A stretch of 64,000 nucleotides of DNA. Origin: Vitrella brassicaformis CCMP3155. Lineage: Eukaryota; Protista; Chromerida. The first letter of the stretch is position 1, and each line of letters starts with the position of its first letter. Below are positions 1-64,000 of this stretch, piece by piece. The translations under genes were made by a program, and so were the position numbers. Below the pieces are notes generated by a model, which saw only the letters and a program-made list of their open reading frames with translations, was not told where the DNA came from and did no database searches. The stretch covers positions 186,001 through 250,000 of the forward strand of contig CDMY01000227.1 in the NCBI GenBank assembly GCA_001179505.1. The letters run 5' to 3'.

Positions 1-940
1 GGACGCACCGCCCCGCACCACACCACCCCAGGGGCCAGGCCAAGCATCCCCCTCCCCCCTGCCGCCCCTTCCCTCCCTCTCTCCCTCTGTCGATGATGCT
101 GTGCAACACAGTCAGCAGATGTGACTGTACACAGAAGGGGTGCAAACAAAGAGGCGCAGAACTGTGCTGCCCGCAGAGAGACAAGAGGGACACGGAGAGG
201 CAGAGAGGGAGTGTGTGTGTGTGCATGTGTATAGACAGCCAGCCAGACAGCCAGATCGACAGACAGACCTAAGCCAGAAATACGACATTGGCCAATGCAG
301 CCAGGCAGGCAGGCAGGCAGGCCGCGACCACACGCACCAGACCCACTCACTCACAGGCGACAGACAGACAAACACACCAATCCAGCACCAGCATCAATCA
401 GCAGCCATCCCAGCACCCAACTAAGTCACCAATCCCACTTATCAGTTTTCCCTCTCTCTCTCTCTCTCTCTCTTGTCATCTTGGCCACCAAAACAGACAG
501 CAAACAGCCAGCTCATAGCAGTCAGTCAGTAAGGTAGGAGGCAAACAATGGTACAATGCAGTGCATGAGTGCACTCATTCCATCACACGACAAAACAATG
601 GTACACCCCATCAGCCGAGACTAGAAGGAGCCAGAGAGAGAAAGCGACAAAGAGCCGTACGTGTAGTCAGTCAGTATGCACAGAGAAAAATGCGATCGGG
701 GGAGAACAAGAAGCAGGCCAATAAGCCTGCCCCCCTCGTCCCCACACCATCCATCCATCCATCCACTCGGCCATATCATGCCTGCCTGCCTGCATCAACC
801 ATCCATGCGCTGCATCACACCATGGTCCCAGACTGTCTGTCCTGTCCAGCAGCTCTCGCCGCGTTTATATCGATACGCGAGAGCGCCGGCCAAAGTCACA
901 CACACCCGCACCCAGGCAGACGACGCCCACACGAGGCAGG

Positions 941-3153
941 TCACACCTCTTCCTTGGCCCGGACGCCTTCGCTTTGTGGGCTGCAGTCCCTCTCGCCTCC
1001 CAGCATGGTCGGGCTGTTTGGCAGAGACGAGGACGGGCCACAAATGCCGCCATAGTCGTGCAGCCGCGGCCTCGGCCACCCGCCCTCCCAGTCGCTGCAT
1101 GAACCATCCGCATGGTTCCTCCTTATGTCAATGCTGAGAACCCGATGGTGGTGGGTGTGGTGGCGGGTCTCCCTGCCGGCCATGGGCGAGTGGCTCGCGA
1201 CGTCCCTGCGGTTGCTCCGACTGTGTGTGTCGTGTTGGGTGAGGGCGTGCGCTGCGACTGCACCACCGGTGTGGATGTCGTTGTCTGATGGGCATGGGTC
1301 GTCGATGTCGATGCTGGTCATGGACAGAACCTTGGCGGGCGTCATGCCGCCGTGTCCGTTGGTCTGCTGGCTGGTGGAGAGCTCCTCCTCGTCGTAGAGG
1401 CCGTCCTCCTCCGCCAGGCCCTTGCGCTTGGTGCAGTCGTGGCTGTCGGTGCGGGTGAGGTTGGCCAGCTCCGAAAGACTGGCAGTGGTGCTCATGCGCA
1501 CGCGACGCTGCACCAACACACACACAAACGGGATCATTCATTCATATCAAATCATGCCATTCATTCAATCAGTCACGTGAAAGTCTCTCTCGCGCTACAC
1601 GTCCCTCCCGCTCCGCTACCCCCGCCCCGCTCTCTGGCTAATCAATCTCGCTTCTTGCTGCCCCCTGCTGCAGATCTACTGGCCGCAGCGCTCCCCTGGT
1701 CCCTTTCGCCACTGAGTGTGTCCATCATCATTACCTGCTCGCCAGCATGGTCGTCGCCGTGTGCGGTCCTGGCGTGGCTCCTCGCGAGAGTGACGACTCC
1801 CGCCAGGACGAGGGATATCCCCACGCCGTATAGCGATGGCAGCATGGGCCGCTCCCCCAGCACCACCATGCCCGCCACGCTGCGGCAGGCGATCAGGAAG
1901 GCCATCGTGGTGGGCACGATGAACACCGCCTGGAACTGATGGATGGATGATGGACGAAAAGAAACGACACACAATCAGGTGTGGTGTGGTGTGGATGGCA
2001 TGGCTTGTGTCGGGTGTTTTGGTGAGCTGGATGTGCTGTGCCTACCGTACCTGTGAGAGTCCCTTGTTGAAGAAGTATAGTTGGCCGAGAGCCGACCCCA
2101 CCGCAGCGATGACAAAGATATAGAACTCTCCCGGGAGCCCCAGGAACATCCCAGCCGTGAAGCCCGCGGCGTTGCCGGTGGCCCCGTTGGTGGCCTCCAC
2201 GCCCCGCTCCGCAGACGCCGCCACCTCCTTGGCATTAACCAGCTCGATGGCCGTCTTGGCTGCTATCGTCACATTCGCACCCCAAAGCGCCGCTGATGCT
2301 GCGAATGGATGGAGAGACAAACAAAGAGGCAGGCGGACGTGGATGCGATGCATGCCTAATGCATGTGACAGACACATTGCCTCTGTGTGGCTGCTCAGCG
2401 TCTCACCGGCAACACAGAACTGCTTGAGCCTGGGCCACTTCTCGACTATCTTTTGAGACCCGAGCACGGCCACCACGACTAGAGCCCCCCAGACGATGGC
2501 ATAGATAATGAAGGTGGGTCTCGTATAGAGGTAGACGACATCGGTGCGGCTGAATCCGCCGCTGCCGTGTGGGCCGTATAGGACGACCAAGAGGATGCCG
2601 CCGATGATGACCAGCGACCCGATGACGTCGGCCCGACCGATGGACTCACCCGTCAGGAAATAAGCCGCCAAGACATTCCAGAAGATATGCAGACCCTGAC
2701 AGACAGATCAATGGATGGATGGACACCAAGCAGAGGGCAGAGAGGACGGACACACACGCATGCACGTTGCATGTCTGCTTGCATGAAGCTTCCTTGTGTG
2801 TGTGGGAGGCATCTCATCTACCGCAAAGGGCGAGAGCATCGACTGAGCAGAACAGAAGGAGCGAACAAAACAGACAGAGATGTCATAAACCCATCCATCA
2901 ACAGACAGACCAGGCCCCCTCCCATGCCTCTCACCGCTGCAGCGAAGGTCAGGCCTCCGAGAGTGAGTAGAGGGTCCACCACAGCAATCATGACGATGCC
3001 AATGAGCCACAGCGGCCTCTTGATAAGAGGACGTTGCTCCGAAGCGGCCTTCTGTCGCTCCTTGACAAAGCTCAGTCGGACCAGATTGTCCGCTATCGCC
3101 CCCTGGCACGAGTTGACGGCGGCCAACGCCACACCCAGCCACCACATGCCCAT
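941..3153 (-). CDS. NIPA-like / DMT-superfamily magnesium transporter (multi-exon, about 9 TM) with a disordered C-terminal tail
   Basis: Spliced exons read MGMWWLGVALAAVNSCQGAIADNL...RPLWLIGIVM, AAYFLTGESIGRADVIGSLVIIGGILLVVLYGP, QLYFFNKGLSQ, FQAVFIVPT. These match the NIPA pattern (LW.G, FL.E...D..G, YFNKAL, ..VP). The donor CAG|GTAATG near 1734 joins in phase 0 to the acceptor near 1507, adding the tail exon that ends at 941. Confidence 0.8.
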
Positions 3154-3993
3154 TCTCGACGAGGGGGGCACACTATCGACGCTTCAGCGGTCCTCAGAGG
3201 GGAATCGTTGTTCCGATACGCCCGTTCTCAGCTCAAGTCTTTCGGGAGAAAACAACTCGTCGCCGCTTCAGGCGATTCATCAGCTCGATGGGCTCACCAT
3301 ATTGCCATCCATATCACCTCGCCAGTCCTGTTTTTTCCTCTCCGTTTCGTGCGAGCTCAAACAATACTGCGAGCTCGGTTGGAAGAGGAGAGACAGGCGC
3401 CGGGGAGAGAGAGGGATGGGGTGGGAGCAAGATCCCGACTCAGTCACGCTTGTTGTGTTGTGTGCGTGCAGGTGTGCTTTGGAGGCCAAGCTGCTGATCA
3501 ACGATCTGCACACACGAGAATATTGACGCAGATCTGCAGGTGGCGGAAGAAGCGGAGGAATGCGGAGCGAGCGATAAAGAGAGCGAGCGACCAGCGAACT
3601 CATGAGGTTCGTTAGGTTAGGTAATGGATGCACTCGTATACGTGTTGATTTGAGTGGGGGCCGGCCACATGCTGAGACATGGAATGAGCGATGAGATCCC
3701 CACACGTGGGCGCATTGGATGACTGGGTGCTTTTAAGATGAAAAGGAGAGGCATGCAGTAGCGCGTCTCTTGGTGAACAGCTTCAATTAATGACTGATTG
3801 CGCATGCAATGAGCAACAATCCAACACTTTTCAAGGACGGAAGCCAAGAATCTCTATTTCTTACATTCCAAGAACAAAATGGCACACTGACTGATTGACG
3901 GACGGAGAACAAGGGCCTAGCTAGAGAGCAAATGACAATGAAGACGGGACTCACGAACCCAAGAACGTGCGAAGGTGGTTAAGGAAGGATCAG

Positions 3994-5963
3994 CTAGCTG
4001 TTCAGGTGGATGAGAGCCGACACGAGGGAGGCCAAAAGCGCCACACTGACAGCAGGGAGACACCTGCACACACCAACACAAGCTGGGTCAGCGCAAGATC
4101 TTCTTCCTCTCTTCGTTTGGATCTTTCTTGCTTACCTCCCCGCAGCGCCCCTAGCGCCCCTCTGGTTCTGGTCCCGGGGGGCGACGGTCCTGTGTGTCAT
4201 GAATTACCAACCACCGATGACCACATGTATACGATGTGAGGGAAGATGGTTTGCATACATATCGACCATATACAGCTTACGGGCCGAGCCCTTCGGTAGT
4301 ACCACCAGGAGGGGCGGATGTCGATGGGGATGTCGATGGCCTGGTCGATGGCCTGCACGGCAGGCCACGAGACAGACGTTGCGTTCATGATGTATGTATG
4401 TATGTGTGTATGTGTGTATGGGTGTGTGTCTCACTCACTCCAACAGCCCGCCTTCGGGGCCCCCTGGTTGAAGTCCGATGTCGCAACCCTCGGGGCGGTC
4501 GCACCTGCCACACACATCGATCACACATGTTGCTCCTGATCTTCTCCTCCCACACAGAAGGTGTTTGTGCGTGTCTCTCGCTGACCCTTGTCCCTCCGTT
4601 CCCTCCGTGCCGCCTGCGCCGGTGCCTAGTACACTTGGAGCCGGGGTGATACCTCCGGTGCCAGGTGCACTTGGTGCCGATGTGACACCTGATGGAGCAT
4701 CAGTTTGTGATGGAGGCAAGCTGCATACACGTCGACACACCAGAGGGTCGGGAGAATCGATCAACGAAGATCTGTAGACGCTCTTTCTGCGCATGTCTGG
4801 CTTACGGTGTGCTTGTGGTGGTGCTGGTAGGCTCTTCTGTGGTCGTCGTACGCTCTGCAGCATTACACAGCACGAGACAAGGCCGCCAGTCCATCGCCTT
4901 GCACCCCTTCATTCGTGCCAGCTCACGTTTGATGATGACCGATCCCACGCTGACGGAGAAGTCCCCCGGTGCGCCGCTCGCACATGCCGCCTCTTTGCAG
5001 AAGCACAGCGAGTAATCTCCCGCATCTGTCGCCGGCAGTAGTGTGAAAGTGTAGAGCTTGTTTCCCACTGCCAAGTCTCTCTCCTTTGTCCCTTTGGCAG
5101 GGGCCGATCCGCTGGCGATGTTTCCGTCGTTGGATGGGGAGCATGGGGCGTCCACAAGGGCGACGTAGTAGTCGTCTGAGTCGCCATACATCTCCAAAGA
5201 GAATTTCGGACATGGCTCACCAGCGACACACTCGATGGCCAGGTCAGTCGTAAGCGGCCCTGCATGCATTGAGTGTATCCACAATCACACACAAGGGACA
5301 AACAGGTGCTCGCGGCGCTGGCTGCATCCTGACCATAGTTTTCGAGCGTCCCGGCTGGCGTCTCGAAGCTCTGGGGCGACTTGGTGACAGTCTCCTCTGT
5401 GCAGGAGGACGCAGAACACCTAACCATGAACCGACACATGTACAAATGAAATGGCTTGATGACAATCGGCCTGTAGAACGCATACCAACAGAGGTTGTAT
5501 CTTCCTGCCGGTATGGGCTGCTTGAAGGTGTACACTGATGTGGTTCTCAGTGCGGAACTAGATGTGCGTGTCCCCTTTGCATATGTCGCTCGGAAATCGT
5601 TGCTTGTCAGGTCAGAACTGCATATGCACATTGATCAGATGACCCCGTGCCTCCCCGGGCTCCTTGCTGACCATTCCTTCCCCTCAACAGCAATGATGAT
5701 ATCCCCGTCTTCCAGCGAGCCCACGTTCATTGCCGTTAACGCATACGAGCAAGGCTTCCCTGCCCAGCACGTCAGAGCCTCGAAAGGATCGAAAGAAGGC
5801 TGAGCTCCTGACGAGCAGAACATATCATATCTGAATGCCACGGATATTGCTTGCGGCAGAGCAGCTCATTGGGCCGTGATGAAAGCTGACCTGCGAGTCT
5901 GTTGTGGTAGGCGGCCAACAATAGGGCCCACAAAAGCAGCAAGAGAGGGAATGGTGACATCAT
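3994..5963 (-). CDS. Secreted, probably GPI-anchored, Cys-rich surface protein with a Thr/Pro-rich stalk
   Basis: N-terminal MMSPFPLLLLLWALLLAAY signal peptide. Two Cys-containing beta-rich modules (LTCWAGKPCSY...GRYNLCW; IECVAGEPCPKF...GDYSLCFCKEAAC). A TTTTEEPTSTTTSTP stalk. The spliced C-terminus RGARGAAGR-CLPAVSVALLASLVSALIHLNS* has small residues followed by a hydrophobic tail. Confidence 0.6.
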
Positions 5964-6055
5964 TTTCTTGGGAGGGAAGGGCGCTCGGGAGTCGCGGGGG
6001 CCGGCCCCAATTTTTTGCACGGCTGCCGAGTGCAATTGGCCGAGTGGTAGAGAGG

Positions 6056-7740
6056 ATGGCTGCCCTTGAGGATGCGGCTGCACAAGTCCATCCGTATCTG
6101 GATGGTATCGAGCTGCTCAAGGGACCTGACAAAGGTACGGGGCAGGTCTCTGGCTGGATCAGCACTCACGAATGGTGTGCGCCTGCTTCCTCAGTGAGCA
6201 AGGCTCTGCGCGACACTGTGAACGCTGGAGATGGGCTATGGCAGACACAGGTGCGCCTGGACAGAGGGATCTCTGCCACACGTTCTTCGTTTTTGTTCAT
6301 CCTGACGTGGTTTGGTGTATGCAGTACCACCGTTCGTTCCGCTCCAGCACGATCCGCATGGTTCAAGGCGCCTCCCACTTTCCCCCTCCCGCCACCCACA
6401 CCTCACGGTCCTCACCTGCACCCACCGGCCAGTCCGCGCACTCAAGGAGATACACGCCGCTGCCCGACAACGACTACCGCACAGCCTACGAGCGGGCAAA
6501 TAAGGTGGCTACGATGGGCTCTAGGGGCTGTGGGGTAAGCGCCCTGCAGTGGGGAAGGGCCACATGCCAGTGGCGGCCGGAGATGGCGCGCAGCAGACCA
6601 TGCCTCTTCATGATGGGGGATTACCTCTATGTGTTTGGTGAGAAAAAGAAGCACTGCCAGGCAGCGTCGCATCCATGTACGGAGGGAGGGCATCGAAGGT
6701 GGCGTGTGTCCGTCAGGTGGCGTGATTGCTGACGCCAACTACAAGACCGATCTGTGGCGGCTGTCCATCAAGTCGCTGTTGTCGAAGGGCAAGTACGACT
6801 GGCAGGAGTGCGCGGTCGACGGGACGCCTCCAGCCGCATCCGACTCCATGACCCTCACCTGCATCCACATCCCCTCCCCTGCCACGCCCACGTCCCTCTC
6901 AGAACCAGAGCTGCCGCAGAGATACTTCGCATGTGGCGGGCCGGCCTCTCCGAATGACACCAGGCCCAAGGAGACGTTCTGGGGCGTCCTGGAGATCAGA
7001 AAGGAGGCAAAGGAGGCAGCGGAGGGTGTGGTGAGGGGAGAGGGCGAGGGCGGGGAGGGGAGTGAGCATCGGTACGAGTGGGTGACAAGGGAGCGGCTCA
7101 ACTGCCAGCAGGTGGAGTGGAAGATGCAGAGGAGGAGCCGGTCGCGGGTCAATATGTATATCGATCCCTGGCCTTTAGACAGGTACGCAATCTGGCGGTG
7201 AGAGAATGCCCCTACGAACCGGGGCGGATTGGAGGCAGTGCTTTCCTCTTTTCCTCCACTTGTACTTCTTCTTGGTCTTGAACGTACAACCACTGTGTCA
7301 GGATGTATTCTTCCTCCACGTTTGTGCCCATTCGGTCGCCTGAGCACCCCCATGGGTTCGTTCTCCTCTTCGGAGGGCGCGACTTGTCGTACAGGTAAGC
7401 ATTGGGGAAGCGGTGGTACAGACCGATGGGCGGCTTGAGCGTCCATGTGTGTGTGTGTGCGTATCAGGGAGACGTCGAACGTGCACACGATCGTAGACGT
7501 GGCGAAATGGATCTTCGATGAGTAAAGGGAACTGGTTCTTGACTTGCAGGGAACTGGTTCTTGACTTGCAGGGTTCTTACCTTCCACCGTAGGTCGTTCC
7601 CCAACCCCGGTCCCCTCCCCCGCCTCAACCACACCGCCACACTCGTCAGAGACCGATTCGTATTCATAATCGGCGGAGAGGGTACGCATTCAAGTGAGAG
7701 AGTGACTGGGAGATCGAGTGAGTGATTTGCAGTCAGCCGA

Positions 7741-7776
<36 letters not shown>

Positions 7777-9694
7777 TGTGTGCAGAGCGGGAGTATGAGT
7801 CCGCGGGTGGCGACAACATAGCCTGGTTCGACAACCAGAGTGGCTGGCTCAAAAACGTGGTCATCTTCGACGGACTCAGCAAGAGGTCAAGGAGCGAACC
7901 ACACATAAGCACGGGACTTCATGGACCTATGGACGTATGTGTCTCTCTCGGGCATGGATGCAGCTGGGTGGCCTTCGAGGACCTGCCGTGGGTGTGCAAG
8001 CCGATGGCCAAGTTCAGCATATCGCACAGGGGCAGAGCGAAGCTCAAGGCGCACAAGGGGGGAGGATTCAAGATACGCATGAGGACAGCACCGTCTGTGA
8101 CCACACTGCGCAACAAGGACGCCATCGTGCCCGCTGTAGACGGTCACTTCAGTATGCATGGAGCTGTCACGGACAAAGATATAATATCACTCGGTTGCCG
8201 CCCTGCCTCTATCAGATGACGTGTTTGGTGGTTTTCACGAGGAGTGGGACGACAAAGGGCATCCCCTTGCTCGCGTCGGCTCCGACCTGGCCTTCGAGCG
8301 ACACACCGCCGTACTCGCAGGTGCGTAGAGATGCAGACAACAACCGAAGGCTTATCCATCAATCACTTCCGGCTGTCTCTTTCTCTCCCTCCCTCTTAGG
8401 TGACAAGATAGTGCTCATGACCGGCTACTGTGAGCGCACGTCGTCGGGCGAGCGCCGCGGCGGCACCAGGACGGTGATCTTCGACACGGTCACGGGCCGG
8501 TTCACCACCCCGTCCTTCGCCCCCCCACCCACACCACACACCCTCCCCTACCAGGGCCCCGCCACCAACGCCGCGGCCGCCGTGTGGACGGGGAGTGAGG
8601 TGATAGTGTACGGCGGGGCAACCATGCTGCACCCCATGTACGACTTCCACTACCACCCGCCGGATTCGTGCTGCCCATCCGAGTCCAGCTGCAGTGACGA
8701 CGAGAGCGAGACGGAGTCGTCCTTGTCGGACGGCTTCGGCTACAAGTACAAGTTTCCACACTACAGACCCAAGTACCGCAAAGGCGAATTCGTGACGGAC
8801 GACTTCTACGACGATGAATTTGAGGACTTCACCAGACACGGGCAGCCCAAGGACGCCACCATCAGCGTGCTGGGGGTCATCGATGGCAAGACGGGACAGC
8901 AGCTCGTGCCTGTCGACAGACAACAGGAGGTCGGTACGATTGCTCTTCAAACATGTCGACGGAAATGCCTCTTTGACGTGTGTGTCCTGTGTGTCAGGTG
9001 TCGTCTTTCAGCGATCGCTACGCGACGGACAGCGCCTGGTGGCAGGAGTTCCACCTCGACGATGCGGCGACCGAGGCACTCATCGATGAGAGGTGGGAGG
9101 CTTTCCGCGCACAGAGGAGGCAGGAGGCCCTGATGGACAGGGAGACACGAGGCGAGCAGGAGGGGGAGGGGGATAGCGACTCAGCAGAAGAGGAGTCTCA
9201 TGACAGGTGTGGAAACCATGACTGAATGGATGGACACGCGCATAGGCTAGTATAGGTCATTGCATGGGTGTGGGTGTGTCTCCGTCTTTGTCCCGTGGTG
9301 TGGTGCAGCAAGGTGTTTGGTCAGGAGAGGAGACCCACACGCTTTCAACTTATCACCAAGTTCTACCCACGAATCGGGTACATACGCGAGACACTATGGA
9401 CGCCTCCCGCACCACGTGCTGCGTGCCTTCTTCAGGACGGTCCGCAGCGATTACGTCTTGTCGTCCCGTGGTGCGTTGCCTGTCTCTGTGCCGGCCCCCG
9501 ACAAGAGCAGCAGCGGCAGCAGCAGCGACACGAACAAGAAGGTGAGCAAGATGCAGCCAAAGGGAGGCAGTAGTGGCAGTGACGATTGCGATATCGATGC
9601 CAATGGCGACGGCGGTGGGGGGTGTCATTATTGGGGAGGGGAGGAGGGGGGTATTGCGTGCTGGCTGTGGGATGGTGGAGAGGGCATGAAGTAG
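6056..9694 (+). CDS. F-box-like / Kelch-repeat protein (multi-exon)
   Basis: The spliced N-terminus VHPYLDGIELLKGPDKVSKALRDTVNAGDGLWQTQYHRSF is F-box-like. Kelch blades: RSRPCLFMMGDYLYVFG, HPHGFVLLFGGRD, PLPRLNHTATLVRDRFVFIIGG, AAAAVWTGSEVIVYGG. Splice phases were consistent at the junctions I checked. Confidence 0.7.
7528..7571 (+). repeat. Perfect 22-bp tandem duplication (ggaactggttcttgacttgcag x2) inside a 50-nt intron
   Basis: Read directly: copies at 7528-7549 and 7550-7571, each ending in CAG. Confidence 0.9.
7741..7785 (+). repeat. (TC)9(TG)12 microsatellite directly abutting a splice acceptor, representative of introns across the window
   Basis: tctctc...tgtgtg...tgCAG|AGCGGGAGTATGAG. 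Confidence 0.85.
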
Positions 9695-10350
9695 ACACCA
9701 GCTCAACTCTCGATGGGTTGCACTCATGGGCGGTACGAGTGTGAGTGTTTGTGCTACAAAACGGCAGCGCGTTCATGGGGATATTGCTCGATCACAGGTC
9801 AAATTCATGCAGACATGTACATACACTGACATCAGTGGCGCACACCTATCGATGGGGTCATCACTCACCAAATCTACCATCCACCAACCCACTAGCCGGT
9901 TGTCCATCCATCCATCCATCCATCGACTGACTGCAGCACAACACACTCCATCCGCCCACCCACCTCCCGCTTTGGGGAGGCAATAGGGAATTATTATTGA
10001 TTTCGCGAGCCAACACAACACAACACACCAACCAGCAGCACATCTATCTGATCTGCACCTACACCCATCCATCGCATGCCTCCGATCACAGTGACACCGC
10101 GGCCCAGACCAGACCAGCCCACCCCGGTCACTCTACTTCGTGTCCCTTCTTCTTACTTACATGCCCCAGATAGATAAACTGACACAACCAACCAACCAAC
10201 CAACCAACACACGCCCAGCTAACCTATGGGAAAAACCAGCAGCATCGATCGCATCCTGCCTGCCTGGTGTCTCGTCTAGACTACTGTCCACCCCCAGCCA
10301 CGCCCACAGAGACGGACGACATGACGTGCCTACACACAGGAATCTACCTA

Positions 10351-13300
10351 CTACGTCGGCTGCTTGAGCTCACTGACGGCAGTCACGCTACTGCTGCCCA
10401 TGGCGGCCTTGGCGGGAGCTAGACCGCCACCGCTGCCGCTGCGCTTCGACCGCCGGTGGCTGTGGGGTTTCAGCCTCACCAAGGCATTCACGCTCCTCCC
10501 TGCCGCATCCGTTGTCGACGATGGGGCCTCTCCCCCGTCAGCCGAGGGAGCCGTGGGCAGCGGTAAGTTGGGGTTGATGATCGTGGGGCCGCTGACAGAC
10601 GATGCCGTGAGAGACAGGGGAGGGGAACTGAGGGCTCTGGACCGACGGCGCTGCTCCCTGTCCACTCGTCTCTGTGTGGGGGTCATGGACTCGCCCCCAC
10701 TCTCCACGCCACTCCCTCGGCTGCTGCTCTTAACGCGCGCGTGATGTGGCCGCATGGGCGGGATGAGCCCTGGAGAGAGCGACCGAGGGCTGCTCGAGGG
10801 GGCCCTAGGCGGTTTCACTGCTGCTGCCGCTGTGGCCGATTCCTGCTGGCCTCTCTGCCTCAGCTGGTCCCTGGTGCCGCTGCCGCCCGTAGTGTTGCTC
10901 ATGCAGTCGTCAGCCAGCGGAGGGGCCGAGACATCTCCGTCACACATGACAGTGGGTGGCATCATCCGCGACGAGGGAGAGGGCGACGACCGGGTGGTCA
11001 TGGCGTCGCCCTTGTCATTGACAGGGATCATCTCTTCGAGGCACAGGACGACCTTGCGCGATGCAGTGCGGGGGTGTAGCGCGGGCGAGGGAGGTGTGGG
11101 GGTGGATGGGGGGGTTGGCGGGTCGTCAGGGTCTTCGGTGACAAATTGGGATGGCTCCGCGAGAGTGGCCACTGATGTCGTGCTGGCGGGGGACACCATG
11201 TCGTCACACGCCGTCGTGTTGGAGTGAGAGTCCTCGCCCCCCCCTGACCCTCCAGCATTGCCACTGCCATTGCCGTTTTCTTCCTTTGCCGGTCCCTCCG
11301 TGTGTTGCTCATTCGCGGCCAGCATCATGCCCATGGCCCCCTCTCCCTCGGTGCCAAAAGTGGGGGTGGGCATCTCACTCGGCGTGTGGGGGGAGGACGC
11401 GCCCCCGTTGGTGTAGTAGTACGCCCCACAGTGGCGGGCATATCTGCCCAGCTCGGTCGTGATGCCGTCGCCCTCCCTGATGCTCTTGGACGACGCAGAG
11501 GCGGAGAGCAGGGTCCTCTGCGCGTCGTCTGCCGCTGTGGCAGCGGCCTTCTTGGCCCTGCAGCGGCGGATGATCACGACGATAGCGATGATCATGACGG
11601 CGAGGAGGCCCTCGCCGCTCAGCAGCACCCACACCCATGCTGGGATGGACGAGGACTCGTGCTGGGCGTGGGTATCGTCTCCTGTTTTGCCGCTCTTGTC
11701 GGCGTCATGGTGGTCGGTGAGCATGTCCGCTGACGCGAAAGGCGGGTGGGCGGAGTCGATTTCGAAGAGCGACTGCTGGTGCAGTGCTGAGAGAGGCGAC
11801 TGGACTGCCGACCTCCATTGCTGCGTGATCGAGGGAAGCCGGATGGCCTCGATGCGGTCCAGTACCACACTGACACGAAAAAAGAGGGAGGCAAAACAAG
11901 CGTTGTGAGGATGGATGGCATGTTGTGGGGCTTCCATCCATCCATACCGTATAACAACGATGACAGATCCTTGTCTGAAGGCTTCGACGGTCACCGCCCG
12001 CGGCGAGACGTCCAGGGTGCGAGCCACAAGACCCACCAGCTGACGACTGATGCTCTCGCGCAACGAATCACTCTGCAGACAAATCCCACACAGGGTGATT
12101 CATGAGTGCACATGTGTTTATGAGGCCATCTTCCCCTCCTTCTAACCTTGATGACTTTGCTGTACTCGTAGTTGGTCAGCCTGAGGCTGAGCAGGTGTGT
12201 CTCGCCCACCATCTCCCCTGCACTTCCACCCACCTCCCCAGTGAAGACATGGGGGTCCTCCCTGGCCAAGGCGGCCGACCCACCGGCAATGATGATCTCC
12301 TTCGGCAGTGACGTCACGGGCGTTGCCGTCGGCTTGCTCCACCGACCGTCGGGCGCACGAGATGGTGCGTTGTTGTGGGGATGGTCATGCTGGTCCTCCT
12401 CTGACCGGTTCCTCGCACTAGTGTTCTCTGTCTTGGCTTCCTCCGTTTTGTTGCTGTCGTCCTGTGAGCCCTGCTGCTGCTGCTGCTGCTGGTCCACAGA
12501 CAGGATGAAAGGTCTCTCTGCAGACGCGCTGCCCTCTGCGTCGTCGCCAGGGGTGAGTGCCGGGGATGGCGAGAGGAAGTCCCTCCCCTCTTGTGTGTCG
12601 TTGCCGCTTGCCTCAGCAGGGACAGGAGTGGTGGGCGCCAGGGTGAGGGGGACTGGGCTGGTGGCTTTGGGTGGTGGAGAAGGAGGAGGTGTGTCCCGCG
12701 GCTCTGGGGGCGGCAGCAGGTCTTTCGCAGAAGCAATGACGACCCCTGTGCTCTCGGCCTCCTGTGCGTTGGTCTCCTCGCCTTCACTCACAGCAGGGGG
12801 AGGGGTCGTCGGGATCTCTGCCTGCGTCGCCGCCTCATGTTCATCTTGCTCTCGGTCTTCTCGCTTTGGCTTCTGCTCTTTCGTCGATGCGGTGGGCTCC
12901 TCCTGCTGCTGGCCGTCGTGGTGGGGGAGGTCTCCTCTGCCGTCATCATCTTCTTTTGGACGCATCTCTGTCTTCTCAGCCGCAGCCGCCTCTGTGCCCT
13001 CCTTCGTCTTCTCGGCGAGCCGTTCTTCTCTCTCTTTCTCTCTCCGCGAGCGGCGGCTGGCCCTTGCCTCTGCCTGGATGGAGGGAAAGGTGGAGGTGTC
13101 GGAGCCGTCGCCACGTGCCGCCTGGATCTGCAAGATGGCGTCCTCCTCCTCCTCAGCAGCAGCAGGCTGCGGAGTGGTCGCTGCTGCTGCAGGCCTATTG
13201 GCTGACGTCTTGTCGGCCTTGCTGTCCTTGTCGTCTTTGTTCTGCGCTCGTTCCGCCTCTTCTGCCAGCCTGGCCGCCTCCTCTTGTCGCTCTTCCTGCT

Positions 13301-14606
13301 CCTCCTTTTTCTTCTCTCTTTTTTCCTTTTTCTTGGCGGCGTAGCTGCCCTCGGTGTGGGGAACGGGCATCGATGGCTGGGTGGTGTTGCGGGGGGCCGT
13401 GGTGGGGGTGGGCGGAATCACCTGCACGGACGACTCCTGCGTCCGAGGGGCGGGGTCTGATGGATGGACGGACACATACACACACACACACACACGTGGA
13501 GCGGAGCGTGCGTGTACTGTACGTGGCGGGGCGGGGCGGGAGTGTTCATGCGTTGTGGATGTGTGTGTGTGTGTGTGGTCACCCGTCGTGAGAGGCAGCA
13601 GTGCCACAGCTTCCTTCCTCCTCTCGTCGACCATGTCCTCCCCACTGCCCCAGATGAAGAGCCCCGCCTGCCCGCCCTCGACCACCACATTCTCCGCCCG
13701 AAACACAGCATGGTTGCCGTCGAACGTCCCCGCGTTGGCATGCCACCTCTTGGCGTTGAGCTTCTTCTTGCTGAAAGTGTCCTCGTACAGCGACTCGTAC
13801 GCGAAGCGCAGCGGCAGGAACTTCCACACGCGGGCGTAGTTGATGACCGACGCGGCAGCGAGGGAGGCATGAGATGATGGGGGTGTGAATGTGCCGGCGT
13901 ATGTGGCGAGGGAGGGCGAGACGGGCCAGGTGGCGATGCGCAGGTGCATGGGTGTGTCGAAGTGCTTGGCCACGCTCATGCCCTCCCGGCGAATGAGCTG
14001 CCCGTCGACGTAGAACTCAATGGCGTCGTTCATCCACTCGATGGCGAACCAGTGGAACGGCGACAGGAAGAACTCACCGGAGCCGTCGGAGCTCTCAGTG
14101 ACCATCCCATTGTAATACTCGCTGTAGTAACTCTCCTCCCGCGCCCCAAGAGCCTTGGCGCCCGACTTGTCGCGCCTGCCGGCCAGCACTGTCGGCCGCG
14201 AGCTGTCCTCGAGGGATGGCGGAGGTGGCGGTGTCGGGAGCGGCAGCGGGTAGATGGCATCCTTCCTTTTGGAGCCGTAGATGACATTGGTCTGGATGAA
14301 CGGCCGGTTGGTGTCCCTGTTCATGACCTCCATGCTGATCTCCCGCCATTCGTCGCGGCCGTCCCGCCCGTTGGATGGGTCGGCGAGGTAGACGGCCGTG
14401 ATGACTCCGGGAGAGTCAGACGGCTTCAGCTGGCACTCAAACCGCCCGTACCTGAAGGCATCCTGCGACTGGATCTCCGCCGCTGTGAAGGGTTTCTCCG
14501 ACACCGGCCGCGTCTTGGGTGCCCCATGGCCTGAGAGGGCTGCGAGAAGCCACACGAGTGCTGACCAGACAAACGGCCGAAAAACGGTACTATGCTGGGG
14601 GGACAT
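10351..14606 (-). CDS. Type I membrane protein: signal peptide, circularly permuted GH16 (lichenase-like) domain, charged low-complexity stalk, SEA-like module, TM helix, Ser/Pro-rich cytoplasmic tail
   Basis: Signal peptide MSPQHSTVFRPFVWSALVWLLAALSGHG. GH16 motifs FRYGRFECQLK, EWREISMEV, FHWFAIEW...FYVDGQLIR, INYARVWK, then YEDTF...RWHANAGTFDGN. VTVEAFRQGSVIV is SEA-like. TM helix IPAWVWVLLSGEGLLAVMIIAIVVII followed by the basic stop RRCRAKK. Confidence 0.8.
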
Positions 14607-14988
14607 GTCCGCTGGCCGCGATGGAGCCGCGCAAGGCTCCACGTACCCTCAAGCCATCGTCTTCACGCCCAAAATCGTTTGGCGAGCTTAGCTCGCAGTG
14701 ATTGTTTACAGTGTACGCACGACCTGCCGTTAGCGGCGGGAGATTCGTGATTTCGGCAGTCAAAGACCGCACGAGCGAGGAGGCAAGCACTGCCGCACTA
14801 ATTAGTGAGGAGAGAGGAGGCTGTCTGCGTCGACACACCCATCGGTCGACGCCCCCTCCACTCTCACTCGACATCAGCACAGCACGCCACTTCCGTCTAC
14901 GCACTCCAGACTGTCCGGCAAGCGATACAGCAACACCCAGCCAACCGCAGCCAGCATAGATCAGCTGTGAAGTGACCCCACTCTCTCC

Positions 14989-17900
14989 ATGACGCGGCCA
15001 CCTCCGCGTCGGTGCTGGTCAGCCATCCTCCTATGCGGCCTGGTGGCCGTTGCCGCCGTCAACGCGCAGCAGCAGCAGCAGGGTGTCGGCGGACGCGTGG
15101 GCAACTTCCTGGGGCGCTCCGCTGCGGGCATCCAGAACATCCTCGAAGGTGAGATCACGGGGGTGAAGCTGCTGCAGCCGTTGGTGCCTCATGCATTGTA
15201 CGGGGGACCTTTGTGTGTGTCTCGTGACTGCAGGTAGCATCCTCGACCCCGCCTACATCGGTGCAGGCATCAATGCTGCCGCCCAGACAGCCACAGGTGC
15301 CGCCACCTTTGCCGCCCAGACAGCCACAGATGCCGCCACCACTGCGGGCAAGATGGCCACAGATGCCGCTACCACTGCCGCCCGGACTGCTACAGATGCC
15401 GCCACCACTGCGGGCAAGATGGCCTCAGAGGCCGGCAACCAGATCGCCTACGGCGCCTACCAGGGCCTCCAGGCTGCCGAGGGCGTGGCACAGATGGCCG
15501 CTGTCCAGCTCAACGAGTTCGTCAGGGATCCGCCAACCATCAGTGACATCCGCCAGGAGGCCCGCGGCATGCGCAAGAAGCTGAGCGAGGCCGAGATGAA
15601 GGTCAGGGACAGCGTGGTGTCCCGTCTGGCTGGCGGCGAGCGCGAGTCGGCCATGGGGATCATCAGAAGCATCGGGCCTCTTCGCTCGCCTGCCGTGCTG
15701 GCGGGGGTGGTGGAGGACCTGGTCGGCAAGGAGGACGAGAAGAGCCCCGAGAGATCCTCTCTCGACATCCTCGGAGATGTAAGCAACCTCACACACATAC
15801 TTTTAAGGACTCCTTGTCCATCTGCATGTCCATTGTGTGTCTGTGTTGTGTATGTGTGTCGATCCATCCATCCGTCGATCAGCTGCTGACTGAGCTCCTG
15901 CAGGAGTCCCCCGTGGACACGCAGGCTGCAGCTGCCGCCATCGGCGCGTATTTGCAGTCTCCCAAGCTGCCCGAGAGCGCCGTGTTGGCAGAGTTCATGG
16001 AGCCCTTCATGAACTCCCTCACCGCTGACAACGCCACCAGCATGGCCAAGCAGATCGTCGAGAACGTCGCCGGCACTGAGGCATTCGACACGGTCAGTCA
16101 CTGCACGGCACGCACGCGCACACGTCCCCGGCCATCACCATGGATGGCTTCGTGTGTGGGCGTGTCGTCTAATGTGTGTGGTGCAGGCGCTGGATCTGAT
16201 GAAGCCTCTGGGTTTCGGCGACGTGGTTCCTGAGATGCTGACGAGCATCATGCCCAAGCTGTCGCCCCCCGACATGCTCGCCTTCACCCAATCCGTCACA
16301 CAGGCCATGCCCGTCAAGGAAGCTTCCAAGGTCTTCACCGACGTCCTCGACGGACTCGTAAGCATGACACACACGCACACGAACCAGCCAAGTCCCCCAT
16401 CCCACCAGCACCCACCAAACGTGTCTGTGCTGCGTGTGTCCATCCATTAGGTGTCTGAGAAGGACAGCAGCGGGGTCGCGGCGGCCGTGACCGCCCTTGT
16501 GGCGGCGCTGCCCTTCACGGCCGACAAGAATAGCACAAGTGAGGACGAGGGCGACATCATCACCCTGCCCTCTCTCCTGGGCGAGATGCTCCCCGCCGTC
16601 AAGCCTGACACTCTCACCGCCACCGCAGCGCAGCTCCTCATGCTCTTCGAGATTCCCGCGTTCGCACAAGTCATGGGTCAGTCAGAGGCACACACACACA
16701 CACAAACACACACTGCACATGCGTTTCTCTCCCTTGTCCGTCCAGCGCCGGTCGTGAAGGAGGCCGAGTCGCCAGCCAAGTTTGTCAACTCGCTGGTGGC
16801 TTCGCTCGAGAGCATCCTGGCCCCCAACGAGCTCACCGAGGTCGTGAAGGCGATCCTCACTGTGCCGTCGCTCGCCGAGAAGGAGCTCATCCAACCAGTA
16901 AGTGCACCCATCACCATCGACTCCACTGCTCCACCTCAGGCCGTGTCTCAGGTGCTCGAGACGCTCACCGGCGAGATGACGTCGGCAAAGGAGGCTGAGG
17001 AGGGCGGCCGTCCTGCCCTGGTGTCGCTGATGAAGGGCATCTTGACCGAGAGCGACATCACCAGCCTCCTGGACTTCCCGTCAAGGGTCAACATCATGAA
17101 GAGCACGCTCGAAGCCGTCCCCGACGAGCAGTCATTCATCAGTAAGGAAGGCCTCCACTCACTCCCTCCACAGCACTGGCGCCACATGCACACATCTCGC
17201 CTCCCTCGTGTGTCTCTCCCCCCCACCCCACCCCACCACCCTGACAGAGGAGGTTGTGGCTGGTTTCAACGACAGCGACACCAGCATCCCGCAGGAGGTG
17301 GCTAACCTGCTGGGCGGCCTGCTCGCCAAGCCGTCGATCGTGGAGGTGTACCCCACGCAGCTGGTCAACCAGATCGTGTGGAACACCGACCCCACCAATC
17401 TCTCCAGGAGCCTCAAGCTCATCGCCCGCGACCTGCCCGCGGCTATCGGCAACGCCACGGAGCCCATCCAGAAGGTCACCAGCCACGTACTGGCGGCCTC
17501 ACCTGTCGCTGCGGACGACATCAAGGAGGTGCTCGGCGAGATGAGCGAGAAGCTGGGTGCTGAGGCGGTGGTTGAGAGCGTTGTCGGAGCGCTCCAGTGG
17601 CCCAAGTCGGAGGACGAGGCTCGTGACTATATCAACGACATCCTCGGTGAGTGCCGCGCACGGGACAGCTGTGCATTCCGCAGTGGATGTGTGTCGTGAT
17701 GTGGTGTCTTGTGTGTGTGCAGGTGGTCTGTTGAAGTTGGGTGATCCGTCGCTGATCCACGACCTGATCGCCAAGCTGGTGGACCACCTGCCCGGCAAGG
17801 AGGTGCTCCACCTGCTGGACCCCTACCTCAAGCTGCTCGACCCTGCCGACCTCGAGAAGGTAGGTGCCCACCCATCCCACTCCCCTCACCCCCCACGCTA

Positions 17901-19652
17901 TGCACACCACACCACACCACCCACACACAGACAGAGGGACAGATTGGTGTATGTATCCGTGTATGTCTTGCCCACCCCTGCTGCGCTGCACTCACAGATC
18001 TTTGCGCACATTCTGCCCGATGACTTGCTGAAGCTGCCTGAGACCCTGGACCCGCTGAAGCTCTTGGACTTCATGCTCGACTTCGCCGCGCACCTGGACA
18101 TGGACCTCAACAACATCAAGGACATCTTCGTCGATGCCGCTGTGAGAATCGGTGAGCATTGGGATGCCAACAGACACCTGGAGAGGGTGAGAAACCGCCG
18201 TGTGCATATGTGTGTGTGTGTGTGTGTGTGTGTTTCTTCAGCTAAGGTGCTCGGTGACGCGGTTGACCTGGACTACTTCTACTCTGTGTGCGTGAAGCTG
18301 TTCCGCATGTTCGAGCACCCGGAGGACATCCTGGCGATTCTCAGGCCCATTCTCGACCACCTGCCGTTCGATCAGCTCGTCAACGTAACCGCAACACACC
18401 ACACCGCACCACACCACAACACACCGTGCGTGTCCGTCATACGCCGTCCGTCATGTGTATTTCTGTGTGTTGCATGCAGGCCCTGGTCGACCTGTCGTAC
18501 AGGCTTACGGAGATCGTCAACGCTGACGACGTTGGCCTCGTCTTCGCTCAAATCATTGGCAACGAGGTATATATCTCATGTCATGTCACGTCACATGCAC
18601 TGCAGACAGACCGTGTGTCACTCACTTTGTCTGTCGTGTGCTGTGCTGTGGTGCAGTTCCTGAAGGTCACGAGTGACGCCACTGCGGTGCTGGAGCTGAC
18701 TCACGCCATCATCGACCACCTGCCCAAGCCCATCCTGCCGCATTTCATCGCCGAGCTGTTCATGTACAGCCTGGATGACCTCAAGCGCGAGACCACCATC
18801 AAGGGCCTGGTGTCTGAGGTCCTGCACGTGCTCATCATCGCCATCGAGGACCAGGAGGAGATCGCCAAGGAGGTCATCTCCCTGCTCATCAACCCACTCA
18901 GTGCACTCCCCGCTGAGGAGGTCGGCGAGGTGAGACAGACGAGACAAGACATCACCACACACACACACACACACACATACACCGACTCAATGTGCGCCTC
19001 GCTGTGCTGTACGCAGTTTGTGAAGCATCTGGTGACGAACAGCATCAAGGTGCACGCGAAGAACATCCAGATCGTCCTGGACTTCCTGGGCGACCTGCTC
19101 TTCTTCGACGACATCCACACGCTCCTCAGCCCCGCAACCTACCTCCGTCTCCTAAAGGACATCTGCGAATTGGCCCCACACGAGCTCATCGAGAAGATCT
19201 TTCACAGCAGATTCGTCATCAGGCTCGTCGATGCCGCCGTGGCGGTCCCGGCTGTGTTCGGCGACCTGATCCATCTGCTGATCGACCTGGGCAAGGTGCC
19301 CGTGGAGCTCGTCGTTGAGTGCATCGGCCGCGTCATCCACTCCATCGACGTCGAGGAACTCCTCAAGGTAGATGAGATCAGACGACGGACCGACACGCAC
19401 AGACAGACAGAGAGAGTGGGAGCGTCTGGTCAAATACGTCGTCTGTCTCTATTTGCCGTGCCATGCAGATCTTCGCGGACGTGGCGCTGCGTCTGGCCGA
19501 TGCTGGCAAGGACCTGGCTGTCAGGGTCCACAAGGTGCTCGGTGGCCTGGTGGTTCACGCCGTCGACTTCGCCGCGGGCGGTCTGGACGCGCTGCTGCAC
19601 CTCTTCACCGCCGCCCTCGAGCTCATCAAGCTCCCAGAAGTCTTCATCCGTA

Positions 19653-19686
<34 letters not shown>

Positions 19687-22600
19687 GCGGGGGGCTGGGC
19701 GGGGGCCGTGCGGCCATTGATTGAGGTGGGGCGTGTGTGTGTTTGTGGGTCGGTGTAGGTGCCGTGTTTGAGGAGTTGGTCAAGGTGATCCATGACGGCG
19801 TCGCGCTGGTGGAGGCGATCATCCACCTGATCCCCGCCATCAAGATCGAGATCCCCGCACTGGCCGACATCCTCCGGCCCATCATCCACGTCCTCAAGCC
19901 CGACCACCTCCTCATGGTCAGTCAGGGAGCCAACGCAGCACCCACCACCCTTAAGACGAACAGCCGGCCATGATATTCGTGTCTCTGTGTGGCATGACAT
20001 GAGTGCAGCTGATTGACGGGCTGTTGGGTATGGTGAGATCTGTGTCGATCGACATCCATGCTCTGCTGGAGAAGATCTTCGCGGAGGGCACCGCTGCGCT
20101 CAAGGCCCTCATCGCCCTGCCTGTGACTGTCCTGTACGACCTCCTGCCTACGCTGTACGACATCGGCAAGATCGTTGAGCACGTCCTGGTGGGTCTCCAT
20201 GAAAGACTTCCCGCTGTCGACTTCGAGGCTTTCATCAGTAGGCCATCCCATTCCCCAGGCACACACACACCCCACCGCCCACATCCCCGCAAACGTGTGT
20301 GTGTGGCGTGCGTGTGTGTTGTGCAGAGCATCTGCTGTCGATTGTCGAGCTCCCCCACGCATTCATCAAGCATGTCATCGACACCATCATCAGATACAGC
20401 CTGATGCCCCTCGAGCACCTCCGCGCGATCATCAAGCCCCTCATCCCCGACATGCTCAGCCACATCCGGCACGAGTCGGAGGGCAACAACAACAAGACGG
20501 AGGACTTCGACCTCACCGACCCCCTGGCCTTCCTCAGCCTTGACGCCCTCCTCGAGAACGAGCCCAAGATCGCCGGCGAGTTCCTCGGCAGCGCCATCAA
20601 CCTTGCCGAGTTCCCCGCCGATGCGGCCGCTGCACTGGGCTACGGCGTCGTCAGCGCGCTCCTCCCGGATGCTGAGAAGCTCAGCGAGTTCGTCGGTAAG
20701 GAGGATGTCGACCAATGGGCTCATGTATGGTATGGGTGTGTCCATACGTGGCTTGGCTTGTCTCTGCTGTCGTGTGATGTGAACGTGTCTGTCAGAGGTG
20801 GTGATCTCTGAGGTCGAGTCGTTTGAGAACTTCTACACCTCAGCGCTCGCTCCCTTGGTGAAGCTGGCGGGCCCCCAGCCGGCCGTCGAGGTCATGGAAC
20901 CCATCATCACCAAATCCGACCAAAGGGTAAGCACCGACCGACCCCCCCATGAATCTATATGGTACCCATCTCTCCTTGTTTGCTGCACGCAGGATCTCTT
21001 CCTGGAGTCCCTGACTGAGGCGCTCACGGAAGCCGAGGAGGATCTCGACCAGTTCGTCGAGGACCTCATCGCCGCGCCAGGCTTCCTCCTCTCCTTCGAG
21101 GCCGAGAAGATGGCCCCCATCGTGGCAAAGGTCCTCGGCAAGGAGGACAGCAGCAAGGAGAACAAGGACAGGAAGGAGAAAGAGGACCCCTCTGGCCTGG
21201 GCCGCGTGTACGACTTCCTGAAGCAGGCTGGCGGCGTGCTGGAGACTGAGAAGATGGGCGAGCTCCTGGGGCGGGTGATGGACATCCTGCCTGAGAAGGA
21301 GGGGCTTGAGATCATCACGGCCATCCCGGATGTCTTCACCGAGGACGTCCTGCCTGGCATGCTCAGTAAGACCTTACCGACAAGAGACACACACCTTACG
21401 ACACGCACACCACATCTGATTGGTTGTGTTGTGTGTGATGACATCCATCAGAGTCGACCATGGGTGCTGTGAGTGATGTGGAGGGACTCATCCGTGACGT
21501 CGCCAAGACGTGGGGCGCGACCCTCGAGCCAACAGCCCTGGCCGGCGCCATCGGGGAGACCCTCAAGGCCGCCACACCCGAAGTCGTCATCGAGGTATAC
21601 ACAGCACAGCACACCACACCACACCCACGAGTGTCTCGCCCATCCCTTCCTCTTTGCAACTTTCAGGCCATCCCGGCGATAGTGACAGAGCTGGAGGCGC
21701 CCCGGCTGCGCAGCGCCCTGTCTGAGGGTATCCTGCCGGTGGCCGCCCTGCAGAATGCGAACCTGCCCAAGGTGCTGGAGCAGCTGCCCTCATTCGGCCT
21801 CGACCACTCGTCCATGTACGCTCTCATGAACGTCATGCTCAGCCCGCTGCTGACGGGCGAGAGGGAGAAGCTCGCCTTCACCGACATGAAGGACACATGG
21901 AAGGAGGATGAGATCGCCGTGGCCGTGCAGGTCAGTTCAGTCAGGAGTCGATCGATGGTCGCGTGCGGTTTGCGCATGTGGTGGTCTGTCTGATTGGATT
22001 GTGTGTTCTCGGTCGGTTTGTTTGTTTATGCTTGCGCATTGCAGAAGCTGGTGCCGTACGACGTGTTTGGCTACTTTGAGAAGTTCACGTCTTCCCTGTT
22101 CACGCCACTGGGTGTGATCGAGAAGGTCGATGACGTCCCCGAGGAGCTGTACACCACCTTCAAGTCCTTCGTCAACGCCTTCGACTTCGTCCCCAGAAAA
22201 GTCCTCGCACAGACCATCGGTCGGCCAACACAGATCAATCAGCCCAGCCCACCACACGATGAAGCACGAGTGCGCAATCCTTTTCTTTCCTTGCCTGTCT
22301 TGCCTGTCTGTGTGGTCACTCAGCGCCTGAGCTGGAGGCGGTTCCCGAGCAGGTGTTTGAGGACGTGATGGGCGGCATGTTCTCCCAGTTCCCCATTGAC
22401 CAGGCGGCCAGCTTAATGAGAGACATCCTGCCCTCCCTCCCCAAGGGCATCTCCCCCGTCTCGCTCTCCAGCACCCTCTTCAACCGCGCCAGGCCTGCCC
22501 AGAGAGCCGGCATAGTCCGGTACGCCAACGCAATATAGACAGACCCACCACTTCTCTCCCGTGATGTGATCATCCTGCGCCTCTGCTTCTTCCTTCCAGC

Positions 22601-24540
22601 GGTCTGTTTGACGGCCTTCCGTCGGTGGGTGGTCTGCGTGGTCAGCTGCTGGGCGGCCTGATGCCCCGCATCCTGCCCGAGTCAGAGGTGCGCGGCTTCA
22701 TCCTCAGCGCCAGGAGGGCCCGCAAGGCTGCCAAGGTGGAGGAGGAGGTCAACGAGATCCTGTCCCCGCTGCTGGCCAAGATCGTGGCCGGCCTCACCGA
22801 GGACGAGCTCAAGGCGGTCTTCACCGAGCTGTTGGACAGGACGGAGCGAAACCTCAATGAAGTTATCCCCGCCTCACGTATGCATGGACAGCTCAAAGAC
22901 AGGCGATGTGTGGAGGCGATATATGCACAGCCCATTCCCTTCATGTGTTGGTGTTGGGTGTTTGTTCGTTCGCTTGTGTCAGTGCCGCTGGTGGCGGTGT
23001 CGCCCACTGAGAAGGCCCCCCGTGTGGTGAGTGTCCTGTTCACTGAGCTCGGCTCCGACAGCTCAGCTGACTTCCTGGAGATGCTGGTGGCCAAGGAAGG
23101 CGACTCGTTCCTGGCGGACAAGTACGGCCTGGGCGACATGAGTGTGCTGCGGGAGGTCTTCACCTCCTACCTCGATACCTTCAAGGAGGAGGAGGGAATC
23201 GCCGAGAAATTCACGTAACCACCGCACCGCCACACACAAAGCCCGTACGTACGTGCAGCCCTCATGTTTTGTGTGTGTGTGTGTGTTGTCTGTCTATCAG
23301 TGGCACGTTTGAGAAGGCCACTGACGAGCTGGTTCGCGGCTTCATCCTGTTCCTGACGCTTGACGACCCGTTCGCCAAGGGTGAGGACGACCACCTCTCT
23401 CGCACGTACGGCGGCGTCAAGATGGCCGACATCGTCCGTGAGATGGGCGACCAGGTCATCGACAAGGCCCACACCATGAGCGCAGACACCGTCGAGAAGG
23501 CCGAGGAGGTCAGCCAGTGGCTCGACGGGGAGGTCAAGAGGCTCGTCGAGTACGTCGCCGACCAGGGACATGAGCTTGGCGACAAGTTCGGTAGGCAGCC
23601 CAGCCGCTCACACGCACGGCCGCAGAACATCCTTCCCCCGTGTGTGTCATGTAGATGAGGTGGTTGCGTCGCTTGACCCCTCCAACGAGCTGGATTACTT
23701 CCTCTCGTCTTTGTTCGGCGAGCTGGGCCACGACAGGTCGATGGAGCTGCTGACAGACTTCCTGAAGCAGCCCGAGGCCGAGCTCAAGAAGGTCGGCGGA
23801 TCCAGCATGGGCAAGGTCCTCCTCTCCTTCGCTGCCGCATTCACCGAGCAGGAGTCCATCGCCAAGGACTTCGAGTACGATACGCCATGCGAGAGAGAGA
23901 CACCACCACAACACACACACACACGTGTCACCCATCTCTCTCGCTCTCTCCCTCGTCTGCTTGTCGCCATTTCAGGAAACTCTTGCTGATGCTGGATCCA
24001 CAGCAGCTGGTCCCCTCTCTCCAGGCCCTGTTTGAGCCCGAGGAGGAGGAGATGGACAGCCGGCTGTCGCTCAAGCTCGGCAAGCACACCGTCAAGTCGC
24101 TCTTCGCCGACGCCTATCAGCACGCGGCTGCCGAGGCCGAGAAGATCACCCAGACCGTGAGCGGCGTGGCCAAGGGCATCCGTGTCCCCGACATGCCCAT
24201 CATCAAGGGCCTGCCCATCCCGGAGGTCGATGTCATCGAGACCAAGAAGGAGAAGAAGTCCGAGGGAGACAAGAAGAAGGGCAAGCAGGAGGCGGACGTG
24301 GGGAGCTTCGTCAAGAACATGATCAACACCACCGACGAGAGGATGCTGCCCGCGGTGGTGGCTGGGCTGCTGCCGGCGATCGACCCCTCTGACCAGGCGA
24401 AGATGGTGCCGGTGCTGGGCAAGGAGCTGCTGAGCCAGCTGCCGGAGGGCGTGCTGAAGGCGCAGGTCAAGGGCAAGAGCGTCAAGGGACTCATCGGCGA
24501 TGCCATCACCGAGGCCGAGAAGGAGAAGCAGAAGGAATAA
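14989..24540 (+). CDS. Very large (roughly 2,200-2,400 aa, estimated) secreted, acidic, all-alpha-helical protein of unknown function, with more than 30 exons
   Basis: Signal peptide MTRPPPRRCWSAILLCGLVAVAAVNA. A continuous run of strongly C/G3-biased exons bounded by GT-AG introns, ending at ...EKEKQKE* (24540). Recurrent amphipathic helices and DHLP-type motifs. Confidence 0.75.
15278..15442 (+). repeat. Five 33-bp coding repeats (11-aa units such as AAQTATDAATT and AGKMATDAATT)
   Basis: Translation AAQTATGAATF AAQTATDAATT AGKMATDAATT AARTATDAATT AGKMASEAGNQ. Confidence 0.85.
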
Positions 24541-25560
24541 GCCTGCGTGCGTGCATGCGATGCGTGTTGTAATATCAATCAATGTGCCGTGTTGTGTTTA
24601 TTTATCTAAGGCAATGGATTTGCTTTTAGGAGTTCAGCTCAGCTCATGTCTCTCTCACTCTCTCTCCCTCTCTCTCTCCTCTCTCTCTCTCTCCCCGATG
24701 TGTGTGTGTGTGTGGGGCGGAGGGGTGGGCAGTTCCGTGCCCCCTCTCTCTGTCCCCACGAGATGCAATTTTCGATGGATGACGAGGCACATCGTGTTCG
24801 CGTGTGGCCAGCCAGCCTGTGTGTCTCTTGTCAGCCTGTCAGCCTGCCTGCCAGCCTGCCTGCCTGCCTGCCTGCCTTGGTGTCTGTCTGAGTGTCTGTC
24901 TGTCTGGTGTGTCTGGTTGGTGTGCGGAACGAAAGAGTGACGCAGCCGACGTGTCGTCTCGTCTGCGTGTTGCGTGGGGTGCTCGTTGGGCGGTGGGGTG
25001 GTGTACAGGAGCTTCGCTTCCTTCGCCGTAGCAGACCATACCATACCGTACCGTTTGTGTAGATAGATAGCCAGGAATGGGAATGAGAGAAAGAAACAAA
25101 GAGGACGGACAGACAGGGTAAGGGACCGACGTAGGTACGGATTTTTGTTAGATTGTTCTTTCTCCTCTCTCTCACTTCGCTTCATGTATTGATTGTATGT
25201 ACTATCACATGAATAATGAATGAACACCGCACCGCCCCGCACCGCCCCCGACCGGCCGGCCACCTGTCTGTCTGTCTGCATGTCTGTCTGTCTGATCCAT
25301 GGCATCCATCCATCCATCCGTCCCTCCCTTTATGTACATATTTGTACATCCGTTCGTTGGTTCGGTTCTGTGCAGCATAAATTAATATCCTCCCATCCAT
25401 ATTGATTGATTGCCCAACACGTGTGTGTATGGGGAGGAAGACGTGACGTGGGTGAGGTGAGTGAGGTGCGTGGTGGGGTGTGGTGCTGCATTGACCTCAT
25501 CGCACTTGCCTGCCATGCCCTGCCATACCGACCAAACCGACCGAAGTGGGTGGGAGCCCC

Positions 25561-25587
25561 CAGACAGACAGACAGACAGACAGACAG
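25561..25587. repeat. (CAGA)n microsatellite, representative of the SSR-rich 24.5-26.1 kb intergenic block
   Basis: Read directly. The block also holds (CCTG)n, (CGGTG)n, (CTTCCTGC)n and (CT)n runs. Confidence 0.9.
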
Positions 25588-26560
25588 CCAGACAGCCATG
25601 TCGCCATGCGCACGTCTCGCCCCTCCCCTCGTTCTTCCTTCCCTTTATCTACCGACCTGCTGTTTTCGCCCATCTCATCTGTTCTTTTCTATTATGTATG
25701 CTGTCTGTTATGTCGTTTCCATCGCAAATTCGCGTGGTGATGCACACCTGCCTACCCCAGATACATACTTCGCCACGCCACCACACATCCCACCACACCA
25801 CAGACAGGACGTCTGGCTCGACAGATAGATATATGATTGATTGCCTTATTTTTGGTGGTTGGTTCTTCTCATCCTAACACTGTGGCGGGTGGGGGTACGG
25901 TGCGGTGCGGTGCGGTGGTTTATGGATCATGGCTTGGCTTTGTGTGTGTGACATGACGCGATGCGTGTAGAGGTAGACATACGTAGGTTGGGATGATAAG
26001 AGACGGGGTTTGCCTTCCTGCCTTCCTGCCTTCCTGCCTGCCTGCCTGCCGCTACCCTACCTAGCTACATGACAATGAATGGAATGTGACACTGACACTC
26101 TCACTCTCTCGTATACTCGCTCATCATCCAGTAGATATTGATTTCCACTAAGATTGCCATGTCAGCTGCAGCCTCCTGACGGTCCGGTCCTCCTCCATCC
26201 TCTCGCCCCTCATCCAGCGCCCTTGCACGCGGCCATTCCAGACACTCACGCATACCGGGTAGGCGCCGTGCAAAAACCGCAAGCAAGGGATCACAAAGGA
26301 TGGACGAACCAAGCACCTTGCCAGACAAGGATGGACCCTTACACTCTTCTCACTCGGGCAGCACCGCACATGGGCCGATTTCCCCCATCAATGGCGCCCA
26401 TATACGTTGGTCGCGCATCTTCAATGCAGAGAGGCGAGACCAGCGTACACGACCCCCATCGAAACGGAGAAAGCTGCCACACGGCCGCCCGGCCCTCACG
26501 CCACTCGCTTAGACACAGGCACACCACCCACCCAGGTACCAACATAAGTACACAGGTCAG

Positions 26561-29073
26561 TCAATAACGGGGTACGGTACTGTCGACCTGCCTGCTCCAC
26601 TCATCTACACCCCCCGCCAGGTTGACCACCTTCGTCAGCCTCCTCTTCTCACGCAGGTACTCGACCACCGCAGCGCTCCTCCGGCCGATGTGGCACACCA
26701 CCACCACACCCCTGCCGTCGTCCGGGATCTCCCCCGCCCTCATTTCGATCTCGTGAATGGGAATGTGGAGGGCAGTCACCCCCTCGGGCACTCTGATGGA
26801 GGCGATTGAGGTCTCGTAATCTTCCCGGACGTCTAGCAGGCAGCCGGGTGGTGTGGCTGAGGTGAGCCATTGGTGGGCCACCTTTGGGGAGATCTGCTTG
26901 ACGCCATGGGAGATGGTGGGGCCGCGACGCTTCGACGATGAGACGGAGGGAGCAAGGGGAGGGGGAGGGGGAGGGCCAGTCACCTGCAGAACGTGGGAGG
27001 GGTCATGTGTGCATCGCGTGGGCGTGTTTGTGCTGCGTGTGTCAATCGTTACCTCTTGTGTGTCGAAGTGGATAGAGATGCCGTCCTTGGCTTTGGTGTT
27101 GGGGATGCCCAGGTTGGTCACTGGCGGAGGGTGGCCCTCCATCAGCCGGAACCTCGGAAAACGCCTGCACACATACCATACATGCATACATGCGTCCGGC
27201 TCTTGATGCATTGCATTCATTGTGTGTGCTGTAGGCACACATCCGTTCGTACGCACCTGAGAATGAGGAATAGCGTGGCCTTGATGACCATCATCGAGAG
27301 AGGCCGGCCGATGCAGCTCCTCGCCCCAATGCCGAAAGGGACGAAGTGCTTTGACCTGTCAGAATCATCGCCACCCATCGACACCGGCAGAAATCTGCTT
27401 GCATGACAGCACACACAGCACCGAGACAGATTGGCCTTTTTGTGTTGACAGACTGACCATCCCTCCCTCCCTCCCCTTGTCAGCACACCTGCTGGGTCGA
27501 AATGCCTCTGGCTGGGTGAAGATGTCACTGTTTGCATGGTGCATACAGATGGGCACCCACAGGCCAACGCCGGCCGGCAGCACATAGCGAGAGGCCGACC
27601 GCCCACGCACCTCCACTGGGGCCGTAAGGAAGCGAGCACACGCCGCCCCCACATCCGCCAGCCGGAGGGACTCGCACACCACTGCGTGCAGAAAGGGAAG
27701 GGCGAGGAGGCGGTCGACGGCAGCACGGTCGAAGGGCGCGCCCACCCCTGAGAATGACGGCCTGGAAGGATAGAAAACGGACCGTTAGACTGTGCGTGTG
27801 TGGTTGCGTGTGCGTCCCCTCCTCTCACCCGCATCCTTTGGCGAGCTCCTGTACAAGCCTGTCTTTCTCAGACGGCGCGTTTGCCAGGTGGTACAACGAC
27901 CACCCAATCGCCGCGGCGACGTCGTCAAATCCAGCGAGGACGAGGATCAGGCACGTGTCGCGCACCTTCTCCACACTCCACCCCTTCCCACGCAGTATCC
28001 TCACCACAGTCACCGCCCCACTGTCACTCTCTGCTCTCTCAATCAGGTCCTCCAGGATGCGATACACACGCCCGACGGCCGTCCAGAAGGCCTGGTCGCG
28101 AGCAGCCCTGGGGCTGAAGAGCCGGCGAATGAGGGCGAGAGGGGAGGGTGCGGGGGACCCTTCGTAGGACTGCACCCTGGCTGCGATGGCGTCGTCGAAT
28201 GCGGTGCGGAATTCCTTGACGGTCTGGGGCGTGGCTGCAGGTCCGAAGCAGACCCGACAGATGAGCTCCATCGTCATGGACGGCAACACCGCCTGCATGA
28301 CACACACACACACACAAACGTGTGAATGAATGAACATAACACGTTTTTGGGTAGAGTCTGTGCCCTCATGTCTGTCTGTCTGTCTGTGTTGTCACCTGCA
28401 CATCAACGGGCTCCCCCTGTGGTTCCGTGACCCAGCTGACCACATGCCGCTCGACGCAATCAGCCATCACCTCAGCGCTCAGCAAGGCCTCGAGCGACCC
28501 ACTGATGGCGCCGGCATCTGCCGAGGGTGGTGGTCCTCCTCCTTTGCTGTGCGAGAGGATGGGGATGAGGACCCCCCTGTCCTTCTTGGCGTCTGCGGCA
28601 GCCAGACACATCAGTCCCGTGCGGCCCATCAGTGCGCTGCGGACTTCATCGAGCTGTGTCCTGTCACTCAGACGCATTACCTGCACCAATTGACACACAC
28701 AGACGTGACGCACCCGCTAGGCATGCATGGCTCGCCGTTCGCTCACCGTCTTGCTATTCTCCTCGGTCGGCGCCACACTCACGACACACCTGCCGTCGTG
28801 CCAATACGACGCAACAGGCCCATACGCCTCAGCCAGCCACGTCAGAAATGAGCCCAGACCGCCCTTGTCCGCGATGAGGGTGGAGTGATCTGGTCGAAAG
28901 AGTATCGACAGAGGGCTGCTGAAGATGGACAGGCCGGGGATCTGCCGCATGCGCCATACCAGCAGCAGCCGTCGGATGATGTCTTGGGAGAGCCACGCCG
29001 AGAGGCCGAGAAGGGCCAGTGCTTCAAGGAGGAAGACGTAGGGTGTGTGATGCTCCTTCACCGTCCTCAGCAT
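26561..29073 (-). CDS. Cytochrome P450 with N-terminal membrane anchor, fused to a C-terminal rhodanese domain
   Basis: Anchor YVFLLEALALLGLSAWLS. I-helix AGFDDV, K-helix ESLR, FRPSRF, and heme loop FGIGARSCIG (27307-27336). In-frame splicing (phase 2, then phase 0) leads to the rhodanese: LLDVRE...VVVCHIGRRSAAV...VVNLAGGVDEW...VPRY*. The start could instead be the upstream ATG at 29142. Confidence 0.88.
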
Positions 29074-30124
29074 CGTGTTCGCCTTTTCAAGCTTGCGCCT
29101 TCGTCGGTCGATCAGGCTGCAGCTTGTGGAGATTGAACTCATTGTCCGTCGTCTCTGTGTGCATGCCATGAAGACCATCCCATCATTCACCGTCATTGAC
29201 CATCATTGCACCTTCGCAAACGGTCTGGTCTCCCTCCACAACAGACCGACGTACAGACAGACATTTGAGTCTGAATTACAGCAGAAAAGCCCCACATCGA
29301 TCATGATGCACACAACAGAGACAGACAGACAGACAGGCCAAAGCTTTCCCTACCGCCGTGCTTTGCTTTACATATATTCCCCACAACAGATTTCTGTCTG
29401 TCGGCCGTGCGTGCCGTGCCGCCCGACAGCCATACGATCAGGGCAGGCCGCCTGGAACGCCAAAGCACTGCGAGAGGATTCGCAGAGATGACTGTCTGTC
29501 TTGTCGCTTCGCTTCATAGCATACGCAACTGCCGCCCGCCCGCGACATCGCGCATTCCATCCATCCATCCATCGGCCAGCCAGCCAGCCCCTTGATTGAG
29601 ACCACGCGGGCAGACAGAGATATAGAGAAAGTGAGTGCTAGATAGAATAGAATAGATGCGTCAGTCATGTCATCTACGGCAGCCAGGCACCCACCCTGCC
29701 CTGTACACATGACATACACACACGCATACAGCCACACGCCATACAGACAGACAGACAGACAGACACATCAGCACCGTCGCAAATGGATCAGCCAGCCAGC
29801 CAGCCTGCCAGCCCCGGTTCACCAAACGGCCATCGCATGCATGCATGCGGCACTCTGTGCACCACGCACGCACGCACTCAGGCAGACAGGCAGACACCCC
29901 GATGGAGAGAAGAAGCAGAGAACCCCTCGCCCTTTGACCCCTTCATTCATTCGCACCGGTAGACGACACCAAACAAAAATCATACCCACCACACCACACC
30001 ACACCCAGGATCACACGACATATGGTAGCGTAGCATCCCTCCCTTCCCCGTACCCAACCACCCCAACCACCCCCCACTAAACAGCCGGCCAGCCACCCAT
30101 GCATCCCATCGGCATGTCTTCACA

Positions 30125-31902
30125 TCACATGATGGCGCACACCGCACAGCACTTGTTTCGCTTCGTCGGCACCACCTCCACCGCCGGATGCTGCTTGCCC
30201 ACCCCCACCCCGGTGCCGTCTTTGCCCACTTCTTTCTTGTCGGGTGTGCCCTCGGGGCTGTTGGACCCCTCCTCGCCAGACGTCGCCACAGTGCTCGAGT
30301 TGGGCCGCCGATCCGACGACGGCGAGGCCTCCACCGCCGCATCCTCCCTGCCGTTCATGCCGCCTTGTCCCTCCTCCCCCTCCCCCTCCCCCACCAGGTG
30401 CACACACACTTCTGGTGTGTCCTCATCGGCAGCCAGAGGGGGCAGCGGCGGCGCCGAAGACACCTTGCGCACATCGCCTGTGGCTGCGGTGGCGGGTGCG
30501 GGTGCGGGTGAGGGCTGCTCGAACCGCAGTGAGAGGACCTGCAGGTCGATGGCCGGGTCGCTGAGAAGCTCCTCCAGCCGGGAGGAGAGGAGGTCGGTCG
30601 CCCTGGCGATGAGCTCCTCCCCTTCTGGCGGGATGGGCCGGCCCTCGGGGTAGGTCAGCCCGCACTTCTTGAAGATCTCCGGGGCCTCTGCCGACCACTG
30701 GATGGGCGTGCGGACGTCCCCCGCCCACAGCACGCCCTGGGAGGTGGTCTCATCGCAGGCTCGCCACACGTCGGGCACATGGGGGATGGGCGAGGTGGGC
30801 GACGGGGGGAATGCGAAGGGGTAGAATGCGGGGGGCTGGATGTCGGGGAGGGTGCCGCCGTACTGCTGCTCGAGCTGTGAGGGGTGGTACTCCTTGAGCA
30901 GGTCTTCCTGGAAGTGGTCCTTCATGAAGTTGATCTTCTGCTGCTGCACCTCTGTCAGGAGGCCCTTGATCATGGCCCAGAGGGTGGAGACGATCTTGGG
31001 CGCGTTGACGATGAACATCTTGTCGAGCCGGAAGGGGTACTGCTTGGTGAGCGTCGACACCATGTCCTTGAGCACCTTGATCGGAATCGAACGCAATGGC
31101 ACGTTGCTCAGGTCCACCAACACCTTGCACGTCTCAACTTTGCCTGACACACCAAACCACCGCAGAGGGCACGTGTGTGTGTCTTAGTACTCCGCTCCCT
31201 CGTCCCGTCCACTCACTCACCGGGGACGAATGCGTGTCTGAGTGCCCACTCGAAGACAAACACCGTGAGGCGTTTGAACCGGTCGGGGTTCTCCCTGACC
31301 TCCCTCGACAGCCGACTCAGCCGCACGATCGCCAGTGGCCGGTATGACGCGTCCCGCCCCACCCAATACATGACCCCGCTCTCCAGGTCCTTCCGCACCT
31401 CCACCTCACTCACGGGGTACATCTCGCGTCGCCAGTCGCGCATCAGCACCGTGTGCTCGACGGACTTGTGGAGGTAGTGGTGGGGGTGCTTGCGCTTGTT
31501 GTAGAGGAGGATGCGCAGGAGGAGTGGCTCCATCCTCGGGGGGAAGGTGAAGTTGTGCTCGCGGCAGTGAATGCGGAACTGGGTGATCATCTCCTGCTCG
31601 CCCTCGTCGAGCGGCTGGTGCAGGAAGACCTGGCGGATGACCACACCGTGGTGGAAGGACTTGTGCGTCTCGTCACGCGACGGCTGGTGGGCCAGCAGGG
31701 AGGCGGGCACAGTGTGAGGAGACGGGTTCGTCGACGTCACCAGCGCAACTTCCACCACACACACACACACACACGCACACACACAAGGTGGCAACATAAC
31801 GACGCGCGTCAATGTGAGAGTGATGTGTTGGTCTCTCTCACCCTCTGGAATCTCCGACGCGGCAGAAGAGTCCGGATGGCCATGGTGCGACTCGCCTCCC
31901 AT
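30125..31902 (-). CDS. Sec14/CRAL-TRIO lipid-binding protein with C-terminal CC..CaaX
   Basis: GVMYWVGRDASYRPLAIVR, VLVDLSNV, QYPFRLDKMFIVNAP, QKINF, SQLEQQYGGTLP. Ends KRNKCCAVCAIM*. Confidence 0.88.
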
Positions 31903-32433
31903 GGCGGCGGCGATAGGCACTCAATCAGTCCACCAACAAGACGACAGCGCTGCGCATGCACCGCACCGGTTGGCAACGGCACGGTCCGCCTTTGGCTACT
32001 TTTTTGAAAGACTTTGGCACCTCACCTCGCCGTTGAACGGCGGGCTGCACAGACACGACAGCGAGACAGCAAGACAAGCCTGTGACGCCCTGATTGTCTC
32101 AGAGTGTGAAATGGCTTTTCTGGCGGCTCGTGCTGTACGTACCTTCACTAACGAAGGCGCTCCTGATGCAGAGGAGCCTCCTTGTGGACACCGCGCCGTA
32201 CCGAACAGCAAGCAATTCCAAGTGCCCTGTAGACCAGGCCAACTATCCAGTATCGAAGAACGAACAGATTCGCCTCCCTCCACGAAGATGAGCTCGCAAA
32301 AGAAGAGCGATCCGTCAGAAAGAAAAGGAAAGGCAGACAAGGAGTGGAGGCAGCGACAGCCTCTCACAGCCACCGTGTGACCACCCTGTGGCGTCGGCGA
32401 TTCGTTTCGTCAGTCCTCAGCTTGGTGCGCAGC

Positions 32434-35400
32434 ATGTCGTACAAGATCAGCTACCCAGCGGCCGCCGGCCCGCCCAAGGTCACCCAGCACTGCAGCGCCT
32501 TCCTGTCGTCAAGATTCGGCATCCCCTGCGCGGCAGCCGAGCCAGATCCAGCATGCAGCAACGTTGCCCTCACTCTCCCAAGCGGCGAGTCGTTCCACTC
32601 GACGGACATCAATGTGGCACGATGTCTGGCGAGGGAGGCTTCGGCGGTGGCGGCAGAGGGCGGCCTGTATGGCACTGATGCACTGACAGCCAGTGCTGTA
32701 GACAGCTGGATTGACTTCAGCCGCGACAAGATTGGCTCGTCCCTGCCGCCGTCCGGTGACGTTCTGTCGCGCCTCAACGCCCACCTGTCAGAGCGCACCT
32801 TCCTTGTCGGCCATGCACTCACCATCGCCGACATTACGGCGTTCACTGCCCTCGGCGGCCCCCCCTCACCAACCTTCCTGGAGCCCTTCCCACACGTCCT
32901 GCGGTGGTGGGAGAACATATGCGTGGAGCTGCTGGGGCAGAGTGCTGCACCAGCTGTCCGCGACCCTACTGCTGCTGCCGCCAACCCCGTAAGCGGTGTG
33001 GGGGGAGAGGTGGGCAATGGCAATGGCAATGGGAACGGCAATGGCGGCGGGGAGGTCGGTGCGTCGACCAACTTCATCAAGCAGATTGTGGCGGCTGACA
33101 TCGAGAAGGGCGTGCACAAGGAGGTGGTGACCCGCTTCCCGCCTGAGCCCAACGGCTTCCTGCACATCGGCCACGCCAAGAGCATCTGCCTCAATTTCGG
33201 GCTGCCCCAGGCCTTCGGCGGGCGCTGCCACCTGCGATTCGACGACACCAATCCCACCAAGGAGGAGCAGAGGTTTGTGACACACACAAGAGCAGACCAC
33301 ATCACAGACAGCATAGAGGAGGAGAGCGGGTGTGGATGGATGGAGTGGGCTGCTGTGTGTGTGTGTATATGTCGGTCAGGTACATCGATGCGATAGAGGA
33401 GGACGTGCGATGGCTGGGCTTCGATTGGGGCGAGCACCTCTACCACGCCTCCGACTACTTCGAGCAGCTGTTCGAGTGGGCCGTGCTCCTCATCAAGCGC
33501 GGATACGCCTACGTGGACGACTCGACCAACGAGGAGATGCGGGCGATGCGCGGGGACATCACCAAGCCCGGGCAGGACTCGCCATACAGGAACCGGTCGG
33601 TGGAGGAGAACCTGGACCTCTTCATGCGCATGAAGGCGGGCGAGTTCGACGAGGGCAAGTGCGTCCTGAGGGCCAAAATCGACATGGCCAGCGGCAACAT
33701 GAACATGAGAGACCCGGTACGTAGATTAGGTGGGGGGCGGGTGGGGTGTGTGGGAGGGAGGGATGGAGGGAGAGAGGCAAGAACAGAACACACATGTTGA
33801 GACGCGACATACCATACAGTGTCTGTCTGCTGTGTGTGGTTGTTCGTTCACTGTATGTATCAATCAGGCGATCTACCGCATTTTGAAGCAGTCGCACCCC
33901 CGCACGGGCGACAAGTGGTGCGTCTACCCGATGTACGACTTCGCCCACGGCCAGTCGGACAGCGTCGAGAAGATCACCCACTCCATCTGCACCCTGGAGT
34001 TCGAGCTGCACCGGCCCCTCTACGACTGGCTGCAGGAGAAGCTGGACATCTTCCGCGTCAGACAGATCGAATTCGCCAGGCTCAACATGACCTACATGAT
34101 GACTTCCAAACGGTGGGAAAGAAACCGTGGACTGACTGCCCGATCATCCGTCCGTGTCAGCACACAAAGGAAGGAGCATTCTCTGTGTGTGTCTCTGTCT
34201 GGTCCATCAGGAAGCTGCTGGCGCTGGTCCAGGAGGGCCGTGTGAGTGGTTGGGATGACCCACGGATGTCCACACTGAGCGGCGTCCGGCGTCGCGGCTA
34301 CCCACCGGCAGCCATCCGCAACTTCTGCGAGAAGATCGGCGTGGCCAAGCGCGACAACCTCATCCACATCGAACAGCTTGAAAACTGTGTCAGGTATGTC
34401 ACAGAACACACACATAGACACACACATGGATTTCTCGATGGCTTCTTTCTTCATTGAATTCATGTGTGTGTCGTGTCGTTGATTTGATTGCAGGGAGGAG
34501 ATGCACGTGACGTGTGAGCGGCGCAACGCCGTCCTGGTGCCGCTGAAGCTGGTCATCACCAACTTCCCGGAAGGCCTCGTGGAGGAGGTGGACGCCCCAA
34601 ACCACCCCGAGGACCCCGACACGGGCACCAGAAAGGTCGGTCAGCTGCCCTATATATGGATGTCATGTCGTGCACGCTCTCCCTTATCCCATCAATGTGT
34701 TTCTGTGTCTGTCGGCAGCTGTCCTTCGCGCGCGAGCTCTACATCGAGAGGGATGACTTCATGGAGCAGCCGAGTGCCAGGTTCTTCCGTCTCGCCCCCG
34801 GCCGTGAGGTCCGCCTCAAGTGCGCCTACTGGATCAAGGCCACTGACGTGATCAAAGACGGCAACACGGGCGAGATCGTGGCCGTTCACTGCACCTACGA
34901 CCCGCAGACCAAGGGAGGCGAGGCGCCGCCAGACGGCCGCAAGGTCAAAGGCACGCTGCACTGGGTGTCTGCGCACGATGCCAAGAAGTGAGTGAAGTGG
35001 GCTGAGAGAGATACACACAGGGAGCAAGAGGCAAGCAAGACGGTAGGCGTGTGCGTGTGTGTGTGTATGTGTGTGTGCAGAGCTGAGTTCCGTCTGTACG
35101 ACCGTCTGTTTGCGAAACCTGACCCTGAAGAGGACGTGCCTGAGGGAGGCGACTGGCGGGACAACCTCAACCCAGAATCACTCAAGGTGACGTGACCAAC
35201 ATAACCAGACAGACACCCACCCACCCACTCCCACACTACACACACGTACGTCACAGAAAGAACCACCTCATTATATACTCTTCCGTCCTCTCAGGTCGTG
35301 CACGGGCTGACCGAGCCCTCCCTGGCCACCGCAAAGCCCGGCGACGCCTTCCAGTTCGAGCGTGTGGGTTTCTTCGCCGCCGACCCCGACACGGCCACCG

Positions 35401-35663
35401 CCGGCATGCCCGTGTTCAACCGGACCGTGACATTGCTGGCGGACAAGGGCATGACTGACGAGGTGGATCCCGTCAAGGAGGCCAGACGGCTGGCGCAGGA
35501 GAAGGCGGCCGCCGAGCGCCAGAGGGTCAAGGAGGAGCGAGAGCGCAAGAAGGCCGAGAAGGAGAGGAAAAAGGCACTGGCGGGAGCGGCAGCCAACGGG
35601 TCTCGGGCTGCCGACAGCAGTGGCCCGGTGAATGGAGCCAATGGGCTGGCGGGAGGGGGATAG
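32434..35663 (+). CDS. glnS: Glutaminyl-tRNA synthetase with an N-terminal GST-like domain
   Basis: [24 protein letters not shown] (HIGH at 33163-33174), [38 protein letters not shown]. The N-terminal VDSWIDF...[20 protein letters not shown]...PHVLRWW is a GST-C-like helical domain. Confidence 0.93.
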
Positions 35664-35995
35664 ATAGATATGACGTCATGGGATGTGGTGCTGTACGTGT
35701 GGTGGGTTCGTTCTATGCTTCTCTCTCCATCCTGGCTTTTCGTAAGGCGTGTCCACCTCTGTCTTGACCCAAGTGCGTGTGCTGGGGTTCAAGACAGCGG
35801 ACGACGCGATTGACGATACGCCAGGACGTGGGCGTTCACCAATGTCTGCGTGCGTGTGGCGCCCTATATATGCGAATGACCGTTTTTGCTTCAGCCAAAC
35901 AACTTTTTGCTTGACAACAGAAGGGCTTGACTGGGTTTACCTCCATTGTAAACAAACGTTTCTCCACAAATAGCTTTGCTTGGTGGCGGCGCACG

Positions 35996-38517
35996 ATGGA
36001 TGCCGCTTCCTCTGCTGGTGATAGGCCTCCACTTCCATCCACAGGCATGGAGACCTCTTCCATGGACCCGTTCGCCGCCCACCCATCGCAGGAGATTGAG
36101 GACAGCTCCACACTCTCGCTCGACTCAGACGCGCATCAGGAGGCTCTCCTGATGTTCATTCACAACCAAGCACTCGAGGTGAGAAACCATGAGAGCGAGA
36201 GATCCACCCAGGCAGCGATGGATGGATGATCTTTGTGTCCGTTAATTAACGTTTGTGGGCTTGTGTGTGAAGGTGAAGGCAGTTCCTGTGGACTACTGCA
36301 GCATCCGCAACAAGCGGTTGCAGCTCTACATCGACACAAATGCTCGCGACACGGTACCGACACAGGCATGCAACAATCAATGCAGCCAGCATCACTTCGT
36401 CCTTTTGCCTGTCATGACTCATGACCCACATCTCGGTGGATGGATGGATGGCTTTGTGTGCCTGCAGGCGGTGAGCATCGTCAACGAGTTCATCACGAGT
36501 TCACATGAGTGGCGGAATGCGAAAGATGGCGAACTGCCCGTGGAGGCCGCCTGCCGCGCCGCAGAGATGCTCGACAGATTCCTCTCAATCACACCACACG
36601 TGTCACAGTGAGAGAAAGGAAGCAACCAGACCATCCTTTCGTCGATACTTGGGCGCTCATCTGTGTGTGTCGGTTTGTGTGTGTGACATGCAGGACTCAT
36701 CTGTGGGGGCTGGCGGCCGCTTCACTGTGGGCTGCACTCAAGGCCGAAGGATACCACGGAGGCGGCAGGCTGCTGGCGCCACATGTCTGTCAGATGTGGA
36801 ACCGGACAGTCTGTCAGATGTGGAACCAGACTGAGGAGGCGGAGCACTGGGAGGCGACCATCGACAAGGAGACCCTCTGTGCGTGCGAGTGCCATCTCTA
36901 TCAGGCCCTCGAATGGGACGTCACCTCCACTCCGTGGGCAACGACGTTAGAACATGCCACAGGCAGAATGCACTTGGGTGCCGTCATATCTGCAGACACG
37001 TGTGGACGTTCGTCAACGTGCTGATGTTGGTGGAAGGAATGTATGATGACTGGCAATACGGTCCGTATCCATCTCGCCTTTCGTCAAAGTGTCTTATCCC
37101 GCCCCCCTTTGTGTGGTGTGTGTGGGTGTGTGTCTTTGTGCATGCAGAAGAACGTGTGAGAAGTCTGGTGTTGGAGTCGCTGGCATGCTACAACATCGCT
37201 GTGCGTCGTGGATTCAGGTAAGCCTTCCCACCCTTGAGTGCAAGCAGGCATACATGGATTCACCCTTGTGCTGTCCTCTGCATGCTGTGTATGTATTGTA
37301 TGTGCAGACAATCGCAGATTGCGTGTGCTGCTGTCTTCATCACACTCAACATGGGCAGCCGACAAACATACTGGGTGAGAAGAGAAGAGCACAGATGTAT
37401 ACACCAACACCTGCCTGTATGTATTTCCGTGTGTGCAGCCACCGTCGTTCATGGACCTCGACGTGAGTGTCCAGGACGTCGCCAGCGCCGTCTCCGCAAT
37501 GCTCACCAACCTCCGCACGCGTGTCAGCACCAACACACACACACACACACACACACAAATATACCAAACAACATCATGATCAGCTGCCCTCCTCGTGTGG
37601 TCAGTGTCTCCTCCACGCCAAGGGCTTCCAGCTGCACAACGTCGAGCGCGCTCTGCATGAGATCACGGCCTCCTCGTCGCGCCACAGCATCTCTGCCTCA
37701 TTCAACAGAGGCGCACTCCCCCCGCGCCCCGCCACCCCACCGCAGCCCCAGGCTCACGGCAGATCGCAGAGGAAGAGGAAGGAGAGGAAGAACCGCGACA
37801 TGTGCGGCATGTGTGGGGCGACTGAGGGTGAGTAACTGCGATGCGTGCATGTGTGTGCGTGGGAGGGAGGGATGGGTGGGATTTATTGTCTGTGCTTGCA
37901 GATATTGTGTACGGTGGGTGTGGGGGGTGCGACGCATTGTTGTGCCTCACGTGCGAGCGGCGCGCCTATCGTCGAAACAATCGTAACCATTCGCACCAAC
38001 ACTTCTGCTGTCGTGGGGGAGAGAAGCTTGAATGCACTCAAGTTGTTTGCCTGCCTCTTTCTGTGTGTGCAGAGTGTCCATTTTGTTCGCGTCAGCTCCC
38101 TGCTCATGTGCCATTCCCACCCCCCCCAGCCTACACACATGATACACCTGACCACCACCAGCAGCAGCAGCTGCACATGCATGACGACAACGCACTGCCC
38201 CCATCCTACAGCGGTTAGTCAGTCGCACAGCTGACACACGCATCACGCCGCCTCTCTTGTCACATACTGCAGGTGACGGTGAGGGGATGGACAACGGCGA
38301 GCGGATGGAGCTGTGCGCCGCCCCGTTGAACTTCCCGTCTCTGTTCGCGGCCGGCCTGGACACTGGCTTCCATGTCGGGAGGCAGGCCGCTGACAGACAC
38401 CACCCCACACCCGCCCCTCCGCCACCCAATCCCGGCAACACACAGCAGATCGACCACATGCACATGGCTGTCCACTACCTCGACCACTACGACCATGACA
38501 AACAAATGATGGGCTGA
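35996..38517 (+). CDS. Divergent cyclin (cyclin N and C boxes) with a C-terminal Cys8 zinc-finger-like domain
   Basis: Cyclin N box: RAAEMLDRFLS...LWGLAAASLWAALKAEG...ECHLYQALEWDV. Cyclin C box: SLVLESL...SQIACAAVFITL. Downstream spliced CGMC-x10-CGGC-x4-CLTC...CPFC. Confidence 0.7.
36785..36832 (+). repeat. Near-perfect 24-bp tandem duplication within the cyclin coding region
   Basis: gtctgtcagatgtggaaccggaca followed by gtctgtcagatgtggaaccagact, giving VCQMWNRT VCQMWNQT. Confidence 0.85.
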
Positions 38518-39127
38518 GGTAGGGAGGCAGGTGGAAGGAAGGGTGCGTATCGGCAACTGTCTTGCGTGTCTATGGTGCAGGTGAGGGCCGGATGAGGCGT
38601 GCCCAGCCAAATCGAAAGACCCAAACACAGCAGACAGACAGACAGTCCGACAGACAGACCGAGTCACCCCTGTGTGTAATGTATGCGAATGATGCATGAG
38701 ATCCCGTGACATGACTTGACAGATTTTGCATGGGATGGTCAATCGCACATATGTCTCCGTGATGCTTCTTTGATGCCGTGTCTCCCCCATGTCCCCCCAA
38801 TACACGTGTGTCCCTCCCCAATACACATACATGTATCTGGCTTTGCCATCATCCCCATGGTGCACCCGCACACCCAGACGCCCAGCATATGCACTCTGGT
38901 CTAGAAAGGTACTTATGGTGCACACGAAAGATGAATGTCCGAATTAACCGAAAAATGCCACACAGACCTCTCACCTAGCTATGCACCCATGGCCACCATT
39001 CAGCCCACATGTACAAAGGAAAGGAAATAAAGCATAGGTGACATGAATGACACAGCCGTGCACTCTTGCGTGTGTGGTTGTGTGGTGTACAGTCGATGTG
39101 TATCCGTGTTTCCCTCCCTCCGTCTGA

Positions 39128-41114
39128 TCACTCCTGCTCGAGTATCTCGGCGAACGCCACCTGCCCATGGGGCTGCGGCTGGATGCGGGCATCTGCACCC
39201 ATAAACGCACACACGCAACACGTGCCCAGATAGCCAGCCCCCTTTCCTCCTTCCCCCGTCCCTCACTGACCATGTGGGGCGGTCCACCCAGCCGTGCCGC
39301 GGTCGGGAACGTGTGCGTCTGGCAGATCTTGGTCCTCCAGCAGCCGGGGAGTGAGTTTCTCCAGGAGCGCTGCGTGTCATGCACACAGCATCCCATGGAA
39401 GCAGAAGACATGAGCGAAGGGAAGGGGGGGGCCAGAGGATTAGTCCTGCTCACCTCTAGCATCAGGGTCGAGGCGTCGCAGGGAGGCCTGGATCTGCCGC
39501 TGGATGTCCACCGATTCGGCCGCACTTACGCGGCGCAGCGTCTTGGCCTTCTCGGTGAGGGCCTCGGTGAGGCGAGTCTCGCCCGGTTCGTCGGGCTTGT
39601 ATGCCTCCCTCTTGCCCTTGGGCTGCAGCCATGTGAGTCTGGCTTGGAGTGAGGCCGGCATCTGGCTCACACCTGCACATGCATAGCACGATAGCAAGGT
39701 TGGGTGGAGTCACTGCTGTGGTCTTGTCAGGCCCAGGGGGCGTGTGTCTACTGACTCAACTGACCTGGGATGAATTTGTCGGGGTAGACCTCGTGCAGCA
39801 GGAGGGCGATGGCCGTGTAGATGGCGAGACACCCTGCAAACGAGACATGCAATTGAGCGGGTGACAGGGATGAAGATGGGAAGGCATCCATGTCACCTCA
39901 CCCCCCACCGACTTACCGGCCACACAGCTGAAGCCACCGGCGATCTCATAGATCTCGGCATTGTATGCTCCGGCGCACGCCAGACTCCACTAGACGCATC
40001 CATGCGCGCAAGACACACGCACGCCCAACACACATCATAAACAAGCCTGTCTGTCTGTTCGTGTCTGGAGCCACTAACACACGTACGTAGACGACGACAA
40101 AGAAGAATGTGGCGATGCCGAGGAGGCTGCCTCTGAGGGAGCAGAGGAAAAAGGCGAACGAGACAATCAGCACCAGGATGCCCAGGGCGAAATTGGCATC
40201 CTGAATCGGCCCGTCTCCCACAGGCAACACCCTGTGTGGTAGGAGAGACAGGACAACAAAGCATGCTCAGCTTTGTTTGACTTCTGTGGAAATTTAGCTG
40301 ACCCTGTGTCAAAAGCACCGAGGCCGAGAGTCAAAAAGCCGTAGAAGGAGAAGATGGTCAGGCCCAGCGTGTTGCCTTTAACAAGCTGCAGAGACACACA
40401 CATACGAAACCGGAGCCTCTCCCCCTCCCTCCTTCCCTTCATACTTACCTCGCAAATGCCTGCCAGGAGCTGGCCTGGACACACAGGCAGACAGCCGTGA
40501 CAGATACGGGTGCGGCACACATGTCTCATCTCATGTCTCATCTCATTACCAACTCCCGAGTGTATCAGAGTGAAGGCCCCTATGGAACCAGCCAGACACC
40601 ACACAAGCGACGTACGCAGACAGGTGCCACAACTAAGTACTTGATGTGTGTCTGTCTGTCTGTCTGGCTGTTTGTCTGTTTGTCTGTCTATCTGGATCTT
40701 TGTCTTCTCTACATACAAGCTAAGCTGTACATACCGATGAATTGCGCGGCGTCTCCTTCGACCCAGCCGATCATCTTGAGGCTGAAGATGATGAAGGGCA
40801 TCCCAAACGCTATCAGACCAAACGGCATCGGATTCGCCACCTGAATGGATTCATCGACGGCCCATCTGATTCACCATTCCAATCCACAAACATTCAGTGT
40901 GCTGGCTCCGTACATTGAGAGCGACGGGGGCGAGGTCGGGAGCAGTCGACAGGCCCTGGCTAGACTTGTGAGCCCCACGGCGCCTCGTCGACTTGGTCGC
41001 GGCGGCTGCGAGAGACTCGAGGATAACCTGCGCCAGCAGAGTGGGGCTCGCCTCCGCGTCACCATCTTCGCCTTTGCCTGGCCCGGCAACGTCCTTCACG
41101 TCGTTCGTGGCCAT
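39128..41114 (-). CDS. GPR1/FUN34/YaaH (SatP/Ady2) family acetate/carboxylate transporter
   Basis: VANPMPFGLIAFG (the family NP(A)P(L)GL signature), GQLLAGICE, KGNTLGLTIFSFYG, GLAIYTAIALLLHEVY. Six TM-like exons plus hydrophilic N- and C-terminal extensions. Confidence 0.85.
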
Positions 41115-41347
41115 GCTTCTCCAGGGAGTCCGAAACGACCAGCCTTGCTCCTTGGGGCCTCAAAAGTTAAAGATATACGGATTCTCTTGCTCTACACCAC
41201 ACGACCGACCCGCTAACGGCATCGGCAGGAGAGAAGGATCGTCGGAGATACCGGGGATATATCGACATGATCCGATCCACAGCCAAGCACCCAGAACGCG
41301 AGAGCGAGAGATTACCGTTAGCGTCTTGGTAAGATACTTCTTCGGCA

Positions 41348-43252
41348 ATGCGAGGCGGCGCTGACAACCCCTATCAGCGCTACACAGGCCGCAAAGGAAT
41401 CCCCCCTTCCCTCTCGATTGCGAGCAGCACGAGTGACCTGGACGGCGCCATGACCGTGAGCATGACCAGACCCCATTTTGATGAGAACTCCCCCAGTACG
41501 CACGCGGGAGAGCGGACGCAGCCCCACAGGCACCGCTTCGACGTGCACATGAAGCATGAAGACCACACAAGACACCACCATCCAAACAGAGGGGTGTCGG
41601 ACCCCTCGGCATTCCGGCCATGCAGCAGCCACTCGGTGACGGGCGAGGAGACGCCGGGCCTCGCGGGCTTCCTCCCGTCACGGCAGGGCAAGTACGCGGC
41701 CACCACCCATCGGACGCTGCTGGCTGACAGCCCGATATCGCTCCCGGCTGGGCAGACTCACGTGCCGCATGTTGACGAGGCTATGGCCAAGGGCTCTGCT
41801 GCTGGTGGTGCGATGGGCAGCTCCCTGGCTGACCGCCGGCAGCGGGCGATGCTGTCAGTGGCGATTCCTCAGCGTGCCAAAGAGGGTGAGGTAGCTGGTG
41901 CGGGAGGCAGGTCGCCATCGGGTGTGGGTGACGAGTGCGTGACGCCCATGACGGCCCCACCGCACTGTCGCACTCGCAAGGGCGGCGCCTACTCGCCGCT
42001 GCCGGGGTGGCATGAGAGCACTGGGGTGGCTAGGGATGTCTACGAGGCGGTCAAGGAACAGGTGGGTGGGTGTGTGGGTGCGTGGGCGACACATGAGAGA
42101 GAGGAGGGGACGATCGTGCGTGTTGTCTGTTGTGTGCAGGGTCCGCCGTTTCCCAAGTTCCAGTTGTTGAAGGGCCTGACCCTCGAGCAGGCGCGCTTCG
42201 CCGGCATCATCCGGCACAAGTCACGCCAGCAGCCCGTTCCCCTATCTGCCTCACCGCACCCCGTCACCAATACCACGACGACGTGCAGCTACCGCCGGAG
42301 GCACACACTCGCCACACACCACCAGCACCAGCACCAGCAGCAGGGCAGCCCGTCCATCTCGACGCCCCAGACGCCCGTCATCCTGGGTGCGGACCCCCGC
42401 AGCCCCGCCAGCCACCGCGTCAAGCTCAACCTTGAGGCGGCCCTCGGCTTCGACACGGCCAGCCCGATTGTGTCGCCAGTGGATGAGAAAGCCGAGTGGG
42501 GCAAAGACGAACCAAATGGGGCGGACAAGACCACCGCTGGCTTGCGTGCTCGTGGCGACCGGCGAGCCCACACGTCCGGGTCATTTCTGTCGCCGGGGTC
42601 AGCGGCGCAGCATGGGCATGGGCATGGGGGGTGGCGAGGGTTCAACCGGCACAGCAGCCTGCCGCTGTCGCTGCACACGGGGTCTGGGGGAGGGGCGGGG
42701 GCGGGAGGGCGATCGACCGTGTCGCCCCGTCTTTTTGCGCTGCCTGAGGGGTCGACACCGACGGATTGGGAGAGACTGCACGACGCTGCCAATGGGACTG
42801 GTGCTGCATCGGCATCGTCGTCTTCCTCCTCTTGTGTATTGCTGGGCGCGCCCCCTCCCCCAGCCCCGCCTCCCTTCCCCATTCAGCAAGAGCCCAAGAG
42901 CGCGCCGCCCAATGTTGACGCCCACGAGCAGTGGGGCGACCGTCGTGATGGTGTACGTGAGGAGGATGTGGTGAAATCTGCCCGTGGCAAGTCGCCCCAG
43001 ATCACCCTGACCTCGCCGCTCGGACACAAGGCGGCCCTCGCACAGCCACCAGCAGCAGCAGCAGCAGCTCAGCCGTCATCTCCCATGTCTGAAGCATCTC
43101 CGGCCCCCGTTCCGCCTGCCCCGACCACTCTTCCGGCTGTGATGGTGCGGATGGGCGCTTTGCTTGATTTGTGGAAGCTCATGCAGACGGTGCAGGGGGT
43201 CAACGTAGAAGACACCCTCAGAGCCTTCGCGCCAAGCAGATATGAAGACTGA
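41348..43252 (+). CDS. Largely disordered protein of unknown function (about 600 aa, one probable in-frame intron at about 42061-42139)
   Basis: A 634-codon ORF with coding-like codon usage and an internal CAG|GTGGGT...GTGCAG| intron-like segment. No recognisable domain. Confidence 0.6.
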   Translation: MRGGADNPYQRYTGRKGIPPSLSIASSTSDLDGAMTVSMTRPHFDENSPSTHAGERTQPHRHRFDVHMKHEDHTRHHHPNRGVSDPSAFRPCSSHSVTGEETPGLAGFLPSRQGKYAATTHRTLLADSPISLPAGQTHVPHVDEAMAKGSAAGGAMGSSLADRRQRAMLSVAIPQRAKEGEVAGAGGRSPSGVGDECVTPMTAPPHCRTRKGGAYSPLPGWHESTGVARDVYEAVKEQVGGCVGAWATHEREEGTIVRVVCCVQGPPFPKFQLLKGLTLEQARFAGIIRHKSRQQPVPLSASPHPVTNTTTTCSYRRRHTLATHHQHQHQQQGSPSISTPQTPVILGADPRSPASHRVKLNLEAALGFDTASPIVSPVDEKAEWGKDEPNGADKTTAGLRARGDRRAHTSGSFLSPGSAAQHGHGHGGWRGFNRHSSLPLSLHTGSGGGAGAGGRSTVSPRLFALPEGSTPTDWERLHDAANGTGAASASSSSSSCVLLGAPPPPAPPPFPIQQEPKSAPPNVDAHEQWGDRRDGVREEDVVKSARGKSPQITLTSPLGHKAALAQPPAAAAAAQPSSPMSEASPAPVPPAPTTLPAVMVRMGALLDLWKLMQTVQGVNVEDTLRAFAPSRYED

Positions 43253-44024
43253 TTGAGTGACCCTGACCCATGCATGGGGTGGGGACGGATGGGTGGCCGG
43301 CCACTGGAGACGATTTCTTCGTTCGGTGGTTCTTCTTTTTAATGGATGAATGGATGGATGGATGTGTGTGGATGCATGTGCGTGTGCATGGGCGTGTGAG
43401 GGAGCGACTGGGTGGGTGCCGACACACACACACAGAGAGAGAGAGAGAGAGGCGACCGACCTGTGTGTCGTGTGCACCAGCGACCAGGGTGGTGTGGGGC
43501 GGTGATGGTATGTTGTGGATGGATGCTTTCGTGGCGTTGATGCGTCCGTCTGGCCGCCACTGCCCGCCAGGACATCGGGAGGGAGGGAGGGAGGGAGGGA
43601 GGAAGAAAGGGTGGGGGAGACTTTCTCGTTGGGTTTGCATGTCTGTCTGTCTGTCCGTCCGGCCGGCCGTCCGTGCATGTGCGTGCGTTGTGAGGACTTC
43701 TTCTTTCAATCGCGCACGCAGATTCGTGTGTCACATTGTCATGTCATATGTATGATGTGGGCGGGCAGGGACGTGCCATCCATCCTTTCTCCTTTCTCAT
43801 GGCACGGCACGTGTGCGGGCTGGATGTAGGGACGCACCGGGACCATGCAAATGTCTGGTCTGTGGTCCGTTCTTGCTTCCCTGCCGCGACCGCTCTGAGA
43901 CATCCATCTCTATGGGTCGGACAAGGCCCCTCTCTCGTTCTTTCTCGCTCGTCAGGGTGGTGTGACAGCTCCTTAAGAGTCTGATGAGTGGGGAGAACAG
44001 CGGCGGGGGGGGGGGGGGGGGGGG

Positions 44025-44324
44025 NNNNNNNNNNNNNNNNNNNNNNNNNNNNNNNNNNNNNNNNNNNNNNNNNNNNNNNNNNNNNNNNNNNNNNNNNNNN
44101 NNNNNNNNNNNNNNNNNNNNNNNNNNNNNNNNNNNNNNNNNNNNNNNNNNNNNNNNNNNNNNNNNNNNNNNNNNNNNNNNNNNNNNNNNNNNNNNNNNNN
44201 NNNNNNNNNNNNNNNNNNNNNNNNNNNNNNNNNNNNNNNNNNNNNNNNNNNNNNNNNNNNNNNNNNNNNNNNNNNNNNNNNNNNNNNNNNNNNNNNNNNN
44301 NNNNNNNNNNNNNNNNNNNNNNNN
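44025..44324. other. Assembly gap (300 N) preceded by a 20-nt poly-G run
   Basis: Read directly: G run at 44005-44024, then N at 44025-44324. Confidence 0.99.
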
Positions 44325-45583
44325 TGTACACAAACAGCGGTATTGTATCGTTGCTATCCCGATGGAAAGGGAGTGGGGCAGTGATTGGTCAAAGGAGGAT
44401 GGATGGATGGATGGGATTGGATTGGGTTTTCGTGTTCGGCGGCCGGGTCTGTCTGTCTGTCTGCCTGCGTGTTGGTGATATTTTTATCATCGCCTACCTA
44501 TCCTTCCTGCGTTCCTTTTGTTGCTGGCTGGTTGGTTGGTTGGTTGCTGGGGGCCGGTGGGCGTCTGTCTGTCTGCAGTAGGTCTTGTCTGAGCAAAGGC
44601 AAGCTAATACGTTGCGTACGATGTATGTTTGTACGTTTGTGCGTAACGCTGGGTGCGTGCGTGTGGCGGGGAGGGAGTATGTGTGTGTGGGCGTGGTTGG
44701 TGCGGACGGACGGACGAGACGGGACTCCCCTTCATCCATACCATAGCTCTGTAAAACGCTATTGTGCTATCTATCCTCTACATTGACAAACGCGCTTTAT
44801 CTGCCTATATGCAACGCATGTAGCCAGCGATTGATTGACTGACATGACAGATCCGATCCACCGATGCCTGAGTGTGTGTGCGCTGCCCACCAGTTGTGTG
44901 TGCTGCTCGACCCGACCGGACCGGCCAGAGGTGCCTGCCTGCGTGATGTGGCTGGCTCGCGTGGTGTGTGGAGTGGATGTGCTGTTGGGCTGACCGATTG
45001 CATTGCATTGCATTGCGTTGCATGCCTATGTACAGTAAGTACGGACGTGTTGGCTGACGAGCGAGATAGATAGGTACATCAAACAAATCAAACAGTGAGG
45101 ATTGACCACACACACACGCGGACGCAACACGCACACATACAGGCAGTGTCTGACAAAGACGATGCACGGTTATAAATAACACGGACACCTCGCCGTTCGT
45201 CCATCCGGACGTCCACGTTGTCTCAGGCGGCAGCTGTACACACACGCGAGCAGCACACCCATACATACCCTTGGATGCCGCACAGAAAACACCGGCCCGA
45301 GCCGCACAGAAACACCGCCCCCCACACCAATATCCGTCGGCCACTACCTCGGTCAGTCTGTCGGTCCACCCGGACACACCGTCCCATTTCCACAGACACT
45401 CACACACGATGCCCGTGTCGCCCGCCCTGGCAGGGAGCGGGCGGCTAATCTACATCCTGTGCTACTCTTTGGGGGCTGGCTAGCTGCCCAGCTACGTATC
45501 ACGTGCCCATCCATGCCCATCCGACCTCTCTGTCCGTCCGTCTGTCTGTCTGTCTGTGCGCCATAAGATATCGATCGCTCCGC

Positions 45584-48047
45584 TCATCCGTCGTCCTCAT
45601 CGCTGTCCTGATGGGTTACAAAGGGGTGCTTGAGAAGGTCCTGAAGGCACACACACACACATGTATCCAGATGTACACGCGATATTTTCTCCACATCTGC
45701 ACGCCTGCCTCGCCCACCTTGGCGTGTGGCCGCTGGGCGGCGACCTTGCGGAAACACAGCGCCAGGAATTCCCTGCACGTCAGCACCACATGACATGACA
45801 GCCATGAAGGCAGGCCACGATGATCGATGGGTGGAGTCTGTCTGTCGTGCTGGTTTGCAGGGAAAGCTTAGGCACCCACCTGAGGTCGGGGTCCTCCTGA
45901 GCGGCAGGCGGCAGTGGGGGCCCTGTCTTGGTGTTGGAGATGACCTCGATGGCCGCGAACACTGTCATGTTCTCCAAATCAGGCCTACAAGACACACACA
46001 CGCATACATACACACACACACACACGGATGGATGGATGGATGAGTGTATGGGCGTGTACCATGGGTGAGTGGCCGTCATCATTTCGATGACCACACAGCC
46101 CACACTCCAGATGTCGCTGCGACGACCTGAAAACAAACACACAAACAGATATGCACGTATTGATGCACACACGTAAAGGGAGAGGGTCAAATCGACTTAC
46201 CGGCTTTCTCGTGGACGACTTCGGGAGCCATCCAGTAGATGGACCCCTTGATGGGGATGGTGGGGCCGTCCTTGAGCGTCGAGCTCTTGAGGTTCTCCAC
46301 CTTGTGGCACGCACCGAAGTCAGACAGCTTCGCATTCCCATTCTGAAGCAAGGAGAGAACGGCAAAGGATGAGCACAACACACTGTGCGGTGTGCATGTG
46401 TCTTGTCGATGCCGTGACGTGAGTGGCTCACGCACTCACCCCGTCGACGAGTATGTTGGCGCCCTTAATGTCCCGGTGGAGGATCCCCTTGTCATGCAAA
46501 TACGCCAGACCTGCACACACACCCGCACCAGACCGGATGCCCGTGCAATGTCATGTCGGCTGCTTGATTGATGTCTCTTGCCTTCGAGGATCTCCCGTGT
46601 GTACTTCCGAACCAGACGCAGCGGCAGAGGACCTGCAGGTGAATCGAATCAGCCAGACAAGACAGCCAACCAGGAGGCAACACAACAATCACACACACAC
46701 AGGCACGTATGTAGGCTGTATAATGAATGCATGCATTGACTTGAGGGAGGGATTCGTGGCGAACGTACCGAATCGCTGCAGCATGGTTTGTATGGAGCCG
46801 CCCGACATGTACTCCATGAAGATGACAATCGACCGCTGGGGTCTGGGCGTGTCCTCCTTGTGCAATAGACAGCCGAGGTATCTGCACGCCGGAATGAGCG
46901 CAGGAATGAACACGGCGCGCGATGCGGCTCCTTCTGTCTGTCTGTGGTTCATGTTGACTCACTTGACGATTCTCTCGTGCTGGAACTGCTTCAGGAACGA
47001 TATCTGCAAATCCACCCATCAGCCAGAAGGTCAAGAGGGGATGCATTGCACCCACGGCTGTTCGATCGCTCTTGCCTACATACATACCTCCTGGAGCAGG
47101 ACGATGGCATCCCTCTCGTCGGTCATGAGGCCGGGGCCGAGGGGGATCTCCTTGATGGCCATGATCTTGCCCTTCATCGACAACGCCCTGTGGTGCGGCG
47201 GATGGGATGAGGCACAGTGTGACTATACTGACTGACAAAGGAGGTTCTCACTGCGTGAGTGTGCGTGTGGCGATGAGCTTACTTGAACACTTCGCCGTAG
47301 GCACCCTTGCCCAGCCGGTCACCTGAACGAACGGTGCACGTCAACACACATGCACACATGTGTGCTGTGCGTCAAGCATGCCGTCACGTGTTAGTACGTG
47401 AGCCTACCTTTCCGCCATCCTCTGAGGTCCTGGTTCTCCTTGTCCAAGTTGAGCTCCTCTATCCGCTTAGACAAGGAATCCATGTGACCTAAGTGACGAC
47501 CACCACCACCTCCAGCACCACCGCCACGCGGAGCAGCCCGGCCGTCCCTCCCGTCCACAGCACCACCTCCACCCCTCGCACCACCAGCACCTCTCCCCTG
47601 CTCCCTGCCATCCACCGCATCGGCGGCAGTCGGTGACGGCTCACCACTCCCCTTCGCTGGCACAGCCTCTCTGTCTCCCTTGGGCCTTCTCGACCCTGCA
47701 GACCTCGTGACGCGCGCAGAAGGGCTCGGTTGCGCCGCACCAGGACTCCCGTCGCCACTGCCGACCACGATGTATCTCCTGGGTATGCCTGATGACGTCG
47801 GGCGGCCCGGTGGCGGGTGGATGGACGGGAGGCCGCCGTCTGAAGGGGTGGGAGAGGGCGATGAGCGGTCATAGTCGGGGCCGTTGCGGCTCCTGACGCG
47901 TCTGTGGTTGGATGATGATTGGGGAGGGAGGTCGGGTACGTCGGGCTCTGGAGTGTCGGACAGCGGGAGGCGATGGGATTGCTCAGACGATGTGGGCCGT
48001 CGGGGCTCCACGAACATGAGCCGCTCCTTGGGATGATGATGGCTCAT
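45584..48047 (-). CDS. STE11/MEKK-like MAP kinase kinase kinase with a disordered N-terminus
   Basis: [106 protein letters not shown]. Confidence 0.9.
46511..46581 (-). other. Non-canonical GC-AG intron in the kinase gene
   Basis: GAAG|GCAAGA...GTGCAG|GTCTG is required to keep the conserved [13 protein letters not shown] in frame. Confidence 0.75.
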
Positions 48048-48250
48048 TCTGTCGAGCACACCTCCTGACAGAAACTGAGAGAAAAGGGACAGACGTGTAA
48101 ATGTGACGACTACGAGCGTTTGGTGTGTGTCGTTCTCGCCTAACAAACCGATTTTTGAGGTTTGTTTTGCGAGCTGCAAACCATCGCGAGCTTAGAGGTG
48201 ACTGGGTTTTGGATTCTCCCTGCACGATTTCAGCAGTCCAGCACTATCGC

Positions 48251-49122
48251 ATGAGGAGATCTGCCTTCCGTCATCTCGCCGCCGCGCTGATCTTCATCTC
48301 TGCACTCTTCTGCTGCCTTGCTTATCGCACGCCACTGCTGCGGCCATCACTTGCGCACCGAGTCAGGAGGCCGGCGGTCCAGATGACCCTGTCGTCGCCA
48401 TCTTCGGAGCCATCTGTACTGTTCGTCTGTCTTGGGAACATATGCCGCTCGCCGACCGCAGAGGCCGTCTTAAGGAAGCTGGCGCAAGACAAAGGGCTGC
48501 GGGTGAGTGAGTGCTTGAGCAAACAGAAGGATGTAGTTATTGTCAGTCAGCACATCCATCCATTGTGTCACTGTGGTGTCTGTCGATTGCATGCATTGCA
48601 GGTGGAGATAGACAGCTGCGGCACTGGTGGTGGGTCTGACAACTGGTACAAGCCCGACGGCTTCTCCTATCACGAGGGCGAGCCGAGCGACGAGCGCATG
48701 AGCACCGCCGCCAAGAAACGGGGCATCCGGCTTACCTCACGCAGCCGCCCACTGCGGCCAGACGACTTCGACCGATTTGATCTGGTGATCGGCATGGAGG
48801 AGAAGAACCGACAAGAGATCTTCCGTGCCGCCAGGGCCTGGGGGCGGCTGGATGAGGCCGTGAGGAAGACTGTCCTCATGACCGACTATTGCCGCGAGTA
48901 CGGTGATGTCACTGCGGTGCCTGACCCGTACTACGGCGGACAGAAGGGTTTTGAGAAGGTGTGTGCAGAGGGGAGTTCTCCATCGGTCATGTGTGCAGGC
49001 AGTGGTTGTGTCGTGTGTGTGTGTGACAGGTGCTGGATCTTTTGGAAGATGCGTGTGAGGGTCTGCTGCAGAAGCTGGTGAAGGAGAGAGAGCCATCAGC
49101 AGCATCGGAGAGGCGGATGTGA
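48251..49122 (+). CDS. Low-molecular-weight protein tyrosine phosphatase with a bipartite (signal plus transit-like) presequence
   Basis: P-loop VLFVCLGNICRSPTAE, DSCGT, general-acid loop VPDPYYGG, C-terminal VLDLLEDACEGLL. N-terminus MRRSAFRHLAAALIFISALFCCLA-YRTPLLRPSLAHRVRR. Confidence 0.92.
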
Positions 49123-49328
49123 CTCCTGCACTTACTGAAGAGAAAGACACCCGTATGGCTGCCAGGCTGGGTGTGTCCGATTGTGTGGCGTTCCGTGGTT
49201 GAATGAGGAACCTCTATGTGCAGTTTTGACTTCTCGTGTCTGTGTCTGTAGATGTAACGAATGAGGGTCACCATATCGATTGCCCGTCCACCCATCGATT
49301 CGTCCTACTCACTCGACCACCCGTCCCA

Positions 49329-51520
49329 ATGGGCGAGCCAGCAGTCTTGAGTCACTTCGCACCCTCCGACGCAACTCGCCAAGCACGAAGGGTCACGCGA
49401 GCTCAGAATTCCGTGAAACCGCGCTCTCGGGCGAGCCCGAAGAAGAGACAGAAGGAGGAAAACAACGAAACGAAAACGAACGGGGAAGGCCACAGTGTCA
49501 GATATGCCGACAGCATACCCGCTCAGGGAGCCTTGACCATCATTTCGTGTCCCACATGCCGAGAAGCGCCATAGGAGAAGCGCCATAGGAGAAGCGCCGA
49601 TGAAGAAGTTCTTCAACGACCAGCAGTGGGCTGTACTTGATGAGATGAGGCAGACCCTGTCAACGCGTCAGCGAGAGGCGGGATGGGACCCATCGCCGCC
49701 GAGCGGCCTGGCACCTTTCGTTGCTCTGAACGTCGGCGGCCGTCGGTTCCGAGCACGTCGCCAGACGCTGAGGGCTGTCCCATCGTCACGGCTTGATGAG
49801 CTGTTCTCGGGCCGGTGGGAGAGGCGAGTGCTCAAGGTGGCGGCTGCCGCCGCTGCTGGTGGTGATGGTGCCTGCAGCACGTCATGCAGCGTGCCGGATG
49901 ATGAGTATTTCCTTGACGTCGACAGCGGTGTGTTCCGGAAGGTGCTGTCACGGCTGCAGGCTATCGAAGGCCGACACGAGGAGGCCAGCCACGTTCCTCG
50001 GCAGCTTGACCAAGACGACCCTGCATGCGTCTTCTATTTCGACTATCTGCTGCGGCCTCTCCCTGCAGCCGATGAGTCTTCACAGGAGGAGGATGCATCT
50101 GCGTCGAGCGACCAGCCACGCACCGCGCTTGCTGACGAGGTGGCGTCTATCAGGCTCCAGGAGCTGGATTGGGAGAGGCGGCTGAGGTGGGTGATGCCTT
50201 TCTTCAGGACCAAGAAGGAGCGGGTGGTGTTGACACCATTCCCCATCTCTGATGGTGACGAGAATCGCGTAGTGAGCGTCAAGGTGTGTGGTGAGGAGGT
50301 CGCCAGCACCACAGACACACTCACGGGGCGGGCCATCCCTGCTCAAACGCCCATATTGCGTCGCTTTGATAGGTGAGAACAGAACTCACACCCACCCAAA
50401 GCTCACGCATTCATGGCCATCTCACTTTTGCGTGCGTCTGCCCCTCTCTCTCAGTTTCTCGCAAGAGCTGCTCGACGTGCCCCTGGAGCACTTCTCGCTG
50501 TGCGTCGACTTCTATCGCCGGTGCCGCTTCACACGGGAGAGCGGCCTCTCTGATCTGGTGTGGCTGCCGCGGGTCGACATCGCAGAGCGGGAAGGACTGC
50601 GGATGGCACTGGGCATGTACGGTATCGACCCGCACGTGCCCACCTGCCCACAGGTACCCATTGTGGGCACCTCGAGGATCTTCGACGATGCGGCGTATGT
50701 GACCAACTTGGTGAGTGAAGAGGTGATGTGTCTGCTGTGTCTGTCGGCGAGGCGATCGCTGGGTGCGTCCTGGTTACCTGTGTGTGGTTCAGGTGTCGCA
50801 GATCGGTAGGGTTGCAGGGGGAGGCGGTCAGAAGGTCAAGGCAATGGAGCTTGTTTATAGGTAGGTAGTAAGAGAGGAAAGGCATTCACCGAATGACGAG
50901 CCAGCAGCCATCGATGCATCCATCCTGTTATCCCTTGCCCTGTCGTTAAAATGTGCAGCGCGTCCACGGATGGCTGGGACAAATCGACGTGTCTTCAGCA
51001 CATGAGTGCCGACGACAACCCCTCATCCGTCCTCTTCATTCTCAAGACGGCCGACGGCCGCAGAGGAGGCGCCTTCTGTGAGCAACTCGACATCGAGGCC
51101 TCGACCGTTGAGCGCGTCATGTGCTTCGGCGACACCATCGCAGAGCGCTTCCCGAGCGGCCACGCCCCGCCCTGCTACTACTCCAACGTCAACATGCGCA
51201 CCTCCGCCCTCATGCCATCCAAGCCCGTCATCACGCTAGCGGCATCGGACCAGTCGTTCGACGCAACGCATGGCGGCTCAGTGTGGGGAGGCTCGACGAA
51301 CGGCACCATTTGGGCGGGCATGACTAATGGGTGGGGCTTCGAGTTGAAGATTGGGGTACGTGGGGATCTGCGGATGTATGAGGCCACGGTGAGGCGAATG
51401 CATAGATTTGGGGGGCCGGTCTGTTGGTCGTTCATCGCCGCTCACGGGCAGATGGGGGAGTTGTTGAGGGGTCAGGGGAGGGTGGATGAGCTGGAGATCT
51501 GGCGAGTGGGGCATGTCTGA
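49329..51520 (+). CDS. KCTD-type BTB/POZ (two copies) plus TLDc domain protein. The main ORF starts at ATG 49600; the upstream 81-codon part is cut off by a tandem duplication.
   Basis: VALNVGGRRFRARRQTL...SRLDELFSGRW...YFLDVDSGVFRKVL (T1-type BTB). A second BTB-like unit, VVSVKVCGEEV...FLDVPLEHF-like. TLD-like MELVYSASTDGW...FILKTADGRRGGAF...GFELKIG...ELEIWRV. Confidence 0.75.
49561..49598 (+). repeat. 14-bp tandem repeat: gagaagcgccatag x2 plus a partial third copy
   Basis: Read directly at 49561-49574, 49575-49588 and 49589-49598. Confidence 0.9.
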
Positions 51521-51771
51521 CGCGATGGATACATACATGGATCTGGGCAGAGAGAGAGGCAGGGCAGGCCACCATGTATACATAGATGAACATATGGGTG
51601 GTGCGGCCCACGCCGTGTGGCAAGGGCCCCATTGCAGGAGCGCGTTTGTTGAAATTATCGTTTTACAGTGTATCCCTCCCACTTTTCAACAAACACACCC
51701 CAACACCTTTGTGTGTGCGTCAGTGGAGGGGCCATCTTGACATTGTATGCAGACGAGCTCCGAGTGAAGTG

Positions 51772-52971
51772 ATGGATTCGCAGGAGTCGCCTTCATCGCC
51801 GGCAGATGCATCAGAAGTCGGTCATCAGCGGGGCGGCCCTGGTCTCCATCATCGATGGCTCGCCACAATCGATGCCCACATCGCACAGCAACTCACCAAA
51901 CGGTGCGCGCAGAACACACACACAGGCTGACTGACTGACTGACCTCTCTGCCTGTCAGTACTGTATGTTTGCGTCTGTCTGCATTCAGTTGGGTGGCGCA
52001 TATCCCTCTGGTGACCGGGCTAACGGCCTTCACGACCATATTTCTTTGTCAGCTCTCGGCACATTTCTTCTGCCATACATGTATCCCTCGGGGCTCGTCA
52101 CCGCCTGTGCCGCTGTGGGCGCCAACCATCAGCCTCACGGGCAATCACCCACCAGAGCGGTTCATCTATGCAGTGGGCTTCTCTGCAACCGCTTTGGTGA
52201 TGGTTCCCTGCACCCTCATGGCCTGCCATCTGCAAGTCAGGCTGCGCGCAAAGTGGACACGGATCGTACTGAGTGGGGGATTTCTGCTGGTGGCGACGGC
52301 CGGCCTGTTCATCCAGGGGGTCATCCCGCTGCAGCCTGATATTTTGATGCTCATGTACGGCGACAGGATGGACAAAGTGACTGCCTTGTCGCTTGTGCAT
52401 CTGGCATCGGCAGGTAGACACACTCAGGGAGACCGATGCATCCCAGTTGATCAAATGGGCCTCACGTGTCTGTCTGGAGTGTGTCAGGTGTGTTCTTCGT
52501 GTGTGCCTTCATCCACGGGGCTCTAGTTACCCTGCTGTTGATGCAGCACAAGAGCCCCCTCATCCGGATGCCATCGCGACTGCTCAAGCTCGGCTGCGTG
52601 CTGGTGTTCCTCGTCAGCATAGTCATCAGCCCCGCCCTCCCTCACGCCTCAGCCATGTATGTGCACCGCCAGCCACAGACACACTCGTGAGATAGCAGAC
52701 TCACTCAGTCTTACCTCATCCTCCTGTGTGTGTGTGTGTGTCTTTCAGTGAGCGTCTGAATGCCAGTGGTGCGAGTCAGAGGCTTTGTGTGCTGTGCATC
52801 ATCGTCTTCCTATCGAGCTACACGCTGGACATGGTGCAGCTGAGGGCGGCCTATCTAGCGGGGGAGGAGGAAAGCCCTCTGACCATGCCGATGCCGGTGC
52901 GGCTGGGTGCGCCGAGCCACAGCAAGTCCCCCCCGCCCAGCCCACAGACACACGCGAACCCCAGTGAATGA
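51772..52971 (+). CDS. Frag1/DRAM/Sfk1 (TMEM150-like) family membrane protein
   Basis: PTISLTGNHPPERFIYAVGF signature, the HLASAGVFF helix, and about 6 TM segments. Confidence 0.8.
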
Positions 52972-53247
52972 GTGAAGACCCAGACCCATGTGTGACTAGT
53001 GTGTGCGAGACGTGCGACGTGTGCTCGTTCTTTGTCTGTGTCGATAGCTAGCTGGCTCTTGACGTACGTGTGAGATGGCTATATATGCATTTTGATCAAT
53101 GCGATGCGTCAGTCGAGTCGACCAATCATCAGTCAGACACACTTTTTCTCCTCACATCATACCATCCCACATCGTATGTCCGTCCACATGGCAAGCGAGG
53201 TAGGATGATGACCGACTGACCACACATCTGCTTGTACTGTACACCAG

Positions 53248-53885
53248 TCAGCTTCGTTGAATGCCCACCAGCTGGCCGCTGGGCAGGTAGTGATGTATCT
53301 CACGGAGACAGCACAGCGCGCAGCAGCAGCAAGCCGGGCACAACACACATAGCACCCATGCTAGCGGGCTCGGGGTCGACTTCATCTTGGTGACGACTGG
53401 CCTTCCCGTAGCCGGGTCAACCACCCAGATAGCCTCTCTCCCCGGATTGTGTATCATTTCGCCCGGCGCAATCACACGCGCGTGGACGGTGACGGGATGC
53501 ATCTGCGGACCTGTACAAACACACAAAAATACATGAATAGACCAGGCAGGCAGGCAGGCAGGCAGCCAGGTGTGACAATCTGCCTATGTATTTCCTCACC
53601 GACGATGGTGATTGGCATGTACTGTAGCTGTGGCTGCCCGAACACCTGGGCCTGGGGCAGCTGGGGCTGCATGACATGCTGCTGGGGCGGGGCTTGCGGC
53701 GGCTGAGAGTGCGTGACATGGATGACTTGTTGCTGCGGAGCTTGAGCTGGTGCTGGTGCGCCCACGGTCTGCGGTGCTCCCGTCTGGTGTGAGAAGACGA
53801 CAACAGGCTGCGCCGTGACCATTGGTTGGCCGGAAGCCGGCCTGTCGTAGTCATCATACGAGGGAGGAGCACCACTAGCAGCCAT
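53248..53885 (-). CDS. LITAF-like protein (PPSY motif, Gln/Pro-rich region, Cys-rich hydrophobic segment) lacking both CxxC knuckles
   Basis: MAASGAPPSYDDY...; after one phase-1 intron, VVDPATGRPVVTKMKSTPSPLAWVLCVLCPACCCCALCCLREIHHYLPSGQLVGIQRS*. Confidence 0.65.
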
Positions 53886-54083
53886 TCCATCCGGGGGGCT
53901 AGAGGATGAACGTCAGGGCAGAAGGAATGGCCTTGCGGCCTCAGACCCCACACAGGTCGGGCTCCAGCTGGTCGTCTGGTGACGCTGTGTTGTCCCCCCC
54001 ACCACCCCCGTGTCAAGCTCGCCGTCTCAAGAACACGATAGGTGTCTCGTCAAACCCTTAACCGACCGACCGACGATAGGGCG

Positions 54084-55962
54084 ATGCGTCCGTTTCTGCT
54101 GCCGTTTGCAGCGTTTCTGCTGCATGTGCTGGCCTCTTCTATGGCGGCGGGGACTCTCTGCATGATGAAGAAAGAGACGGCACTGACGCGGCTGTCGGCT
54201 GACTTCCAGATCCGCCGCAGAGTGGGGAAGGGCGGCTTTGGGTATGTGTACAAGGTCGTGAGGCGCTCAGACAATGTGACCATGGCACTTAAGCTGTTCA
54301 GAAACCGGTACCATTCAGATTGCGTCATGATTGTCGGCCAGGTGAGGGAGACATGCACACAAAGGCCGTTAATGATGGTCTCAGTGTCTGCGTGTCTGTG
54401 TGTGCACCTGCCGAAAAGGCTGATAGAGAACGAGTGTCCCCTGAACCGTCTCATCGTCTCCAAGACAGATGAATCGACCCGCCCCATGTTCGTCGACTGC
54501 TACCAGGACGTCCTGCCCGACCCCATGAGCCCCGCCTACATCCTGCTGGAGTACGTCGACCACAAACAGTACGGCACCGCAGACATCGACATCGTCAACG
54601 ACATGCAGAGATGGCAGCTGCGGGTGCTCATGCTCCGCCCCCTAGTCGCGCTGGCGGCCATGCTGCGGCCCCCCAACAGCCGCGTGCACAATGATTTGCA
54701 CTTCGGCAACGCCATGCTGCGCAAGAGGGACCTCTCTCTGAAGCTTCTCGACTTCACAATCAGCACCAAATGCCCGGAAGAGTGTTCGGGTGACGACGTC
54801 GACCGAATGGGCCTCATGCTCGCCGCTCTCGAGATGGCCGGGTCGCGGAACGGCAGCGCAGCCCAACAGCCAAGGGGACAGGACTGGATCATCCCGAACC
54901 ACTACCCCGAGCTGCAGTGGTGGCGGCATGTCCTCCATGTGCTGCACCTCTACAGCCCCCAGACGGACTTCAACACCTTCAAAGCCGCATTTGACAAGAT
55001 GGCCGCCGGCACGATGGACTGGGACAGAGCACTGAGGGAGCTGAAGAAAGGGAGACGCACCAATGGCCAGAGCGTGGATGGCATTGACCCGCTGATTGAG
55101 GGATTGGAGAGCGGCTGCATGGTGGACCTCGAGAGGTGGACTTTCGACCAGGAATGGCGGCCGACCAACCGGAACTTCAGGCGGGCATTCGGGCTGGACG
55201 GGGTAGGGGGAGGGCCGAGCTTGAGACGGCTTTCACCGGAGTTCCTGCACTTCTTCATGGAGCTGCGGCGGCTGGGTGTGGAGCTGGAGGGGATGCCGGC
55301 GCGCGTTGGTGAGATCCTGGCGAAGAGACAGATGGGGGACGACACAAACACCACCACAACTGACAATGATGGTTTGTGAGAGGGAGACACAGCACTCTCC
55401 ACTCACCTCACCCGTATCGATGTGTCTCCCTGTGTCTTGTTTCGAAGAGCCTGAGACATCTGCCGATGGTGGCGCTGAGGTAGGCCCCGCTGTAGAGATG
55501 GAGCTCATGAACGAGCCCGCCCCCCGGCTGCACTTCCTCGTCCACTGCCACCCATACGTCGCGACCATCTGGCAAGACGCAGCGACACACTTCACCTCCA
55601 GATGTGCAGACCAGTGCTCCCACCTTCCCGCAACTGACACATGTGCCACGCCATTCGACGGCGGGATCACATGCGCGCCAACAAACGACACACTCACCAA
55701 AGAGGCCTGCATGGCCTCATGCCCCAAACTCTCGCTGCCGTCCTCATCTCTCCAGTGTGAGAAGGCGGTTTCTTCGATGGATTTGACCAAGAGGGTGCCG
55801 TACTGGCTGGTAGCCAAATCGATGGGGGAGGGGTGGAGTGTGGATGCTGTGTCATCTTGGGTGAAAGGGTGGTTGGGGTGGGGAGATGGTGCGTCATTCG
55901 GGTTCAGGAAGGATGAATTTGAGGGTTTGGGCGATTTGTGGATGCTACATAGCATGGGATAG
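54084..55962 (+). CDS. Signal-peptide-bearing atypical protein kinase with a Cys-rich C-terminal extension
   Basis: MRPFLLPFAAFLLHVLASSMA signal peptide. VGKGGFGYVYK, MALK, ILLEYV, VHNDLHFGN, KLLDFT. A phase-1 intron at about 55372-55447 joins a Cys-rich exon ending at 55962. Confidence 0.72.
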
Positions 55963-56218
55963 GATGATTCGTGTATCTAGACCGAAAGACGACAAAAGGA
56001 CATCAATCATTTTATTGATGAAGTTTGGTCGATCATAATAGGCATGACATGAATAATAAATAAGGTCTCCCACCATCCCCCAAGCACTCACATAGTAGAA
56101 ACGGCACAAAATCCCCAGGACGGTCGACAAGTAAGTCTCTCGACCCGTCCGTCCGTCTGTCTGTCTGATGACCACGCCACAGCTGTCATCCATGTACCTC
56201 CCATATAAAAAGCTGTCC

Positions 56219-57557
56219 TCAGGCGCCGTAGGCATTCTTGAGATGGTCAGACCACTGCTGCATGGTCCAGCCCGATGATATCGCGTTGTCCACGAGGCCG
56301 TTGACAATCACTGTCGGTGTCACGTGGATGCCTGCACAGTCACACAACACATGAAACAAACACGTACGTCACGAGGGCAATCGGGTGTCTGCGTGAAGTA
56401 GCGGGTCTAATCTGGCTTCACCGACCATTCTGTCTGCCGTACTTGGTGTGAAGCTTCTGCTCCTTGACCACCATATCATTCTCGGGAGTCCCAGACGTCA
56501 TATAGGTCTGCACACATCCACACGTGGACATAAAGCATGTAAGCCCTCGGACACACACACAGACAAGCAGCTCATCTCTGTCTCGGGCCCACCTTGAATT
56601 GCTCTGCGTTGAAGCCAACGTCGGCAGCGATTTTGACTATCTTGTCGGCCACCTGTGCCTTGGACTCGCCCTCGACAGCCTGGTCCACGAAGAGGTCACG
56701 CTGGGCGAACAGCTGCTGCACAAGGGCCACGTAGTTGGGCTTCCCTGGAGCCGAGTCAAGCTGCCGGCCAAAGAGAGAAGAGATAAAGTGGGGTGAGGGT
56801 GGGGGTATCTATCCATCAGTCTCTCTGTTCACTCACCATGTACGCGACGATGGCTGCCTGTCCGAGCGTGGATGCCTGCCAGTGCCACGGCTGCACATAG
56901 TGGTGGTACACAAACTGCACAGACGGGAACCCTGCACAACACACCCACCATGAGATGGATGACACACCATATGAGATGATTCAAGGAACGGAGAGATGTG
57001 GGAGCTTGTTTCCTCTCACTCACTTGGCGCGACCTCCTTGATGAGCGTGTTGCTGATTTTGGCACAGAAGGGGCAAATCATGTCCATGAACACCTAAGAG
57101 CAACACATACACACGACCAACAAGCAAGGTTGCATCGCCATGCATGCGTTGCCTTGGCCGCACCTCCACTTTGGCCACTTGGTTGGCGTCAGCGTTGTTG
57201 ACGGGGAACCCCGCAGCCATCCGCATGGTATGAGGGCGCCGCGAACGGGAAGAGGAGAGCTCACTCGAGTGCCGCCTCAGTCGGGCAGAAGGAGCGTTGA
57301 TAGCGCCGCCTGCAAACATGAATCAAGACACGCGCAGAGGATGGCGCTTTGTCGTGGAGACTGACCAGAAGGGATGAATCCTTCTGCCGCCTCGAGAGCG
57401 ACCTACATGTCATCACACACACAGACAGGAGAAGACTGCAGCAGACATATCAGCATCTGGTGCGATAGATGGATGAGCTGACCTGAAGATTTCGCGTTGC
57501 AGTGATGGTGCTCAGCGCTTGAGCCAACAGTAGCGAGAAAGCGAATGCCAACTGCAT
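56219..57557 (-). CDS. DsbA/thioredoxin-fold oxidoreductase with a bipartite presequence
   Basis: VFMDMICPFCAK (CPFC at 57064-57075), VQPWH, GIHVTPTVIVNG, SSGWTMQQW. Spliced N-terminus MQLAFAFSLLLAQALS...AAEG-FIPSG followed by an Arg/Ser-rich segment. Confidence 0.8.
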
Positions 57558-58313
57558 CTTACCTCTTCTTTGAGCTCGCATTTTCTCGACGTTCTCGACC
57601 CGGCGTCTCTTTTTCTTTTTTTTCCACTCATTCTTTGCATTTCGGCCGTTCGCAGCTCTCCAGCCTTTTGTGAGCCACATCGCCTCTGTTTCTTTTTCCG
57701 TTCGAGCTGGTTATAGGTTTCTGTGGTCCGCCCCCCTCCCATGCCTCCCTCTCCGGAGCCGCCCGCCACTTCTTTGCTCAACCTCCGTGGCACGGCAGGT
57801 GGCGACCCGCCTTCTGCGTAGCGGCTGGCGAGTGCCTGTCGTCCGCCTGGCAGCTGGGCAGTGCGCCATACCTTCGTCTCCGTCAGGTGAGCACTTCTTC
57901 CTGAGTGTCATTGTTCAAATTTGCCGCCCCTTCTTTTCCCCCTGCAGCATAAAGTGTCCGCAAAAAGTGCGGTGATGGCCGTGGGCGTGCCCTTCTCTCC
58001 TCTTCAGGCGATTCAGAGAGGCAATTGCATCAACCGCTGCGGCTGCGGCTGGGGTGGGGCTGGAGGACGGGCTGGGGGTGGAGCAAAGAGTCGGCGCTGG
58101 TGTCGATGTGGCTTCTCGCGACGATGCAGCGGATCTGCACTGGTCCTGTGTATCGCACATGTAGTGCTTTTGGCAGCTGATCACAGGTGTCGCCGTCTTC
58201 ATTGAGAATCTGGTGGGGGTGGTGAAGTGATTGGTCTCGGGGGCTTCGTAATCTACTCTCTGCAAGCGTCAGGGGCCCCGCTTTCTAGCAAGCCGAGAGA
58301 TCGACGTCTGCAG

Positions 58314-59251
58314 ATGGCGCCCCAATGCAGGAAGAAGACACATGAGGCTGGACTGAAGCACGGCAGCCCCAACAGGCAGGGCGTCCACAACGGGAATGGA
58401 AGGACGCGGAACGGCCATAATGGCCACCACGGCAGCAAAGAGACACAGCTCAACCTGCAGCAGAACTCGACCGGCATTGAGCGCGAGGCCACGGGTAAGG
58501 GATTCCTTTTCCGCACGGCGGCTGGTGTTGGGCGCTCCCCGGAGACAGTCGGCCGGCTTTGATGGCTGCCTACATTTTATATTTGCCGGCCTCCACATCA
58601 TCATGTCTCGGCTGTTGGATGAAGGCCATGTGGTGAGAATGAGAACGAGCGAAAAGGGAGAGGGACACTATCGGCACTGCAATTGCATCTCTTGCGTATG
58701 TTGGTTGGTTGGTTGTCAGGTTGAGGTCTGGTGCCCTTGTGGGTGTTGATTGTGCTAGGGTACTTGCTGCTGCGCATCTCAGTGTATGCGTCGGCTGCCG
58801 GCCAGGTGGAGTTATTCTGTTGTCACTTGAAAGAGATGCGGAGACACACCTGTATGCCCACTTTGGCTTGCGCAGGTCTTCTCAACCGCTACCTACAGTT
58901 TATATTTGTCGACCTATATCTTGCGCTTAAGAGAAACGAGTATTGGATGGGGATGAGGACGAGACCGCTGCCAATGATGGTGGCGATGAAGACGAGACCG
59001 CTGAAGAGACAGCTGACGATGGGGACGACGAACAAAGTCCCTCCGGGCAGCCGAGCAGAGTTGAAGGCGGCGACATGTTTCCCCGAACGGAGACAGGGGA
59101 GGGAGACGAGGATGCGATTACCCTTACCATCCACACACTCCTGTCTGGGGCGCGCATGCCAGTGGATGCGCGTACGTGTGTGGTGGTAGAGTGGCAGATC
59201 GTTGCCTACGTTTTATATTTCCTGTCTGCTGTCGACCTGCACGCACCGTGA
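58314..59251 (+). CDS. Possible small or degenerate gene (no consistent spliced model)
   Basis: ATG at about 58314 with a GTAAGG donor, a TM-like VPLWVLIVLGYLLLRISVYA, and an acidic DEDETA x2 stretch. I could not join the frames confidently. Confidence 0.2.
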
Positions 59252-60339
59252 CGACATTCCGTGTGTGTGTCTTCGTGGCTGACGGAAGAAAACACGGTGG
59301 TATGATGGCATCAGATTCTACTGTTGTCGACGCGACGGAAGGGAAGCTCGATTCAAAAGTCGTCAGTCTCTGTCTCTCTATCTTCGTGTGTGCATAAACG
59401 TGTTCAGTAGGTGTGCAAGGATCTTGAAACTCATGCAGGCCCCCCACCCCCTCCCAACGCACGCACACAACCCAGCCGAAAGGATGGGGGGGTCAAGGGG
59501 GAAGGGGTGGCACCCTGTGCTTGGATCAAAGAAGGCAAATTCCATCTTATTCGCACCACCACCACCCACTCACTCCAGACCAACCCACCCGAACCCAGCC
59601 CCTGTGTGGTGTGTATGAACAGCGAGTGCCCGTCATCTCTGCGAGCACACCAGAGAGAGAAAGAGGCGTATGAAGGCCACAGAGGGATTGCACAGCACAG
59701 CACGGACCGATCGCAGAGAGCCCCGATTGCAAACGCTCACGCAGCCCTCAGACACACACACACACACACACACAGGTGGGCTGCTATATCATACTGTCCC
59801 TCGTCCACTCACACATTCTCAGGTGATTGTCACACACAGACGGACGGCCAGACAGGCAGACAGGCAGGCCCCTGCTCCCACCCAGTGACCTCTCCCAGAC
59901 ACGCAGCCAACATGTATGTATGCAGTTAGCATGGAGGCGCTTGACGCAAATGAATGGAGACACACATACCCACTCACACATTCACACCCACAGTCACACC
60001 CCCAGTGGACGGACTCGACCGGTTCATTTGTCAGTCCGCCCATCAAGCGGGTGTGTGTGGCCAGGGTGTGTGTGTGTGTGTCTGGTCTGTGGTTGGCTGA
60101 CTCGAGTTGAAAGGAAGAGAGGAACGAAGGCCCACTACCCCCCATCGCATGCACCCCTTCCACGCATCCATCATGCCCATGATAATATATGTGTGCCTGC
60201 TGTGTGATTCAGACACTATGAACGTTCGGACGTATGGACAGTGAACGAATGAAGCGTATGAACGACACGACACACACGACGCACGTACCCATGCACCGCA
60301 ACAGTCCAGCCATCCCATCTTTCGGTCATCACCACTCAG

Positions 60340-60671
60340 TCATCCGTCAAAACGCCACACCGTGAGCATGGCGCTGGTCCGCTGGAACACCCGGCTGCAC
60401 TCGCGGATCACAAAGGGCACCTCCCTCTCGGCCGGGACCACCTGACACACATGACACCACACGACATGCACAAGAGGCTCAAGTCAAGTCAGGTGCGGTG
60501 GTTGAGAGTTTCCCATCGATCGCTCACCTCAGTGAATCGGTTTGACGCCTTCCCGCCAGGCAGCCGTCCCTTGCGTGAGGAGGAGAGGATGTCACGGAGA
60601 CCCTCCAAACTCGTGTAGTCCTGCAAGGGCAGCAGGTGAGCCTCCCTCCCCCTCTCTCCCTTTCTCTCTCG

Positions 60672-60702
<31 letters not shown>

Positions 60703-63700
60703 CCTGGTCGCATGAGTGGTACCTCTCCATCTTTTTTGAATCCCCCTATCCACAGCTCCTTGGGGGTCACGCTCTCCAGCCACGTCCAGCTGAAAACACA
60801 CACAGAGAGAGATAGAGATACACACACACATCCATGTGTGTGTGTGCGTACGGTGAGGTGAAGACGAGCAGTCCGCCCGGCTCCAACAACTGATGCACGG
60901 TCGTCAGGAACTTGCTAGGGTCAGGCAGACGACACTAACGGACACAAGACAAGACAAGACAAGAAACACACACCACAAAAGTGAGAGAAGCAAACATCCG
61001 CCCACCCACTCGTCCCGTCCCTCCACGTGTGCAGCGGTCCATACCAGCAGATTGCCCCCGAATATCAGGTGGAATTTGCCCCCCATCGCCTCAGCACTCG
61101 GCAGCGCCATCGCGTCCAGCCGGCGGAAGCTCACCCGGTCCGCTATGCTCTTGTCGGTCAGCCCCAGCTGGTCGAACGTCACCTCCCTCCGCTCTGTGAG
61201 CCGCCCCTCCGTGGCCACACGCCACTCCACCCGCCCCTCACGAACCACCTGGCTGCCTGCGGCCGCAAAGGCCTGCGAGTAGTCCGATCCAACGACCTGG
61301 TGGACACACACACAGACAGGGAGGGAGAAGTGATCAATGATGGGGCGTGTGTGTGGGGTGTGGGGCGGAGTCACCTGGTGGAAGTGCTTGGAGAGCTCCA
61401 TGGTGGCACGTCCCACCCCGCCGCCCACCTCCAGGCATCGTGTGTCGGTGAGCGGGACGACCAACGGGCCGTGCTGTCGGAAGAGCTGGCCGCAGAGGGC
61501 GGCGCAGCGGGCGGGGTAGTTGCTCACGCCGTTGAACACATCCTGATCGATCAACACATAGATCAACAAGGAGAATAATGCCTGCGGGATGATGTGTGTG
61601 TTGTTGCCTGCCCTTCCCGCGCAGCTGAGCTTACCGTGCTGAAGTGCATGTCTAGGTAGACGTTGACCATCTGCGGCGTCTCGTACATGCCCTCAGGGCC
61701 GCCCTGCTTCTCCTTCTCTGTCTCCAGCAGTGGCTCAGGGAGCACCACGCCCCCACCCGCCAGCTGGTCATCGTCTTGCTTGCGCCGCCAGTAGGTCAGC
61801 CGCACCCAGCCGACCTCCGTCTTGCGGGCGGTGTCCCGCACACAATACGGCAGCTCAGTGGCCGGCAGCTCCGCAACGGCGTCGAAGTGAGGCGAGAGGA
61901 GGGCCGTCAGCCCCTCCTCGATGCTCACCTGACGGCCGCTGGCCGAGAGATAGCCGCCAATGCACTCCTCTGTTTTGTGGGTGGGCGGTTTGCCCGTGTA
62001 GCCGATGACGAGGAGGCCACCGGGGTTGATGTGCTTGTGGATGGCCTGGAGGGCGGTTTTGGGTTTGCTGAGGGACTCGATGAAGCCAGGGGAGGCCATC
62101 ACAACCAGATCTGGTGGATGGATGGAGTCACAGGCAGACAGACATACGTGGTGTATGCGGGTGGCGGCTGTTGTGGTGTGTGGGTGTCTGTGGGTGGGTG
62201 TACCGTATTCGTTGAATTTGTTGATGTCCAGGTTGGCGACGTCGGCCTGGTGGAACTGAATCTTCCTGTGACACACACACACACACGCACAGAGAGAGAA
62301 AGAGAGAGAGAGCGATGGATATGGATGGATGGATGGATGGCCTCCTCCATCTCACACTCACTTGTGAGGATCGTCGATGGCCTGGTGGAAGGCGAAGTCC
62401 TTGGCGACGATCTCGGGCGGGTACTCGACTAGGTCGCCCTCCGTCTGTATGGCATAGCGGATGCGGCCGTTGGTCATGAACCGATCCGCCACTTGGAAGT
62501 ATCTGCACAGACAGCATACCACCCCCACCACACGCACATAGATGGGGCAGGGCACAATACAGATGGCCATTTGTGTGTGTGTGTGTACCGTGCGGTGAGG
62601 TCTGCCCCGTGGACGGTGTCGAAGAACTTGTGTGCCAGCTCGAACGTGGTGCGACCCGCGCCACAGCCAAACTCTGAGTTTCGATCCATCCATCCATCCA
62701 TCCATATGTGTGTGGCGTGACTGTTGGGGTTGACTGACCGAGGGCCTTGGACATGTGCAGCGGGATGCCGACCGCCTTGACCGCCGACACACACTCCCTG
62801 TGGGCAGGCACACACATCACATGAGGCAGATGATGGTGTTCTGCCTGAGTGACTGACTGCCTGACTGACGTACTCTGCGAGGAGCGTCGGAAAACTGTCT
62901 GCCTTGGTCCAGGGGTGGGGCTGGTAGTGGAAGGCGATGGTGTCGGCCGTCAGCTTGTCGGTCTCAAACGGACACACTGTCGTCTTGACGACGGCTGCCG
63001 ACTCCACATATCTGCATACTCGAACGCACCGCACCGTGAGTTTGTGTTGTGCGTTGCGTGTGTGATGGCCGGCGGTGTTTGCTTTCACTCACCTGATGCC
63101 AGCGTGTTGGTAGAAGTGTCGTCTGAATGCGTATCTCGAGTCGGTCGTGGCCTCGTTGCCGGTGGAGATCCAGGAGCCGCCCTTGATGAGGTTGTGCTTG
63201 CCGTCGATCGTAGGTGTCGTGAAATCCTGCTCATCGAGAGCGAAAAGCGTGTGTATTGGGTGGCTGCCTGCCTGGCTGCATGTGTGTGGGGCTGCTCACG
63301 TCGTAGAGGGGGTGCACGGCGAATCCGTCAAAGACGTCCACGGGCGTCTCGGTGTGCTGCCATACATTGCCAACCACATCGTATAGACCTGACACACCCA
63401 CACACACACGCACAGATGATGGAGATAATGCAGGTGAGTTCCTGCAGTGCAGCTCTCCCCCACCCCACCCCACGCACCGCTGTCAGTCTGCTTGAAGGTG
63501 CTGACGGGGCACGACGACGCCCAGTGCTCGAGGTTGACATTGCCGGGCGCCCTCTTCCAGTCGGGCTGGTCCTCACCGAGAGGCACCACCAGCCGCCGCA
63601 TCAAATGCCACTCCTCCTCGCTCGGCAGCCGAATCGGTGCGCCACTCATCTTGTGTGCTTTCCAGTTGCAGAAGGCCTTGGCCTCGAGGTTGTTGACCTC

Positions 63701-63911
63701 CACTGGCCAGTCCCACGGCATCTCGATCTCGCTCGTCAGACAACGCAGCCGCCAAGCAACACTGCATGAACAGAAGAGGAGTGATGTCTAGTTGGATGGC
63801 GGAAGGGTTTGTGGGGTGTGGGTAGTCTCACTTGGTGTGTGTGTCAGTTGGGGGTATCCAGAAGAGGGGCTTGGTCACCTGCATGTCCTGCACCCACTGC
63901 CAACCTTCCGC
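60340..63911 (-). CDS. ovoA: 5-histidylcysteine sulfoxide synthase OvoA (ovothiol biosynthesis), 3' part: FGE-sulfatase-like domain plus two tandem SAM methyltransferase domains. The 5' end lies beyond the window.
   Basis: EGWQWV...FW, MPWDWPVEVNNLEAKAFCNWK, RLPSEEEW, GLYDVVGNVWQ, HNLIKGGSWISTGNEA, RYAFRRHFYQHAGIRY. MTase-1 runs FETD...EFGCGAG...TYWRRK. MTase-2 runs YETP...LEVGGGVG...NLLCRLPDP...SPWTWLE...VPFVIRE...LTVWRFDG*. Confidence 0.92.
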
Positions 63912-64000
63912 CTGAACTCAGACACAGAAAGAAAGAGACAGGGGAGTGGGCTGGCTTTCTTGTGGGTGGTTGCCTGGCTTGCTGGCTGCTTACGGTCCAA

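What the first reader, a model, noticed from the sequence alone, without database searches (positions are those of the whole stretch)
13650..14500. Circularly permuted, Fibrobacter-type GH16 domain in a eukaryotic cell-surface protein
Seen: the domain begins at KPFTAAEI...YGRFE. The segment normally N-terminal in Bacillus lichenases (YEDTF...RW...GTFDGN...ENVVVEGG...LFI) comes after INYARVWK. Established: this order matches the natural circular permutant 1,3-1,4-beta-glucanase of the rumen bacterium Fibrobacter succinogenes (DFSGAEL...YGKFE...FINWVKVY...DNFD...RW...WTFDGN). Inference: a horizontally acquired bacterial permutant has been repurposed as the ectodomain of a single-pass membrane protein. 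The domain itself is intron-free, unlike most of the surrounding genes.
Basis: partly seen in the sequence, partly recalled or inferred. Interest (0 to 1): 0.72.

Follow-up and report, generated by a model that had tools for sequence, protein, structure and literature searches.

The report
Permuted glucanase head on algal surface protein
The alga Vitrella brassicaformis (a photosynthetic relative of malaria parasites) makes a membrane-anchored, mucin-like surface protein whose tip is a bacterial-type beta-glucanase domain with the rare "circularly permuted" chain order. This copy has lost one conserved catalytic residue, so it may bind sugar chains rather than cut them.

Summary
Window 13647-14495 (minus strand) encodes a GH16 domain that is colinear with the naturally permuted Fibrobacter succinogenes lichenase in sequence (E ~5e-15) and in a predicted model (TM 0.85-0.88).

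It is exon 1 of a four-exon Vitrella brassicaformis gene, public protein CEL95334.1 (1325 aa). The layout is signal peptide, GH16 head, ~415-aa acidic/Pro-Thr-Ser stalk, SEA-like module with a G-S-V-I-V motif, one membrane helix and a 400-aa tail. Two spliced transcript contigs match the exons 100%.

"Fibrobacter-type" is too narrow. The permuted order marks a large bacterial clade: 106 of the best 150 relatives, and 392 loci in Cytophagales, Sorangium, Cellvibrio and other genomes. Vitrella has at least six paralogues that group together weakly, and no donor can be named.

This copy is the most divergent of 107 family members. Its catalytic motif reads E-I-S-M-E (Asp to Ser, where 99% have Asp) and it carries a unique ~51-residue loop insert. 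I read it as a domesticated, probably catalytically weakened, glycan-binding head on a mucin/SEA-type surface receptor.

The scan had already found this family on other DNA of the same genome. No paper in the library mentions it.

The parts
13583..14658 (-). Exon 1: 5' UTR, start codon at 14606-14604, signal peptide and the whole GH16 domain, ending in phase 1
   Evidence: Transcript contig L001 positions 1-1076 match at 100% identity. The translation equals residues 1-341 of P0173.
14529..14606 (-). Signal-peptide-like N-terminus (residues 1-26). The cleavage site is judged by eye only.
   Evidence: Read from the sequence. No predictor was run.
13647..14495 (-). Circularly permuted GH16 beta-jelly-roll domain (residues 38-320)
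   Evidence: Pfam PF00722; colinear with 1MVE and 3AXD; model and fold search.
14328..14342 (-). Catalytic-strand motif E89-I-S91-M-E93. Both Glu are kept and the central Asp is replaced by Ser.
   Evidence: The family alignment has Asp in 99% and the E/D/E triad in 101 of 107 sequences.
14055..14285 (-). Enlarged loop (residues 108-184): 77 residues against a family median of 26 and a maximum of 42. It is Pro-rich and modelled with low confidence.
   Evidence: It is present in the transcript contig, so it is not an intron.
13647..13817 (-). The segment that is N-terminal in normal-order lichenases, here at the C-terminal end of the domain (residues 264-320)
   Evidence: pLDDT 94-97.
13457..13582 (-). 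Intron 1 (126 nt, GT..AG, with CA/GT dinucleotide runs)
   Evidence: Absent from L001.
13409..13439 (-). 31 nt kept in the public gene model but missing from transcript contig L001, with no GT-AG ends. Their removal would shift the reading frame.
   Evidence: Unresolved.
12147..13456 (-). Exon 2: acidic, Pro/Thr/Ser-rich stalk with five N-x-S/T sequons, a Lys/Glu/Arg-rich stretch at 13209-13340, and the first strand of the SEA-like module
12073..12146 (-). Intron 2 (74 nt, GT..AG). It changes the reading frame, so splicing is required.
   Evidence: Absent from both L001 and L006.
11948..12072 (-). Exon 3 (core of the SEA-like module)
11956..11970 (-). G813-S-V-I-V motif at the turn between strands 2 and 3 of the SEA-like module. 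This is the position of the self-cleavage site in animal SEA domains.
   Evidence: Read from the sequence. The model has strands at 54-60 and 64-72 with G62-S63 between them.
11870..11947 (-). Intron 3 (78 nt, GT..AG)
   Evidence: Absent from L001 and L006.
9654..11869 (-). Exon 4: end of the SEA-like module, membrane helix, cytoplasmic tail, stop codon at 10351-10353, and 3' UTR to at least 9654
11731..12203 (-). SEA-like juxtamembrane module (residues ~760-866, spanning introns 2 and 3)
   Evidence: Model pLDDT 84. VIA-align gives Z 8.8 to the MUC16 SEA domains 1IVZ and 7SA9, 8.3 to the TMPRSS6 SEA domain and 8.0 to 2E7V. There is no Pfam SEA hit.
11569..11637 (-). Single transmembrane helix (residues 898-920), followed by R-R-C-R-A-K-K
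   Evidence: It is the only hydropathy peak in the protein.
10354..11568 (-). Cytoplasmic tail (~405 aa, Ser/Pro/Ala/Gly-rich, no known domain)

Best explanation
SHOWN. The stretch is exon 1 of a nuclear, spliced and transcribed gene of Vitrella brassicaformis (public protein CEL95334.1, 1325 aa). The protein is a type I membrane protein. It has a signal peptide and a GH16 domain in the circularly permuted chain order. After these come a long acidic, Pro/Thr/Ser-rich stalk and a membrane-proximal module with an SEA-type fold and a G-S-V-I-V motif. It ends in one membrane helix and a long disordered tail. The permuted order and the junction between the old ends are shared with a large bacterial clade that includes the Fibrobacter lichenase. 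Vitrella has at least five further paralogues. Two of them (P0001, P0013) have the same SEA-like module and membrane anchor.

INFERRED. (1) An ancestor of Vitrella took an already permuted GH16 gene from a bacterium. The gene multiplied and was fused to eukaryotic surface-protein modules. (2) This copy keeps both catalytic Glu. It has replaced the near-invariant central Asp by Ser, several cleft aromatic residues (W to Y or G) and other conserved residues, and has gained a ~51-residue loop. It has therefore most likely lost most or all hydrolytic power. I propose that it works as a beta-glycan-binding head held away from the membrane by the stalk. (3) The SEA-like module may cut itself at G813/S814, as mucin SEA domains do. 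Pull on the bound head could then be sensed or released, and the tail would pass the signal on. That would make it a cell-wall or matrix tether and sensor rather than a digestive enzyme.
For: Permuted GH16.

Gene model: the four exons, translated separately, are exact pieces of P0173, and transcript contigs L001 and L006 match at 100% with the same GT-AG introns.

Organism: JGI sample 3300017297, which holds L001, also encodes exactly the Vitrella CCMP3155 protein CEM31690.1. P0173 itself is named V. brassicaformis.

Broad bacterial clade: 106 of the best 150 relatives are colinear with the query, and there are 392 confirmed loci in bacterial species genomes.

Paralogues and their architectures. 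In the careful tree all six Vitrella sequences sit together, and the query is sister to P0001.

Divergence of this copy: Asp to Ser where 99% have Asp. It departs from the consensus at 18 of 49 conserved columns (family median 5, next highest 15) and at 6 of 20 near-invariant columns (median 0). Its loop has 77 residues against a median of 26. Its sister paralogue P0001, also membrane-anchored with the SEA-like module, has lost the acid/base Glu (E-D-T).

SEA-like fold.
Against: - Both catalytic Glu are intact, so reduced or altered activity, including transglycosylation, is not excluded. No assay exists.
- Support for a single Vitrella clade is weak (31/32; 66/62; 68/72), the branches are long, and no bacterial sister is resolved.
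- The SEA assignment rests on a model built from two sequences, middling Z scores (8-9) and a short motif. Pfam's SEA model does not match.
- Transcript contig L001 lacks 31 nt (13409-13439). That would put the GH16 part out of frame with the rest.
- I could label the origin of only a few of the 150 relatives. Chromera, colpodellids and dinoflagellates were not specifically surveyed.
Confidence: 0.55

Rival explanations
1. It is a working, membrane-tethered beta-glucanase or transglycosylase. The Glu pair does the chemistry. The Asp to Ser change, the altered aromatic residues and the extra loop retune the substrate, for example towards the alga's own wall glucan or a bacterial exopolysaccharide. 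The stalk only positions the enzyme.
For: E89 and E93 are kept, as are W87, W191, W227, W288, Q105, N107 and R206. The fold is modelled with high confidence. The ORF is intact and the gene is transcribed. Three Vitrella paralogues in the alignment keep the full E-D-E triad.
Against: The central Asp is present in 99% of the family. This copy is the most deviant of 107 sequences at conserved positions. Its closest paralogue has lost a catalytic Glu outright, which suggests this membrane-anchored sub-lineage is leaving catalysis.
Confidence: 0.3
2. The GH16 part and the downstream stalk, SEA-like module and anchor are not one protein. The mature mRNA lacks the 31 nt at 13409-13439. The product would then be a secreted GH16 domain with a ~210-residue out-of-frame Arg-rich tail, ending at codon 553.
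For: The only transcript contig that spans this place (L001) lacks the 31 nt, and its GH16 frame then runs to a stop after 553 codons.
Against: The 31 nt have no GT-AG ends. The second contig, L006, carries two other small deletions (19 and 26 nt) that L001 does not have, so such gaps are contig-specific. With the 31 nt kept, 1325 codons stay open across three introns, and the downstream part needs a signal peptide to adopt its topology. Paralogues P0001 and P0013 have the same head-to-anchor layout.
Confidence: 0.07
3. There was no transfer from bacteria. The family is old in eukaryotes or alveolates and was lost elsewhere, or the permutation arose separately in Vitrella.
For: The Vitrella sequences are at most 36% identical to anything bacterial or environmental. 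They lie outside the well-supported main bacterial clade. A TAG-recoded marine scaffold (P0095), possibly eukaryotic, falls near them.
Against: The junction between the old ends is conserved between the bacterial and Vitrella sequences (P, F, W/Y, D, F, R-W columns), which argues for one permutation event. Bacterial carriers span several phyla and number in the hundreds. I found no other named eukaryote among the relatives I could label.
Confidence: 0.1
4. It is bacterial contamination of the assembly.
For: None beyond the bacterial affinity of the domain.
Against: The domain exon is spliced to three further exons in two transcript contigs. The gene lies on a 678-kb Vitrella contig. G+C is like its surroundings, 0.63 against 0.56-0.64 across most of the window.
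Confidence: 0.01

Closest known systems
Fibrobacter succinogenes 1,3-1,4-beta-D-glucanase (PDB 1MVE, 1ZM1, 3AXD), the classic natural circular permutant of GH16
   Same: The chain order, the jelly-roll fold (TM 0.85-0.88) and the E-x-D-x-E-type strand without a beta-bulge are the same. Both catalytic Glu and many cleft residues are kept (Fs numbering E11, W54, Q70, N72, R137, W141, W198).
   Different: Identity is only about 19-30%. Fs D58 is Ser here. Fs F40, W148 and W186 are Tyr, W203 is Gly, N139 is Ala and the N44/E47 loop is replaced. There is a 51-residue extra loop. The protein is eukaryotic, from a spliced gene, and membrane-anchored through a stalk. It is not specifically related to Fibrobacter in the trees.
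Vitrella paralogues CEM00815.1 (P0001: GH16, PAN, SEA-like, TM) and CEM38970.1 (P0013: GH16, 6 PAN, 3 C-type lectin, SEA-like, TM)
   Same: They share the permuted GH16 head at the N-terminus, the SEA-like G-S-V-I module next to a single membrane helix, and a long tail. P0001 is the nearest relative in the careful tree.
   Different: This protein has no PAN or lectin domains and carries a long acidic, low-complexity stalk instead. Identity within the GH16 domain is about 27-28% to these two (about 28-36% across all five paralogues). The catalytic change is different: D to S here, E to T in P0001, none in P0013.
Animal membrane mucins and SEA-domain surface proteins (MUC1, MUC16, TMPRSS6)
   Same: The layout is the same: an extended, probably glycosylated stalk, then an SEA fold with a G-S-V-[VI]-V turn next to the membrane, then one membrane helix and a tail.
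   Different: There is no sequence-level (Pfam) SEA match. The head is a glycoside-hydrolase fold. Self-cleavage is untested. The organism is a chromerid alga.
Eukaryotic GH16_21-related genes of bacterial origin (Neocallimastigomycota lichenases; charophyte EG16-2 derived from alphaproteobacterial ExoK; PMC6827312, PMC8711696)
   Same: These set a precedent for bacterial licheninase-type GH16 genes entering eukaryotes and being put to use on cell walls.
   Different: Neither paper describes those genes as permuted. They are soluble or wall enzymes, not heads of membrane receptors. Neither paper mentions Vitrella.

Membership tests
Glycoside hydrolase family 16 (Pfam PF00722) | Match to the family profile above its curated cutoff | tested here: met
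   70.5 bits against a cutoff of 22, E 1.6e-19. The same holds for the full protein.
Glycoside hydrolase family 16 (Pfam PF00722) | Beta-jelly-roll fold | tested here: met
   Model pLDDT 82 and pTM 0.84. 96 PDB matches have E <= 1e-3, and all of the top 50 are GH16 structures.
Glycoside hydrolase family 16 (Pfam PF00722) | Complete catalytic motif E-x-D-x-(x)-E | tested here: not met
   The motif reads E-I-S-M-E. Both Glu are present and Asp is replaced by Ser, where 99% of 106 relatives have Asp.
Naturally permuted (Fibrobacter-type) GH16 clade | Catalytic half first, with the strands that are N-terminal in normal-order lichenases placed last | tested here: met
   Colinear with 1MVE chain residues 2-234 and with 106 permuted relatives. 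19 normal-order relatives map in the rotated order.
Naturally permuted (Fibrobacter-type) GH16 clade | Same junction between the old C- and N-termini | tested here: met
   The conserved junction columns are shared: F/Y263, F/Y270, W/Y274, D276, F278, R287, W288.
Naturally permuted (Fibrobacter-type) GH16 clade | Placement inside the clade on a tree | tested here: inconclusive
   The query and the Vitrella paralogues lie outside the 95%-supported main bacterial clade, on long branches. The backbone of the careful tree is unsupported. Holding the Vitrella and Fibrobacter-like sequences together gives p-AU 0.059.
Licheninase (EC 3.2.1.73; CAZy subfamily GH16_21) | Hydrolysis of beta-1,4 bonds next to beta-1,3 in mixed-linkage glucan | not testable with these tools
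   This needs an enzyme assay. The subfamily is described in PMC6827312.
Licheninase (EC 3.2.1.73; CAZy subfamily GH16_21) | Sequence-network link at CAZy's subfamily threshold (E 1e-55, PMC6827312) | tested here: inconclusive
   The best E-value to any relative is 2.7e-17. It comes from a different method and database size, so it cannot be compared directly.
SEA domain | Match to a Pfam SEA profile | tested here: not met
   No SEA family was listed for the exon read-through at E <= 10 or for P0173 at E <= 0.1.
SEA domain | Alpha/beta sandwich fold, placed next to the membrane | tested here: met
   Model pLDDT 84. Z is 8.8 (rmsd 3.2 over 111 residues) to 1IVZ, 8.8 to 7SA9, 8.3 to TMPRSS6 and 8.0 to 2E7V. 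The Z values are middling, but 7 of the top 8 rows are annotated SEA-containing chains and the other is the membrane-proximal part of the SorCS2 ectodomain.
SEA domain | G-S-V-V-V-type turn between strands 2 and 3, and self-cleavage there | tested here: inconclusive
   The G813-S-V-I-V motif is present at that turn and is conserved in P0001 and P0013. Cleavage cannot be tested here.
Gene acquired from bacteria | Broad in bacteria, patchy in eukaryotes, and integrated in the host genome | tested here: met
   392 bacterial loci. Only Vitrella proteins were named as eukaryotic among the 20 relatives looked up. The gene has spliceosomal introns and lies on a 678-kb contig.
Gene acquired from bacteria | Eukaryotic sequences nested within a named bacterial group, with support | tested here: inconclusive
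   The sister group is unresolved.

The most novel reading that the evidence does not exclude
Chromerid algae have built a family of cell-surface wall or matrix sensors from a domesticated bacterial enzyme. The permuted GH16 head has become a non-catalytic glycan grip (Asp to Ser here, Glu to Thr in the sister gene). It sits on a mucin-like stalk with a self-cleaving SEA module that turns pull on the wall into a signal through the long tail. This would be an independent, alveolate version of animal signalling mucins and fungal wall-integrity sensors.
Probability: 0.3. Interest if true: 0.65.

Novelty: new variant of a known kind. Interest (0 to 1): 0.5.

Why it matters
Natural circular permutation of the GH16 jelly-roll is a textbook case known from one rumen bacterium. 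Here the same permuted fold turns out to be common in bacteria. It has also been taken up by a eukaryote close to the apicomplexan parasites, multiplied, and welded onto mucin-, SEA-, PAN- and lectin-type surface modules.

This copy shows an enzyme fold apparently drifting towards a binding role. It gives a concrete, testable example of how transferred bacterial enzymes become eukaryotic receptor parts. It also extends SEA-type juxtamembrane modules to an alveolate alga. The protein is in public databases only as an unnamed "GH16 domain-containing protein", and no paper in the searched library mentions it.

Tried and rejected
1. Word-based protein search with the domain alone and with the 883-aa ORF gave nothing. 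The reason emerged later: the public 1325-aa protein sits in a 90% cluster whose representative (P0172, 955 aa) lacks the GH16 part. The blanks therefore meant nothing, and my passing idea that the gene was unannotated was wrong.

Transcript contigs found through the look-up of encoding contigs stood in for it.

3. My first guess that the ORF read-through at 13457-13582 might be coding was rejected. It is an in-frame intron.

4. An intron inside the enlarged loop was considered, because a GTGAGT lies at about 14076. It was rejected because the transcript is continuous there.

I redid it with a 16-sequence alignment.

6. Pfam and NCBIfam gave no SEA or other domain for the C-terminal 980 residues.

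7. The metagenome scan seeded with the Vitrella clade found nothing above 36% identity.

8. The AU test of Vitrella plus Fibrobacter-like sequences as one clade gave p 0.059, so that grouping is not rejected.

9. Literature searches for Vitrella with GH16, for Vitrella with SEA domain, and for Fibrobacter glucanase with Asp58 returned nothing. What I say about the role of the central Asp therefore rests on the conservation count and on my own recollection of lichenase mutagenesis, not on a paper I read.

Each exon was translated and checked by reference, and whole-protein analyses used the public protein P0173 that a tool returned.
Full report
**What is there.** The minus strand of the window carries an 883-codon ORF, 11991..14642. 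Its first third is a GH16 domain (Pfam PF00722, E 1.6e-19). Against all solved structures, the six best sequence matches are the Fibrobacter succinogenes 1,3-1,4-beta-glucanase, the classic natural circular permutant. They are aligned colinearly from ORF residue 47 to 336 against chain residues 2-234 (E 4e-15 to 5e-14). In normal-order relatives the same stretch maps in front of the catalytic half.

**Gene model, expression and organism.**
- The C-terminal ORF led to P0172 and its contig L001, a 4.7-kb JGI transcript-like contig. L001 matches the window at 100% in blocks 14658-13583, 13456-13440, 13408-12147, 12074-11948 and 11870-9654.
- A second contig from another JGI sample, L006, covers 12970-9660 with the same two downstream introns.
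- The three introns are 13582-13457, 12146-12073 and 11947-11870. All are GT..AG.
- The 90% cluster of P0172 also holds P0173, which is CEL95334.1 / A0A0G4EH43, "GH16 domain-containing protein" of Vitrella brassicaformis CCMP3155. It has 1325 aa and lies on a 678-kb contig.
- Translating each exon separately by reference gives exact pieces of P0173: residues 1-341, 343-778, 779-819 and 821-1325. Whole-protein work used P0173.
- The JGI sample that holds L001 also encodes exactly the Vitrella protein CEM31690.1. This independently ties the window to Vitrella.

**One open point.** L001 also lacks 31 nt (13439-13409). These have no GT-AG ends, and their loss would shift the GH16 frame relative to the rest, giving a stop after 553 codons. 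L006 has two other small deletions (19 and 26 nt) that L001 does not share. Such gaps are therefore specific to single contigs. They are either artefacts or minor forms. Keeping the 31 nt leaves 1325 codons open, and two paralogues have the same head-to-anchor layout. I therefore take the fusion as real (about 0.9), but only reads can settle it.

**Structure.** A model built from an alignment of 107 permuted family members has pLDDT 82 and pTM 0.84. The C-terminal, formerly N-terminal, strands are at pLDDT 94-97. Foldseek ranks nine Fibrobacter lichenase chains first (E 1e-19 to 1.5e-21, TM by target 0.83-0.88). The engineered permuted Bacillus hybrids 1CPM and 1CPN come next (0.81). Normal-order lichenases align only in part, at about 0.5-0.6. 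The C-terminal segment therefore completes the jelly-roll.

**How wide the permuted family is.**
- An exhaustive profile-free search of 1.84 billion representative proteins gave 432 relatives (E <= 1e-3). None is above about 36-40% identity.
- Of the best 150, 106 are colinear with the query and so permuted, 19 have the normal order, and 25 are unclear.
- A scan of one genome per bacterial species with a permuted sub-alignment found 392 confirmed loci in Cytophagales, Sorangium/Polyangiaceae, Cellvibrio and other Gammaproteobacteria, covering the whole permuted domain.
- Named bacterial representatives also include Pseudobacteriovorax, whose protein is colinear with the query. A Fibrobacterota-like MAG carries the related P0089 in the normal chain order.
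- "Fibrobacter-type" therefore describes a broad bacterial clade.

**Vitrella paralogues and phylogeny.**
- Five representatives are Vitrella proteins: CEM00815.1, CEM31690.1, CEM35486.1, CEM38970.1 and CEM01690.1.
- In a 126-row quick tree, 97 permuted rows that include every named bacterial sequence form a 95%-supported clade. The query, the Vitrella rows and four long-branch rows lie outside it.
- In a 61-row careful tree all six Vitrella sequences are together and the query is sister to P0001. Support is weak, however (68/72, 66/62, 31/32), and the backbone is unresolved.
- Forcing Vitrella together with the Fibrobacter-like sequences costs 23 log-likelihood units, with p-AU 0.059. This grouping is disfavoured but not rejected.
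- A metagenome scan seeded with the Vitrella clade found nothing above 36% identity.
- The nearest ESM Atlas clusters are bacterial, plus one phage cluster.
- Transfer from bacteria is the economical reading because of four things: the distribution, the shared junction residues, the introns, and the fusion to eukaryotic modules. Donor and date are unknown.
- One neighbour, P0095, sits on a Tara Oceans scaffold with three in-frame TAG codons read as Gln. Its owner is unknown, so I cannot say that Vitrella is the only eukaryotic carrier.

**What is special about this copy.**
- In the 107-sequence alignment both catalytic Glu (E89, E93) are kept. The central Asp, present in 99%, is Ser.
- Other near-invariant positions also differ: G96N, P193N, W236Y, P250A. 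So do F73Y, W274Y, N225A and W198F.
- Mapped on Fibrobacter numbering through the alignment, the changes are D58S, F40Y, N139A, W148Y, W186Y and W203G, with a rebuilt N44/E47 loop. E11, W54, Q70, N72, R137, W141 and W198 are kept.
- The protein departs from the consensus at 18 of 49 conserved columns (median 5, next highest 15) and at 6 of 20 near-invariant columns (median 0). It is the most deviant of all 107 sequences.
- The loop between N107 and H185 has 77 residues, against a median of 26 and a maximum of 42. It is unique among the Vitrella paralogues, is modelled at low confidence, and is present in the mRNA contig.
- The E-D-E triad is intact in 101 of 107 sequences. The exceptions include this protein (E-S-E) and its sister P0001 (E-D-T).

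**The rest of the protein.**
- After the head comes a ~415-residue stalk rich in Glu, Ala, Pro, Thr and Ser. It has five N-glycosylation sequons and a Lys/Glu/Arg-rich stretch.
- Residues ~760-866 give no Pfam hit. They nevertheless fold confidently (pLDDT 84) into a strand, helix, strand, turn, strand, helix arrangement, with G813-S814 at the turn.
- The best structural matches are SEA domains: MUC16 1IVZ and 7SA9 (Z 8.8), TMPRSS6 (8.3) and 2E7V (8.0). SEA-like juxtamembrane modules of EpCAM, IA-2, dystroglycan and Notch follow.
- These Z values are middling, so I call the module SEA-like. The G-S-V-I-V turn is also present before the membrane helix of P0001 (G-S-V-I-V-L) and P0013 (G-S-V-I-A-L).
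- One hydrophobic helix (residues 898-920) and a ~405-residue Ser/Pro/Ala/Gly-rich tail follow.

**Most likely working.**
- Shown: a secretory signal, an outward-facing permuted GH16 head, a stalk, an SEA-like module, one membrane pass and a tail. The gene is transcribed and spliced.
- Inferred: the head binds a beta-linked glycan of the alga's wall or surroundings. With the Asp gone and the cleft remodelled, it probably cuts poorly or not at all.
- Inferred: the SEA-like module may self-cleave and act as a force-sensitive link, and the tail relays the signal.
- The main rival is a working tethered glucanase or transglycosylase with changed specificity.

**Comparison with what is known.** The GH16 subfamily roadmap (PMC6827312) and the XTH-origin study (PMC8711696) report bacterial licheninase-type genes in anaerobic fungi and charophytes. 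Neither paper mentions Vitrella. The roadmap does not mention permutation or Fibrobacter at all, and the XTH study mentions circular permutation only in general terms. No paper in the library holds both "Vitrella" and "GH16".

**Earlier scan notes.** Earlier notes of this scan had already reported this family on other pieces of the same genome. I confirmed the parts I could check: the paralogues, their PAN/lectin/SEA-like architectures, and the Glu to Thr copy.

**Verdict.** This is a real, correctly described feature. It is one more member, and an unusual one, of a Vitrella family of permuted bacterial-type GH16 proteins. It is a new variant of a known kind and of moderate interest.

Noticed in passing
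window 13409-13439, 11548-11566 and 11151-11176 (contigs L001 and L006): JGI transcript contigs of this gene each lack short stretches (31, 19 and 26 nt) that the genome and the other contig keep. None has GT-AG ends, and the 19-nt one lies between CCGCTGC direct repeats. They could be assembly or reverse-transcription artefacts, or tiny non-canonical excisions.
   Followed up: partly
L086:97-1158 (Tara Oceans scaffold, protein P0095): A permuted GH16 gene with a signal peptide and a His-rich tail. It has three in-frame TAG codons translated as Gln and ends at TAA. Its catalytic triad reads E-D-N. It falls near the Vitrella sequences on long branches. The owner is unknown; a TAG-recoding protist or phage is possible.
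   Followed up: partly
L085:1546-8695: A bacterial MAG contig carries three GH16 genes within 7 kb, next to a gene with the Fibrobacter-specific Fib_succ_major domain. One of them (P0089) has the normal chain order, yet groups loosely with the permuted Vitrella sequences.
   Followed up: no
P0001 (CEM00815.1), residues ~120-130: The closest paralogue has E-I-D-I-T, so the acid/base Glu is replaced by Thr. It carries a PAN domain, the same SEA-like module and a membrane anchor. Two membrane-anchored copies have thus each lost a different catalytic residue.
   Followed up: partly
window 13209-13340: A ~44-residue Lys/Glu/Arg-rich stretch in the extracellular stalk resembles ER/K-type single alpha-helix spacers, which would be unusual outside the cell. 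A second such stretch lies further down the stalk.
   Followed up: no
window 14649-14657: The 5' UTR seen in L001 holds a minimal upstream ORF (ATG GCT TGA), 50 nt before the main start codon.
   Followed up: no
window 15191-15889 (+ strand): The neighbouring ORF contains tandem peptide repeats of the type T-A-T-D-A-A-T-T-A-G-K-M-A. I did not examine its nature.
   Followed up: no
protein clusters of P0172 and P0173: The full-length public protein is hidden in a 90% cluster whose representative is a shorter, 5'-truncated gene call from a transcript contig. Both large protein searches therefore missed the GH16 domain of the window's own gene. Other 'absent from databases' readings in this genome may have the same cause.
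   Followed up: yes

Follow-up and report, generated by a model that had tools for sequence, protein, structure and literature searches.

Analysis of a 64,000-nucleotide window of the Vitrella brassicaformis CCMP3155 genome revealed that one expressed, conserved gene encodes a cytochrome P450 and a rhodanese as a single 673-aa protein. The gene occupies positions 29073-26561 of the minus strand in seven exons, from an ATG at 29073 (29073-29071) to a stop codon at 26563-26561; all six introns are GT..AG, and the joined frame has a single, terminal stop (Table 1). The order of the domains is N-terminal membrane anchor, which is of the microsomal P450 type, then P450, a Pro/Ser linker of ~27 residues and rhodanese. 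An in-frame fusion without an intervening stop had been predicted from the DNA alone, and translation, Pfam and spliced RNA all agree with it. The other sequence statements of that prediction (exon joining, translation and motif positions) hold as well: FGIGARSCIG is followed by a phase-2 (27256-27165) and then a phase-0 (27052-26984) intron with the frame open throughout, and the linker VTGPPPPPPLAP precedes the rhodanese loop CHIGRRS, which lies exactly at 26675-26695. In-frame ATGs further upstream (up to 29196) were rejected as the true start because identity to the ortholog described below collapses from 94% in exon 1 to 71% just upstream of 29073, and because the ortholog reading frame begins at the ATG matching 29073. 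The neighbours in the window, a CRAL-TRIO gene and a GST_C/tRNA-synthetase gene, offer no functional hint.

Table 1. Features of the P450-rhodanese gene, in positions of the window.
Feature	Positions	Strand	Description
Exon 1	28747..29073	-	start codon, hydrophobic N-terminal anchor aa 10-28, then RMRQIPG
Exon 2	28396..28680	-	P450 N-terminal part and low-complexity insert (GGGPPPSAD region)
Exon 3	27829..28292	-	P450 core with I-helix AGFDDV at 27918-27935; Pfam p450 match
Exon 4	27489..27761	-	K-helix ExxR (ESLR, aa 389-392) and PERF motif PEAFRPSRF, completed in exon 5
Exon 5	27257..27394	-	heme loop FGIGARSCIG 27307-27336, axial ligand Cys477, L-helix
Exon 6	27053..27164	-	last 37 residues of P450 fold, ending HFDTQE
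Exon 7	26561..26983	-	linker, whole rhodanese and stop codon
Intron 5	27165..27256	-	phase 2, 3' of heme-motif exon
Intron 6	26984..27052	-	69 nt, phase 0, at domain boundary
Pro/Ser-rich linker	26903..26983	-	aa 534-560, 27 residues, VTGPPPPPPLAPSVSSSKRRGPTISHG
Single-domain rhodanese	26564..26902	-	aa 561-673, entirely in last exon
Rhodanese active-site loop CHIGRRS	26675..26695	-	aa 630-636, contains Cys630

The original prediction had proposed a transcript check across the P450/rhodanese boundary, and RNA contigs from two studies (X6 and X1) show one spliced mRNA there, with all six introns removed, including the phase-0 intron before the rhodanese exon. A 2709-nt RNA contig (X6 record 13) aligns from 29059 down to 26300 and lacks each of the six introns, and a second (X1 record 1) joins exons 4-5-6-7. 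Splice joints skipping 66, 67, 94 and 92 nt (introns 1, 3, 4 and 5) are present in X1 and X6, and no exon joints were seen in the DNA-like runs X2 and X7. The joint of intron 6 was read from the record coordinates, the poly-Pro repeat at 26946-26984 having been passed over in the joint listing: 36 letters separate two pieces that lie 105 bases apart in the genome, and since the difference of 69 nt is exactly the length of the intron, the exon 6-exon 7 joint is settled. Two adjacent genes or a read-through artefact were therefore rejected, given the spliced junction in the RNA of two studies; neither a stop between the domains nor a Met for a separate rhodanese exists, and because exon 7 has no in-frame Met ahead of residue 614, the rhodanese cannot be translated separately.

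The same gene is present in a related organism (dS 0.15), on metagenome contig L003, where it again has seven exons and an unbroken frame of 663 aa. Every splice site is conserved, and the indels, among them one of 27 nt in exon 2, where the low-complexity insert is absent from the ortholog, and one of 6 nt in the linker, all preserve the frame. An apparent frameshift in exon 5 of the ortholog was dismissed as an alignment artefact, caused by a 5-nt GTGCG duplication just inside the intron, the first GT of which keeps the frame. The heme loop, ESLR, PEAFRPSRF, AGFDDV and CHIGRRS are identical in both organisms. The P450 part gives a dN/dS of 0.28 and the rhodanese one of 0.17; judged from this comparison, both halves and the linker frame are under purifying selection. 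An assembly chimera was also rejected, the independent metagenome contig showing an identical structure.

In Pfam searches of single exons, p450 (PF00067, cut-off 22.8 bits) matched exons 3, 4 and 5 with 27.7, 42.7 and 32.5 bits, the matches being collinear over profile positions 146-429 (exon 3 alone covers 146-303), while exons 1, 2 and 6 gave no p450 match. The heme-thiolate loop FxxGxRxCxG is present as FGIGARSCIG from aa 470, with Cys477, and both the K-helix motif (ESLR at aa 389) and the PERF motif (PEAFRPSRF at aa 443) were found, so that by its motifs the P450 half is a divergent member of the superfamily with all heme-binding motifs. Assignment to a CYP family failed: single exons match PDB and NCBIfam entries weakly (CYP3A7, CYP11A1, a bacterial P450, ApyO), the word search with exon 3 returned the ortholog as its sole match, exon 4 matches itself alone in its own genome, so that the gene has no paralogs there, and the ESM Atlas label is merely 'P450'. 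Single-exon searches yielded no close relatives that would hint at a substrate.

The I-helix of the P450 half reads AGFDDV (aa 324-329), with Asp where the oxygen-activating Thr of (A/G)Gx(D/E)T(T/S) is expected, and thus departs from the monooxygenase-type consensus in both organisms. Loss of this Thr, which did not feature in the original prediction, is compatible with membership in the P450 superfamily but argues against the textbook monooxygenase cycle, and it suggests that the P450 half does not run the ordinary O2-activation cycle. Ordinary O2-using P450s can also be without the I-helix Thr, as in EryF. None of the exons carries a flavin, Fe-S, peroxidase or other redox-partner domain in Pfam (E<=1), and reductase-type FAD_binding_1 loci lie on other contigs of the Vitrella genome.

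Exon 7 matches the Rhodanese profile (PF00581) with 33.6 bits (cut-off 22.2). The AF2 model of this domain has a mean pLDDT of 91.6 with strands alternating with helices, and Foldseek found 63 PDB matches with E<=0.001, headed by rhodanese domains, many of which have a probability of 1.00. Its loop CHIGRR is of the six-residue CxxGxR type and is followed by Ser, as in catalytic sulfurtransferases (S/T at this position); it aligns with the loops of the solved rhodaneses 3gk5, 3foj and 6mxv, and Cys97, Gly100 and Arg102 (exon 7 numbering) are invariant among 64 aligned sequences. Sequence and predicted fold thus identify an intact catalytic-type active site, in line with the class originally proposed. 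A phosphatase or arsenate reductase of the Cdc25 or Acr2 type was rejected on the loop, which is CX4R (C-H-I-G-R-R) and not the seven-residue CX5R; Cdc25A appears in the Foldseek list at rank 27 with an rmsd of 5.1 A. In the model, the linker (aa 534-560) has a pLDDT of 68-80 and no regular secondary structure. It contains a dibasic KRR site.

The claim that the architecture is undescribed stands: the papers searched contain no description of a P450-rhodanese protein, and when 1.84 billion representatives were searched exhaustively with HMMER, a search that covered the subfamily of this rhodanese in organisms other than Chromera, the L003 ortholog was the only close match and no P450 fusion occurred among the other best 150 matches to the rhodanese. 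The Vitrella genome itself holds at least 18 P450 loci and 7 rhodanese loci, and this P450/rhodanese pair is the only adjacent one. The nearest relatives of the rhodanese are bacterial-type single-domain proteins with 43-55% identity, the other match in its own genome reaching 37%, and in NCBIfam it comes closest to the MoeZ/MoeB rhodanese domain and to GlpE. Around the gene of the nearest bacterial relative lie two-component, HslV-type and ubiquinone genes, an uninformative setting with no P450.

Among known proteins, CoADR-RHD (3icr), Npsr (3nta, 6pfz) and CoA-persulfide reductase (8a56) likewise consist of a redox domain followed by a single C-terminal rhodanese with a catalytic Cys, a likeness that the original prediction did not bring up. 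In these enzymes, sulfane sulfur reaches the redox site on the rhodanese Cys. Their rhodaneses are among the best structural matches (rmsd 1.8-2.9 A over ~103-113 aligned columns), with modest likeness in sequence (22-33% identity in the structural alignments; E 7.9e-5 for 6pfz). Unlike the membrane-anchored Vitrella protein with its heme-thiolate P450, however, these enzymes are soluble and bacterial or archaeal, and their redox domain is an FAD-dependent pyridine-nucleotide disulfide oxidoreductase. PDO-rhodanese fusions (PRF, 5ve3) and MBL-rhodanese (3tp9, the top Foldseek match at E 5e-7) join an oxygen-using metalloenzyme to a C-terminal catalytic rhodanese, the two domains acting in turn on sulfane sulfur, but their metal centre is a mononuclear non-heme iron in a metallo-beta-lactamase fold, not a P450 heme. 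Membership in CoADR-RHD/Npsr/PRF was rejected because the N-terminal domain is a P450 and nothing beyond the rhodanese tail and the order of the domains is shared; the likeness may concern a way of working.

With the rhodaneses of MoeZ/MoeB, MOCS3 and Uba4, the Vitrella domain has in common the C-terminal ending ...D..VPRY and a CH.G.RS-type loop (NCBIfam MoeB and MoeZ C-terminal domain, E about 1e-10 to 6e-8; structural matches 3i2v and 6yub). Those rhodaneses sit behind a ThiF-type adenylyltransferase and charge a ubiquitin-like carrier with sulfur, whereas a ThiF domain was not found by Pfam on any exon of the present gene. On the P450 side, P450 BM3/CYP102 (CPR), CYP116B, the flavodoxin and ferredoxin fusions and PpoA also combine a P450 with a second functional domain in one polypeptide. 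The partner in CYP116B is a phthalate-dioxygenase-reductase-like domain, and PpoA-type proteins are dioxygenase-P450 fusions. To our knowledge, the partners in these natural fusions all carry redox cofactors or a second heme, and the rhodanese has none; a self-sufficient P450-redox-partner fusion (CYP102, CYP116B) was rejected, with no flavin or iron-sulfur reductase domain on any exon. Finally, C-S bond-forming P450s such as CxnD of chuangxinmycin biosynthesis pair P450 chemistry with rhodanese/MoeZ-type sulfur delivery, a likeness by description only; there the sulfur machinery sits on separate proteins and works via a carrier-protein thiocarboxylate, whereas here the rhodanese is in cis.

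Following the logic of the rhodanese-tailed redox enzymes CoADR-RHD, Npsr and PDO-rhodanese, we propose, with a probability of roughly 40%, that the rhodanese acts in cis as a tethered sulfane-sulfur carrier for the P450. Cys630 would take up sulfur as a persulfide, with thiosulfate or a low-molecular-weight persulfide as the source, and the long linker would let it swing to the P450, where its sulfur could join a reactive intermediate or product of the P450 to form a C-S bond, or the Cys630 persulfide could itself be oxidised by the heme iron. We infer in favour of such a carrier from conservation of the whole fusion, the intact loop, the confidently predicted fold, the structural matches to persulfide enzymes, AGFDDV and the lack of a redox-partner domain. 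Delivery of electrons from the rhodanese to the heme, raised in the original prediction beside persulfide delivery for C-S chemistry and cyanide detoxification, is in contrast unlikely because the rhodanese lacks a redox cofactor and the genome has FAD_binding_1 loci outside this gene. It would be a bolder and rather doubtful step to regard the protein as the first P450 with built-in sulfur delivery, whether as a heme-dependent persulfide oxygenase, with the cysteine persulfide on its own rhodanese tail as true substrate or co-substrate, or as a cis-supplied C-S bond former; the chromerid lineage would then have created it by capturing a rhodanese exon of bacterial type.

Our understanding of P450 mechanism and the engineering of P450s have both been guided by natural fusions, in which nearly all the partners known to us are suppliers of electrons. 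If true, a partner for sulfane sulfur would represent a new logic in which oxidation chemistry and sulfur transfer are combined in one polypeptide, with bearing on C-S bond making in natural products and on the eukaryotic handling of reactive sulfur species. With its domains, catalytic residues and transcript defined, the gene lends itself to a direct test. It also provides a clean example of domain gain via a phase-0 terminal exon in an organism related to apicomplexan parasites, the host being a single-celled alga related to malaria parasites and the combination having been found in one other organism only.

Rhodanese domains are promiscuous fusion partners and at times mere redox switches, and the Vitrella domain could likewise be a redox- or persulfide-sensing switch, with the state of Cys630 regulating the P450, or a protective module that scavenges peroxide from uncoupled turnover. 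A P450 without the I-helix Thr may uncouple easily, and S-sulfhydration and S-nitrosylation readily occur at the Cys of rhodaneses, as shown by YgaP structures among the Foldseek matches. The loop nevertheless retains the two Arg and the Ser that are usual in anion-binding catalytic sulfurtransferases, the closest relatives of the domain are of the catalytic type and no precedent for such P450 regulation was found in the papers searched, making this explanation rather unlikely. Sequential detoxification, in which the P450 frees cyanide, sulfite or another thiophile that the tethered rhodanese converts at once (cyanide to thiocyanate, with sulfane sulfur), would suit the catalytic type of the loop, the classic thiosulfate:cyanide sulfurtransferase reaction of rhodaneses and the precedent of the PDO-rhodanese fusions (5ve3, among the best structural matches), which deal in the same manner with what the neighbouring domain produces. 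However, the exons match generic P450 profiles only, and unrelated bacterial and animal P450s weakly, with no sign of a CYP79/CYP71E-like cyanogenic lineage, and we know of no cyanogenic pathway in chromerids; we consider this explanation distinctly improbable.

The halves might also have no joint function, through recent accidental capture of the rhodanese exon or through cleavage of the linker into two independent enzymes. Consistent with this are the confinement of the rhodanese to one terminal exon behind a phase-0 intron while five introns split the P450, its greater closeness to bacterial-type proteins than to the match in its own genome, the KRR site and the occurrence of the fusion in one lineage only. 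Against this view, a second organism has retained the fusion, and both halves as well as the linker frame are under purifying selection; capture was not recent, because GC3 is equal in exon 7 and the rest of the gene (0.76 vs 0.75), a separate rhodanese has no start codon, and by the predicted topology the linker would lie on the cytosolic side, apart from proteases that cut at dibasic sites. A lack of joint function is thus very improbable, and the tethered sulfur carrier remains our preferred reading.

Intron 6 is in frame and stop-free in both organisms, although it is spliced out in the RNA contigs. Unspliced reading through it yields an open reading frame at 26561-27256 in Vitrella and P0001 in the ortholog, to which the exon 6 stretch belongs there, and identity between the two organisms is 94% in this intron vs 66-84% in the others (Fisher p 0.002).

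The P450-rhodanese gene model occupies the minus strand from 29073 to 26561 and comprises seven exons, whose joined frame of 673 codons contains a single stop, at its end, and which are separated by six introns of 66-103 nt each, running from GT to AG in 6/6 cases and mostly as GTG...GCAG. Pfam searches conducted exon by exon placed p450 on exons 3, 4 and 5 at collinear profile positions 146-429, and Rhodanese on exon 7 with 33.6 bits against a cut-off of 22.2. The original prediction of an in-frame fusion, read from sequence alone, is borne out by this model, by the two Pfam domains and by spliced transcripts; its intron phases are likewise correct (phase 2 for intron 5, phase 0 for intron 6), and Cys630 of the rhodanese active site maps precisely to the loop coordinates that it gave, 26675-26695.

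Exons of the P450-rhodanese gene and motifs of its product
Feature	Position	Strand	Pfam match
Exon 1	29073-28747	minus	
Exon 2	28680-28396	minus	
Exon 3	28292-27829	minus	p450
Exon 4	27761-27489	minus	p450
Exon 5	27394-27257	minus	p450
Exon 6	27164-27053	minus	
Exon 7	26983-26561	minus	Rhodanese PF00581
Hydrophobic N-terminal segment	aa 10-28		
I-helix AGFDDV	aa 324-329		
ESLR	aa 389		
PEAFRPSRF	aa 443		
FGIGARSCIG, with Cys477	aa 470		
Pro/Ser linker	aa 534-560		
CHIGRRS, with Cys630	aa 630		

The window stretch is contained in seven public sequencing runs, four of which (X1, X2, X6 and X7) were aligned to 26300-29400. Run X2 holds the entire stretch unspliced in a single contig, and is therefore genomic and probably the source. 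In X6, from another study, one 2709-nt contig spans 29059 to 26300 with all introns absent and continues ~440 nt beyond 26300, indicating a long 3' UTR, while in X1, from a third study, a 1740-nt contig joins exons 4, 5, 6 and 7 and extends into the 3' UTR. Joints skipping 66, 67, 94 and 92 nt are found in X1 and X6 and in 0/2 of the DNA-like runs. The joint at intron 6 was unlisted by the alignment because the poly-Pro repeat at 26946-26984 was skipped, and was inferred from the record coordinates: 36 contig letters lie between pieces 105 genome bases apart, the difference being the 69-nt intron. Thus cDNA, which the original prediction had set as decisive, upholds the fusion, with spliced contigs joining the P450 and rhodanese exons.

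Contig depth in X1 is ~8-fold higher on exons 5-7 and the 3' UTR (44.8; 26300-27394) than on the exon 1-4 contigs (5.2-5.7; 27648-29016), and is even in X6, where the whole gene lies in one contig; the unevenness is probably a 3' bias of the library and less probably due to a shorter 3' transcript. Two (GACA)n/(CTGT)n microsatellites are present, at 28369-28387 (intron 2) and 29319-29338 (5' flank), where contig depth rises 10- to 80-fold in all four runs, with many false joints between them, pointing to a very high genome-wide copy number of this dispersed motif.

Exhaustive HMMER searching with exon 7 as the query returned one close protein, P0001 (191 aa, 95% identical), an ORF called on the unspliced DNA of a 3464-nt metagenome contig in ENA, L003, that aligns over the entire fusion gene at 87% nucleotide identity. 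Identity is 92-94% in exons, 66-84% with many indels in introns 1-5, and 71% in the 5' flank; all splice sites are preserved, exonic indels are limited to 27 nt and 6 nt, and, after correction of an alignment artefact at the exon 5 donor, the ortholog is an intact 663-aa protein. The I-helix, heme loop and rhodanese loop show no difference between the two genes, and Nei-Gojobori comparison yields a dS of 0.15 and dN/dS of 0.275 for the P450 part and 0.17 for the rhodanese. This conservation and these ratios indicate that both halves are under purifying selection, and the same intact gene in L003 rules out an assembly artefact as the source of the fusion. The N-terminal part of the P450 has a variable surface loop, formed by a 27-nt low-complexity insert at 28500-28545 in exon 2 that encodes a Gly/Pro-rich GGGPPPSAD region and is missing in L003.

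Intron 6 (26984-27052; L003 2460-2528) is 69 nt long, in frame and without a stop in both organisms, and differs from L003 by 4 mismatches and no indel, an exon-like 94% identity that exceeds the 66-84% of the remaining five introns (Fisher p 0.002). In the RNA contigs the intron is spliced out, and its retention would lengthen the linker by 23 residues. The intron may be alternatively retained or may carry a regulatory element; it shows no sign of coding constraint, as its 4 differences to L003 would alter three residues.

The HMMER search covered 1.84 billion representatives and gave 2688 matches, of which the best 150 were inspected. Except for P0001, these 150 are single-domain proteins of ~110 aa, MoeZ-type ThiF-rhodanese proteins or multi-rhodanese proteins, and the six among them whose length could accommodate a P450 are all rhodanese repeats without p450. 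P0001 was the sole match spanning both parts in a word search with stop-free exon 6, intron 6 and exon 7, whose length filter leaves full-length proteins out of view, and the ortholog's product was the sole match to exon 3. These sequence searches cover fusions whose rhodanese resembles that of exon 7, and are not a domain-architecture query of Chromera or other eukaryotic proteomes. The Vitrella genome itself (72.7 Mb, 1064 contigs) contains at least 18 P450 loci and 7 rhodanese loci, adjacent in this pair only. Full-text literature searches found no description of a P450-rhodanese fusion, in keeping with the original prediction, which did not recognise it as a described architecture. The architecture is real, expressed and conserved and, as far as searched, undescribed.

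The closest named relatives of exon 7 are bacterial "rhodanese-related sulfurtransferases" from Pseudomonadota, Planctomycetota and Actinomycetota MAGs (43-55% identity), nearer than the 37% match elsewhere in its own genome; the best curated families are the MoeB/MoeZ rhodanese domain, then GlpE. In an alignment of 64 relatives the loop Cys, Gly and Arg are invariant, as is a C-terminal ...VPRY, and the loop has six residues (CX4R), in contrast to seven in Cdc25. The rhodanese is encoded by one exon behind a phase-0 intron, the P450 being split by five introns, and the GC3 of the rhodanese exon is the same as elsewhere in the gene; together with the bacterial-type kin, these features suggest that a bacterial-type rhodanese was captured long ago as a terminal exon.

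The P450 half is divergent and an orphan by sequence, its individual exons giving no more than weak matches to PDB and NCBIfam P450s, so no CYP family is assignable. Its N-terminus is hydrophobic and leads into a basic hinge that contains proline, an arrangement consistent with an ER-anchored class II P450 whose catalytic part is cytosolic. Reductase-type FAD_binding_1 loci, which may include a P450 reductase, are present elsewhere in the genome. The I-helix Thr of P450s normally assists in O2 activation, and P450s that use peroxides or rearrange substrates commonly lack it. In the acid-alcohol pair of the window gene and L003 alike, Asp replaces this Thr, which may point, not decisively, away from the ordinary O2-activation cycle.

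The catalytic motifs of both halves are intact. The confident AlphaFold2 model of exon 7 has a mean pLDDT of 91.6, the linker being unstructured, and its top Foldseek matches are the C-terminal rhodanese domains of an MBL-rhodanese (3tp9), CoADR-RHD (3icr) and a persulfide dioxygenase-rhodanese fusion (5ve3), followed by NADH- and CoA-persulfide reductases (3nta, 6pfz, 8a56) and Uba4/MOCS3. By analogy with these rhodanese-tailed persulfide redox enzymes, we tentatively propose (probability roughly 0.4) that the rhodanese serves the P450 as a tethered carrier of sulfane sulfur, and would either pass sulfur to a reactive P450 intermediate or have its own persulfide oxidised by the heme. Somewhat less probable is a role of the rhodanese as a redox or persulfide-sensing switch. 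Sequential detoxification, with the rhodanese handling a P450 product such as cyanide, is unlikely, and more doubtful still is that the halves lack a joint function or are cleaved into two proteins. Direct supply of electrons to the P450 is also unlikely, since the rhodanese domain has no redox cofactor. The fusion combines features of P450 fusions and of rhodanese-tailed redox enzymes, both known kinds, and is readily testable.

In the upstream neighbour (30125-31920, minus strand), at least two exons encode a CRAL/TRIO (Sec14-like lipid-binding) domain, and a long low-complexity tail follows. On the plus strand, an ORF at 32344-33393 encodes a GST_C-like domain, of the kind typically appended N-terminally to eukaryotic GluRS, ahead of the first part of a class I Glu/Gln-tRNA synthetase catalytic domain.

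What the first reader, a model, noticed from the sequence alone, without database searches (positions are those of the whole stretch)
60340..62970. OvoA ovothiol synthase with two tandem, divergent methyltransferase domains
Seen: after the FGE-like domain, MTase-1 starts at FETD (about 62960), has motif I EFGCGAG (about 62654-62673), and ends at TYWRRK (61779-61793), which is where canonical OvoA stops. A linker of about 30 aa then leads to a second complete OvoA-type MTase (YETP at about 61680, LEVGGGVG at 61411-61434, NLLCRLPDP, SPWTWLE, VPFVIRE, LTVWR). MTase-2 keeps the usual SP.TWLE and NL..RL substrate-side motifs. MTase-1 has replaced them (GYTGKP, SPGFIESL) but keeps a glycine SAM-binding loop. 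The two copies share no intron positions and are highly diverged, so this is not a recent duplication or an assembly artefact. Established: canonical OvoA is DinB + FGE + one MTase that methylates the imidazole to give ovothiol A; ovothiols B and C carry additional alpha-amino methyls. To my knowledge the enzyme adding these is not established. Inference: one domain may be the missing N-alpha methyltransferase, giving a single-polypeptide route to ovothiol B/C or a new thiohistidine. Alternatively MTase-1 is a degenerate structural spacer.
Basis: partly seen in the sequence, partly recalled or inferred. Interest (0 to 1): 0.85.

Follow-up and report, generated by a model that had tools for sequence, protein, structure and literature searches.

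The report
Ovothiol synthase with two methyltransferase domains
The alga Vitrella brassicaformis makes its ovothiol (antioxidant thiol) synthase as one protein carrying two copies of the methyltransferase domain instead of one, a design shared with dinoflagellates and not mentioned in any paper I could search, and what the extra, altered copy does is still unknown.

Summary
The minus strand at 60340-63911 holds 16 GT-AG exons. They are 100% identical to residues 303-1072 of the public Vitrella brassicaformis protein CEL95347.1 (1072 aa, named only "uncharacterized").

The protein has a DinB/FGE sulfoxide synthase followed by two full OvoA-type SAM methyltransferase domains (MT1, MT2), which are 25% identical to each other (E 2e-19). 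Spliced contigs from three runs, and two intron-free transcript contigs encoding the exact 1072-aa protein, show a single mRNA.

The design is not unique. At least 57 fetched proteins share it, from Chromera, dinoflagellates (Togula, spliced-leader-bearing transcripts) and one Piscirickettsiaceae MAG. MT1s and MT2s each form one clade, so the design arose once and is old.

- **MT2** keeps the residues of characterised N-pi methyltransferases.
- **MT1** superposes on the canonical methyltransferase position of crystal structure 8KHQ (Z 51.6). It keeps an invariant SAM-binding loop but has lost the family's invariant residues outside the SAM-binding motifs.

It is weakened because known producers of ovothiol B or C are described with a single-methyltransferase OvoA. 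The "dead spacer" idea is weakened by the conserved SAM loop.

Ten literature searches found no description of this design. I class it as a new variant of a known kind.

The parts
63832..63911 (-). Exon encoding residues 303-329 of the FGE-type part of the sulfoxide synthase. The gene's 5' part (DinB domain and first half of FGE) lies beyond the window end.
   Evidence: Read from the sequence. It matches P0259 residues 303-329. The acceptor AG and donor GT were read by eye and were not checked by script.
63478..63761 (-). Exon within the FGE-sulfatase domain (MPWDWPVEV...TFKQTDS).
   Evidence: GT-AG boundaries. Spliced contigs place the junction at 63386/63476 (+2). Pfam FGE-sulfatase hit.
63300..63388 (-). 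Exon within the FGE domain (GLYDVVGNVWQH...HPLYD).
   Evidence: junction 63225/63299.
63093..63226 (-). Exon at the end of the FGE domain (DFTTPT...FYQHAGI).
   Evidence: junction 63011/63093.
62874..63011 (-). Exon holding the RYVES linker and the N-terminal helices of MT1 (FETD...LLAE).
   Evidence: The donor was corrected to 62874 from spliced contigs. Identical to P0259.
62739..62797 (-). MT1 micro-exon (ECVSAVKAVGIPLHMSKAL).
62589..62673 (-). MT1 exon with SAM-binding motif I (EFGCGAGR) and the acidic residue after strand 2 (GAD).
   Evidence: C, G and G are invariant in 28 of 28 MT1 domains.
62362..62502 (-). MT1 exon (YFQVADRF...DDPH).
   Evidence: junction 62502/62589.
62204..62265 (-). 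MT1 exon (KIQFHQADVANL...NEY).
   Evidence: junction 62110/62204.
61635..62110 (-). One 476-nt exon holding the C-terminal half of MT1 (DLVVMASPGF...TYWRRK), the linker of about 28 aa, and the start of MT2 (MYETPQMV...). The fusion therefore lies inside a single exon.
   Evidence: Continuous ORF. Spliced contigs cover it whole. The best database matches span the junction.
61375..61542 (-). MT2 exon with motif I (LEVGGGVGR).
   Evidence: junctions 61541/61634 and 61294/61373.
61045..61296 (-). MT2 exon (VVGSDYS...FGGNLL).
60852..60934 (-). MT2 exon (CRLPDP...FTSP), completing the family's NL..RL motif.
   Evidence: junction 60789/60852.
60723..60789 (-). MT2 exon (WTWLESVTPKELWIGGFKKDGE), holding the family's SPYTWLEE..W.GG motif.
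60528..60620 (-). MT2 exon, including a lineage-specific insert (SSSRKGRLPGGKASNRFTE) that is modelled with low confidence.
   Evidence: pLDDT dips at residues 1023-1027.
60340..60441 (-). Last coding exon (VVPAEREVPFVIRE...TVWRFDG), with the stop codon at 60342-60340.
60000..60339 (-). 3' untranslated region. The spliced contigs run on past 60000.
   Evidence: The same contigs cover 60000-60438 without a break (table 8).

Best explanation
This is the 3' three-quarters of the single OvoA gene of Vitrella brassicaformis (CEL95347.1, 1072 aa). One mRNA encodes a DinB/FGE non-haem-iron sulfoxide synthase followed by two OvoA-type class I SAM methyltransferase domains.

**Origin (shown).** The design arose once. 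It predates the split of the chromerid and dinoflagellate sequences sampled here, and it is compatible with a tandem duplication of the methyltransferase domain.

**Position of the two copies (shown).** The inner copy, MT1 (residues about 509-770), still sits where the canonical methyltransferase sits against the synthase. The outer copy, MT2 (about 798-1072), is an added module.

**Function (inferred).**
- MT2 keeps the family's invariant residues, so it most likely performs the known N-pi methylation of 5-thiohistidine that yields ovothiol A.
- MT1 most likely still binds SAM and keeps the scaffold role of the canonical domain.
- MT1's family-invariant residues outside the SAM-binding motifs have been rebuilt. 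If it is a catalyst, it probably methylates a different atom or a different substrate than MT2 does.
- Which atom or substrate that would be cannot be told from sequence.
For: **Gene and transcript**
- The GT-AG exon model is 100% identical to P0259 residues 330-1072.
- Spliced contigs in runs X1, X2 and X6 give the predicted junctions. One 4722-nt contig spans the 3'UTR, MT2, MT1 and FGE. The DNA run X3 keeps the introns.
- Two intron-free JGI transcript contigs translate to the exact 1072-aa protein.

**Identity**
- TIGR04344 ovoA_Nterm scores 605.8 bits against a cut-off of 400.
- TIGR04345 ovoA_Cterm scores 199.6 bits for MT2 and 162.0 bits for MT1.
- Both domains match 8KHQ, OvoM (9BXL) and OvsM (9BXH) by sequence.

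**Conservation of the design**
- Only 47 proteins among 1.84 billion representatives match the junction exon, and the best ones span the junction.
- At least 57 fetched proteins have two methyltransferase domains. They include Chromera P0019 and Togula jolla P0184.
- MT1s form one clade (support 100) and MT2s form one clade (support 98).
- Holding MT1 and MT2 together as one clade is not rejected and scores 8.9 lnL units better.
- The synthase domains of the two-methyltransferase proteins also group together (support 97).

**MT2 canonical, MT1 altered**
- Of 62 columns that are at least 95% conserved in canonical and stand-alone enzymes, MT2s keep 70% and MT1s keep 46%.
- MT1 keeps ExGCGxGR (C, G and G invariant), the Asp after strand 2, and Arg755.
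- MT1 lacks the equivalents of Y811, N956, R960, S985, P986, T994, W999 and Q1059.

**Position in the structure**
- The AlphaFold model of the whole protein has pLDDT 87.6 and pTM 0.83.
- Residues 21-772 superpose on 694 of 698 residues of OvoA_Th2 chain 8khq_B with Z 51.6 and rmsd 4.0 A.
- MT2 (797-1071) matches stand-alone OvoM/OvsM with Z about 32 and rmsd 1.8 A.
Against: - No biochemical or metabolite data exist for any member of this family.
'Acceptor side' therefore means family-invariant residues outside the SAM motifs, not proven contacts.
- MT1 evolves fast (end branches up to 2.9 changes per column). It has also lost a hairpin in dinoflagellates. Both could mean relaxed selection on catalysis.
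- A vestigial OvoA-like methyltransferase domain is documented in AshA (PMC13674229).
- In Oxyrrhis marina homologues MT2 lacks its N-terminal half, including motif I, while MT1 is intact. MT1 may therefore carry the ordinary N-pi activity in at least that lineage.
- The trees contain no canonical eukaryotic OvoAs (diatom, animal, kinetoplastid), so the timing of the duplication is bounded only within the sampled sequences.
Confidence: 0.55

Rival explanations
1. One of the two domains (most plausibly MT1) methylates the alpha-amino group. The single polypeptide would then make ovothiol B or C.
For: - The N-alpha methyltransferase is still unknown (PMC12631010).
- MT1 keeps an intact SAM site but has altered family-invariant residues elsewhere.
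- After strand 4, MT1s carry a clade-specific A-[S/Q]-P-G with an inserted Pro in place of NLIDRL. From memory, this is the position where amino-group methyltransferases carry (D/N/S)PP(Y/F); this is a weak lead only.
- A bacterial MAG keeps both domains in a compact two-gene operon with a PLP enzyme.
Against: - Nothing identifies the acceptor atom.
- Strongylocentrotus purpuratus makes ovothiol C, and the sea-urchin OvoAs are described with a single methyltransferase domain (PMC4768315).
- Phaeodactylum makes more ovothiol B when its ovoA alone is overexpressed (PMC9890322).
- No ovothiol B or C has been reported from chromerids or dinoflagellates in the papers I searched.
- E. tasmaniensis OvoA accepts N-alpha-methyl-histidine, so methylation could precede sulfur insertion (PMC8433421).
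Confidence: 0.15
2. MT1 is a catalytically dead pseudo-enzyme. It is kept because the canonical methyltransferase position is needed for folding, dimerisation or packing against the sulfoxide synthase. MT2 does all the methylation.
For: - MT1 occupies the canonical position (Z 51.6 to 8khq_B).
- In OvoA_Th2 that domain forms the dimer core and touches the partner's N-terminal domain (PMC10696552).
- MT1 falls below the curated family cut-off (162 against 170 bits).
- MT1 has lost many family-invariant residues and shows long branches.
- AshA provides a precedent for a vestigial OvoA-like domain.
- From my own knowledge, tandem methyltransferase proteins with one inactive copy are well known, for example PRMT7, RsmC/RlmG and the nematode PMTs. 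These proteins appear among the weaker fold matches.
Against: - Motif I (C, G, G) is invariant, and the Asp after strand 2 is at least 90% conserved, across 28 MT1s that are otherwise only about 33-38% identical. A pure spacer would be expected to lose these.
- MT1 has its own conserved signature.
- In Oxyrrhis it is MT2, not MT1, that is truncated.
Confidence: 0.25
3. The two-domain protein is an artefact: a gene-model fusion, an assembly duplication, or MT2 being a separate gene.
For: None was found. The only hint is that the Chromera public model P0019 contains just MT1+MT2, which shows that gene models at this locus can be split.
Against: - MT1's C-terminal half, the linker and the start of MT2 lie in one exon.
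- Spliced contigs from three runs in two studies, and two JGI transcript contigs, carry the whole ORF.
- The two copies are only 25% identical.
- The same design recurs in dozens of independent transcriptomes.
Confidence: 0.01

Closest known systems
Canonical bifunctional OvoA (Erwinia tasmaniensis OvoA; Hydrogenimonas thermophila OvoA_Th2, PDB 8KHQ)
   Same: - DinB plus FGE sulfoxide synthase with the HX3HXE iron motif.
- The methyltransferase follows directly after the ...FRYVES linker.
- Residues 21-772 of the model superpose on 694 of 698 residues of 8khq_B (Z 51.6, 43% identity).
- TIGR04344 scores 605.8 bits.
   Different: - A second complete methyltransferase domain (about 275 aa) is appended after a linker of about 28 aa.
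- The domain in the canonical position (MT1) is the diverged one. It falls just below the family cut-off (162 against 170 bits).
Stand-alone N-pi methyltransferases OvoM (9BXL-N) and OvsM (9BXH-K)
   Same: - MT2 matches them with Z about 32, rmsd 1.8 A and 35-40% identity.
- MT2 keeps the NL..RL, SPxTWLE, W.GG and RE..R..Q motifs.
   Different: - Here the module is fused C-terminally to a full OvoA that already has a methyltransferase.
- MT1 shares the fold and the SAM motifs but not those other family-invariant motifs.
Other OvoA architecture variants: the Hydra OvoB-OvoA fusion, methyltransferase-less OvoA, and AshA with a vestigial methyltransferase
   Same: They show that the OvoA domain architecture varies, and that an OvoA-type methyltransferase domain can lose its function (PMC8433421; the 2026 Chlamydomonas preprint; PMC13674229).
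   Different: None of these sources mentions a duplicated methyltransferase domain. I could not check whether Hydra's gene, said to be closest to Vitrella's, has two.
Tandem-methyltransferase enzymes (plant and nematode phosphoethanolamine N-methyltransferases, PRMT7, RsmC/RlmG)
   Same: They have two class I methyltransferase folds in one chain. From my own knowledge, the two either divide successive methylations between them or one is an inactive scaffold. They appear among the weaker fold matches.
   Different: They are unrelated in sequence (10-14% identity) and in domain arrangement (rmsd 17-23 A). This is an analogy, not kinship.

Membership tests
OvoA (5-histidylcysteine sulfoxide synthase) | N-terminal DinB plus FGE module reaching the curated equivalog score (TIGR04344, cut-off 400 bits) | tested here: met
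   It scores 605.8 bits over residues 28-500 of P0259. Pfam finds DinB_2 and FGE-sulfatase. Only the part from residue 303 onward lies inside the window.
OvoA (5-histidylcysteine sulfoxide synthase) | HX3HXE iron-binding motif | tested here: met
   H189, H193 and E195 are invariant in the 46-sequence alignment A3. These residues are encoded outside the window.
OvoA (5-histidylcysteine sulfoxide synthase) | Overall fold and domain packing of a solved OvoA | tested here: met
   Match to 8khq_B: Z 51.6, rmsd 4.0 A, 694 of 698 residues aligned to model residues 21-772. This compares a predicted model with a crystal structure.
OvoA (5-histidylcysteine sulfoxide synthase) | Sulfoxide synthase activity on histidine plus cysteine | not testable with these tools
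   This needs an enzyme assay.
OvoA-type N-pi methyltransferase (TIGR04345, OvoM, OvsM): MT2 | Curated score cut-off (170 bits) and the family-invariant motifs | tested here: met
   MT2 alone scores 199.6 bits. It keeps 48 of 62 columns that are at least 95% conserved. It matches OvoM/OvsM with Z about 32.
OvoA-type N-pi methyltransferase (TIGR04345, OvoM, OvsM): MT1 | Curated score cut-off (170 bits) | tested here: not met
   MT1 alone scores 162.0 bits, with a full-length alignment (model positions 1-242). It is the least diverged of all MT1s; with my own canonical profile the others score 28-106 bits.
OvoA-type N-pi methyltransferase (TIGR04345, OvoM, OvsM): MT1 | SAM-binding motif I and the acidic residue after strand 2 | tested here: met
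   EFGCGAGR and GAD are present. C, G and G are invariant in 28 of 28 MT1s, and the Asp is at least 90% conserved.
OvoA-type N-pi methyltransferase (TIGR04345, OvoM, OvsM): MT1 | Family-invariant residues outside the SAM motifs (N and R of NLIDRL; S, P and W of SPYTW; the T...W.GG hairpin; the Q of RK.Q) | tested here: not met
   In Vitrella MT1 these are replaced by S666, S672, a gap, G699, H704, C709 and E758. They are kept in at most 12% of MT1s, apart from the Trp of SPYTW, which 88% of MT1s retain. Whether these residues contact the substrate was not verified.
N-alpha methyltransferase of ovothiol B/C (no family is defined yet) | Methyl transfer to the alpha-amino group of 5-thiohistidine or ovothiol A | not testable with these tools
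   No reference enzyme exists; the literature lists it as 'unknown MT' (PMC12631010).

The most novel reading that the evidence does not exclude
MT1 is an active methyltransferase with a new regiochemistry on the thiohistidine scaffold, either the alpha-amine (ovothiol B/C) or the sulfur. Chromerid and dinoflagellate OvoA would then be a three-activity enzyme, and the first known enzyme to make a methylated 5-thiohistidine other than ovothiol A.
Probability: 0.3. Interest if true: 0.8.

Novelty: new variant of a known kind. Interest (0 to 1): 0.55.

Why it matters
Ovothiols are major redox thiols of marine life. The enzymes known to act on 5-thiohistidine are OvoA's methyltransferase, a recently found acetyltransferase, and the stand-alone OvoM crystallised with 5-thiohistidine. 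The methyltransferase that makes ovothiol B and C is still missing.

A conserved second OvoA-type methyltransferase domain with an intact SAM site and an altered remainder of the active site is a concrete, easily testable candidate for new thiohistidine chemistry in ecologically dominant algae, namely dinoflagellates and chromerids.

If MT1 instead proves inactive, it would be a clean natural example of duplication in which the copy in the ancestral position becomes a scaffold while the appended copy keeps the chemistry.

The bacterial two-gene operon version offers a simple route to test this in a heterologous host.

Tried and rejected
- **Pfam on single exons.** The pieces were too short to score. 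This was solved later by finding the full public protein.
- **Word-based homologue searches with the MT1 and MT2 regions of P0001.** They did not return the window's own protein. A third search with the FGE region did.
  - None returned a paper that describes two methyltransferase domains in OvoA.
  - Two searches were lost to unrelated words that start with the same letters.
  - Gerdol et al. 2019, which used the Vitrella sequence, is not held, so I cannot exclude that it notes the extra domain.
  - The paper on the OvoM/OvsM structures was not found, so ligand contacts could not be mapped.
- **Protein atlas look-alikes of MT1.** These gave only the expected N1-methyltransferase clusters.
- **Artefact, separate-gene and recent-duplication readings.** These were considered and rejected.
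- **An independent fusion of a stand-alone OvoM-like gene as the origin of MT2.**
  - This is not excluded by the free tree.
  - A tree holding MT1 and MT2 together as one clade fits slightly better.
Full report
**What is in the window**

The minus strand between 63911 and 60340 carries a run of short exons separated by introns of 62-102 nt that are rich in CA and GA repeats. I built the exon chain by hand.

- The 15 scripted exons have AG acceptors, and all but the stop-codon exon have GT donors. The phases fit and the product has a single stop. The boundaries of the 16th exon (63911-63832) were read by eye.
- Contigs from public runs corrected one junction: the intron is 62873-62798.
- The 743-aa product is 100% identical to residues 330-1072 of P0259. 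One further upstream exon (63911-63832) supplies residues 303-329.
- P0259 is CEL95347.1 / UniProt A0A0G4EH92 of Vitrella brassicaformis CCMP3155. It is 1072 aa and is named only 'unnamed protein product' or 'uncharacterized protein'.
- So the window is Vitrella, as other agents of this scan had noted. The gene's 5' third (DinB domain and first half of FGE) lies beyond the window end. The public gene model already joins both methyltransferase domains.

- Pfam finds DinB_2, FGE-sulfatase and two separate methyltransferase regions.
- NCBIfam gives ovoA_Nterm 605.8 bits (cut-off 400). For the OvoA C-terminal methyltransferase model (cut-off 170) it gives 199.6 bits for MT2 alone and 162.0 bits for MT1 alone, both aligned over the whole model.
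- MT1 (about 509-770) and MT2 (about 798-1072) align end to end at 25% identity, E 2e-19.
- Their 5 and 6 introns share no alignment column.

**One transcript**

- The C-terminal half of MT1, the linker of about 28 aa and the first 19 residues of MT2 lie in a single 476-nt exon (62110-61635).
- Contigs of three runs (X1, X2, X6) skip exactly the predicted introns, with GT..AG ends. One 4722-nt contig runs from the 3'UTR through MT2 and MT1 into the FGE exons. A DNA run (X3) keeps the introns.
- These runs are not on record as RNA, so I rely on the intron-free joints rather than on the label.
- Independently, two JGI contigs of 4.85 kb hold an uninterrupted ORF that translates to the exact 1072-aa protein. 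The same sequence is also listed from the MMETSP transcriptome.

**The design is a family, not a singleton**

- A full scan of 1.84 billion representative proteins with the junction exon found only 47 matches. The best ones (1107, 791, 630, 463 and 567 aa) align across the MT1-linker-MT2 junction.
- Three further searches collected dozens of proteins of 1030-1150 aa with FGE plus two methyltransferase regions. With a profile of canonical OvoA methyltransferases, at least 57 fetched proteins show two such domains.
- Named members are Chromera velia Cvel_20971 and the dinoflagellate Togula jolla. The Chromera model holds only MT1+MT2 and is probably split.
- Two transcript contigs begin with ...TCAAG or TCAAGGCTCAAG. 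From memory, this is the 3' end of the dinoflagellate spliced leader.

**Phylogeny**

- In a maximum-likelihood tree of 73 methyltransferase domains, all MT1s form one clade (SH-aLRT 100). All MT2s form one clade (98), and it sits among canonical and stand-alone bacterial enzymes.
- Within both clades the Vitrella and Chromera copies fall outside the main dinoflagellate group.
- A tree that forces MT1 and MT2 into one clade is not rejected and scores 8.9 lnL units better than the quick free search (p-AU 0.68).
- The sulfoxide synthase domains of the two-methyltransferase proteins also fall on one side of a branch (97).
- My reading is that the design arose once, compatibly with a tandem duplication, before the sampled chromerids and dinoflagellates diverged.
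- The limit of this analysis is that no canonical eukaryotic OvoA was in the trees.

**Which copy is which**

- Among 62 columns that are at least 95% conserved in 112 canonical or stand-alone enzymes, MT2s keep 70% on average and MT1s 46%. Vitrella keeps 48 of 62 in MT2 and 39 of 62 in MT1, the highest of any MT1.
- MT1 keeps what a SAM site needs. ExGCGxGR has C, G and G invariant in 28 of 28 sequences. The Asp after strand 2 is at least 90% conserved. Arg755 is invariant.
- MT1 has lost the family-invariant residues elsewhere.
  - The Tyr of the N-terminal helix is lost.
  - The N and R of NLIDRL are lost. They are replaced by a clade-specific A-[S/Q]-P-G with an inserted Pro.
  - The S-P of SPYTW is lost.
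  - The Thr and Trp of the T..W.GG hairpin are lost, and dinoflagellates delete that hairpin outright.
  - The Gln of RK.Q is lost.
- I could not confirm that these are substrate contacts, because the OvoM/OvsM structure paper was not available.

**Structure**

- AlphaFold with family alignments gave confident models: MT1-MT2 with pLDDT 88.1 and pTM 0.87, and the full length with pLDDT 87.6 and pTM 0.83.
- Residues 21-772 of the full-length model (synthase plus MT1) superpose as one body on 694 of 698 residues of the OvoA_Th2 crystal chain 8khq_B (Z 51.6, rmsd 4.0 A, 43% identity).
- MT2 (797-1071) is the part that best matches stand-alone OvoM and OvsM (Z about 32, rmsd 1.8 A, 35-40% identity).
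- So the diverged copy sits in the ancestral position. In OvoA_Th2 that position forms the dimer core and touches the partner's synthase domain (PMC10696552). The conserved copy is the appendage.

**What it most likely does**

- Shown: one mRNA, two complete domains, a single old origin, SAM motifs under constraint in both domains, and MT1 in the canonical structural position.
- Inferred: MT2 carries out the known N-pi methylation of 5-thiohistidine. MT1 still binds SAM, keeps the scaffold role and, if catalytic, has a different acceptor.
Nothing here points to the alpha-amine, however.
- Sea-urchin OvoAs are described with one methyltransferase domain although S. purpuratus makes ovothiol C (PMC4768315). 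Phaeodactylum makes more ovothiol B when its ovoA alone is overexpressed (PMC9890322).
- The pseudo-enzyme reading has a precedent in AshA's vestigial OvoA-like domain (PMC13674229). It has to explain an invariant SAM loop.
- It also has to explain Oxyrrhis marina, where MT2 has lost its N-terminal half, including motif I, while MT1 is intact.

**Novelty**

- The protein is public but unnamed. JGI's automatic names for its relatives mention only the ordinary two functions.
- None of ten full-text searches found a paper describing a duplicated methyltransferase domain in OvoA.
- A 2026 preprint that lists OvoA architecture variants names only the OvoB fusion and methyltransferase-less forms.
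- Gerdol et al. 2019, which used the Vitrella sequence, could not be read.
- I class this as a new variant of a known kind: well supported as an architecture, open as to function.

**A side result**

- One two-methyltransferase OvoA (P0081, 1045 aa, no introns) lies on a compact bacterial-type contig. It sits between a bacterial-type cysS gene and, overlapping its stop codon, a class V aminotransferase-fold PLP enzyme. GC content is uniform across the contig.
- The same sequence is in a GTDB representative MAG labelled uncultured Piscirickettsiaceae.
- In the trees it is nested among dinoflagellate sequences. This suggests transfer from a eukaryote to a bacterium.
- It also offers a convenient system for testing what the two domains make.

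Noticed in passing
L004 10001-14475 (the same sequence is in L006, MAG contig CAYFOR010000017.1): A two-methyltransferase OvoA (P0081, 1045 aa, intron-free) sits in a compact bacterial-type contig labelled uncultured Piscirickettsiaceae. Its stop codon overlaps the start of a class V aminotransferase-fold PLP gene, which is probably the C-S lyase. In the trees it is nested among dinoflagellate sequences, so eukaryote-to-bacterium transfer is the likely reading.
   Followed up: partly
P0215 and P0216 (Oxyrrhis marina, 941-950 aa): These homologues keep MT1 with an intact EVGCGPGR loop. Their MT2 lacks its N-terminal half, including motif I. In this lineage the diverged copy is the one that looks able to bind SAM.
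   Followed up: partly
window 56219-57557, minus strand (L001 18234-19572): The next gene downstream on the same strand encodes a 261-aa Thioredoxin_4/DsbA-like protein, a thiol-disulfide fold next to a thiol-biosynthesis gene. No link between them was tested.
   Followed up: no
P0019 (Chromera velia Cvel_20971, A0A0G4GA84, 567 aa): The public Chromera model contains only MT1+MT2 and is named 'methyltransferase domain-containing protein'. The sulfoxide synthase part is probably split off into a neighbouring model. Its MT1 is extremely diverged (end branch 2.87).
   Followed up: no
L011 1-5, L012 1-3, L014 1-12: Transcript contigs of two-methyltransferase OvoAs begin with TCAAG or TCAAGGCTCAAG. 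From memory, this matches the 3' end (and a relict copy) of the dinoflagellate spliced leader, which supports a dinoflagellate origin.
   Followed up: partly
window 61950-62000 (P0259 residues about 700-720): Vitrella's MT1 is the least diverged MT1 of the family. It keeps the hairpin segment (ECIGGYLSASGR) that dinoflagellate MT1s have deleted, and it scores 154 bits against a canonical profile where the others score 28-106.
   Followed up: yes
window 26561-29073: Another first-stage note on this window reports a cytochrome P450 fused to a rhodanese domain. I did not examine it.
   Followed up: no
L005 (ENA contig ctg579592_3x_l, 61 kb): Another two-methyltransferase OvoA (P0183, 1094 aa) is an uninterrupted 3.3-kb ORF. 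It lies in a contig otherwise full of short ORFs without domains, plus a reverse-transcriptase fragment. This looks like eukaryotic (dinoflagellate-type) genomic DNA carrying an intron-free copy.
   Followed up: no
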